Below are positions 1 through 64,000 of a stretch of DNA of 64,000 bases, piece after piece. The notes beneath the pieces are model-generated. The model was not told where the DNA came from. It did not search any database and was given only the letters and a program-made list of their open reading frames with translations. A program made the position numbers and the translations under genes. Source of the stretch: Trichoplax adhaerens (taxonomy: Eukaryota > Animalia > Placozoa); NCBI RefSeq assembly GCF_000150275.1, contig NW_002060949.1, positions 1,113,836-1,177,835 of the forward strand, read 5' to 3'. Within the stretch, counting starts at the first letter, position 1. Each line of letters starts with the position of its first letter.

Positions 1-1206
1 TGATGGATGATTCATTGATGGCTAAAGCATGACTAAAGTAGTAATTACGCTATTAACGTTTACTAGTTCGACTGATGGATAAACAGAAGGCTAAAAATAG
101 TTATGATAGGTAAGAGGACTCAAAATTATTCACGCTACTTGTAGAAGGTGGCTACATTATAAGGTACAGATCGTCGAAATAAAATTGACTTTATTTTTTG
201 AAGAAAAATATCTATCTTTCCCCGAGAATCGAGTCTTGTTATGAGTCAAATGACGATATCCGTAACCTTAACGGATAATAAATTAGGTTAGACTTTCAGT
301 TTGGCTACGAGCTAATAGTTTAATCAATAGCGTAATGCTATCATAATGAGAAGTGTTGATACCAAGTGACTATGAAAGAGCTATTTTATTGAATTACGAG
401 ATATATGAGTATATATTCTTATCAATTTATCCGATTACTATTGCTGTTAAGCATACAGTAATAATGCTAGACTAACAATTGAATCCAGCTGGAGGTCCGG
501 TCCAGGTCTAACTGATATACGTTCTGTACGAACTCGTACTGTATGCGTAAAATGAACTGTCATCTACTATGCACGCATACTATCGTCTCCAGAGATTGAC
601 AGATTCTACACAGCTGTTACAGTTTCAGACTTTGAGTGAATTGTTGCTTTATATTCATTTATTGATATTACTGGGGCAAATTACTATTACGTAACAAGTC
701 TTTTCTTCCAACTTGAAAGATCTTTTTATGAGCAGCTACAATACAGTATATGGCAGTGAGGAAGTCCGTAACTCGCTCGTGATGCAGGAGGAAATTTATT
801 TTACTGGAGCAAGTTAACATACTGTACGTGAGAATCTCTTCTTTTTTAAGCATAGCCGCAAAAAAGTATCGAAATTACATCAAAATAAGAACCATAATAG
901 CAAAATCTGTATCGCATTTAGGGTTTCTCCATGACTAGCCATATTTACGTTCTAAAGCCCAATTTTGAGACAGACAGACAGACAAAGCAAGAAAAAAACC
1001 GACCCAAACTTGTTATACTTCCTCGGGCGGGTGGACCTTCATCGCCAAATGAGGCTTCTCAATATGGAAAAATGACTACTTAGTAAAAGGATCTTCCGTG
1101 TCTGTTTTTCTATATCGGTGGTACTAATTGAAATAACATTATAAAGCTAAATTAAGCCATCCGATCAAGCGAGAGCCAGTATTGCTGACTGTTTTATTTG
1201 TTTGTT

Positions 1207-1380
1207 CTACTGTACAGTATACGACCCATCTAGACTTATCCAGCATGGGTTACTTTCTTTTTCCATAACAATAGTGTACAGTACTGTACAGTATACAGAC
1301 AGTTACAGTATTACTACCGTACGACTTACTGTACTAAGTACAGTACAGTGCGTACTGTACAGTACAGTGTACAGTATAAT
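1207..1380. repeat. TACAG/CTGTA low-complexity palindromic tract upstream of FKBP12
   Basis: Dense TACAGTACTGTA-type words in both orientations (e.g. gtgtacagtactgtacagtatacag, cagtacagtgcgtactgtacagtacagtgtacagta) ending about 250 bp before the FKBP12 ATG. Confidence 0.85.
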
Positions 1381-1634
1381 GTATTCTTACTATGGTGTGC
1401 AAATTGGCCTGTCACCCGCTTTCTCTCTGATATCTTCTGCTACTACATAAGAGAATGTCAATAGGGTGACAGCTCATTTTGCAACGCAGAGTACAGTATC
1501 ACGTATTGGCGCACGAGTCAGCGAAGTTCAAACTCCACTTATAAAAGGTGAAAAGAAAGAAAGAGCTGCAAGCAGACTGCACATACGGCTGGACTCGAGT
1601 GGCTAAAACATTTCCTTCATTGAAATTGATCAAA

Positions 1635-4600
1635 ATGTCCGGAGAATTTCGTATTGAAACTATCGAACCCGGCGACGGTATTGAATAAATATATGATAAA
1701 TTAGTCACACTATGCCACCCTAAATATTTTGATAATCAACATCGTGTGAATTTGATATTCATCCCTTTTCTAGAAAATGGATGAGAATCTGGATAGACAG
1801 TAGTGCGCAGTTTAATTCTCTTCCAAGATTTGCATTAGAGCATGATTATGCTAGTTTACTCGTGAAATGGAAAGAATCAATCATCAGTAGAGTCATTATA
1901 TTACTATTAGTGAACAGGATGAGAAGCCACTGTATTCGATAACAATTTAGATCCTTTTCATGCGATTGGTGTTCATACTCAAAAACCGTTATTTTAACGT
2001 TTTTATCCTATCCAACTGATCTATTTAGGGGTTACTTTTCCTAAGAAAGGCCAAACCGCCGTTGTTCATTACACTGGTAAGTCACTTAAAAGATTAGAAT
2101 AAAATTGGTCATCATGGATAGAAGAGACCGTAAAACATGATAAAACTCTCCAACGTGAGAGCTCGACTATACAGTACTAGGAGGAAAGATCTCCTACACT
2201 TCTTGATCCGATCAATATCGAAAATGCACTGCGATAACTTACCAGTACTTCTTTAGCTTAGCCTAATTGCTCCTTACTGCTGGACACTTGCATAGTAAAA
2301 TATATCATAAATCAATAGTTAGATCCATCTCAACACTTATCGATATGTAAATGAATTAATTATATTCAACAGTCATACAGAATTCTAAAATATTAGTAAA
2401 TAGACTACAGGATAAAGTAGAATATGCCCATACTTGTAAATGAGAAAGATGGACAGTACTAGACTGCTGTTCGCAGAAGGACGTCAGCCTGGTCATAGCC
2501 TACAGATAGTACAGTACAGTAGTGTATTACTGTACCACACATAATTGTGGCTAGAATAAAAATACTCGAGAATTCGCAACAACAGTTCAAAATGATCGAT
2601 ATGCCGCATTTGATTTTCACGCATGGAAACGAACCCATAATTATTTATTTCATAATGCCGTACTTTTAATTAAATTTGCATAAATACATTATTTCACTTA
2701 TTAGGTACTATACGATTACATCGGTAATCTACGCGTTCGTACTACTGTACTTTTAAACTAATTAATTATAATTAATTAGTATTCTTCAGTTATCGGCGAC
2801 ACCTATTATAATTATTATTATCGGTTACTGGCACAATTTTTAACTTGTCTGTAGTGGACGAAATCATTGTATCGCTCTAAGATGACAGCGGTATCTTAAA
2901 TGCATGGTACGACATTTAGCTAATGCCTATCTAAAGAAACCCTCTATAGGAAAGGAATTGCTATCGCAGATTCGTTACATTTTGCTTGCACGTTTACTTA
3001 CTAGTTGCTTCAGTTTAGAGAAGAATAGTTTGCATGCATTTTGTTAACTTTATTTATTACATCCTACAGTAGCTATCACTTTCCAATTCTGACAGTGTTC
3101 GAGTAGGCCTATTATGTGGAAGTTTTGCCTCATTAATAGATTCATACTGTACCTTGTTCTAAGGCAGCTTATTGTCGCCGTTTTCTTAGGTACCCTAACC
3201 AACGGGAAAAAATTTGATTCATCAAGAGATCGCAATAAGCCTTTCAAATTCCGTGTTGGCACTGGTAGTGTCATTCGAGGTATATCACACAATTGCCTAT
3301 AATTATTTAGTTATAGTATAGAACATAAAATCTTAGTACAAATCCTGCTTGGAATACTACTCATTCTGTATCAGTGAGTCCTTAAGCAGCTATTGTAATC
3401 TTCTTAATGTGCTTTTATTGGATAATTAATTCCTATATCAACTTAACCAGTATAAATTTTAAATAAATAAAATACGTAGATTGATATCTGCATGAATGTT
3501 AAAACTATAGTTTGGTGCAGTAAGTTCTGCTGTTTTGCTCTGTGTTTATATACTTTTCCGTAATTAGCTCGATTAAATAGCATACGCTAGAATTTAAGGA
3601 ATAGCCGTATATCACCTTTCGATTTGTAGGACATTTGTCATATACTCTTGAAGATAATAATTCTTTGGATTTAGAGTAAACTTTATTATTAAATGGATTA
3701 TCTTAGTGAGTGGTTTCTTAATTTCTTTCCTTTTTGAATTTTTGATTATTGGTTATGATTACCATGATCTTTTTGTACTCCGATGTTTGGTAATATGGCA
3801 TAAAATAAATGTACAACTTGTTAGGATGGGATGAAGGAGTAGCGAAGGTAAGTTATCTGCATTTCAAGCGTTTATCAATTAACGCACTATTATATCCTAT
3901 AAGCCTGAATAAAGATGTAAGAATGAACCAGTTAGAATTAAGATACTGTATATTACAATCAAAATAATATCCTCCAGTTATTATCTTGGCCGTAGTGGGT
4001 TGAAGTAGGTAGATAATATTGTATACTCTATTTCTTGGCCCTCTTAAACTTTGGACCATGACGCAACTGCATTAGATGATGAAATTCTTCGATAATGTTA
4101 ATGTAATTTTATTAATATTATTGATCAATAATGTTGAACGCTGTTGGATCTCTAATTTTTAATAAGGTGTGATGTGCAGTATTTATATGTAAAAATCATT
4201 TTGTCTTTAATATGCACTTTTACAGATTTTTGACTTCGGTAGATTAATTAATCTTCTATGAATCATCAGATGTTCTGTAGTTACACTCTAATAAAAATAA
4301 CCAATAAACTTTTTTTTATCATACAGATGAGTGTTGGCCAACGAGCAAAACTTATTTGTCCACCTGAGTATGCGTATGGTTCTCAAGGCGTCCGCGGTGC
4401 ATATCCTTTCAAATATAATTATCATACCGCCTCTATTTTCCATTCGTTACGATTTTTGCTTATACACGTCATAATGCAATTACTTTGAAATTGAGTGCAG
4501 ATAAAAAATTTAAATGATTTATAGAACACGAGCATATACCCGCTCATTGGAGCGGAAAAGGCCACATGAAAGCCAATATACTGTATATAGTAGTAGTAGA

Positions 4601-5085
4601 AATTACCATGCATTTGTGTATATATACTCGCATTACAATTTTCTTAATATATACAGTATAGTATGATGCAAGCCTAAGCAATGATTAGATATATTACCCT
4701 TTAGATAGTGATAAAATGTACTACTAGTTACTATATGCAGAAATTCATTACTATGAAATAGAGCTTGCTAGCTACACCTTTTGTTATGGAATACTTGAAT
4801 TTTAAACTAAATGTAATAATGAGAATTTATAAACGAATACGAACGATAATTTAAATTAATCGCAGGTACTCGAGCTTGTTGAGGTTACTTCAATCACTTT
4901 GCCCGATTTTAGCTTGTAACGATTTAGACAAAGATGCTTCCTTTGAAAATGAAGAGTTTAGAATCATATACTAGCCTTCTTTTTTTCTATTCTCGACGAT
5001 ATCTACGGTTTGTTTTCTTAGCTTGCTCACTATTCCGCCAAATGCAACTTTGAACTTCGATGTTCAACTTATTAGCTTGGAATAA
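1635..5085 (+). CDS. FKBP1A: FK506-binding protein 12 (peptidyl-prolyl cis-trans isomerase), 110 aa, 6 coding exons
   Basis: Exons 1635-1677, 2029-2076, 3190-3279, 3825-3847, 4327-4400, 5031-5085 join in frame to [110 protein letters not shown], colinear with FKBP12 ([31 protein letters not shown]). Four GT-AG introns and one AT-AC intron. FKBP1A vs FKBP1B cannot be distinguished. Confidence 0.96.
4401..5030 (+). other. U12-type (minor spliceosome) AT-AC intron in FKBP12
   Basis: Starts ATATCCTTT (U12 5' consensus), ends ...TGCTCAC, with branch-like TTTTCTTAGC about 10 nt before the 3' end. Removal restores the ungapped FKBP12 frame (GVRGA|IPPNATL). Nearby GT donors paired with the adjacent AG give the wrong frame. 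Confidence 0.9.
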
Positions 5086-5720
5086 GTACTATGCAGCCTT
5101 GCTACCCCCTTGTATCAAAAGTGTGGATTGGTTGAAAATTGTAGGAGTACAAGAATATTTCGGGATTTCCGAGAGCTTTAATAGATGTAACTTTTTACTG
5201 GTGCCAAGTCGTGCACCAAATGTAGTATCTTGTACTTTAGAATGTTTTACAGCTTTGGGTCAATGTTTTATTTCTTAAATTGTAACGAATTTTAGAATAG
5301 CTATCGGATCGGTAATGTTCCGGCATTCACTTTATAATTCATGTATCTCTGCACTGATGACAGTTAGCTAACCAAATGTGTCAAATCATGTAATGGTCAT
5401 GATGCCACACTTGAAGTAGGTCAACAATCGCAATCTTATGAATTGCTCGCATTGATGCAAATGCGCTATTTTACAAATTATTTGCTGTTCCTTGTTTCTG
5501 CCTCTTTGTGTCTTCTGAAGCCATGGAGCATTGATTCAGTTGAATGTTTTGCCGTTGTAGATGTAGAGAATGAGTAGCGACCATTTCGAGATTTTATTTT
5601 AAGTCTTTATGTGAGCGATTACCATTCAAATTATGTTTGCATTGTATGCAAAATCTATGACACTATCGATGTTCCAATTCTAAATGTAGTGTACGCGTAC
5701 GATTAAGTGTTCGTCCGCGG

Positions 5721-5726
5721 AATAAA
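5721..5726 (+). terminator. Candidate polyadenylation signal of FKBP12
   Basis: AATAAA about 640 nt after the stop; no transcript support available. Confidence 0.35.
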
Positions 5727-5906
5727 AATCCTTCCGATACTAAAAATAATGTATTTATCGCTCTTTCATGATGTTTAGTCAACTCCTTATATATAATACA
5801 GTGAAGACTTGGGAATGTTATCAAGTTATGCACAACCGTAAATACCCAGATGCAGTAGAGTACGTGTATTAATATTACTTAAATTGATGTAATTGAGTAA
5901 TGAATA

Positions 5907-5996
5907 TGTTACGGCCATTCCTAAGAATGATTTTGCCCTTAAGATTGGCCGTGATCAATCTTAAGGACAAAATCATTCTTAGGAATGGCCGTAACA
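5907..5996. mobile_element. 90-bp fold-back (MITE-like) element with TGT...ACA ends and 4-bp AATA flanking duplication
   Basis: Arms 5907-5947 and 5956-5996 are reverse complements with one mismatch in 41 bp, 8-nt loop GCCGTGAT; flanks gAATA|TGTTAC...GTAACA|AATAt. Confidence 0.75.
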
Positions 5997-6723
5997 AATA
6001 TACACTGAAGCGACCGCGGTTTTTAAACAAGATTTGTGTTTCAGTTTAATTACCTTTATAGACGAATCTATCATTATTCTTCACAAATATGGTATGCTAA
6101 GCTACGTATCAAGTTCAACACTGTGGAACGCAGTGCGATATTAGTTTTAAGAAATTTTGTAACGAAAAATATCCCGTTATGACTCGTATCCTTGTCACCT
6201 TGCATGATTTTAAATCCTATTGACTACTAGAAGCTGTTATACCCTCGAACAACATGATACTGTATTCGTATTTTAAAATAAAAAACCGACTTACAGATCT
6301 GCACGTTGTACATACAACATTCCAGTAACGTAAAGTATGATGGTGTTACTAAATTGTAGACTATTAGCGAAAAGTTTACTAATTGAACGAGAATTATAGA
6401 TTATAGCCATCAGCACAGAATCCTATGACACAGAATATGCTTACAAGTATATGGATTAGTCATTACCTTACTAAACAAAGTAGATATAATTGTACACAAA
6501 GAATAATATACTGTACAACAAAAAATTTTTCAATTTGGTGCTTTATTTCACATTAATCGCTATAGCAGGCGCTATAATTTTGTCATTTAAGCATGACTCG
6601 TTATAAAATTCACTCCAATGAGTTCATACCGACTGATCTAACTTTACCAAATCAATAAATCTCATCACGATAGCGTTATATTGCATAGGACGTTAAATTA
6701 AAGTAAGTCACTAATACTAATTC

Positions 6724-9700
6724 TCACTTTAACTTAATAAAACGATGCTGAAGCTCGTAGATACCAACAGAGATATTCTTTTTTGAATCATAATCTGCCC
6801 AATCCTAGAATTACATATTTTGAATGGAAAAGATACAGAAAAGAGATTTGAGAATAGGAAGGCACCTAATACGTATACGTAATCTATAGCACCCGCGTAT
6901 AAATTTTCTGAGCTTAAGAAAATTAAATCCATTGATACAACCACCTAACCAATTAGCAGTAGTGTATATATGTACCTCTTCCGATAAATTGATGTCCGTG
7001 AAAGCCGTGTTCGATTCGGAAGATACTGCTTGAAATCCAATCTGTCAATAAATTGGGTGACGTAATAAGATGACTATAAATTTAACTATTCCGTAGCTAA
7101 CCATTCCGTTCGTATGATGGAATATTATTGCGAATCGACACTTAACCGTTATAGCTCTTACTAAAACTATTACCGGTTCACATTGAATGATTCAGCTAGG
7201 TACAGCATAATGCCAGTAAGTTACAACTCTGTGATACTGTACTAGGTTTTTATATCATATCACTATCAATTGTTATCAATTATACTATAACTATGACTAA
7301 GATAGCGAGATAGCTTTTTAGTTATCGATAACAGATACATTGCTAAGGTAATAAACAGTAGCACAGTTACGTTACCGGTAATAAAGTTAAATATATCTAG
7401 CCTACCCTTGGTGAAAAATTTGTTGGCTCTATGCCTCGGCAATCGAAAGCTACAATGGTTTTGTATTTTCTGCTTTCGCTGTCTTCGATCTAAGTAGATA
7501 AATCATTTGTTTCAAAATATACCGCTCACATCAGGTAATTGATGCAAGAATGCAGGAAAAAGCCAACACAGTCGTCATGACGTGTTATATTAATAAGTTT
7601 AAAAATTTATGAATCCTCTTACGTTATAAGGTCCTACACTTCCTTCTATGATATCTAGAATGAAAAAGTAAAACATTTACACATACAGAATCAGTGTTGC
7701 CATTTTAATTTATCTCTGACAACAATAATTTCAATTCAGTTATAGTTATCTTTACCACATTATCAGCTGGTGTTTATTGCACATCGAATATCATATGCTC
7801 CTATTTCATACCTATGGAATTTTCGCGCGAACATAACTTGCATTTAATGACTAAATTGGCACTACCGCGACCACCTTTCAACGGCGACTTATCCTAATTT
7901 ATCCCAATATTTTGAAGAGTTAAATCAGGGTTAGTATGATCTAGTTAGATATTTTCTTCCATCATCAACAAAATTAGCTCCATTTCGAGATAGACATGCA
8001 CGATTGCATGTGTACTGAAGATAATGGAGGCAGAGATCTATCGAAACACTCGATTTAATATGAAATTTATTGATGTTAGTAATCTGTTGGCAATTTGACG
8101 TTTTTACATAGTAAATAAATGTTATCCGTACATCACAGAAATGGTAACAAAAAAATTTTCCAACATGCAATCAATAATATGATCTAATTCAATATACTGT
8201 CAAGTGATTATGATCTTTAAAGGCTCAATGGATAAATGAAAAATCCGGATACGTTAATCAAATAAGTGCTAATTTTTTAAAGCGTAAACATATCTAAGCA
8301 TCTTTACTACTATACGAGCAAACGCTAATTGGCTATTTATTTTATACAGTACATGATGTAAAGATCGTACTAGCTACTACTTATTTCACTTACATCTTGA
8401 CATACATACACCCATGATGTTTCATCGCCACAATTAAGGCATTTCAGCTGTGAAGTATTACGTTGAGGAAAAGTATTATTAACGGTAAGATATCAGCTAT
8501 AGAGTCAGAATAAAGCTATAGGATTAGGTTACTATTATAAAATTTATTAGAACAGAGTACTTACGTATAGAATGTACACAATATTAACTTTATTAAATTA
8601 AAAATATTGCATAATATTGCTACTACAACGAAACTCGAGCAATAGTTGTGAAACTTATTTTACGTCAAAAAATATTGAGCCCATGCTGAAATCAATAGGC
8701 TACAAGCTATTAACTTCGTAGTAGACGACGAGCTTTAATGTTGTCGTAATTAACGCAATCTAGACTAATGCGTGGATAACTTGACTGCAATAGTTACTAG
8801 AATAAATGGTTATTTAATAATATCTATACGATAATTTAACTATTTCCAAGTAATTGGACTCTTTAAATACTCCACTGTAATTACGATATAATTTTGTTAT
8901 TAGGTTATAATTAGCAAGCCTAACAAATACGTGATTAATACTAATAGTATACTTTTAAATACCACCGAAAGTCTTCACCAGATGCTATCAAATTGGTTAT
9001 ATTCTCCAAATCAGCTTGTATTTGAAGGCCAACTTTCTATAATTTTAAATGTGGACTTTAGTGATGGAAAGCTCTAGGCATCCAAGATTGTTTATTTCCA
9101 TATATCTTATATCATACTTATATATACCGTATACATTTGTATATCAGCACTAGTTATTGTATCATTATAATTATTAGGATTGGTATATATTACAGTAGTA
9201 CAATACAACAGAAGATACGAGTGTACTACATGGTACTCCATAAGCATAATATTATGCAGTTTCCTTCGGTGATATTTATAGGTAAAAAACATTCATGATC
9301 CTGCTTTGGTTAGAAGTACCTGTAACCTTTGTATTATACCATGTTTAATTTATATAGCTGATGCATAATTTTAGAGATAAATGGATTACTATCTATCTTG
9401 GTGGTATTAATGAACAGTAGTCTTTCTAATTTACCAGTAAATAAAGAGTATGACAAAATTATTATCACCCATGATGATGCGATTGTTGATTCATGATTTG
9501 CACTAGTAACATTACACGAGAACATACCAATAAAATAAGTATCTTAGCTCAATATGCCAAGTAATCAAAAGTGGTTACGGAATACCAATATTGATAATTC
9601 GTTCAAGATTGGAGAATTTCAAGACCTGTACTGTATGTGTAATTTATCCTAAAATTATCTATTTTATTGACTTTACTGGTGATACCGGTTCATTGCAATT

Positions 9701-10413
9701 TCGATACTGGGAAATAAGAAATAGCAATGCTAGAATACGTACTATAGATTGCCTTCAATCAACTTGTTTCTAGTTTTGACAACGTAAGCAAAAGCAACTT
9801 TGTCCAGAGTTATGCTCTCTACAGCACAAAATTAATTTACTGCAATGAAACTACATCTCATCTAATTACCATAGCTGTTGCGTAAAAATACAGTAGGTGC
9901 ATGCATACGTATTCTACTCACTATACGAGTACAGTAGGACAGTCAGGAAGATACTCGTATGATAGGCGTTAAAGTTATATTGTAATCGTCCAATTAGAAC
10001 GTTAAGAGCAAATCTGCAACACTAACTACAACTCTACCTAGCTGTCCGAATAATAAATTATAGAACATGCAGCCAAGAATAAGTCTCTCACCAACTTGGC
10101 TAGCGTAGAGTGTAGCGCGAGTATTTAACTAAGTTAGTTACAGGAACTTGTGTAAGAATTCATTGCTTAGTCATGGGTTAGCAGAGCTCAATATCCATGT
10201 CGCCTATAGCTAGTAAAACTGATTGTCAACATTGTTCCATAGTATGGACTGTTTATAATAGAGGACTGTGCCATCTCGTTAACTCCATTATATCAGTCAA
10301 GTATTTTAGACAATTGTCATCCATTGCTTATTTTTACGGACGATCAAATTTGTACGCGTTTTTTTGTACTCCGTATTCTCTTACAAGATCGGTTTGCCTA
10401 GACTTACCACCAT
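6724..10413 (-). CDS. CZIB: CXXC motif-containing zinc-binding protein (UPF0587/C1orf123), about 162 aa, 8 coding exons
   Basis: Minus-strand GT-AG exons 10408-10413 (MV), 8953-9036 ([28 protein letters not shown]), 8394-8447 ([18 protein letters not shown]), 7812-7893 ([27 protein letters not shown]), 7623-7654, 7406-7489 ([19 protein letters not shown]), 6976-7041, 6724-6804 ([26 protein letters not shown]). Two CXXC motifs; colinear with C1orf123. Confidence 0.93.
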
Positions 10414-10458
10414 TTTGAACAGGCTTTGGAAAGTTGGCCACAACTGAGATCAAGGCTC

Positions 10459-11620
10459 AAATCTCACCCGCCGCTATACAGTATACACTGTATACAGTAC
10501 TTACACTACAGAAGGACGGATGGAAGAGGACAACACTGAGTTCAGTACAGACGTCAGTCCTAAATACAGTACTACTGACTACTGAGTGCTGTACTAACAG
10601 GGAAAGAATCAGTGTACTGTACAGTACAGTACTGTACACTGTAGAAATGATGTTACAGTATCGAAAAGGCAAAACCGTACATTACCGTACTGAGTACTGT
10701 ATTCCCTTTGTGATACTGGTATGTACTGTACAATGTACTGTACATACGGTACAGTACTGTACAGTACAGTACTGTAGCAGAAATTGAAAGTAGCGCCATA
10801 CAGTACAGTTGCTGTACAGTACTGTACAGCAACTACTGTAACTTCCATTTAGGCTATGGGTTACGATTCTGTATCAGCTATATCGACATTTTTTTTCTAC
10901 TGTATACTAAAATATATCAATTATTCTTTATACTAAATCCTATTAATATAAAATCTGTACAGTACTGTAGCAGAAAATGAAAGCAGCGTATATTGTAGGC
11001 TACGTACAGTACAGTACTGTATAGATGATGTACGGTACACTGTACAGTACTGAACTGTACTGCAGTACTGTACAGTACACTACTGTACACAGTCTACAGT
11101 GTACAGTACGGTGTACACAATCTCACCCGCCGTTGTACTGTACTCTACAGAAAAGACAGAAGGACAGTACTACAGTGCTGTACGCTACAGTATACTGTAG
11201 ATGGTATACTGTACACTGTACAGTACACAATCTCACCCGCTGTTGTACAGTACAGTACTGTACTGTTACACTGTACTGTACAGTACTCTACAGAAAAGAC
11301 AGAAGGACAATACAGTACTACAGTAGTTACGCTACAGTGTAGGTGATATGCACTGTCAGCTGTACAGTACTTTACACCGTACAGTACTATGTGATTATTT
11401 TCGATGTCTCCTCTTCGTTAAAAAATTAAAGTTGTATTCCGTTGAAATTCCTGTATAGTATTTATATATACCCATAGAATTATTAGGCTACAACCAAATA
11501 TAGAATTTATCTAGTTTGGGCTTGATTTAGCTTATACAATTATATGTTTTCGGGGTGCCATCGAAAATAATCACACTTGTACAGTACACAGTCTACAGTG
11601 TACAGTACAGTGTACACAAT
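10459..11620. repeat. Composite TACAG-filler array in the CZIB/UBE2W bidirectional promoter
   Basis: Anchor AATCTCACCCGC at about 10460, 11119, 11229; anchor CTACAGAAAAGACAGAAGGACA twice (plus a diverged copy near 10506); ACTGTAGCAGAAAWTGAAAGYAGCG at 10771 and 10964; anchors separated by variable TACAG/CTGTA filler. Starts about 45 bp from the CZIB ATG and ends about 335 bp from the UBE2W ATG. Confidence 0.85.
11390..11575. mobile_element. 186-bp MITE-like insertion with 17-bp perfect terminal inverted repeats
   Basis: TGTGATTATTTTCGATG at 11390-11406 and its reverse complement CATCGAAAATAATCACA at 11559-11575 enclose an AT-rich interior that interrupts the TACAG tract; no clear target-site duplication. 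Confidence 0.6.
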
Positions 11621-11954
11621 GATTGTCAAGTCATAGTGAAGACATCAACACGGCAATCTAAATTAAAAGGAGGCTGAGCAAATTGGCATCGCTAAAAAGT
11701 AGAAGAACAGCCCTATCCAAGCCAATATAAGTTCACTGTCCAATTGATCTATTCAACCTAACTGTAGATTCCTTGTATTAATATACTGACATTCATTCAA
11801 GAAGATTTAGCTGCTAGCACTTGCTGTTAAAGGCAACTTTAGACATCGATCAATATCACAAAGAGTAACATACAATTTATCCATCCTATTGCAGATTGAT
11901 TTGCTTGATTTTTTTTGAATACACCGGATAGGCAAAATTATTCATTGGGTCAAG

Positions 11955-14620
<2,666 letters not shown>

Positions 14621-17152
14621 AGGAAGCTTTTATGAAATGTACTGCGAAAAGCATGATATTCTAATTCTGTGTCATATTGCAAGGGAACTTTAGCTGAAAT
14701 ATCAATTAGATATAGTCCTTGCTTGACATAGAAGTACCAATATTCATACAATTATTTTTATGAATAGTTCTAAAAGGTTCCGTTTATAAAGTATTCAATT
14801 CTTAGTTATACTTCAACGATGTTAATTAATTTTTAAGTGAAAGAAATGACATCAAATACGTATACTTATCTCAGAAATCTTGTACAGTTAATGATACCTT
14901 TCATTCTATAACACCTATTGCTTAATCTAGTAGTAACACCTTTATCGATAACATCACCTGTTAGTCATCGTCTACAGAAAATACTCATCATTAACTTTCA
15001 GTTAGATGTTCATATCTCGAAAATTTCCAAACAGCTTGTATTAATGGCGCGTCTGTGCTTTATGCAATTTATAAATGAACAGATTCAATAGAATAAAACT
15101 GCCTGACTTACTATATTACGTACATGACAATATACATCCTATTTTTTCCTTGTTAGGTATCATTATCAAATGCATAACCCTTATTGTTACACGCGTTACT
15201 TCTTTAACTAACAGATGACAGTCAATCATAGCAATTTTTCATTATAGTTGCTATTCTTTTTCGCGAAGAGTATTACCGAAATGATGAAATAATGCTTATT
15301 ACTAAGATTTCATTCGTGTAATACTGCTTCCTTAGGCAACAAGCAAAGTCTATGCACTGTAAGTTATAATTTCATGTATGCAACATGTATTCGTATAAAT
15401 GCTAGATTAAACTTATTACCTATATTAAATTATCCAATATTTTTGGATTAACTACTTATATTAACTATCCTACCTGGCAAATAATATGAAATCGCTGGAG
15501 CTATTACGTGCCCTGTAAAAAAGGGTTATAAAACTTATAAAAGATAGTATATTCATTTACTGCAATGACATGCCTATACATATAAGTTAAAATTAATTAT
15601 CGATTATGCTGTTACAGCACATTAAAAGAAATGCCAATTTTCGTTTAAAATCAATGCCCTACGCCAGTTATTTGCTACAAAAACATGACATATACCGCAA
15701 TGTTATAAGATCCAGCCAGCACTAGAGTTCTCTATTAATTCCTTATAACTAGTTATATTAGTACCGTACCAGCAAATGAAAAGATTAATTGAATGCATGA
15801 ACGCTTAATTGGGATAAGCCATTATGTTATAGCTGACAAACATCGGATCATCAGAATCTTACAGATTGGATAAATACTGTAAATTTTTCAGTTATTTGTC
15901 TTATCTATAATCACCGTTAAATCCAGCTAATTACAATAAATTTTAGGCACTCTATACTGATTGATATATCAAGATTATAAATTAAATTCTTTCAGTTAGT
16001 TGCATGCAGTATCTAGTCTATTAAGCACTAGCTAGCGGCAGCTATTACATTAGACCATGTTATAAAAGTGAATATTCAGACAATATGCCCACTCAATAGG
16101 TAAATTTCTTATCAGGACTTCAAATGGAAATTTTTTAATAACAACGATAAAATTCTTGTTATCAACCATAAAAAGAATAACCAAACAGATAATTTACTAA
16201 CACGCTCGCTTATGTATCTAAGCCAGTAGATGTACCTACTTAATTGAAGTGTAACATATTACTATACCATATCGTTATATTACTGTGAATTATATCTCAA
16301 GAATGGCAAGTACACTAAAATCGAAGTATATAATCAATATTTAATGGGAATTAAATAAGCACTTTCCGTTATAAATTATTACTTATGTATCATTTACAGT
16401 CATTTTGCTATTAAAATTTTCAGCTTACGTGTACAGTAGAAAAATTTTCAACGGTAAAACTTATTCAATTTTATCAGCTCGAAGTGAAACCGTTATTATA
16501 TTGCAAACATATCGAATTGCTATCTCAAACCTAGTCTTATAACTAGAGAAAAATACAAAAAGTTAAAAGTAGAATTGTAGAAAATAATTCTAATACCGAT
16601 TTCTCAAAGGCAAACAGTTGATCAATAGACTCACTTTTTAGACTAATACGTTGTAAATCTTATTTTTAGTAACGATACAATATTATAGGCACTGTTATTA
16701 GTGCTTTCTATTACTCAGTTAGTATTATAATTATAATAAATTAATAATATTATTAAACATGAATACATTTAATTTACGAAATCCTAGAGTTGCCAAAATC
16801 AGGTCATAAATCCTATAAATCAGATGTGATCAAAGAATTAAGCAAGCATTTAAATCTGTAACTATAGATTATTGTTAGTTGCATGACGCGAAGCATCTGC
16901 TCTTTCTCGTTCCTGTTTCTGCTCAGTATTTCGGTAAAATCGATGCATACAATATCATAATGGCTGATTTTTGAAGCATGTACTAGTAATGTAGTCATAA
17001 CAGACTATCATTTACTGAATCGTATACGTTAACGATCAAGTCTAAGATTACATTCTTCAAGGAAATGACATCTATAGCACAAAAAAATTATGACAGTAAG
17101 ATGGTTATTCATGTTCTGCTACGTGTATTTTAAAAGATAAAGCAAGTTAGAC

Positions 17153-20100
17153 CTATACAATAGTTTCTGGAACTTTCTGATCTTTGTTATTGATTTCAGC
17201 ATGACCATCTGTAGTAGTATCATGTTCAAGTTGTTCCATAAGTTTAAACCGTATTTGATCGACATCATTATCATGATCAGTTATTTCTGCATTACCCTCA
17301 TCCAATTCCGATATCGGACCAGTTTCTTCTTCTAATTGATATATTTGAGCACCAGCAGATTTATCTTCGTACGAATCATATCCATTATTCTTATTAAGTG
17401 TATAAAAGGATTTATCATCGCCATTAAATGTTTCTTCATCAGAAGAGTCAGAAAACTGTTCACTCTCTTTCCTTTCCGGATCTTTCCTTTTAAACCAGAA
17501 TGGCGTGGAGAAAAATTTCATTTCTTTTTTACGCTGTGTATATATCTCATTGAAGTTATTAAATATAATTGGTATTGGCAATGCCACTATTAAAACACCA
17601 GTAATACAACATAGGATGCCGATAATTTGTCCAGGTATCGTGGTAGGATGCGTGTCGCCATAGCCAACAGTGGTCATGGTTATATATCCCCACCAAAAAG
17701 TTCCCGGAATACTTTTAAATTGAGTACCATTAACATCCCTCTCGGCATAATAAACAAATCCAGAGAATATGGTAACGCCAATAGTTAGAAATAAATTTAA
17801 TAAAAATAATTCTCGCCAACTTTTTTTCAAAGTCAATCCTAGAATCTGTAAACCTGATGAATGACGTGCCAATTTTAACACTCGTAAAACTCGTAGCATA
17901 CGTATTAATAATAATGATTTAGCAATACCCTCGATACCCTTAAAGTCCTCAGTACTATTAACATCAGTCTGCCTTCGTTCTATATTAATAGCGATTAAGT
18001 TAATATAAAATGGCAATATTGCTATTAAATCGATTATATTTAACAGTCCTTTTAAAAATTGCCATTTATTCGGTGAGGATAAAAATCGAACAACATATTC
18101 GAATGTAAACCATACGATGCAAATCACTTCAATGACTTCAATCGCTGAATTGTTCATGAAGTCGCTAATGGTGCTGATGCACATGACCACGGTAGAAAGA
18201 ATGATAAAAGTAACGGAAACAATTGCCATAATCTATAAATCAGAAAAGAAATAAGCGATTGAGAATTACTCATTCAATCTGGATGTTAGTTATTTTAACG
18301 AATGATTACAATTCAACTCGATCTCAATATAGTTCTCTAGCATCATATAGTTTGCTAGCACACATAAAGATGAGAGGGAAAGCATAGAATAATAAGTTTG
18401 AGTACATTTCATTTTGAAAATTTTACTTGCATAGAATTAAACTTATGGATAGTGTGTAGAAACAGACTGCACATTGATGTAAGCTAATAGAGTCATGGCA
18501 ATTTAAAAATCTACGTATCCTTTTTGCAGCTTTGTACTCACGTAAACTTGAATTTGTAGATACATAAAACTGTTCACCACTCTCTACTAATGATTTAGAA
18601 TTAGTTTTCAGATAGATTACTGCAGCATACCGTGATACAAGTCAATTTAATATAATAACATATAAATTTATTCGAAATTTACACCACCATGTCGGACAGC
18701 ACGTAGAATTAAGTATTGTCGACATAAGCTAATTCAATATTGGAATAGACTAAAAAAATAACTATATCCTGATTTTGTAACTAATTCGATCAGGAAGATT
18801 AGATAAGGTAACAATAATTAATTGATTCTATTCACTTTTTGCAAAAAAAATATTAATGTTTTTAAAAATCATAATTATATCATAGTAACACGCGATTAAA
18901 GAAAATAATAAAAAAATAATTCATCATAACATTAATATATCTTTGTGATATACAAATTATTCACTGAGCAGTTATAAGATAAGTTTACTTAGTCAATTTT
19001 ATTGACATCAAAGTATTGAAACTATAATCTATTACTAGAAAGGCAAAAAATGGAGCACAGAAGATCGTAGCGTAAATGTTAAAAAATTACTTGAAATAAC
19101 AATACCCGCATACACTAATACTGCTTTAAAGTTTAGGCTGTAACTTTTTACGTTTTACTACATTTTGTCATTGCGTGTTAACAAACTCTGTCCATTAAGC
19201 TAAGGAAATTACTCCAACTGATGCGTATCAGAAGCAACAGTCAAATAACTATCACATCCGATATCTAATATTGAAACACCTTAGCGATATTGTTGACAAC
19301 GAAATTTAAGACTATCGTCTGAATAGCTAATTGTGGACAGAAGATATTTATTGTCAATTGCACATTTGTGCAGTAGTTAATGTCACATATGCAATTAGAT
19401 AATATCGACAATTCTGCAAATGATAAAAATTTATATATCAATTTTAATAGCTGCAATGCAAAGTCAAATTATTGGCGATTCTATAAGAATAACCGTGAAA
19501 TAGGTGTCTGTTATGGTAGTTTTAAATTTTATACGCAATTTTAAAGTGCCTGAGCGTAATTATTCTAAAAATGTATAGTAAAGTAGAAAAAGTGGCAGTA
19601 ATTATCTCGTCTTTCTTACTAACACAATTGTCACAGTGTTCGAATTTATCAGAATAATGGCAATAAAATACTATTTTGTACTGTACTCCATACAACAAAG
19701 TACAGTAGGGCTGCTTCACGTTATACCTTACTGTGTTCTAGTAAATAGGTCTCACTAATCACGCATTATTATAAAGATCGTCATGGATGAAGCAGCCAAA
19801 TAAAGAATTATTCATACAATCATAATATGTATGCTTCAGGTCTCTAGTAGAAGCAAGATATATATTTGCATAGCCTATCTATGATATAAATAATCTATAT
19901 CGAATTCAATTCAATTTATCGCTACGGTACTCGTTATTTTCAATTATATCGGATAATCAAGCTTTGGATACTAATCCATGATTAAATAATTTCTTATTAG
20001 TATCAGTACAGTATCAAGATATTACAAGTATTAGTAATTAGTTTTACTTCTAAAATACAAATCACACTAGAAGTATTTGGACTTCGATATCAGTACATCT

Positions 20101-22090
20101 TCTGAATAATAATGTATAGCGAGTAAGATAAGCAACGCAAGCTTATACAAATTGAATTATAACCGCTTACTTTAATTTTCATACGGAATCTTAATCATTA
20201 ATAATGACATTATCAACTGTGGGTGCAGAAAAGCTTTTTAAAATTAATCAGTTTTGGAACGTCTCTATAGTGCTAGTTAAGTGCAGAAAAATAGATCAAA
20301 TATGGCAAATTGATGGTTTTCTGAAAATACCTCTTGGACTAGTTGATAGCCAAATGTGTATATTTAATAAATCATATTCGAAGGCTTGTAGCAATTAAAT
20401 TTAATGGATGTACGTGCAGACTACATACTGAATTTTTGCGCTATTAACAGCACAAACTACTATGTAGCGTCTGATATGACTTGATAATTACTGGAGGGTC
20501 CTGGTTACTAAAAACTTGCCAACTATCATTAAACCTTTTACACGTATATCAAAGCTGCAGTAAAACATGATTCAGTGTCTGCTAATAGTTGTGTTAATAA
20601 ATCAAAGAAGAGAAAATTAATAATTAGGTGAAGTCACTTGATTTATCGACTTAAATTATATATTTTGATTTTTTTCAATTTTATGATAAGATTGAAAAAA
20701 GTGCAAGAAAACCTTAAAATTATACTTGAAGGTTGGCACTTTTTATGATCACATAGTATGGTAGAGCTTAAGATAAACTAGTATATTAAAATTGAAGCTA
20801 AATCAGGTATAAAAGATGTTTGTATACATCTCTGTAGTCAAGCATTCAGTCCTTTTTATATAATCAAATTTTACATCCTAGTTAAATTTTTTAGGAATAT
20901 TTACATGCCAGATTGTTAAAAGTATTGTAATGGCCAGGCTAAATAAAACAAATCTATCACAACTAATCGGTATTATTTTCTTAATGTTCATTTAATTTTG
21001 TTTCGATCGTTATAGAAATTGATGAAATTTTATAGAATGCAGAAAAATCAATAAAGCACCTCTCAGTTTTGACAATAGAGCAAGGGCATCTATTCATTTT
21101 TTGAAAATAAGTATTCTATTAAACAAATTACACAAGTCATGCCATTTATAACTGCATTTATAGTATTGATGAGTGAATAAAAGATTAGTTTTTTCAAGTA
21201 AATATTCAAAAATGAAGATTTTAAAAGTCAAGCTTGAAATAAGATTTAGTACAGGACAATAAGTTAGAACTTCGCGAGTGATAATAAAATAAAAATATTG
21301 GTGGCAATTTCATTGCACTTACTCTTGCCATAGTTGAGGAATTCGGTTTTTCAAACAGAGTCCATATTTTGTTTTGATATCTTTTAAACCGATTTTTGAT
21401 CTTATCCTGGCTATGATTACTTTCCGCCTCAACATCCTCTTTTACTTCAAATCCTATCGTTAAAGACATTTTTTTCATTTTTTCATTATCCATCATTTCA
21501 GTAATCATAATACTTTCTTCTTTTTCTTGCTGATAGCGATCACGACAACATGGTTCTAATTCCCATTCATCTATTTTCCAATAATTTAACTCCTCTTCTA
21601 ATATTGCTGAACATCTTTCAGCTGGTAAATGTAATTTTCCTGTCCTATAATAATCGAGTATACAGGAAAATGTATTTGGATTACGATCAAAATAGAACTC
21701 TCCTTTGACCAAATCGTAATCATCGCATAATTCGGCAATTTCATCATGAGATTTCGCTTTCATCAAATAGAATAATCGAGATGATGGAAATTTACGAATT
21801 GTTTTTCTTAATACTTCGTGCTCAATGCCACCAACGTTAACATGAATACGTCGACGTTTTACTGTACCAGGAAAACTCGCGGTTGTTGTAAAGGGTATGT
21901 CTATTTGTCCAATGGGATCACTTTCGATACGAAGTGGACGTTTATTATATCGTATCATTTTTTTGTTGATATTACTTTTGATTTCATTTCTTAAAATATT
22001 ACTAGGTAATGAATATTCCAATTTTCGGCTACGATTTCGATCTCTTAAGTCATTTTGTTGACTTGAGGTATTAGCACTGCGTGTGTACAT
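17153..22090 (-). CDS. KCNB: Voltage-gated potassium channel, Shab/Kv2 family, about 615 aa, 2 coding exons
   Basis: Exon 21323-22090 encodes a T1 domain (NVGG, LCDDY, FYFDRNP, LEPCC) ending EKPNSSTMAR; exon 17153-18232 encodes S1-S6 with S4 RMLRVLRVLKLARHSSGL, pore TMTTVGYGD and S6 PIPII. Phase-0 GT-AG intron just before S1, as in vertebrate Kv2. Confidence 0.93.
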
Positions 22091-24482
22091 CTTGAAAGTA
22101 GAACTTTTTATTGTCTGGTTGGAGAATCTTTGCTGTGTAATGCAAAAAAATGAATAATAACTTTTACTATGCGTATATAGAACTCCCTAAATTACAGATC
22201 TTTTACCATTCAAATATTGAAGGTAATAAAAGCAGTATTAAAGAAAAATTTCCTTATTCCATTCAATTCTATTTGTGCAGGAAATGTTTAATACTAATTT
22301 ATAGCATGAGGACATTATAAGTAACTATCATCATTGCCATGGATCAAAGTAAATTGATGCGATGATAGTAATTTGTAAACTGTATTTTTCAAAATCAGTA
22401 AAGTGTGCTCTAGAGAAAATTGGCTATACCAGTAAATTGGATCACGCATCAAAGCTATAAAAGAAATTGTTACACTTCAATAAAAATTTTCATTTCTGCT
22501 TCAGTATTTCCTATCGAAGTATAACGGCATCGCGGAAACTGTCGTCTTGATTTATCTTAATCTATCTACTCCACACCGTGTGAACTAGGGTACAGTACAT
22601 TAATCAACGAGAAAATGATTAAGGGGATAATTATAGCAAACATGAAAATAAGATTTATTATACATTCTGACTTACGATAATTAAAAATCTTCTTCTAGAT
22701 GTTCAACAATTCTCCAGGATAGATATAACTTCAAAATCGATTAATACCGTGTTGCAGAAAGTGATATTTGATACGGGTAGTTATTGTAATCATCGATAGT
22801 AATACTTATTAACGGTCACTAATCGACCGTGCTATTACAAATGGAAAAGTAAGCTAACAACATCATCAACAAGACTGGATGATTTCCAAAAAAGAAAGTC
22901 GTTTATAGGATGGAAATAACGGTCTATAAACAATGCGTTAAAGAACAGGTGTATTGTCTAGACTGATTACACTACTGTTGCTTTCTACCCGTTACGCAGT
23001 AATTTCTTTCTTTTATGATATCAATGGAAAATAAAAGCGAAGAATAAGTCTATGACAACGTCAGCAAAAAGCTTTATAGAAGCAGTTGAGTATTGACTAA
23101 ATCTCTAGATTTCCTATTCATGGTTCTATAGAGAGAGAGCATAGAAGACTACTTGAACAAGGGCCAATTCACTTGGAGTTGTATGTGTGTTTACGTTAGA
23201 CTTTGATATCTATTAGTTTGTAGAGAAGCAACCAAGTAACGCATTCCAATAACTATATTAAATATCAAAAAATGATCTAATTTTTGAATCGATCAGCATG
23301 AAAATAACTCTGTTGTTAGTTTAGCTACATGTATCAATATATTATTTTCCTCATACTCTCCATATCTCTCTTCTCAAGGATAGTCCTTCAGTTAAAGTGA
23401 TCATCTTAGCTTTTGTATGTTCGTTCCCTAAAATGATGATTTAATGTATAGCCAGACTGAAATTGTAAGCATGTAAGTAGCTAGTAAACACGCATATCAT
23501 TGGTACGCGAGGACATTGAACTCAAGAGCACTAGCTGCGCTTATAATCACGATATTCCGATATTCAGTTGATCTCTTTCCTATGATTCTGGATGCTGACC
23601 TAGCGTCATCTCAAAATTTGCAAACTGCCGTTTAGTCTGGCATCAGGCCATTTGCTGGTAAACCAATCTACTAGGTATCAAGTATTCCTTACTCAAATTT
23701 GAGCAGTAAAACAATATTACATGTACAAGTAGGCTAAAACTTATAATATTATATCGATAGTTGAGCTTTCAGATCATCAGAAGTCACGAATATCCAGAGA
23801 TTTTAAGCATTTCTCGTTGACCAACGGCTAAACAATAACATGAGAAACTTTGCTAACTGTAAGCATTTTCAAATTACAAATTGTCATTATAGCATTTTGT
23901 GATGTACAGTATTTGTATACATCATTTTAATTTCAGTTATATCAGGGAGAAATTATATCTGGATCTATCTGGAAATAATCATAATAAATCTAGTACCAGT
24001 AAGTCTATATATAGCAAGAAAAATGTTTGAACAATAACTCCATTATACACGCTCGTATAGTACTGTATGAATATTGTAATCGACAACGGCATCTGTATTC
24101 TACCTATTCTCGCATGCTATGATATCGGTTTCGTTTTGAAATATTGTGTCACACATTGACTTGTAATGATTTCCTGTCTGTTGAAAGTAGTTTACTGTGC
24201 TGTATTTATAGCCCTGCCACTTTAAGAAGAATTCATTCATAATTATAATAATTAATAATCATCATCCTATCTATCTTTTAAAATAGCGAGTGTTGATACT
24301 ATGGATCGTACTAAAATACAGTACAGGACTGCTTGTCGCGGTCCGTAAATTACGAGACTAGACAAGCAAAATACAATTATACGTATTGTAGTGTACAGTA
24401 ATAGTTCGGTCGGCGAAGGGTAGGACGTTTTAGCTAGTAATCATAATAATAGCTAGCTATAGCTACTACTCACAGAATTTTA

Positions 24483-24655
24483 TTGTAGTATATAGTATGT
24501 AGATCGTTATTGCGAATGTATCCATTTTGCTGTATCCATTAGCACTAAAACGCTATCCTGTACAGTATTACTGTTGTAGTATATAGTATGTAAATCGTTA
24601 TGGCGAAGGTATCCATTTTACTGTATCCATTAGCACTAAAACGCTATCCTGTACA
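24483..24655. repeat. Two-copy tandem duplication, period 91 bp
   Basis: ttgtagtatatagtatgtaRatcgttatKgcgaaKgtatccattttRctgtatccattagcactaaaacgctatcctgtaca at 24483 and 24574 with about 4 substitutions. Confidence 0.9.
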
Positions 24656-24740
24656 ATAGTATGGTGAATCATATTACTCGTGAATTGTACACTATGGCAT
24701 AAGAAAACATGCAACTAAAAAGTACGTCATATTTGTCAAT

Positions 24741-24781
24741 ATCATGGACTACTAGAAGGAGACCTTCCAGTAGTCCATGGT
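24741..24781. promoter_or_regulatory. Head-to-head palindrome of the CATGGACTACTRGAAGG motif
   Basis: ATCATGGACTACTAGAAGG-AGA-CCTTCCAGTAGTCCATGGT (19-bp arms, 2 mismatches); the arm matches the anchor repeated four times at 32709-33120. Regulatory role is inferred from position. Confidence 0.55.
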
Positions 24782-24831
24782 AAATACCCGCAAGAAATGG
24801 CAATAAAGAAAATCCACTACCACTGTCTTCC

Positions 24832-25570
24832 ACACAGTACAGTACTGTACACTGTACTGTACAGTATTTCAACTTAGCTCGGGGTACTGTACTGTACTGT
24901 ACAGTACAGTGTACAGTACAAGTACCGTAGGATATTTCTGGAAGTTCATAGTGCAGTACTGTACAGTAGTGTACAGTACTGTATGGTTTCGTGGACGTGA
25001 TAATGTTGCATAACTTCATCACAAATAAAGGAAAGATTGATTTTACTGGAATCGGACAGTGATCGGACAGATTCAATGCAATCGGACAGTCTACCGTATG
25101 GTTTCGATTGACGTGATAATACGTACAGTATGGCATCAACTTGTGCAGCTTTTGTTTTGTTTCCATTACAGTACTGTACACTGTGTTTTACAGTACAATA
25201 TACAGTAGTATATGTACTGTACGCTGATCAGAGTGACGGATGGGTGGATAGTCTATCGTATGGTTTCGAATCTTTCGATTGACGTGATAATACAGTATGG
25301 CATCAACTTGTGCAGTAATGTGCAGCTTTTGTTTATACACTGTAAATTACAGTACAATGTACAGTACTTTATGTACTGTACACTGATCAGAATGTGACGT
25401 ACAGTATTACACAGTCTACCGTATGGTTTCGATTGACGTGATAATATGGCATCAACTTAGACCTGGCATCAACTTGTGCAGCTTTTGTTTCCATTACAGT
25501 ACTGTACCGTACAGTGTACAGTACAGTGCTGTACAGTGTACAGTACAGTGTTGTACAGTGTACTGTCACT
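24832..25570. repeat. Composite TACAG-filler array between the divergent Kv2 and CABLES genes
   Basis: Anchor GTATGGTTTCG(ATT)GACGTGATAAT at about 24981, 25097, 25258, 25421; GGCATCAACTTGTGCAG three times; CTGATCAGA twice; ATCGGACAG three times; period about 162 bp for the last three units; flanked and interleaved by TACAG/CTGTA filler. Confidence 0.85.
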
Positions 25571-26810
25571 GTGGTCGAAGTCTGAGAAATCTGGTGATGA
25601 GACACTGACGTTATCCTCCAGTCAAAAATTATTTATTCCCTAGCTGCAAATCCCAAAGCCATCAACTGATCAACTCGTTCAAAGTTATTATTTCAGTCAT
25701 TCAACATTACATCAGCGAGAGCGAACAAGTTTGGAACAATACTTTGGTCGAAATAATGCTATCCATGATAAGACTGCGTCGTCGTATGTTGCCTTATTAC
25801 AGTGGTGTAATAATTCATTAATGACAGCAATCATTGAGACGAGAGTTCAGAGCAAAATCAACAGAGGGAAAAATAGGTTACAATTTTACAGCTAATATTG
25901 CCCAATTTTACATTAAACCAAGAAATCAATTGGCAAGCATTCATTTCTATCTTGGTCAATACTTTATACTTGGTATTGAGTAGTTGGACGACAACTTTTT
26001 CTTGTATTTCACAGTCAGAAAAAAGATAACATGATACCAATGATATCAACATTGAAATCCTATCGTATTGTAATTACCTGCCACTATTCGATAGGCAGCA
26101 TTTTCATCCATTAATTAATACCATAAAGCGGTCATTTGCTCTTTAATTTCCCAACATTTTTCTTGTGTTAATCATCGTTCTTTACCTGAAAAAAAGATCG
26201 ACATTTCATCTTGGTTCGATTGCAACATTGTTATTGTGCTCACGGTACGAAGTGACGCTGGATCTTATTCAGTAGTCCAATATTATCGTTCAACTACTGA
26301 TTCGATTTATAATCACTCGTTAACCTATCAGCATTGAATTGAATCTATCTTGCAAATCATTTGCACTAACGCAATCAAATATGCACTTGATCTAATCGGC
26401 TATTGCGATTCTATTGAACTCAATTCTATCTGAAAATGCAGTGATACAATCAAAATTGATCCCTTTCAACTCAGTTGTGTAGTTCAGAAGAAAAAGTAAC
26501 GTTAACCATTCATACTCGTATTCGTACCAGTGAAACAAATTGCACTCTTTCAATTCATCTTTCTTAATTAATCTTGTCCAGCGCATTTTATTTCCACTTT
26601 TGCTGCTGTTAACTGCCATAAATACTCATACTTATTATTTTTCTCAAAGCTGTACCCTTTACTTAAGCAAAACTATCAGAAAACCATTCATTGGCAAATA
26701 GCATACTACGGTATTGCAATTAACTCGATCTAACCATATTTACAAGCATTGCTGTAAAGGCGAAGCCAACCTACTTTCCGTACCGATAGCTCAGCATTCA
26801 ACACACTATC

Positions 26811-28966
26811 ATGACATCAAGACATCAAGCTGCACTTTCTTTCTTGCACAATATCTCACTGGATGGCACTCGTAATGAATTTGATACACCAATCGTCGAT
26901 GATGATGATAACCAAAACGATCAAGATAATTCTTATGTTGACTCTGTTCAACCGAGTCACGAACTAACTACCAAGATTGAGCAAGTTAATCAACAATCAG
27001 ACGAAAGACAGATAAAACAGACCATGGATCAGAGTAAATTAAAGGACAAGCATCAATTGCGCCTAAGTTATCTAAACCCTATCGCTCTAAGCACTACAAA
27101 ATGCCTACCGTATGCTGTATTCTCTGTCATTCCATATTCTAAAGATAATGCATTGTACGCTATTTCTCATACTCTATTTTTTAGATATCAAAATGTTTGT
27201 CTTACACACTATAGACTATCTCAATATACTCGTATAGTAGAGGTTATACTGTGCTAAAATGATAGGATGAATGAGTCACTTTGAGTAGCAAATAAATTCC
27301 CTTTAAAATGAATCCTTTTTAATCAATTTAACAACATCGTCTTTCGGTATTGTGTTTTCGTCAATAGATTAGATACTTCTATAATCAGACATCGACAATC
27401 GATTACTATGAGACGTTCCTTATCTGATGTTACTCAAAATCTAATTGAACGACCGGTAAGATTTGCATTGGTCATGTCTTTATACTGTGGACTTTGCTAA
27501 TTTTTGAACTACTGTATAAAACGTTCTATAAACTTGTTGAATAATTCTTAACTTGAGCTAAAGTTACCCCTTACTCACAATTAGATTACATGTATTCCAT
27601 CTAATATTCTTACATAAACGCAAGAAATATGCACAATATAAACTGGATTTACTGTACATATCTTGACTTCTACAGGCAATTTCCTACAGGCTACTACTTA
27701 CGCCAAAGGGTAAACAGCAAACATTTAAATCGTTAGAACTCAATTTATCAGCACGATTTAGTAAGTACTACTTCTTGATCTCATTATCCACATTTTTTAA
27801 AGCTATTGTTAATGCTAATGTAATTAAATCTAACGGTAGTATGAAAACAAATACGGAATGCCGATGTTTATATGTAGTTATTGCAGTAAACCTATATGGT
27901 ACATGGTAATGCTAAACAATTTCTATTAATTATAATATAATCAATTAAAACAGGTAATCAATGGTTTCAAGAAGTGCTGGAAGATTCTAACGGCAACATT
28001 CATTATCATCCGAATCTTCTTGATGATCCAGAGCTTCGTACCGGAAAGCACAGAGTGACATTGCGATTACCATCTATGATGGTTAGTATATCAACGAAAT
28101 ATTACAACCATTATGCACCAGTAATTATTAGTTGTTACCTTAACCATGCAAGATTTGACTATTTGTAAACTATTTTAAATATTAGTTATTAGGTCAAGGT
28201 AGTTTTATTATTAATTAATAATAATTGAAGTAAATTGCAGTATCTTGACTTATATAACTTTTCTGTACGAAGCCTTAACGAGACTTTATTACTATTTTCT
28301 TTATGGGTACGACAGTTTTCTGTCTTAGAATATTCTAAAGCTTCCGATATCAAAAAAGATCTCAATGAACGATTCAAGGGAAGATTTCCTACTATAGATC
28401 TGACTTTAAGTAAATTGCGTAGTTTAAAAAGAGAGCTATATCATATTGCGGTGGATTTATGTTCATTAGAAGCAATCACTGTGGCATACGCTTACGTTTA
28501 TTTTGAAAAACTAATATTGAAGGTGCGTATACCACTTATGAACGTTATATTATATTTGGTAAGTCTTATTCCATCTTCAATACTTTATTTCTTCAAGTAC
28601 TTGTTAATATAATGAGATATAAAGTTAAAGAGGTATTTATAATATTATTTCTTAAATCGTTCTACACCTCTGCATTATTAATTATATGTAATTATTATTC
28701 TGTCAACTGTGTAGGGAAAAATTAACAAACCCAACAGAAAGTTAATTTCTGGTGCAACGTTATTACTAGCTATTAAAATGACAGCTGACATTAAGCAAAC
28801 GGAGTTAACAGAAGTTATTGATCAATTACAAGATAGCTTACGAATTAATCGTAAAGATTTAATTGTGTATGAATTTGATTGTTTAGTAGCTTTGGAATTT
28901 TCTTTGGCAGTCCCTCAATCTATCATTGCAGTACATTACCAGCGAATAATACATGAAAATTCATAG
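26811..28966 (+). CDS. CABLES1: CDK5 and ABL1 enzyme substrate (CABLES), about 367 aa, 6 coding exons
   Basis: Exons 26811-27154, 27368-27455, 27676-27760, 27954-28081, 28316-28522, 28715-28966 in frame. N-terminal QAALSFLHNISLDG, YHPNLLDDPELRTGKHR, and cyclin-like box LTLSKLRSLKRE...AYVYFEKLILKGKINKPNRKL...LVALEFSL. CABLES1 vs 2 not distinguishable. Confidence 0.92.
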
Positions 28967-30578
28967 CGTCATGTTTTCAGTCCTAGACAGTAAAAGTATT
29001 TGATATTATCTATGAACACCAGTTTATAACGTACTGGAGTTTGATACTAATTGTATAGTTAACTCTCTATCGTAAAACGATCCAATGTAAATTACTGAAA
29101 TATAAAAATTATAAAACGATTTTATATAAAAGTATTATTGGTAATTAACCAGCCAATCGTACATTTTGATAGTTAATTATCAGCATCATCTTCGATTTTT
29201 TTCTACCAAATGTTTAATCAATAATAATTTCTTGTGAAGAACATTTCATTGCTAATAAACTTACACTGTGATGAGATTTCATTTTTACTTTCATATGAAA
29301 TGAGAAAGCTATGATACTGTAGTCTTCTCATATAATAGACTACTGTAACTGAATGAGGTAAAATTAACTTTTGTCTGTTACAGTATAGATTTTCGCATTT
29401 TCGTAAAGGAATACTCTAGAATGAAAATGTATGTGTAGGATAATCAAAAAGGAAAATAAATGTAAACTACTAGCTACTACAATACTTTAATACCTACTGC
29501 ATATACATGTAGATTTTCTAATTGAAATTGTACATATCCTATATCTTACGCATCTAAACTACACAACGATCATCTTGCAAAGCGGCAATCTACAAATCAA
29601 TACTTAGCTTCGGATTAAAGCTTGCTCTAATCATCGGGCAGTTTTAATATTAAAATCATACTCCGCTGTAATGGTAATATATGAGGTTTATAATAGATTC
29701 AAGAGTTCCTCCTTTACTTATATGTCTAATACTACGGTTAGGATTCCGCCACAAATCCCAGGTTGGCTACAAATAATGTTTATCAGTTTGAGGGCTAATT
29801 TTGATCAGAATAATTTAATAATACTGCAGTTGCTAAGATCCAACTGATATTCTTTAAACAACATACGTTAATCTGCTTTCAACTTATAATCTAACATGAA
29901 TCTTTACTAAATATTTACAATATTCAAGCAAGTTACAAATCCAATCGGACGGCATCATTATCACACAATTTATTATTTTATTAATAAAGTCATCAATAAT
30001 TAAAATTTTCTACTAATAAGTTATTTAGTGTTAGTTCGAACCGTTAATACTTGGCATTATAGCTAACACTAAACACCGCTTTGGTACTTTTGCATGATAG
30101 TTCTGGAATGATTAATGATTCTAATAATAGAAAATAGTCATATTAAACGAGCAGCTTTATACATCTGATTAAATAATTGTAGTATAACCAGTGATATCAT
30201 TTACAGTTTTTAACAAGCAAGATTACGTAGATAACACAGTAACTATCTTATGTTGGTTGGGTTTAGAATGGTTTTTCATAAGTAGACTGTTACTTCAACT
30301 TGATTATACATCTCGTAAAGCATTTTTAATAGGCACGTAACTGATAAAATAAGACTGTAATCCTTAATGACATATCTGAGAGGAAATAGACTCTACTTAG
30401 CACATACAGTACAGTAGAATAAGTATAGCACTAATTTAGTTTATACAGAAACTAGAGATCAAGTTTATTGGTAACTTTAATTTATTTGAAGAAATAAAGC
30501 TCGTTTAATTGATTACCGGTACGCCTTGAGGGTATACGCGTCTATTTACAGTATATGGAATCAACTCAATCGTTCAAG

Positions 30579-31841
30579 CTATTGCACAGTTATTTCGAGT
30601 AATTTACCGTTTTCCGAACAATTATTATTAGTTTTACTAGTTACATCATGATTACAATTAATAGTTGAGTTCTGACTGCAACTGAGGTCACGATCATTCA
30701 ATAGTGAACTCTCGCTAAATGTATTGGAATCATCATCAAGATTGCCTACCACATCGAGATGATCATTTTCGAATAGAAAAACACCGGATCGTTTGGTGCC
30801 AAATTTCTTTCTAGCTTTCTGCCAGATATACCTACCCAAGATAACCGTATAATGCAAAAATGCACTTAAAAAACCATGCAGAAATACCCATAAACCACCG
30901 ACGTAAGCAAAAACTGTAATAAAAGTTAATATACCAATGTTATAGTTAAATGTGCAGAATGCGCTCTTGTCGGCAATATCGGCTGATATTGGATGATAGC
31001 AGTGTAGCGCTATATTGGATGCATTATCAGCGCATCGTTTCAATTCTGCATCAACACATTGATCACATAAGTAGCATTGAACAGATGGAGTTACTTGGCA
31101 TAAGAGTGAAATTTTCCACAAAGATTCAACGCATACCCAGGAAATATATAACCGACTAGTCCAAAAGATAAGACAAGTTGATGTAACCACAAATAATGCT
31201 ACTAAATTCCAGATAACATGAGCATTGCTATAGGTATACAGGGGAAAATGTGCTTTAAATTTAAAAGGTAATCGTCGCCTTTTAGTGAGGAATGTTGTTA
31301 AAACTAGGGCCATAGTAAAAGAAATGGAATAGATTTGTACAAAAATACCATTGAAACGAGTTTTAAAATATTTCCAGTCGAAATCGTGCTGATTCCATAA
31401 ATTAATATATAGATAGATGAGAGTAGTAAAAATTAATGAAATTGTCATTAACCAACTTGATCGACCAGTAAAGCGATTCCAAGAGCACACACCAAAGTAG
31501 AAGAAGAAAAAGAGCAATATTGGAGCGTCAGTAAATCGTCTAAATGTGTTGTCTGATTGTAGAAATTCTCGAACAAATATTCGCTCAGGTAATTCATGAT
31601 TGGCTAAGGCATCAAAAAGTGGCCGGCGACGTATAAATTCAATCATACCAACAACAACAAAAGTAAGGGCTATGGATGCATGAAGGCATTGCGAAATAAA
31701 TCGAATACTTCTACAGTCCCGTAAAGATCGGACAGGATAACAGCAACCAAGTTGAGACCATAGGCTCGGACGATGTTGTTGATTTCGATCATCATTGATT
31801 GAATTGATGCAGTCGGAGTCTGTGGTTAGCGTAACGGACAT
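30579..31841 (-). CDS. Uncharacterised single-exon multi-pass membrane protein, 420 aa, about 6 TM segments, Cys-rich loop
   Basis: 1263-nt uninterrupted ORF in AT-rich DNA with about six hydrophobic segments, an 8-Cys loop and an acidic Ser/Asn-rich tail; head-to-head with DDX31. No family recognised. Confidence 0.8.
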   Translation of the reverse strand: MSVTLTTDSDCINSINDDRNQQHRPSLWSQLGCCYPVRSLRDCRSIRFISQCLHASIALTFVVVGMIEFIRRRPLFDALANHELPERIFVREFLQSDNTFRRFTDAPILLFFFFYFGVCSWNRFTGRSSWLMTISLIFTTLIYLYINLWNQHDFDWKYFKTRFNGIFVQIYSISFTMALVLTTFLTKRRRLPFKFKAHFPLYTYSNAHVIWNLVALFVVTSTCLIFWTSRLYISWVCVESLWKISLLCQVTPSVQCYLCDQCVDAELKRCADNASNIALHCYHPISADIADKSAFCTFNYNIGILTFITVFAYVGGLWVFLHGFLSAFLHYTVILGRYIWQKARKKFGTKRSGVFLFENDHLDVVGNLDDDSNTFSESSLLNDRDLSCSQNSTINCNHDVTSKTNNNCSENGKLLEITVQ

Positions 31842-32481
31842 GATGAATGACTAACTACTAACAAGGACGAAGCGTTAATCTTAATATAACAAGTGCTACA
31901 TATATTCCATTCATTCATCGATGTCTACAAATAAGTTATGATTTTCAATGGAAAGGGCCATATCAGTCTCTCCAAGACGATGGTATGATTAGCAATGGTC
32001 AAAGCGATTTTGGGCTTGGAAAATTGTTCTAAATTGCGTAGATATCCTTAGCAAATCCACGATACGACAGTGTTGGATCGGTGTATCGTAGAATATACTT
32101 TTTCCTCGTTTAAACTCGCTTCAATTCTCAACAGCGAAGACTATCCGTGGATTAAATCTGCCATCAAAATTTGATATCACTCAATCAGGCTCAATTATTC
32201 GGATCTTGGTTGAAGATGGGAAGCGATGAATGACATCATTCAGTAATTAAGTAATAAATAAACAAACAACTGGCTCCAGAAGAACAACAAGTTACCAATG
32301 CCATTCGTCGGTGGCATTCCGTCGTCGTTCTCATTAATCCGATAATTCCTCTATTAATCTACATTTATTAAACCCAAATAGAGGGTCTCTAAGTAACGGT
32401 ATTCAGTAGAAGTTATTGCGTAATACACGACGCCGCAGCGCGGTACAGTACCGGTTCCCAATGTTTGTTACGTAAGCCAGA

Positions 32482-32488
32482 GGGGCGG
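32482..32488 (+). promoter_or_regulatory. GC box (Sp/KLF-type) in a GC-rich patch of the bidirectional promoter
   Basis: GGGGCGG in a locally GC-rich segment between two divergent genes; adjacent palindrome TTACGTAA at 32468-32475. Confidence 0.35.
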
Positions 32489-32569
32489 ACGGACGACCAG
32501 TGGCCATTGAGTGTAAATTAATGAGCAGGCTTACTATTTTCTGGTCATTCCACTATACGCTACCACTGA

Positions 32570-33170
32570 AACCATACTGTATACCACACTGTACAAAACC
32601 AACTCAGCCGCTATACTGTACTGTGTACAGCATTTGGATGAAAATCGTGGACAGAATGTGGACAGTACAGTATACTGTACTGTACACTGTAATTAGGAGT
32701 ACTGTACACTTTGTCACGGACCACTGGAAGGAAATACTTACAACAGGTACAGGCCAGGCCGTACTGTACTGTACAGCTGAGCACCTTTAGGGTCATACAG
32801 TAGAGCTCTGGATACTTTGTTACGGACTACTGGAAGGGAATAAATACTTACAGCAGGTAGTGTACAGTACTGTACACTGTAACAGTACAGTACTGTACTG
32901 TACTGTACAGCTGAGCACCTTTGGGATCATACTGTGTACAGTACACTTTGTCACGGACCACTGGAAGGAAATACTTGCAGCATGTAGTGTACACTGTACT
33001 GTGTACAGTACACTGTACTGTAACAGCTGAGCACCTTTGGGATCATACTGTACCGTACAGTACAGTACAGCACAGTAGAACTCTGTGCACTTTGTCACGG
33101 ACCACTGGAAGGAAATACTCACAGCAGGTACAGCTGAGCACCTTTGGGATCATACTGTAGAGTAGAGCTC
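32570..33170. repeat. Four-unit composite array with variable TACAG filler immediately upstream of DDX31
   Basis: Anchor A CTTTGTCACGGACCACTGGAAGGAAATACT at 32709, 32815, 32946, 33090; anchor B CAGCTGAGCACCTTTGGGATCATAC at 32774, 32908, 33024, 33131; A-to-B spacing 65, 93, 78, 41 bp, the difference being mostly TACAG/CTGTA words. Ends about 60 bp before the DDX31 ATG. Confidence 0.92.
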
Positions 33171-33228
33171 CATCTGGATTGCACAGGAACCGCCAGTCAG
33201 TCTACAGTCAAGAAATCTGCAAATCGTC

Positions 33229-36200
33229 ATGGCCGAAGAAGGTGATTGCGCTAATTTATTACTCAATATCACCTGTAATCCATCACCAATGGTAACAACA
33301 GCTGATCCTACAAGAAAGAAAGACAAATCCAAGGTGTAGTAGTTGGATGTATTAAGCTGTAGCTTTAAAGTAAGAGTGGCCATTGAATGAATCCACGTGA
33401 ATTCATTCATGGCAATCTGCATTGATACAACTAGAATATCATAGACTAATTGAAATCATTCAATCAGTGAAAAAAAATCTCGAAGAATAGCATTATAATT
33501 AGAAATTTGATTAATTCTTACTCCAAGTCAATGCTATCAAGAATGCATTGATAGTAAGATAGAGTGGAAATTGAACAGTTCTATTCTGTTACTATGAATT
33601 ATTAATTAATGAATTAATTTGTAGACACCGATCCACTGTCATCCACCAGTTGATTCATTCACTTGCATTGATACAACGGAGTGTCCTTGGTTATGCCTAT
33701 ACCCATGTGGGTATTTTCTAGTAGTTTATGGTAGAATCTACCTTATCTACCTCCACAGTAGGCTTCAACGCACGCGGATACATCTATCAATTGCAATAAT
33801 GTACTTGATCTACTCTTGAAAATAGCAGAATAATCTGAATAGAACGATGTACGGTATTCTTGATAATAAAGACACTGCACAACATAGCTTAGTCAGCAGT
33901 TCGTTCTTCATGCAATGCTTCAGATATCCTGCCCTTTATGGCTCACGTAGACGATCAAATTCATATAGTAAGAAATTTGACTCAATGAAAGTCGATGCTA
34001 TGAAGCCAAGAATAAATCATAGCCAAGTAGCTTAGATCTCCAATATAATGGATTATTTTATTTTAAGCCTAAAATTACTGTAATGCTTGAGTTGATTCAT
34101 TCATACTTGTAAGCGTGTATAAACTTTAAAAAATACTATTCCTCTGGACAACCCTTTAGTTGATTCATTCATGCTTAGAGAATACTATTCCACTGTACAA
34201 TCCTTTAGTTGATTCATTGGAGGCCATACAATTGCAGTACGAGTATGTCATAGCTTCTGCTAGAGTTACGATGTAGCGCTATAATGCAGTGCATTTAAGT
34301 ACTACAGCACTTCATCGTGCTATTCAGTGCAGTAATTGATTCATTCTAGATCATACAGTTACGTCTATTATTTATAACTAACATTTGCCATGCAGAGGTA
34401 TGATACAGCTAATTCCACTTTGAAATTCTTGTAGTCATTACGTTGATTGATGCTAAGTTATGAATTGCAATATCTAGGCATTTCTAGTCAGATTTAACAC
34501 ATCAGCCACAGTCAATATTTGATTATTTCCAAAGGATTATGATGGCTTAAACATTAGTATAGCTATATCACGCCAACACGTAGAAGCTATCCATAACTAG
34601 GAATTAAGTACACTCAGGCAGCTACAAATATACGTATGTCTTAACTATGCTAGGACGATTGATGTAATAATTGTAAAATTTATTAACGGCCGTAGTATTA
34701 TGATGTCAGTCGATCAAGCAGAAGTCATTTAGGTTTATTATATTCATACTGTAAATAACAATACAGTAATGTATGCACTTGTAGATCGTAACAACATTTT
34801 TGATTGGATCTAGGACGATTAATGGAATAAATCTGAAAGCCTATTAGTACTCAAGCTGGACAATTTTATCGGCGTAGATATTAATTTCAATTTCGTGTTC
34901 TGTGATTGATGAATAGGGTAGTAAAAGAGTTCGAACAAACAAAATGGTCACTAAACAACAAGACGTAGCAAAAACACGAACGACCATAGACACATCCAAT
35001 TTTAAAAGAAAATTAACAGACAATTCTTCTCGGGAAGATATGAACAAGGGAACTGTTCAATCCACTAAATGGGTAGGTCAATTACAGATTAGCTTGGTCA
35101 ATTCTTGGTAGAATATTGGTATAATTAACAGTCAGTATCAGATCTTGATATGATTAATCTATAATAACAATTTAGCCTAAGCATCGAGCGATTTCCTTGG
35201 TCTATAGATATTGTAATAGCAGCAGAATGATTGCTTGGTACTTGACACTATTCTTAGTTCGATATTTTAAGTGAACTAATATTACACCAAATAGAATTCA
35301 ATCCATTAAATAATTTATTAATTAAATGTATATACCAAAATGACATCAGATAAAATGATTACAATTAGTGCATAGATCACTAATTTCACTTATTTAATTC
35401 AATTTATAGATTTCTTCACTATTTACCAATAATCCAGAAATACCTCAAGTACAACGGTAATTATAATACACCTCTACCTGTGTCCTCAGAAAATTGAATT
35501 AAAAATGGTTATTTATATAATCTATGTTCTGTAAAATAATCATCAATAAATACGACCGTATACAGTCATTTCATCCTATCATTCTATCGTAGTTCGAAGA
35601 AGCTTAAAACTCATCATCAAGTCTTTACTGACGTCGAATTTACAAACGTCGCGCTATCACCCAGATTGGTAGGTAACGTATAACACAATCTTAAAATATA
35701 CATGTTAAAATATTTAACAGTAAATTACTAATGAGTTATATTTATTTACTAGCAATCATTTCTTGTGTAATTAGATATATAACTAATTATTTTACGATAT
35801 ACTTGAAAGCAGAAATTACATATTACTGCGTTACTTACTGTAATAAACTATGTGCAAATTGTACTATGCATTTCGTAGACAACTTTTTTCGTTACCCTGT
35901 AGGTATCACATTTAGAACAACACTTCCATTATCAGAAAATGACATGGTAAAATTTGTGACGTTAATACCAGTGTTCAACACTGCCTCATACACAAACTTT
36001 GATACCTTATTATTATAACAACTTACCTTAATAACTTAAAGTAATTAGCTACCGACCAATACCATTTGATATTCTTTTAGTGTACAAAGAAAAGCGATAC
36101 CGTCAATACTAAATGGACGTGATTGTCTTATCCAATCACAGACTGGAACAGGTACAATTTCTTGACGAAATAAATGATATATTTGCTATCTATAAATTGA

Positions 36201-39200
36201 CCTTATTGTTTGTTAGGAAAAACAATTGCATATGCTGTACCTATTGTCAACAAATTACAAGAACTTGAACCTAAAATTCAGGTACGAATACTTCTCTTAA
36301 TCCTTCGTCACGGTTTAACTTTTACCCTGCCGCCTCAATCCCTACTATTAATAATTAATATGATGCAATTTATTCTAGAGATCTGATGGCCCATATGCTC
36401 TAATACTCTTACCAACTCGTGAGGTTAATCATATACGAGTATATTTTTTCAAATTTGTGCATAAATGATTTTGTAGGATATCAGTTCTGGTACTGGTTTA
36501 ATAACAATGTATTATAATGATTGAATTAAAAACCATAAATTTTCCGAAACTAAAATTTTTTTTCTTTTTAATCCTTTCAATATAATATAGCTGGCTTTAC
36601 AAACAATGACCATTTTTAATAAATTACTGAAGGTGTGAAACTATTCTAATATTTATGATAATTTACTATGTGCTTCTTACAAAATGAGCTTTCGTGAATT
36701 AGACATTTTGCTGGATTGTACCTGGCTGTGTCACAGGCGGAGAAAAAAAAAAGTCTGAAAAAGCAAGGTAGGCACATTGACTATTTGAATGTAACATTAA
36801 TTTTATGATATGGCTATATGTAATGTATTTTTATTCTATTAAATATCGCTAATCGTTAAATTGCTTACACTCTAAGAATTCGTAAAGGTATCAATGTGCT
36901 GATTTCAACTCCAGGAAGGCTCATAGATCATATTAAGGTTTAAAATTAAAGATGAAAATATTTATATACATCAAAGTAATTTATCTATGTTGGCCGTAAT
37001 AACACATATGCCTCATAAACGTAGAATACGCAATGTCTACAACTTGATAACATAAAATGGTTGGTTTTAGACGAATGTGACAGGTTAATAACAAAAATTT
37101 GGCAGTTATTAGAGGCGAAATTGATACTCTTCTTTGTTTTTGCAAGAACATTTGGTAATAATTTTTCATTTTAAACTTATAATGCAGATTGTTAGATTTG
37201 GGCTTTAAAGAAGACATAAACACCATGCTTACTGCTTTAAATGCAGGGAGTGGACAAAGACAAACAATCCTTGTTTCGGCTACCTTAACAGCAGGTAGAA
37301 GCCTTAGTATTTATAAATGATTGTACCTTCAAGAAAGCAATACAAATCGGCAATATAATTTTTATCGGCCATAGTAAACAGTTAAATATATCTTGCAGGG
37401 GTGCAACAACTTGCTCGTTTGGCCTTGCAAGATTCTTGTTATATCGATGCTACCAGCACCATACCGGAAGATGAATATAACGCAACTACGATACCGGTAA
37501 CACTAGCGAATGTTTAAGCTACCCTTATAGTTATCGTATCTGTTACATGGAATAAAATTTCAATCTACATGGATACAATTTTTTAGAGTGATTCCGTGCA
37601 TCAAATACCTAGCGAATTACAGCAACATTATGTTGTTATACCTGCAAAATTAAGATTAATCTCACTTATATCATTCTTTATTCATAGCCATAAGGTAAAA
37701 TTATTATTATAATAATTATCACTAAAAGAGTGCTGTAGTGATATGATAACGGCTTACAAGAAACTTGTTTAAATTTTATAGAAGAACAAAAAAACGAAAT
37801 CGATAGTGTTCTTATCAACTTGTGATTCGGTGAACTTTTATTATAACATTTTAAACGAATTTTTGCCGAGATTCTTAACAAATGAGATTGAGATTTCAAA
37901 GTTACATGGTAATATTTCTCAAAAGGTAAGTTTTTAACCTCACAAGATTATTTCTTTTATCTCTGTTGTGTTCTAATTTATATAAATTTGTGATTTAATC
38001 TACGTGTTGTCCACTTAATACATACAATATGTGGTGTAGGAGCGGACGTCAACGTATAATAACTTCTGTAGGGCAAACCAGGGTATTTTATTAACGACGG
38101 TGCGGATCCATAGATTTATTATCGTACCATTTTTGACTGTATACAATCAAAACGATACGTTCAATTATGCTAAATCAGTAACATTTTTGTTCACATTAAC
38201 ATATTAATGTAAAAATGCTCAGGACGTTGCTGCTCGTGGACTAGATATTCCTGATATCGATTGGGTTTTACAGGTATTACAATATTTGTATATTCGTCGT
38301 AATTGAAACTTACGTTAAATCCTTGAAATAAGTAACAGGTATTCCGACAATTGTCTTAACTATTTATAGTATAATCCGCCTATTCAAGTTACCGATTATC
38401 TTCATCGAATCGGTCGTACTGCTAGAATTGGTTATAAGGGAAAATCCTTACTAGTTTTACTTCCATCGGAGGTATACAGCTCTTGGATAAATAAATATGG
38501 GAAATAAAACTTAGGCGTAACTATGATCTAATACTCGTTTGTAGTTTATTTCAAGTTCTTCACTATGAAGGGATCTGGTTGTCATACTGTATACATGTTT
38601 AACCTTCTTGATAAGCAAACGTTTAAGCCTGTTTAGATTTATTTAAGACTTAAAAATATTGTATATTAGGTTGATTTTGTGCATGAAATAACGAAGAAAT
38701 GTGATTCTAGGTACTTTTAATCTTCATTAAAATCTGATGAAAATTTTCTGCTATTTACATAAGCAATTTCTAAATCGCTGATTTTTATTGTAAAGCTTTA
38801 CAGAAATCGGAATGGACCAACTGTTAATTAGTCTAATACCACCGAAAAGAAAAAATATGGTATAATTGATACTGAACAAAGCATATGGATATCTTTATGT
38901 TACATTATTGCCTTGATCATATTGAACGTTAGAAGTAATAAACTAGCCCACAAGTGTAAACCTACATTAGCAATAATTATAATTATCTTTAATTAATACT
39001 GTAGTAAAAAGCCATATGCGTACATAATTACCTAAGTTCACCATTTAAATCTCTCGACTGCAGTTGAAATAATTGACAATATTTTCGTCAAAATGAATTT
39101 AACACTCAATGCTCCTTAAATACTTGTAGTCTTATCAGCTAGCTGCATCAGATTTGCAGATGTCAATCGAAAATTTTGTTAATTCATCGGCTGAACGTAA

Positions 39201-39470
39201 GACTCAAGCTATCTCTGGTAATTATATTATCACTGTATGGTGGATGATTCTAAGATATTGCCTTTGAATCATCTTACTTATCACAATCTTTCTTTCACAG
39301 CCTATCAATCTTACATTCGTGCCTATGGAACCTTCTCTAAATCTCTGAAATTCATTTTCCATGTAAGAAATCTACATTTAGGCCATTTGGCGAAGAGTTT
39401 TGGACTACAAGAAGCACCATCTAAGATCAAACACCAAATTATTACTAATCCGGTAAAAAAAAGAAGGTAA
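33229..39470 (+). CDS. DDX31: DEAD-box RNA helicase DDX31/Dbp7, about 23 coding exons
   Basis: First exon 33229-33333 ([14 protein letters not shown]), then [109 protein letters not shown], and C-terminal AYQSYIRAY...[16 protein letters not shown]. All introns GT-AG. The 3' end could extend via AG|GTAAAG at 39466. Confidence 0.93.
33648..34346 (+). repeat. Five copies of TTGATTCATT and a 49-bp local duplication in DDX31 intron 1
   Basis: AGTTGATTCATT at 33648, 34090, 34158, 34207 and TTGATTCATTC at 34336; AATACTATTCCWCTGKACAAYCCTTTAGTTGATTCATT duplicated at about 34132 and 34181. Confidence 0.65.
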
Positions 39471-40486
39471 AGATTACGATATTAGTTTTAATTTCCCGTT
39501 ACTTGAAAAAATGAAATAACTCTAATCTTTTGTCCATCTCTTTTATCCATATAGATAGTAGTAATCGGTTTATTGGAATGTTTTGATGGATTACTATATA
39601 CTATATATGAATAGTAATGTGAATATAAATACAAGGTTATAAGAAATTCAGTATTTTTATTCGAACATCGCATACCACTATTGTGTTAATAACTACACAA
39701 GTGCGTACAAAAATTTAGTTATTTTAATTACAATTTTTGTAAAATAAAATTGGTATATCCTATTTTTTACAATGATTTTAAAGTGCACTTTGTGCCTGTG
39801 GTACATTTTTTAATTCACCTTATAAGTAGTAGTATAATTGATGTATAAATATTGAAGCTAAGTTTAGTAGTTATTACTGAATTATACAAAGTTATAATGG
39901 TATCAAACTTTAGATATGACCTATATTAAAATTTAATAAATGCACATTAATGTAAACGAAGTATACGCGATAAATCAAGCAATAATTTTAACCACTAACA
40001 TAAATACTGTTCTACTTTACACAGCAATCAAAGTCATCATCAATGAGACTATCATTGATATGCATTGCTGCAATCGGTATCTCATACTTCGTACTTAAAT
40101 CAATTAGTGATAACATATATCCAATAGAAAACAATCATGATATAGTTACATTACGGTAACTAGTGCATTGCTAAGAATAGTATAAAGTTTTGAATATTGC
40201 ATAAATCTACAATATGTGTATAAAATCTTTAAAATTATATCATACGATATAGAGAAATATCGAAAATATATAATCTCAACTTTAGGACACACATAGACGT
40301 AATAATATTGGAAATTAGCAGTAAATAAAAATTCCGTAAATGATATTAGAAAATCGTAATTTAAGGAGATAATCGGCGGATAAATGTAACTTACTATACC
40401 TAAGTAAAGGACTACTAATGGATAAAATAAAGTATTTTATTAGAATCGGTTTTCAAGTAAACGTTACTTGATGATGAAAGTCTGTT

Positions 40487-43400
40487 TCATTTATCTTTAT
40501 CATCTGTTTCATTGCTGGCATGCTTACTGATATCATTCATGCTGCTCTCCCGAATTTCTTTAAAACGTCGAATAATCTTTTTCCAATCGACAGCATCAAT
40601 AATAGTGCTATTAAACTGTTGACTGGCACGTATGTTTGCAATATTCGGATGAGCTGAAGAACGTCGTCGCATAAAATTACGTATAACGTTATTATTTGGC
40701 GCTAAGCTATCCATTGACCAGACATCAGCATCCAGTACGTCTTCAGAACTTTGTGTACCTAAATCGGTGACGCATACATCACATCTTCTGCGAGCTAAGA
40801 CGCGTAAGTATTCGTAAGCCTTAACAAATAAATTTAGTGGTGCTGGCGTGGAAGCATTACGTTGCATAGAGCTTATTAACTTAGCACGCCCAAATTTCCA
40901 TTCTACGTCCGATTGTCGTTGAATTCTTTGATATGTATCGCTCATCATAGCAATCAATAGATTGATAAGGACGATGATAGAGATCACATTATAAATTCCA
41001 AAAACAAACTTAACAGCAATTAATACACCTGATGGAACACTAGCATTATTTGGTGAATAAATATCACCTGGCAATGGTAAAGCAGATAATTCATTTAAAC
41101 CAAACAAGGAAAAGAATAATAATTCAAACATAGGTGCAATGCCAGTTACTGCTTCTGTACTTTTAATTCTTGGATCGACTGGTTTATAAGCAGTTGCCAT
41201 CATTGCCGCAAATCCAGCGAGAAAAATACTCAAGACAACAAGAAAACGCAATAAATCTTTCATCAGATCACGTATAATAATGCCCCACGGCCCAAACAAA
41301 TGATGAAAAGTTAAGTAATCCAATAATAGGATAAAGCATAACATCATTGCTATACCAAATAACATATTACGTGTATAGAGTGCTTGATAGACAGCCGCAC
41401 CAGTTAAAAATAAACCACCCGTAATGTGAGCTACAATTGCAGCGAAAGAAAATACCAATACAATAGTGTATATCCAGCCAAGACCAGAGTGATCGCGTGT
41501 CGATGTTAATTCCGTTAGTAAATAACCAGATAGCCATATTATTAATATTATCTCTGACCATTTAGGAACTAAAACACTAACATTAGGAAACCGATCTTCT
41601 AATTGTATTGCGCATACAAATAGAAACCATATGATTAGAAATATATGTGAAGCAAGATGTGACATTAGGCGTATGATTGGAATTTTGTTATACTTATTTT
41701 TAAGCGGTAAAGATAAATAAATCCATATTATTGGACAGAGGATAAATGAAAGCATTAGAGCTAAGTATTTCCAATTACCCCAGGTCAAACCACCTTTCCA
41801 TGTGAAACTAAGGTATTTTTGAACCGCTGGATGAGCAATGACACGCTTTTGTTGACATTCCAATAAAATATCAAGAAATCTAGTTTCGCTATCATCAGTT
41901 GCTTTGAGTAATGTTTTAGTATTGCCATCAGCAGTTGTTAGCTGCAATAATTCGCAAGCAATGTTTTCACAAAAATTACTCATAGCCACTAATTCTTGTG
42001 CTCGTTCTTTTTCTTTACGTGAAATTGTTCTAAATTGCTGTGATAGCTTGACCGCCGTATGGATAGGAGCTGCTGATGTTGTTATAAAATCTATAATAAC
42101 TTGATTATTATGCGATTTACCGCATGACATTAGATCGAAAATAAACTGCAGATATCATTGAGTATTTTTGTAAATAGCAACCAGTACCGGTAATAAATAA
42201 ATCAATCAGGCCATAAGTATAAATGAAGAAATAAAAGCAAATTAGAAATTATGTAAAGGAGGTACAGCAAAAATACTGTAACATCTACCTACAATATTAT
42301 ATATCCAATTTATCATTTTGATTTAAATTGCAAAATTTATCTTACATACCTTCTTATTGTTTAATAATTTTTCTGTATTATGAGGTTTAGTAAGCAATAA
42401 AGAAACAACTTTATGATGTCCATGACTCGCAGCGTAACATACAGCAATTTTACTCTCCTATTTGATATAAATAGTTGGGGTATTAATGTCACAATAATTT
42501 AAATGAAATTTAAGCTTCACAAGTAGAGTAGTATGCAATATAACATCCCACAGGAAATAAATATCATGATACGATGAACGATTGCAATTTTTATGCACCT
42601 TAGTTTCGGTCGTACTGGCTCCTGAATCACTCAGTAACTTCACAACATCTAAATGACCAGACTTTGCAGCATGATGTAATGGTGTCCACAAATTCTATTA
42701 GATAATCCAAAAACCAAGATTAGTAAAATAATATCAGCGATACCCTTATACTGATTTTTTCCGTCTTAGCAATATGATACCCCTAATGTAAGACACTTTT
42801 TAACGTATTATTAGCTAGGATACATGAGACACAAAGTGTCTAAACATCAGAAAGGACATATGTACGGTGCTATCTGGAGCTTACTTCATCCATGGCATCA
42901 ATATCAGCTCCCTGACTGATCAATAGTGCTACCGTCTCGTAATGACCATTACTAGCTGCATAATGAAGGCAAGTTCTATTATAACGATCACGAATGCGTA
43001 ATTGAGACGTTGATTTACTCAACAGCAAGCCGATAACGGATATATTGCCATTATTGGATGCTAAATGAAATGGAATACTGCCAGATTCGTCTGTTGAGGA
43101 CTTATATTGAATCCCCGATGAATTCAACAATAATCGGGTGCAGTTATCTTGTCCTGATTGAGCGGCTAGATGTAAAGCTGTCATTCCTTTTTCGTATGGC
43201 ATCCTCCAAGAAACAGCATGTTTACTTCTTGTTGGAGCCTGATGAGACACAAAATAGTAGTAGTATTAACAGTTAAAACTAAGATAGGAAATATTTCGAT
43301 AAGTAGTGTATTTGGTCATAACTATTTTCACAATTATCTGATATCTAAGAGTCTAGTTTATAAACCGTTCCTAGATTGCGAGTTAAAACTGCGAATACTT

Positions 43401-46400
43401 TATAATCTCATTATAGAATTGATAACAGTATCAATTAAAGCCTAAATTGTACTTGTTAATTCCACACACATTAGGATAGCCGGAGCAATATACTCGTAAG
43501 ACGAACGTTTTACTTAATTAAATATGGTTAAATTTGAAATGATAGATATTATTAATGTACCGGTATTGCTATGCAATCTAGTGCTACACTTACAGCGCTG
43601 GGAGTATTAACAGGAATATAGTTGATAATTTCTTGTAAAAATTCAGGCTGGCCATGTTGTGCGGCAACATGCATTGCTGTTAATCCAGTCTGTAAAAATA
43701 AATGAATGACTATTACTGACTTATATCTATTTTCCAATTCCCAAATGTTAAATTATCGTTTAAGTATACATTCAATTAATTAATATTTTTAATAATAGTA
43801 ATCAAGTGAATATCAAATATGTACCTAAAGATTGCATACTGTATATGAAATGAAATTTAGCAAGCTCTTACCAATAAACTAGTTGCAGTTAATGCCATCT
43901 TATCTTTTAGACATTCTATTATATTAACGTGTCCAAATCGAGCCGCAAGATGTAAAGGAGTCAAGCCATCCTATATGATTATAAACATACAGAACATTAA
44001 ACTGAAGTGAAAAACAGGAAGATGCAAGTATGCTACAATAAACAAGCGAAGTAAATCATGAAACTAAAACCAAAAATCCTTTCGGATAATTGTCTCTATG
44101 CCTATTTCGGTTAAAACAGATATACTCGTGCAATATTACTATTGAGTTATAGCATAATAAAATAATTAACTAATAAGAGATTAATTATTAAATGTACACA
44201 AAGAAGAGTATTAAAACTCATACTATCTTACACTAAATTGATGGTTAAACTTTATCATTTTTAAATAATAACTCCTAAATATCACACGAAAAAGTAGACA
44301 ATACTGAGAAACGCCATTCAGAAATGAACTTGCTTAAATTATGAAATTGTAGCACGTATGACATTAATTTGTATTTCACATACAGAGGTCTCATCAGTTG
44401 GCAGAGCTCCATTCTCGATTAAAACCTGAACGATCTCTGCATGTCCTTTACCAGCAGCCAAATGTAAAGCAGTTGCTTTTCTTTTCTACAATATTTATTA
44501 ACAGATTCGTGATGGAATAGTCGTAATTAAATTATAAATTAACATAACTTTTAATCTTGTGTCAAATTCTATCACAGAATAACGCAATAATTGTACCTTA
44601 TCTTTTGTAAAAATGACATTCTTAGAATTGACTTTTAATAATTCCTTGATTACACTTAAACTTCCTTTTTCTGCTGCAATATGTGCGCATGTTGAGCCAT
44701 CCTATAAGTTAGCAATATATATTGTGACAAATGCAGATGATCACCATAAAAATAAATAATGTTGATATGAGTGCTTAAAAATTACGGTAATTAAGGGGAA
44801 TGCTTTCCTCTGTACAGTAATCGTTACTAATTATAACTGGAGCAATTATCTGTGAGCATGTAAGGGGGTGAAAATAAATCCTTACTTGGCTGGCTTCATT
44901 AATAAGTTTAGGAGCTGAACTCAAGAACAACTGAACAACTTCAGAATGATCTTCCTTGGTCGCCAACAAAAGTGGAGTTTCACCATTCTATACCGGAAAT
45001 AGACGTCATTTGATAACAATTAGTGCATTAAAATTTGATAGTATATACTGGAAATTTCCTCTAATTCCATGCATTATATACGAATTATCCTTTACATACG
45101 CTATCTACGGCCGATGGATCCGCATTAAAGTGCAATAATTCTCTGCAGACATCCAACCGACCATTTTCAGCAGCATTGTGCAACGGTGTTCGTTTATTCT
45201 ATTTAAAAATAGAAGAGTGATTTATATATGAGTACATAATGATATAAATATAAGTATTTTCATTTCTTCAGTAGTATCTTAGCGATTTACAATATATCCT
45301 ATATCAGTCTATTACATTAACTGTACTTAAATTATATTATCAGATACAACGATATACATTAAGTAAAAATTTACCAAAGTCATGGCATCGCAAGCTGCTT
45401 TGTGTTTTTCAACAAGAAGCTGAATCATATCTTTATGACCGCTGCTAGCACTTAAATGTAATGGAGTTTCGCCACTCTAAAGGAAATTAATATTATAGCC
45501 GGAAAATTAATTTACTATCACTAAATCATTTTATATTATTTTTTACTTAACTATGTAAGTTATGATTTAATAGATAACCTACTATTGTAACAAAACATCG
45601 ATTAAATACCTTTACTAATTTATTCTAACCTTTGTTTTACTATTTACGAATGAACGATTATTAATTAATATGTCAGCCACTTCAGTATGACCATTGTCGG
45701 CTGCAAAATGGAGTGCTGTCATACCAACCTATTTAAATAGGGTTGAAATATATTGTAGATCAGCATAGATAAAAATTTGTTAATCATAGCTACAAATATG
45801 TAATATATGCATAGTTTAACAATCACATTGGTTTAATAAAATTAATACTGACTTTGTATTATACTTGGCATGCGATAATCTACATGCTAATACATGCAAT
45901 ATTTTGTATAGATGAATGGAATCGACAATAAACTTACTTCGTTAAAAAGATCAACACGAGCGTGATGAAGTAGCAATAACTTTACGATATCTTTATATCC
46001 ATGTTTTGCAGCGTTCATAATTGGAGTCATACCATTCTAATTAAAATTGTATGAATTATGTTAATTGGGACTTCCCTATCACTCAATTGGCATTAGATTT
46101 TGTTTTAATGTAATAAAATTAAATTGTATAAAAATGCATATCTTACTTCACTCTGGAAATTAACAGATGATTGAGCTACTCGGCTAACAGCTTGGCATAA
46201 AATGTTGGCTATATCGTAATTTCCGTAATCACAGCATAGATGTAGAGGTGTTTCTAACGTCTACAAATGATTAAATTGTTAAGATAATAGATTTAATGCT
46301 CACAGGCAATCATAAATATAGCAATTTATTCAAGGTACTACAAGATATGAATAGCTACGGTCATAAACATACTACTTGTACTAAAACGAAAGTACTTTAG

Positions 46401-49400
46401 ATAACTATTCGCATATCAATGTTAGCTGATACTAGGAACTAATTCAATAGTTTACATTATTAATATGATTTAAGATCAATTATAAGTTATTTCAATCTGT
46501 AATATCTATTCGCACGCATTAAAACCGAATAATTTTAAGTATAACCAAACATCCCACCTCCGTCATTTTTGCTGTGGCATCTCCACGGCAAATTAACAAT
46601 AGTTTCATAATTTCAACATCTTCATCCTTGTAATGTGTATCGCTTTTACGAAGTCGTGCAGCATAATGCAAACTGTTTTCACCCAACTGAATAAATAAAT
46701 ATTACGTATTAAACACTGTAGCTACTACATCGTTTATGATTGCTATCTGAAAGTTTAATCGTTTTAGAGAATGCAATTAAATAGTGGATCTTTTTTTACC
46801 TTTGTGACACTGTTAACCGCTTTAACTGCATCATTTGGTGATAGCATACAAGTTAAATAGTCTAGGATATCTTTAATTAGCGACCAGTGGCATTGTCTGG
46901 TAGCAATATGCAAGGCTGTTTCACCATTCTAAGGATAAATATAATCAAATGCATAATATGAATGGAAGAAAGAAATGATACCGTAATGGTTTATTTCATT
47001 ATTGAAGTGATATCCTAAAATGACAAAATTTTCATTTAAAAACTTTTTACCTTGGACATGGCAGCAGCATCGCCTCCTTCGGTCAGTAAATGACGCACCA
47101 TATTTAAGTTACCATGCGTACAAGCAATATGAAGTGGAGTTTCACCATTCTAAAGTATCATAAAGTATTTTAGTCGTTCTTGCCAAAAGATCAATGATTA
47201 TATACAATATTTTCTTTTTCTGTTATCCTTTGCATACTATCATTTCTAAGAGATAATAAGCTTATCGTAATGATAAATATTTAGTATATAATACTGGTAA
47301 GTATTACGTTAAAATAGAAAAGCTATAGGTTTCCTATACATCAATCCCATAGTATAACTCTGGCAACTAGTAGCAAGTGCGGTACTGGAGATACAATAGC
47401 GAGTCTTGACGCACTATAGGCTTCTAACGTAGATTTATACATTAAGAATTTTATTTATACCTCTGTTGTCGCATTGACATCAGCACCACTCTTAATTAAC
47501 ATATCCGCTACACGTTCTCCATTCTTAACTTTGGAAGCAATATGTAGCGGAGTTTCATAATTCTATCAAATTGAAAATAGAAGCAACATTGATATAAATG
47601 AATTCTTTACATTAAATTAAGCTAATAAAAATGAATCTTTCATTCGTAGTCATACCTCTCCACCAGCTAAGTGAACATCAGCTCCAAAACCAAGTAAAGC
47701 TTGAACAACCAAGGGTTGACAGTTTTTAACAGCGCAATGTAAGGCGGTAAAATTATCCTACATTTTTAATTCATACCGTAGTTAATACAGATATTACGAT
47801 TAAAAATACGTGATTGCTTTGAACTGATTACTTTAAATTTGATGTCATTTACTAATCGATAACTACGTTAATCTTTAAATTTCTTACCTTCGTTTTATGA
47901 TTCACTGATGCACCTTTCATTAATAGAGCACGAACAACTTCAACATGGCCTTGTTCGGCGGCTACATGCAAGCATAATGCGCCATTCTACAAATTATCGA
48001 AATTTAAATAGTTAGTTATAACTAACTCCTAAGTCTTGACAATAATCTGTATTGTGGTACTGTAACTATCTTGTAATTGGTGAATGAATTCAAGTTAACT
48101 AATACTCAATCTAGTAAATTTCAAGTATTATGATGGGCTTATAAAATTGTAGCATAAGCTTTAATTGTAATGATTTAATTCATCATTTGTAGCATATAGC
48201 GACCTTATTTGGCAATTGTAATGGAACTCCTTTTTTTAGGAATAGCAATGCAGTCTCAGGATGGCCATGTTTGGAGGCAATATGCATCATAGTACTGCCG
48301 TCCTAAAGAAAATGTAAAAATTGAGATGTTTTACATATTCTAGAATTATTCAGTTAATTCCTTCTCAATAATTTTATTCTTTCAGTGTGATTCCCATATA
48401 ACATCGTCAAGACTACAAATAGCTAAAGCAGATATTTGAAAGTCTTGCAAGAGAAAATTTGTTGCCAGTAAATAAATTAAAACTGTATTAACCTTTGTCC
48501 TAGCTGCAACAGACGTTTTAAATTTCTCCGTTAAAATATCGACAATTTTCGTTTGGCCTTTCTCTGCAGCAATGTGCAATGGCGATCTATCATACTATAG
48601 GTTATAATGAATAACAAGTAATACATGAGCAAGAAAATGGTACAAGTCTTACAATTATCCTTAATTTTATTTTTATGCTATAGTTTTAAACACCATCAAG
48701 TAATGCAATGCACGACTATATGATCTGATATCATAACACCGTCAAATAGAACGCAAATATCTCTAAAATAGTGATGTCACTTATGTTGTACTTACGCGAT
48801 CCACATAGTTGCTATTGGCTTTATGCATGTGAAGAACTTTAAGAAGGGAAGCGTTGCCTTCAGCAACAGCTACATGCAGTGGTGTTAGACCTTCATTCTA
48901 AATTAAAGTATATTATTCATTTTATATTAGCCGAATAGATATAACCTTAAATCAATATTAATAGTAATTTGTTTGTTTGATAACGTTTATAAGCAAATTG
49001 ATACAGAATTATCAATAATAATAGTAGAAATTTATGATAATATTTATCAGTATTTAAACGCCATCTTATTAAATTTACATTTTGGACATCTACGGAAGCG
49101 CCAAAATCTAATATCAATTTCAGCAATTCTGCTGGCGTTGTTTTAGCTTGGCATACACAATGAATGAGTGAGTTGCCATTGGCCTATACATGGAAAAAAA
49201 TAGTAATCATTCAATAGTCAAGCATCGATAGTAGGATAGCCTATGAGGCTATAGCAAGGATTAAACTTACCATACGATGTTGGACTTGCTCTTCTGCAAA
49301 ATCCGTCAGTAATTCTTTTAAGATGCCACTGTTACCTGTACAAGCTGCTAAATGAACAGGCAAAGCTCCGTCCTATGAATGAATTATTGTAATGAGCGTA

Positions 49401-51429
49401 AGTAAAATATAGGAAAGGTAAGAAATAGATCTTGCTTACTATCATATATAATATATTACACACGCAATTGTTAGTAAAATTTTAGCTGTAATGTACTATC
49501 ACTTAAAATTAGAACTTTAGAGTAACATAGTGATGATAAAAGAATCTTACTCTATCAGGAGTCAAACGTGCTCTTCCATCCGAGGCTTGTAGCAATAAAC
49601 GAACTGGGTCAAGACCACCGCTCGTCCTGGATGAGGCAACGTGGAGGGGTAGCTGTTTTAACGGCTACATATCGTTCAATATAAAGATGAGCGGATATTA
49701 ATTTCGAGGGTTATTTCCAATACATCATCATATTCTTCTAACATTCCGAACAGGCTTATATACGTTTCAAAACAATGTCCTGATAGAACTCTCGAAATTA
49801 ATTCGACAAATGCTTTTCATTAAGTTTACTTACACCACCAGCGAGATCTGGCTGTACATTTTTCAAAAAGATCCTAACAATATCAGCACTACCTCCGGTT
49901 GCAGCAAAATGCATAACATTGCAACCATCCTAAAATGAGATTCAAGGTATAAAAGCGAATTTTAAGAAGGCAATTGTATCTTTATAGATCATAAATGATA
50001 TCGTTGCCTTACTAAGTAATGGCTACTCAGCTATAATGAATTTAAAACTGAATAATTAGCTATGTTATTGCACTTTTGCAACTTGATGGTCTTAAGCATG
50101 TATAATATATGGCCATCATATTAAAATATTGTATCATCGGTATACTGAGATGTATTGGCACTGTGCTAGGTTGGAGCTAAGCAGGAGTTAGTCTTCTAAT
50201 TGGATAGATATACTGAGAGCTACATAATGAGCAATTGCATGAAATGAAGCCAAGGCTAAAATTGCTCATCTAGTGAATCTACTCACATCATCAATTTCAT
50301 TTTACTACACGGTATATTCTAAAAATTTTACCATACCATAGTATTTAAGCTGTCGACTGCTATGTATATGATATCACTGTACGATTAATTTGAAACTCAG
50401 TTAAACTGCTCCGTGCTAGATAATTGATAGAATAATTTTATAATATCATCGATCTTTCCATAGTACTTCACTTATAAAAGTACACACTGTCAAGACTATA
50501 CAGTAATTCAATTCGATTCTACCGGAGACTATTTTTACATTATTTTATACATAATTATATTTCTTCAACGCTTTTGCCAAATTGAATTTCTCCACTTACT
50601 CGTGTAACATCATTAGGTGAACATCCTAAATCAAGCAGGCGTTCAACGACATTAATTTTATTATCTTGAGCTGCCAACATTAAAATAGTGACTCCACTAT
50701 CCTGTATTAATAAAGAAAACAAGCGAGAGGGATTAAGAAAGAGATAAACCAAGTCTATTATGTCCTCAATTATTCTTATTCCTCTTAAAATCATTCGAAA
50801 TTATCAATTAAACTACTAATTAATAGATTAAAACTTTAAGAATTTAGTGAATTGCTTCGTTCATTATAAAATTTCAATAAAAAATACAAATAGAATAGTA
50901 AATTATAGTGTTAGCGTTCCATTTCCGTCAGCATAAAAAGCGGATAAACGATTACATAGTGCATACGATATCTTGTATATTGGTACTAGCTAACAGACAT
51001 TAATAAGCATAATTTGAAGTTATTTTTACAACTTGAATCCATTTTAAATATATTCCACTGATTAAATTTCATATAGGAACAGCTTCCAAAATGAATTAAG
51101 AGTCAATTTGTAAAAGATTTTAATTAATTTTATGATGTGCGTTGATAAGCATAATCGAAAATTAATTTTATAGCATGGCTCCGTTTTAAGATATTCAACT
51201 AGTTGAATTTCATATTGCAATAGTTTTCAAAATGAACAATCTACTAGTAAAAGATTTATATCAGTTTCACCAGCCATTCATTGAAATTTTGGATTATAAC
51301 TTACATCAATCGGCTGTTGTAGATCTTTAACATCACTTGATTCATTTTCATAATCGCTTCGCAGAATGGAATCAACAGCAGCCCAATCCCCTTTCTGTGC
51401 TGCAGCAGCTATTCTAGACATGATTGCCT
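40487..51429 (-). CDS. nompC: TRPN/NOMPC mechanosensitive TRP channel with 29 ankyrin repeats, at least 29 coding exons
   Basis: Terminal exon 40487-42145: FIFDLMSCGKSHNNQVIIDFITTSAAPIHTAVKLS, KEKERA, IAHPAVQKYL, FHHLFGPWGIIIRDLMKDL, pore FELLFFSLFG, LINLLIAMMSDTYQRIQRQSDVEWKFG. Upstream, about 100-130 nt exons from 42350 to 50701 each encode an ankyrin repeat (manual count 29). Exon 51305-51429 encodes AAAQKGDWAAVDSIL. Start codon uncertain (ATG at 51421 or a further upstream exon). Confidence 0.94.
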
Positions 51430-52930
51430 CTAAGGGAACATAAGAAAAATTGCAAGTTGATAATTGATTTTATCCAACTACATGTAAATTGACAGCTGTA
51501 AATGGACTCTTGTATTATTTAAAGGTTATACCGCGATTTTTCTTTCCGTTAGTAGTGAAATCAAAATATATCCGTACGTTGTTTTGATTTATCAAAAATT
51601 GCAAATTTTATTCTATAACCAGAAGAAAATAAAGCGGAAGATGCCTTTTAATAATTACTTTTAATATTCAATCTTGCCTATAGAATAGATAGTGCAATCT
51701 TTAAAGTGTAATACAAGCATTAATTGCTCTGTTAGATGATGAGAACTATGTTCAAGATTGCTGTAGCAGAAAGCGGAAAATCCAGTAAACAAATTTTCTC
51801 TTAGACTAAACTGTAGGCATAAGAATTGGCCATAAGCCGCACAAAATAATTTGCAAGCAACTGAAATGAGCACCGAATGAGGTTAAAAAATCGATAAACT
51901 TTCATTGGCTATCAAAGGATTCGACATGGGTATGGGGTATCTATCCCCATTTTTGAATGTGAAAAGTCTTTTTACTTGAGAATTCCTTCAATTTTTCCTG
52001 TAAATACTTAATATAAAGGGCTCATATGATAGGCAGATTATCATGACCTGACATTCACTTTAAGGTAAAGCAAAGAAAAATTGCTAAAGCATAAAGACGG
52101 CAAAGTAGCGAGATAGTAAATCCCAATATGCTAAAACATTAGCTGCTGCAATATGCAAAAGCAACATTGTGCTCAGTATTCATTTTACCAAAATTGGATA
52201 GGATAATGTCGGCAGTTAGAGTAAACGGAAGCAAGTAGGAAATGCCAACATCCATTTTTACTCATTGTATGTATATAGACAATAGTAATGAATTAAAATC
52301 AAGGTTAATTTATACATCAAATCTAGATATTTTTTGATATAATAACTGATTTGATAGGATAGTTTAATTTAGCTAGTGTTAATAGTTTTACCTTTTCAGA
52401 TGTAATTAGTCCCTTACCTTGGCTAATTAGGCCTACACGTATAGAACTGTTTGTTGCAATTTTAAATTCAATTAACTGTTGTATAAAGCTCTCTATAAGA
52501 ATTTAAATCATAAGATAGTTTTAATTACGGCTAAAATTTGTTTCTTCTTTAGTAACAGATTTTAATAACAGAACGCTTGGATTAAACATGAAACAAGGTT
52601 ACTGTTAGTATTCCTAGCGACTGCATTTTGTTCATAAAATTGGCCTCAAATGGAGCTTATATATGTCATATACACTGAATAATAAAGTAGAACCATGTCA
52701 ACCAGATTAAAAATTTTTCATTTTATTTCAAAATTGTTAGCGAGGGTATTGGAACGAATAGAACTCTGTCGATGTGAAAAAAGTGATTAATAAAACAAGT
52801 AGGAATTTTGTTTTCGTCATTACCAGATCTACCGTATTGGAAGAGTTACTTAGATACCATTCTAAATGTTTTCTATAGTGAATTGGAAGCAGGGATATGC
52901 GATCATCTTTAAGAGATTTTTAAAACCACG

Positions 52931-53225
52931 AAAATTTTATCATTGTCGGAAAAGCGACAACGAAGGAAAATGTATTGATTGAAGACTGTCTATCTGTGAA
53001 TATTTTAAAGACCTTAAGATATACTTATGACGGATAAGTTTTATCATTGGTAGGAAAGTAATGACGAAGGAGAAAAATATTAATTAATTAAAGACGGTTT
53101 ATCCGCAAATTTTTTAATGGCCTTATACATATTGATAACTCATACAAATCTTATCCTTGATTGAAAAGAAGCAACGAAGGAAATAATATCGATTAAGGGT
53201 TGTTTATCCATGAATTTTTCAAAAA
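52931..53225. repeat. Diverged three-copy tandem repeat, period about 107 bp, upstream of TRPN
   Basis: Units begin about 52931, 53036, 53146, each with TTATCMTTG...GAAA...ACGAAGGA...ATTRA...GTYTATC...AAT.TTTT. Confidence 0.7.
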
Positions 53226-56200
53226 ATTGTTTTGAGAAATAAGGTTTTAATGGTATTATTTGCATTCTAAGCTATTGAAACGCCTCATTACAACTATTAA
53301 CTACGACTCTACATCGGAATAACAATAAATTTTGTCAATAATTATTTGAAAATCGATAACTGTCTTCAATTAAATTTGCTTAGGATGTCCTTATGATCGA
53401 GGATGATATCATTTATTATCCACTGTAACTATTAATTACATGTAAACACCGGTAGTATAATGTTTATTAATTATAAACTTCTTTCACGGCGATGTCTGGA
53501 TAAATAAATTTCTTTGACTTAACTTTTCTAATCCCACTTCATACACTGCAAAAATGTCTTACTATCGCTAATCATTGCCTTTGAGTATTTGTAGAATATT
53601 TTTCGCAGACAGCGTGATTTTAAAGTTTTTAACACGTCCTTATAATCTAAACGGATGTCATTATTATCAATTTCAGCAATTAAATTGCCCCTAACCACTG
53701 ATATTGTCTTTTTATAATGAATGCTACGTCCATTAACTACAGTAAAACATCATTGTTCCATTTCTCAGTATTAGCTTGAAAGGAAATTGATGTACGATTT
53801 TCAACTCCTTTAAGATGCCTTTATAGGCTATTCTTATCAACTTTATGCATTAAATTAACGTTTAGTATTTGCAGATTTCTGTAGACTATCAAAGTTACTT
53901 TTGCAATTTCTTCGACTTAATTTCCTATCGTTGACTGTATTGGTAATGCAAGATATCCTGTTATATTATTGGTAGGCATGGAATGAGCTATGATAGAGTG
54001 CCAGCGTAGTAACGAGATTTCTCAGTAGTGTTTAATTAAAAGATAGAAATGGACAGTGATTTTCAATTTCTGATTGATCAAGATATCAGTATTATCAAAC
54101 GGAAAGAATCATACTGTATTATATAAGTGCCAGCTGAATAAGGCACAACAATAAAGTTTCAAAGACAGCTTTGAAAACCCATTTTCAACCGATTATTTAT
54201 CTTATCGAAATCTTCCTGAATCATGGAATTAGATACCTATCAACCCCTTAGCATATTTGTCTATTGGGCGTCTTAACCGTAGAATTTTTCGATTATTTCT
54301 TGAACGAGATGAAACATACTTTGACCTTCAATTTTCTCAAAGTATTTCCCACATTGACTCCTTCATTCTCAGAGATAATTCATTAGAAAGCGTAAATGTT
54401 GATAAAACGAGTTGTACGAGGAGGTATACGTTATAATCATTGCAAGTTTTGCAACGCGAATAAATCAGAAAAATATCGAAATGGTTACAACCTTATAACG
54501 GTAACTTAGATCATAACTCCAAGAAAGAATTTTGTTCCTGAATTGACTAATAGAAGTATCGTTTCGTAGCAATAATGATGTATTCTTAAACTTACTCCTG
54601 GTATAGTATTATAGACTACTTTGACGAGAATCTAGAAGCGTTAAATCAAAAATCGCTGTAGCAAACTTAAAAATGAATGAAAGCATACTTAATTTTACTC
54701 TTTTATAGTCTCGTAGACTGATTTGGCGAAAGCCTAGAAGCGTTTAGGTACAGTGTAATAATTACTCATATTCATTCCTCAATCATTCCTGTTTTAAATG
54801 GAAAATTACGGTAGTATACTTCAAAATTAATGAAAATAGAGTAATATTTCATGAATCATATGATATTTCCTTTCGCTGTGCGTTGAAAATTTTTCTTTCT
54901 TAATCGTTGAAACCTCTATCGCTAGGGGTCAAAATTAGATACATAGACTTATGGATTGGCTAAAAATAGACGATTTCAGATTTCAACGAGACATTTAATG
55001 ATCTCTTGATATTTTAAGGAGCCTAAGCTCGTATATTACAAGTGTTAATTGGAACTATGGGCTTTGGGAGGTACAAAATAGAAAAGGATTCATTGAACTA
55101 TGATCAAATTAATTATTTTGTACGTCTATTCCTTCGAAAAAAATTCCTTGACAGACTGTCGGAAAGTAGCAAAATGACTCCGCAAATCTGCTTCCAAGTA
55201 TTTCAATATTTTCAATAGAATTGACACAGTAATGGAATGTTACTGATCTTAGGGTTAAATTAGATCGCCTGCCGATATCCCTCTGAAAGAATTGATCTTC
55301 GATAACTTTGAATGACTCCAGGGAAGTATCATAATTCTCTACTAAAGGGCTTCAAAATATCCGTTCAAACAATATCCGTATGTAAGTTTATCGATTTTTT
55401 AACATTTACTTTTAAAAGGGATAATGGGCGCGATAAGTTGAAAAGCATTGGATCAAAATGTGATAGTTTAAGGCATCCCTACGCAAACACACTACTGTTG
55501 AAAGTTGATCCGTTACACATGAAAGAATTGAAGTAATTAACAGAAATTGTTCTATTGAAAGTTGTCGTCATTCCTGACTTAGTAACAGATTGAGAAAGGC
55601 CGAAAAGGCATATATGCTACAACTAGTGGGCAGAATTTACATGGAAGATTGTTATATCTACTTTGTAACTGAAAGTATCTTATTTAAAGTAAATGTTCTA
55701 CGTGTGGTTGCCTATCAACTAGAAAAACAAAATTAACTCGAAAAGACAACAGCTTTATCAGTAAATGAAATAATTCATTTGTAAATCATTTCAGATACTT
55801 CATAAATCATTTATATACATTAAAACTACAAAGATTCTCTACGGATAATGAATCTAGCAATAAATCACAGGTGGAATAATACATGATATTCAAGGCATAA
55901 GGAATCAAAATTTTGCTTGACAAATAACGATGGTAATGTATTGAGTATAAGCAAATATTTCATTTTTCTATATTATAATGATTAAAAGGGATGATCAACG
56001 TGACTATTCAATTTCTTAGTTACGCCATATCAAGAGACTCAATGCAATAGGTAAGAATAAATCTAGTAGGACAAAGCTTAAAATCAATAGTTATAACGTT
56101 AAAGTTAATTGCAGTTAAAAGAATAACCATCTTATTCGTTTGAAGAATTTTTCTCTTCTGTAGCATGACTGCAATTAACAATGGATACTGCAAGCATAAC

Positions 56201-59200
56201 AGCTATCCATTAAAAGACGACAGAATGTCAGTGGATATAATTTTAGTAACTTACATGGTGGACTTTACAGCTTAGGAAAATTGATTTTCGATGTAATCGA
56301 TGAAGGAAGATTAGGTATCTTAATATGATCAATTATAATATCGAGGAAAGTCGTTGATAGTAACCAATTTAAAAAAAATTACTTGTTTTTTTAGCATATT
56401 ACAGCTAAACCAACGATAGATAGGATGCTTTCTTACTGACAATCGCTTAATAAAATGCTTTATTATCGTTTGTACTAGTGGGTAAAAAGGCTATTCTGTC
56501 TTTTTATCTGTCTAGTCTGCAATAACAATATTCATGGTACGTAGTAGCCTTGGATCTTACTTAAAAGAACTTATCGACGTTATATTTGCTTTCTACTCAA
56601 ATTAATCAGCATAAAGTAATTTCATGATAACCTATCACTATCACAGACTGATTTGGGTTACCTTATATTTCTCGAACTTTCTTACTTGAAGCATTCTATT
56701 CAATCCTGACTGATTATCATGACAGTTTAAATCCAACACTTTTTTTTCAGTCGATGTTTACTTTTATTGATGATCTTGCCTACTTAGTAACATTAACAAA
56801 GCAATGGATCATAATTAAACAATGAGCTAAGCAATTCTATACCTTTTTGTCAATGATTTATTATGCCCATTTCATATGGAAATGAGCTAATCTATTCAAT
56901 CAATTTGCTTGTTACTTAGAGACAATTTAGATTATACAAAAGTTCTTGACGAGGAGGGATTGAACTTTGAATAACCACAGTGCATCAATACGCTGTTAAA
57001 TCAACAACTAGATAAAAAATTTCCGCCACTTAATAATAACACTTTACCATCGACTGTTAATATACGACGGGTATAGGTTATACAGTAATTTAGCTTAGAT
57101 TGGAGGCTTTGATCTAATCTGTTGACTACATCTCTTAATCAGTGATAATAAAAGCAGAGTTAATACTAGTGGTTGATATCTACCTCATATATCACGTCTT
57201 GGGCTGTATTATATTTTCTCAGTGGTAATAGATAGATTTTAGAAATGATCGCATATTACGGTTTATGACTGAATTAACAAATAATAATATTAAGGGAAGG
57301 AAGGATACTTGGTTTATTATTCATCACTAATAAACCACTTTATGACCTAATCTGAGATTGATACGTAGATCAATTTGCGACTAAAATACTTGTTACCAAT
57401 TCACACGTATACTGTAGATTTAATACCATACGATGGTTTTCAACCTGATAGTAAAATTTGTCATCGTGTAATTATATAGTGTACCGAATTAGGATCTTGA
57501 TCAGATTCGATAATTAAATTGGTCTATAGAGTTAGATTACTTGCAATCAAATTTTGCCTGCATACTTTAGATTCAGTAACTATAGTAGATTATAGTTTTG
57601 CACTGATATCTTATCATACTTTACATCAGATAGATGCTTGATCTTAGTGATTGGTCCCCTACGGTAAATTATAAGCGTAAAATTACTATCTAAGTCAAAT
57701 CTCCTATCTTATTCAATTTAGATTACATTGCTCTTTATCAGCTTATGTCCTCACTTTTAATATTGATGTTAGAGAGGATGATTTTATGCTTGATTTATCC
57801 TCTGTACATATATGTTAATAGGCATATAGCATGTACATTGTAGACTTATTATCCAACATTACGTAGTAAGCTGAATTGTTATCTTAATAAGATTTGACAC
57901 CTGGATTAGCTTGAGGTCAAATTACTTATCATCGGTCTATATTCGAAATGCAATAAATATGTCAGCTGATATAAGACTGAAGAATTATTTTGTGAAAACA
58001 AATTTTTAATAATATTTCATATTTAGTTAACGTTATTACAATAGAATAATATGGAGTAATTATATTGTATAATCTATGATCATTTTCACATGATTTTAAT
58101 GAACCGTTAAATACAGTGTATGAGAATAAATATATAGTATGGCACTTATACTATTTGCACTATAATGAATTAAAGCAATTTATGGGTCTATGTAAAAAAT
58201 GATTGATACGAGCTACGCGTATTACAAATTCGGTAACTCATTCAAAAGTCTACATCAGCCATTATATTATCAGAAAATATCAGTGCAAGGCTCTAAAAGG
58301 GGATGGGAAAGATTTTAACAGATAGCTATATGAATCTATCTACGATTTATATTAAGGCATTACTTTCCCTTATCATGGTAACGTAAAGACTGTTCCACAC
58401 CTACACCGTAAAAGGATAACATCACCATGGCTACCACAGAATGTTTCTGATAGTTGCGTTGCAATCAACGCAAGAATCCATTCCCTGCCATAAGCCTGAT
58501 ATCTAACTTTTTCAGAATACTCCACATAATATACGTATTGGATGTCATAAAACTAATTAAAGATTGATGTGCGGCATATGTTTATAGTAACTACTTCATC
58601 AGTTTTAAATCAATCTCTAAGAATGATTATAATCATGAGAAATCAGTAAATTAACATTAATAGGATCAAGATAAGAAGTTAAAGATACTTTATTAATAAA
58701 GACTGACGCAGTACTTTTAAGCATAATGTAAAAAGAAACAAAATGCACTACTTACAAATACAACTCATAACATCAGATTTGAACAAAGTGAGTCGTTACT
58801 GCAATTTGCGCAAGAGTACGTTAGATGCATCATGAAAAAACATGAAACAAGAGAAATGGATTAACACACGTATGGTTCACATCCGTAATACTCGTAGCCC
58901 CTTTAATTCTTTTACAGCAAAAATTATTGCCATAATATAAATTGATTAAATGCACAACACACTGCAGCATTTAGAACATTATCATACAGTAACATTATCT
59001 ATAATCATAAAATGTTGGATTTAAAAGCAAAGATAATTAATCAATTTTTCAACATAGTTTTTCTAAGGGCCAGTAGCGGTTCATATGCTATAATTTAGCA
59101 CAATACAGTACTTAAGATACTTACTACACAAATTAGATCGGACTTTGATACCAATTATTATTGTAAAATTTTTCAGTTATGTTAGAAATAGTATTAGAAT

Positions 59201-59264
59201 ACCTATAATTCTTGTTATCACATGAGTATTAAATATTCTGTCCAAGTAGTATAAGTTTTTGCCT

Positions 59265-62200
59265 TTACTTTGAACGCTTCCGCTTATGTTGATGGTCACC
59301 TATAGCGTTTAAATCAAACAAAATCATTTCGTTATTATAGTCGCGTTGCCGTCAAATATTTAATTATAGTCTATTATTCTACCCATAAAGCTCATATATT
59401 TATAGTTTATAGCAAACTTTTATAAATTCGTACACTGATGATGGCATATTATTCACTAGGTGGTATTCGACGCAGCATCCTTCTCCCTCGGCCGGCAAAT
59501 GAAGTTGTTCGCGCAGGCTGCGAGGCTGCTGTTTACATCAAGCAGATAAAATAAAAAAAAAGGTTAAAATTATTTACGATAGACCTAATTACACTTGCAA
59601 AAGTACACTTCCTTACAAAGAATCAAAGAAATTCTTATTAACCTGTCGTTGTAGTTACAACGCTAGTGCTTTCAGGTACAGTACTTGTAGTCGCTGCAGA
59701 ACTTGAATCCATGGAAATTGGTCTATCATCTTAAAAAGTATATTTACATATTTAGAATCTCTACGTACTAACACAATCTAGAGTAAAAAATGTAGCTATC
59801 CACAATCAATGATACCTTCAGTGCTTTGTTCACTTCGTTCAGGCGAGTCCGGTAGATCTGAGATAGCAGTAGCGACGCTCTCTTGATTTTCAACAATTTC
59901 ATGAGGTGTATTGGTACCATCATCGCCACTGTCATTATCTTCTATTACTACGACATTGTCTGGTGATACAGTATAATTTGTAGTAACTTCCTCACTTACA
60001 GGTTCTGAGATTATAGTATAGAGAATTACATTTAACTACAGTACAAAGTCAATAACAATCACGGAATCTAGTAATTTTATGTATGAAGTTCATCGTACTG
60101 TGCAAAAGATCTCTATTTTCTTCATCTGCAAAATCTACATCGTGATGGTAAGCTTCATCGACGCTCTGAGCGCTGTTAAAAAGTTTTAAAAAATTACCGA
60201 CGCTCATATCATAGAAATTTATACAATAATTTTCGTATGGATAATATCAGATCAATAACTTACGGTCCACTGCATGATTGTGAAACGGCATTATCAATAT
60301 CAACCGTCATATCCATAGTATCCGATATAACCTCTTCACAAGGTCGGACAATCAACTCTTCGTCTCCATGCGTTGCTACTAAACCCAACAAGTAAGTAAT
60401 TCTTTAACGTCATGACAATATTAAGTACTGCACTTTGAAATAGTACGTATCCTAAATTTATACTATCCCACTCTCAATCACCTGCTTCATCAATGATATC
60501 AAATACATTTCCATCGTCAACAGATAAAAGAGCAGTAGGTACATCCGGTTGTGCTAGGAAAATTTCTTCATCAGTTGTTTTCCTTATATCACTGTTACTG
60601 GTTTCTGCCGATAAATCAATCCTTGTATCATCCACGCATAATCCTGCGGTTTTCATATGACATCAAAATTTCAGGGTTAACTTCATTTAAAAATTCTACT
60701 TAATTTCACTACGGTACGAATCATAGTTATTCAAGTTAAATAGTAAATATATTTTACCAGCTGACGTGTGTGAAACAACATCTTCTAAAGCACTAGGCTG
60801 AATATCAGGTACACTTGGATATTGTTCAGACTGCGCAAAGGAAAATTCATCTCGTTGGGTATTGGGTGAACTAAAGGCAGATTTACGAAATAATTAGGCT
60901 TGTAGTATTTTGCAATAATTCTTAAAACATCAGACATGATCTTGAAAAGATTATCAAATAGTCTTATAGAATAATTCCAACCTAACTGCTTCAGCAAAAG
61001 TTTCAGAGGGACGTGGTATAAGTAATGTGGGAGTGCTTGGCACTCTACAATCATCAGATTCGTCGTAAGTTCCGGAAGGATGCTAACATTCAAATGTAAG
61101 GAATAGTTAGTATCTCAAAGTTCTTCAGTGATGCAACAACAGTTTAAAATATTTACCTGCATGCTTGCAAAGTGAATCGGCGTAAAAGGTGTTTGACGCC
61201 TACTATGTTAATTTAAATAGTTAGAAGTCGTGGCTTATCGTACAAGTCATTTATAAATTACCTTCTAGAAGTAACATTAGAAACTTCGATGTCGTTCTCC
61301 TCTCTTCCTATATTTTGATCCTGTGACTCGCTCGAAATTGGCTAGGGAAATTCATATTTATTATGGATCTGCGATTACAGCAAAATAATTATCAAATAAC
61401 ACAATTTTTACTTGATCAGATTCTAAAATTTCTCCTTCTTCTATCTCATGACTTGAATCTTCCGCTATTACAACAGCATCACTGGCTTTGGGCTGTTCCC
61501 CCGATAGGTCTTCTGATCCAGTAGAAATCTCTTGCGTACTTTCCTGGGTCACTTCAGAACTTTGCTCACCTGTTACAGCCGAATCTGTATCTTTATGTCA
61601 TTGTAGGATAGGCATAGTTAAATAAGAGATTTTTGTATATGTTTCTAACCATAAATTAACTATTTTACCTATTGTTTCCTTAGGTTCAGAATCGTCAATC
61701 TAATGCAAGTTTCAACGCAGAAATAAAAAATTATCATTTACAACAAGAAATTAATTGCAAACCAACAACGGTATCATACAAAGCCTTACTTTCTGCTTTT
61801 TGCTATTCGGAGTTTCGTCAGTTTCAACCTCAGTTGTAGCAATATCCGTAGTTTGAGGTTCGTTTGTGCGAGTTCTCTTTAAATTTGTTTGAGCTACATT
61901 TTTACTGTGCAATTCCTCTGATATAGATTGTTCATGGCTTTCTGATTTAGCATTATCATCAGAATAGGCAGTACTTTCGTTGATATTTGTTGTATTAAGA
62001 GGCTCTTGTGTCTTAACTGAGACGTTAATAGACACAGTTTGCATAGCTTTCGCTCGCGATTCTCCAGTTTTAAGACTGTTATTAGACGAGCTAACAGGCA
62101 CTGCCTCAGCAGCACTAGTAGAAGCAATTGGGGCTCTAGCTATATCGAGAGCCGCAGGGTTAACAAATGCAGACTTCTTCACTGACGAATTTGAAATCAT

Positions 62201-64000
62201 AACTTGTACCGAGCTACTTGACTTATCCTTTGGCGTTCCATCTTCCCGTTTATCCATTACTACACGCTTAGAAGCTCTATCAGCATTTGAAGGTGGTAAA
62301 TTTCTCTTAACAGGTAGGCTTGATGACAATCCTTGTGACGCATTCATAGTTTCTGATACGCTAGCCTGTAATACAATAAATCTTCCAGTCATGTAACGAG
62401 CTTTAACAAATCGCTCAAAAAAATGTTAACGCGTATGCCTATAAATTGGACAGAAATTTAGAAATATACAGTGACGCCTGAAATTCTATTTCACCTTTTG
62501 ATTTCCTAATATTCTCTTTATTTGTGGTCGTACTTGTGGTTTAACTGCTGTCTTTTCGTTTGTTCCTGTCTCAGTTTGGCTTTGCTCTTTCGACACCTTC
62601 AACGTAGTTGATGCTCTTATGTTTGAATCGGGTTTGTCAGAGGTTTGAATCTGTTTTGATTGTTCCGTTGTTGTGGGTGGGCATTTTGGTGCTTCTCGTA
62701 TTACAGTTCGCTGAGCGTCTTCGACTTTTTGTTCTTCAGCATCGTTTGTACCCTTTTGTGATGGTGTACTTTCATTTAAAGCTTGTTGTTGAATTTGTTG
62801 CTTGAGTTTCCCAATTTTACCGTCATACTGAGATTTCAAAACGCCAAGCCTCATCTTTAATTCCACTGCGAATGCGAAAATATATAGTATATTTAATGCT
62901 ATTCTTAAATCAATCGCAGTACATCATGGCATTAGCTATATCGATGCGCTTGTACAATTATCTTAGCAGTCAAGACTTGAATTATAACTATAAACTTCAA
63001 TATATACCGATATTTTCTTCCAATGATGAAATTTTATCTTTGTCCGAACTTCGTTCGGTTTTTAGTTGATCAATTTCGCTATTTAGTGTTTCTTTCGTAG
63101 AATTAAACTCTTTTGTTTTCGTTTGAAGTCCTCGTAGGAGCCGTCGATATTTTTCCTCCACAGTGTTTTTTACATTCTCTAATGTAGTGATTTGTTCTTG
63201 CAATTTCTTACGTTCATCGTCCTTGCTTGATACTGACGACGCGTTCTTTGATAATTCATTCTTAAGTTTATTAATTTCTTCATCTTTTTCTGTCAAGGAA
63301 GCATTCTTCTTTGACAGCTCTTCTTTAATCGCAGAAAGTTCAGCAGTTGTCTGTGATATTCCCTGGTAATCATGGGATATTATTTATTAATATTGTCCGT
63401 AAATTCTACAGTAAACATAAAGTTCATTCACCTCATCCCCTTTAGTTTGCTTTTCATCTACTTCTTTCTTTAACTCTTCGTATTGGGTTTTATAACGTCT
63501 AGCCAACTTTCTAACCTACAAAGTAGATGAAAACCAAAAGTTACCCGGTAGCATGATTATTTTCCATTTACCATGAACATTTTGAGAGTACCTGTGCAAT
63601 GGTTTTGCCTTTCTCGCTAATATCATTATTTTTGCTCGCAATTTCAGTTTCTAATGTCTTGATGGACTCGTCCTTCTTAGCAATATCTGATTTCGCAGCA
63701 TTCAGTTGGCTCCTTGCTGAGTTTGCAGTTGTAACTAGCGAAGAGACTTTAGCACTACAACAAAAAGTATTTTGATCATCGCTTTAGCAATATAACAAAC
63801 ATTAATGGCATTGAATGCGACAAGTCGATCGCAGATACGTTAGAATTGCAGTACTTATTTTTTTGAAATTCTTCTTTTAAATTTTCATTCTCCTTCTTTA
63901 AAGCGTCTATGCGGTCTCTGGTAGTAATGAAGCCATCGAATTAAAAATAAAGATTATAATTTTATTTTTAGTTAATCTTTAGTAAATCAAACCAACGTTA
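59265..64000 (-). CDS. TPR: Nucleoprotein TPR (nuclear basket coiled-coil protein), 3' portion; gene continues beyond the window
   Basis: Minus-strand exons encode VRKLARRYKTQYEELKK (63433-63515), ELKMRLGVLKSQYDGKIGKL (near 62810-62866) and DCRVPSTPTLLIPRPSETFAEA (near 60990-61050), all TPR-type motifs, within coiled-coil then acidic disordered sequence. Likely last exon ends DHQHKRKRSK* at 59265. Confidence 0.88.

What the first reader, a model, noticed from the sequence alone, without database searches (positions are those of the whole stretch)
32570..33170. Anchor-and-filler promoter array: TACAG words appear to be added independently at fixed sites in each repeat copy
Seen: four tandem units share two well-conserved anchors (CTTTGTCACGGACCACTGGAAGGAAATACT; CAGCTGAGCACCTTTGGGATCATAC). 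Unit 4 is nearly empty (CAGCAGG-TA-CAGCTG, spacing 41 bp). Units 1-3 have different fillers (spacing 65, 93, 78 bp) at the same GTAC site and again after CATAC, built mostly from TACAG/TACTG/TACAC/TGTAC words in mixed orientation. This is not an ordinary microsatellite, because there is no fixed period and orientation switches. Inference: a local process such as fold-back or template-switch synthesis seeded at GTAC palindromes, or enzyme-driven addition, keeps writing these words into promoters, or selection maintains them for a binding factor. The empty and filled alleles side by side make this the best place to study it, and it is the strongest candidate for an undescribed system here. Caveat: I recall placozoan chromatin-conformation work describing promoter hubs marked by a motif linked to Mutator-type inverted repeats; that must be compared before claiming novelty.
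Basis: partly seen in the sequence, partly recalled or inferred. Interest (0 to 1): 0.85.

Follow-up and report, generated by a model that had tools for sequence, protein, structure and literature searches.

The report
Known Trichoplax promoter repeat, locally duplicated
The four repeat copies with differently filled gaps are real, but the filler is the (ACAGT)n/GTAC promoter repeat of Trichoplax adhaerens published in 2010, sitting inside a small local tandem duplication; nothing here shows an enzyme writing words into promoters.

Summary
Four tandem units (101-144 bp) share two near-invariant blocks, with start-to-start spacings of exactly 65, 93, 78 and 41 bp. The gaps are filled with GTAC-based words.

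The genome is Trichoplax adhaerens. The array lies in the untranscribed ~950-bp spacer between TRIADDRAFT_57894 (- strand) and an SPB4/DDX31-like DEAD-box helicase gene (+ strand).

The filler is not new. It is the promoter-associated (ACAGT)n microsatellite described in 2010 and tied to promoter looping and insulation in 2025-2026. This scan had already noted it on other DNA of this genome.

The "orientation switches" are only A or T at the fifth base of GTACW, because GTAC is a palindrome.

- Independent short-read contigs from two lineages reproduce the array pieces exactly, so it is not an assembly artefact.
- The fillers are not hypervariable. The changes seen are mainly 5-nt steps, plus one 7-nt insertion.
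- A genome-wide test found no excess of perfect palindromes, which argues against fold-back synthesis.
- Two other promoters in the window show the same anchor-and-filler layout.

Best reading: the tracts themselves mediate local duplication and then change by slippage. One point remains unexplained: the fifth base is W over S by 28:1, yet orientation is mixed in 61.5% of tracts. This suggests that an unknown GTAC-reading factor selects the tracts.

The parts
30579..32233 (-). Upstream divergent gene TRIADDRAFT_57894. The single-exon ORF is 30579-31841, and the transcribed leader reaches about 32233.
   Evidence: 99% identity to P0001. RNA contigs cover 31900-32233 and stop there.
32234..33185 (.). 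Divergent intergenic spacer that holds the array. No locus-specific RNA contig lies on it.
   Evidence: In one search, RNA run X19 has locus-specific contigs only up to 32233 and from 33186 onward.
32484..32497 (+). GGACGGAC-type (ACGG-repeat) word, the other motif class reported for this species.
   Evidence: Sequence; positions. GGACGGA is about 12-fold enriched near tracts, on small counts. PMC12817080 names repeating ACGG and ACAGT motifs.
32571..32708 (.). Degenerate GTAC-word tracts directly upstream of unit 1. One tract abuts the start of anchor A.
   Evidence: the 'pre' line.
32709..32814 (+). Unit 1: A 32709-32738, link 32739-32746, tract 1 32747-32773 (27 nt, with a non-GTAC insert), B 32774-32798, C 32799-32814. 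Second site empty.
32815..32945 (+). Unit 2: diverged A 32815-32848, link 32849-32856, tract 1 32857-32907 (51 nt), B 32908-32932, tract 2 32933-32945. Block C absent.
32946..33089 (+). Unit 3: A 32946-32975, link 32976-32983, tract 1 32984-33023 (40 nt, period 7/12), B 33024-33048, tract 2 33049-33073, C 33074-33089.
   Evidence: A second haplotype carries a 5-nt deletion within 33030-33110, plus 33071 C>T and 33080 A>G.
33090..33183 (+). Unit 4: A 33090-33119, link 33120-33127, 'empty' site 33128-33130 (GTA only), B 33131-33155, a short remnant, then C 33161-33183.
   Evidence: A second haplotype carries a 7-nt insertion behind 33130 and 5 substitutions.
33186..33334 (+). First exon of the downstream DEAD-box rRNA helicase gene (ATG at 33229).
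   Evidence: An RNA contig starts at 33186 and ends at the donor near 33334. Later exons hit DEAD, Helicase_C and CTE_SPB4 (1.1e-18).

Best explanation
This is the divergent promoter spacer of two Trichoplax adhaerens genes. It carries a four-copy local tandem duplication. Each unit consists of two conserved unique blocks (A and B, plus a weaker C) separated by two tracts of the species' well-known promoter repeat (GTACW)n = (ACAGT)n.

Inferred origin: tracts lying 100-150 bp apart act as short dispersed repeats. Misaligned replication or unequal exchange between them duplicates the unique DNA in between. Unit borders therefore fall inside tracts, and tract lengths differ from the outset.

Inferred later change: the tracts change faster than their flanks by slippage in 5-nt steps, and by larger deletions between repeated GTACAG words. 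The 'empty' site of unit 4 is exactly what such a deletion of a unit-1-like tract would leave.

Blocks A and B stay fixed, probably because they are functional promoter elements. A contains a motif that is dispersed genome-wide.

The tracts themselves most likely serve as multi-site binding arrays for a still unknown GTAC-reading factor involved in open promoters, insulation and promoter hubs. This functional part comes from the literature and from the repeat grammar; it is not shown at this locus.
For: - Identity of the organism and the flanking genes.
- Array anatomy.
- Tracts are genome-wide: 6758 (GTACW)3GTAC sites against 0 for the reversed control.
- PMC2871265: ACAGT is the dominant microsatellite, and 54% of copies lie within 1 kb upstream of genes.
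- PMC12817080: a repeating ACAGT motif is associated with insulation.
- PMC12221973: promoter hubs carry a motif.
- Step changes are seen directly: a second haplotype at about half depth in all three DNA runs has a 5-nt deletion in the unit-3 tract, and one lineage has a private 5-nt deletion at 32575.
- A tract directly abuts the start of unit 1, and the unit borders lie in tract 2.
- The same layout occurs at 11119-11310 and 25086-25540.
- Variable columns: 4 of 55 in A+B against 4 of 8 in the link (Fisher p = 0.0066).
- The core of A, GGACYACTRGAAGG, occurs 41 times against 2 for the control genome-wide.
- Grammar: the fifth base is W at 6758 sites and S at 239.
Against: - The polarity of the empty site (loss or never filled) cannot be set without an outgroup.
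- The fillers of units 1-3 are no more alike than unrelated tracts, so their common descent is not shown.
- Pure slippage predicts runs in one orientation, but 61.5% of four-GTAC windows are mixed. S at the fifth base is far rarer than an A/T switch, which point mutation plus slippage alone does not explain.
- Only assembled contigs were available. These cannot reveal somatic length variation, and none spans the whole array.
- No chromatin or binding data were examined here.
Confidence: 0.7

Rival explanations
1. Active or templated writing: fold-back or template-switch synthesis seeded at GTAC palindromes, or an enzyme, keeps adding words at fixed sites independently in each copy.
For: - Mixed orientation is the rule (61.5%).
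- A/T switches are far commoner than G or C at the fifth base.
- The fillers differ completely while A and B are identical between units 3 and 4.
- The fillers can form hairpins of -6 to -16 kcal/mol, whereas the anchors do not fold.
Against: - Hairpin-templated correction should enrich perfect palindromes. Among one-switch five-GTAC strings the palindromic ones (193 and 129) are not commoner than the non-palindromic ones (212, 234, 190, 188).
- Hairpin energies are hardly better than shuffles (z -0.4 to -2.3).
- The tracts that could be laid are identical in two lineages whose flanks differ by about 0.4%, and the changes seen are mainly single 5-nt steps.
- No candidate enzyme is known.
Confidence: 0.07
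2. Transposon origin: the words are remnants of terminal inverted repeats of Mutator-type or other small elements inserted into the promoter, as PMC12221973 proposes for placozoan hub promoters.
For: - PMC12221973 reports Mutator elements in hub promoters whose TIRs resemble the anchor motif.
- The core of A matches one arm of a dispersed 45-60-nt palindromic element (window 24741-24781).
- An earlier scan note reports P-like MITEs beside such tracts.
Against: - The 83-nt unit occurs only at this locus.
- Only 4 MULE-domain fragments exist in the genome, and none has GTACW nearby in the flanks fetched.
- PMC2871265 finds 0.13% TE content, 6 MuDR copies and no active TE.
- The Mutator calls came from EDTA. 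From my own knowledge, EDTA calls TIR elements by structure. A simple TIR plus 9-bp duplication scan yields 28 candidates in this window, 27 of them built of GTAC words and 7 inside the array, against none in five shuffles under the stricter settings. Such calls can therefore arise from the tracts alone.
- B is not dispersed (351 against 242).
Confidence: 0.1
3. Assembly artefact: the array or its unequal fillers result from mis-assembly of a repeat-rich region in the 2008 draft.
For: No contig spans the whole array. The stretch 32971-32992 is not covered by any listed piece.
Against: Independent short-read contigs from three studies and two lineages match exactly across 32713-32812, 32734-32908, 32906-32970, 33024-33110 and 33105-33215, which covers most junctions.
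Confidence: 0.03

Closest known systems
(ACAGT)n promoter-associated microsatellite of Trichoplax adhaerens (Wang et al. 2010, PMC2871265)
   Same: Same organism, same pentamer, same position within 1 kb upstream of genes, and the same genome-wide abundance (thousands of sites).
   Different: That paper counted it as a plain pentanucleotide repeat. Here the fifth base is A or T in mixed order (61.5% of windows), 7-nt steps also occur, and the tracts sit inside a local tandem duplication with conserved unique blocks.
Placozoan promoter-hub / loop-anchor motif and 'Mutator TIR' association (Kim et al. 2025, PMC12221973); repeating ACGG and ACAGT motifs (PMC12817080)
   Same: A motif marking the promoters of broadly expressed genes in this species. 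The downstream gene here is a housekeeping-type rRNA helicase, and both ACAGT tracts and an ACGG-type word lie in this spacer.
   Different: The letters of the published motif are not in the text held, so identity could not be tested. No Micro-C or ATAC data were overlaid. The Mutator link looks doubtful from the structural scan done here.
Minisatellite birth by slippage or unequal exchange between short flanking direct repeats, with a microsatellite inside the unit (general model; recalled from Haber and Louis 1998, not checked here)
   Same: The units are bordered by short repeated words, their lengths are unequal because of internal simple-repeat tracts, and there are few copies.
   Different: Here the bordering repeats belong to a genome-wide promoter element, and the unique blocks appear to be under constraint.
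Microsatellite-reading promoter and tethering factors such as Drosophila GAGA factor on (GA)n (my own knowledge, as an analogy)
   Same: Short tandem words clustered at promoters that are associated with open chromatin and promoter contacts.
   Different: No reader protein is known for GTACW. The plant GTAC-binding SBP domain was not found in this genome, but that search matched none of its 14 control genomes either, so it is uninformative.

Membership tests
Trichoplax (ACAGT)n promoter microsatellite | Tandem ACAGT/ACTGT pentamers | tested here: met
   TRF reports period 5 with 9.8 copies at 32857-32908 and 6.4 copies at 33046-33077. GTAC cores are spaced by 1 nt.
Trichoplax (ACAGT)n promoter microsatellite | Lies within about 1 kb upstream of a gene | tested here: met
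   The array ends about 60 nt before the ATG at 33229 and about 15 nt before the start of the RNA contig at 33186.
Trichoplax (ACAGT)n promoter microsatellite | Member of a genome-wide, highly abundant class | tested here: met
   6758 (GTACW)3GTAC sites against 0 for the control. Four further clusters lie in the window.
Local tandem repeat (minisatellite) | Head-to-tail copies of one unit, specific to the locus | tested here: met
   Four copies. The unit is found nowhere else in the genome. TRF does not call the long period because of the large internal length differences.
Mutator (MULE) transposon or MITE | Terminal inverted repeats with 9-11-bp target duplication around non-repeat internal sequence | tested here: inconclusive
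   The only TIR-plus-duplication candidates are built from GTAC words themselves.
Mutator (MULE) transposon or MITE | A related transposase present in the genome, with matching ends | tested here: not met
   Four MULE-domain fragments on small contigs, with no GTACW in the flanks fetched.
Placozoan promoter-hub anchor (Kim et al. 2025) | Match to the published motif and a Micro-C loop anchor at the site | not testable with these tools
   The motif logo is given only in figures. No contact maps are available.
Quasi-palindrome / fold-back templated mutation | Excess of perfect inverted symmetry in the products | tested here: not met
   Palindromic strings: AATT 193, TTAA 129. Non-palindromic strings: AAAT 212, ATTT 234, TAAA 190, TTTA 188.
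Known structured RNA gene (for example a spliced-leader or small RNA array) | Rfam match, or presence in RNA | tested here: not met
   Only sub-threshold microRNA-like noise in Rfam. RNA contigs do not cover blocks A or B.

The most novel reading that the evidence does not exclude
GTACW tracts are not passive microsatellites. They are produced or renewed by a strand-symmetric process seeded at GTAC, such as template switching or footprints of a nuclease or transposase that cuts at GTAC, and then kept by a GTAC-reading architectural factor. The paralogous empty and filled sites at this locus would then be snapshots of that process. The 28:1 preference for A/T at the fifth base, together with random orientation, is what such a process or strong selection would give, and plain slippage would not.
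Probability: 0.07. Interest if true: 0.8.

Novelty: new member of a known kind. Interest (0 to 1): 0.3.

Why it matters
The repeat class is already known, so the locus adds no new system. It does offer a compact natural series: four paralogous copies, two haplotypes and two lineages. On such a series the rate and step size of tract change, and the need for the conserved blocks, could be measured.

Two results may be of use to people working on placozoan promoter hubs:
- The repeat grammar points to selection by an unknown GTAC-spacing reader. The spacing between GTAC cores is fixed, the fifth base is A or T in either order, and G or C is almost excluded.
- Structure-based 'Mutator' calls can arise from the self-complementary tracts alone, so the reported link to transposons should be rechecked.

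Tried and rejected
- **Orthologous locus in other placozoans.** The cross-species test was therefore not done.
- **Reads.** Only Logan contigs were served, with no raw or long reads, so somatic heterogeneity could not be assessed.
- **Tiny-intron idea.** The fillers are bounded by GT...AG-like words, but no RNA contig covers or splices the array, so this was rejected.
- **Spliced-leader or small-RNA array.** Rejected.
- **Filler homology from shared edges.** I first read the shared left edge of units 2 and 3 as shared descent. A control against unrelated tracts showed the similarity is not above background, so I withdrew the claim.
- **B as a degenerate inverted partner of A.** No inverted pair was reported between the anchor blocks, and B is not dispersed. 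Rejected.
- **SBP (plant GTAC-binding) domain as reader.** No match, but the search also matched none of its 14 control genomes, so it is uninformative.
- **Multiple alignment of units.** MAFFT misplaced unit 4, so anchors were used to align the units by hand.
- **Bacterial promoter scan.** Irrelevant for a eukaryote.

Full report
**What is there.** The window belongs to a 105.6-Mb, 1414-contig genome with 33% G+C. The 420-aa ORF at 30579-31841 (- strand) is 99% identical to TRIADDRAFT_57894 of Trichoplax adhaerens.

- The 30-nt block A is exact at 32709, 32946 and 33090. A diverged copy sits at 32815.
- The 25-nt block B occurs four times, at 32774, 32908, 33024 and 33131.
- Neither block appears in any shuffle.

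Each unit reads: A, an 8-nt link, a first variable tract (27, 51, 40 or 3 nt), B, a second variable tract, then a weaker third block C that is absent from unit 2.

The region holds 32 GTAC, against 10.8 +/- 2.5 in dinucleotide shuffles.

**Setting.** Contigs of an RNA library lie on 31900-32233 and again from 33186 onward, but not on blocks A or B. The array therefore sits in an apparently untranscribed spacer of about 950 bp between two divergent genes. It ends about 15 nt before the first RNA contig of the + strand gene.

That gene starts at ATG 33229. Its later exons hit DEAD, Helicase_C and the SPB4-type C-terminal extension (1.1e-18), so it is a nucleolar rRNA helicase of the DDX31/SPB4 kind. 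No Rfam family matches the array. This rules out a tiny-intron reading and a small-RNA-gene reading.

**The filler is a known repeat.** GTAC cores in the fillers are separated by one base (A or T) or by three, which gives the periods 5 and 7 that TRF reports. Because GTAC is its own reverse complement, GTACA on one strand is GTACT on the other.

The pattern (GTACW)3GTAC occurs 6758 times in the genome and its reversed control never. In the window the tracts cluster at five intergenic places.

Prior literature:
- Wang et al. 2010 (PMC2871265) described (ACAGT)n as the dominant microsatellite of this species. It makes up 78% of pentanucleotide repeats, and 54% of copies lie within 1 kb upstream of genes.
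- Kim et al. 2025 (PMC12221973) tied a promoter motif to chromatin-loop hubs.
- A 2026 paper (PMC12817080) names repeating ACGG and ACAGT motifs associated with insulation.
- Earlier notes of this scan on other parts of the genome reached the same identification. I checked the papers they pointed to myself.

**Not an artefact, and not hypervariable.** Short-read contigs from three studies and two lineages were laid on the region. The second lineage differs by about 0.4% in the flanks. The contigs reproduce 32713-32812, 32734-32908, 32906-32970, 33024-33110 and 33105-33215 without a single difference.

All three DNA runs also carry a second haplotype at about half depth. It differs in three ways:
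- a 5-nt deletion in the unit-3 tract;
- two substitutions;
- at the "empty" site of unit 4, a 7-nt insertion that is not a GTAC word.

One lineage has a private 5-nt deletion at 32575. So the tracts do change, mostly by one repeat unit, but over this time scale they are largely the same.

**Independent writing, or descent with change?** I first took the shared left edge of the fillers of units 2 and 3 as a sign of common descent. A control changed that view: the fillers are no more alike than unrelated tracts from elsewhere. For units 2-3, 12 of 116 controls scored as well; for the other pairs, 52 and 88 of 116 did. Common descent is therefore neither shown nor excluded.

What can be said:
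- The empty site of unit 4 is exactly what remains if a unit-1-like tract is deleted between its two terminal GTACAG words.
- A tract abuts the start of unit 1, and the unit borders lie within the second tract.
- The same anchor-and-filler layout occurs at two other promoters in this window. One has anchors 22 against 55 nt apart (starts at 11119 and 11229). The other is a three-copy array at 25086-25540.

Words are not written into repeat copies. Instead, closely spaced tracts act as short repeats that mediate local duplication of the unique DNA between them, leaving tracts of unequal length at the junctions. Slippage then changes them further. This is inference, not a demonstrated mechanism.

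**The anchors.** A and B have 4 variable columns in 55, while the 8-nt link has 4 in 8 (p = 0.0066). Block C also carries indels. B is flanked by tracts on both sides yet is identical in three units. The array therefore looks old, with A and B under constraint, rather than young.

The core of A, GGACYACTRGAAGG, is a dispersed motif. It has 41 exact sites against 2 for the control, and 1933 against 899 with two mismatches allowed. It often forms a 45-60-nt palindromic element and often lies next to tracts. B is specific to this locus.

**Test of the fold-back idea.** The fillers can form hairpins as single strands (-6 to -16 kcal/mol), but hardly better than shuffles. The anchors do not fold.

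If hairpin-templated synthesis shaped the tracts, perfect palindromes should be in excess. Among five-GTAC strings with one A/T switch:

| String type | Counts |
|---|---|
| Palindromic | AATT 193, TTAA 129 |
| Non-palindromic | AAAT 212, ATTT 234, TAAA 190, TTTA 188 |

There is no excess.

**What remains odd.** Only 38.5% of four-GTAC windows are in one orientation (2599 of 6758). In a 264-kb sample, neighbouring fifth bases are the same in 46% of cases against 50% expected.

G or C at that position is 28 times rarer than A or T (239 against 6758). Point mutation would favour transitions, and slippage would favour uniform runs, so neither explains this grammar. Selection for GTAC cores at 5-bp spacing by a reader protein is the most economical account. 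It agrees with the suggestion of an architectural factor in PMC12221973, but it is untested. The plant GTAC-binding SBP domain was not detected, but that search matched no control genome either, so it is uninformative.

**The Mutator link.**
- The 2025 paper annotated transposons with EDTA. From my own knowledge, EDTA calls TIR elements by structure.
- The genome has only four MULE-domain fragments, none with GTACW nearby in the flanks fetched.
- The 2010 survey found 0.13% transposon content.
- A simple scan for inverted arms plus a 9-bp flanking duplication gives 4 strict and 28 relaxed candidates in this window. Of the relaxed set, 27 are built from GTAC words and 7 lie inside the array. 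Five shuffles of the window, scanned with the strict settings, gave none.

The transposon label may therefore be a by-product of the tracts' self-complementarity. This is a lead to check, not a finding.

**Limits.**
- Only assembled contigs, not reads, were available.
- The published motif logo is not in the text held, so its identity with GTACW could not be tested.

**Verdict.** The locus is a further example, with a tidy paralogous series. The writing mechanism is unsupported.

Noticed in passing
window 24741-24781; also L010, L025, L026, L031, L034, L039: A dispersed short palindromic element. Its arms are close to catGGACTACTAGAAGA, with a 3-30-nt centre and a total length of about 45-60 nt. 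It often sits beside GTAC tracts, and one arm matches the core of anchor A. No clear target duplication was seen by eye. Its nature is open: a small mobile element, a palindromic binding site or a hairpin RNA.
   Followed up: partly
L007 (C1408:2714800-2717800), L027 (C1394:945900-948100), L008, L009: Regular minisatellites with six copies of 313 or 330 bp (L007, L027) or two to three copies of about 240 bp (L008, L009). Each unit carries the same GGACTACTGGAAGG-type word. A sizeable share of the exact genome-wide hits to that word therefore come from arrays.
   Followed up: partly
window 11119-11310 and 25086-25540: Two more promoter-side local duplications with conserved anchors and GTAC tracts of unequal length. 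In the first, the anchor starts are 22 and 55 nt apart. The second is a three-copy array with units of about 154-171 bp.
   Followed up: partly
window 32484-32497 and 10514: GGACGGAC-type words (the 'ACGG' repeat class named in PMC12817080) lie in the same spacers as the tracts. GGACGGA is about 12-fold enriched within 300 bp of tracts, but the counts are small (6 against 5).
   Followed up: partly
genome-wide counts: The two palindromic junction types are unequal. A-then-T (centre AGTACT) strings number 193, against 129 for T-then-A (centre TGTACA). Unexplained.
   Followed up: no
window 32233: The RNA contig that ends at 32233 carries 15 further letters that do not match the adjacent genome and have no splice signal at the border. 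This could be an upstream exon, an assembly chimera or something else.
   Followed up: no
window 33105-33215: Two haplotypes at roughly equal depth are shared by both lineages. They differ by a 7-nt insertion and five substitutions within 60 nt, which fits old heterozygosity kept in clonal lines.
   Followed up: no
window 24483-24655: A 91-bp tandem repeat with 1.9 copies and 95% identity, just upstream of the palindromic element and its tract cluster.
   Followed up: no
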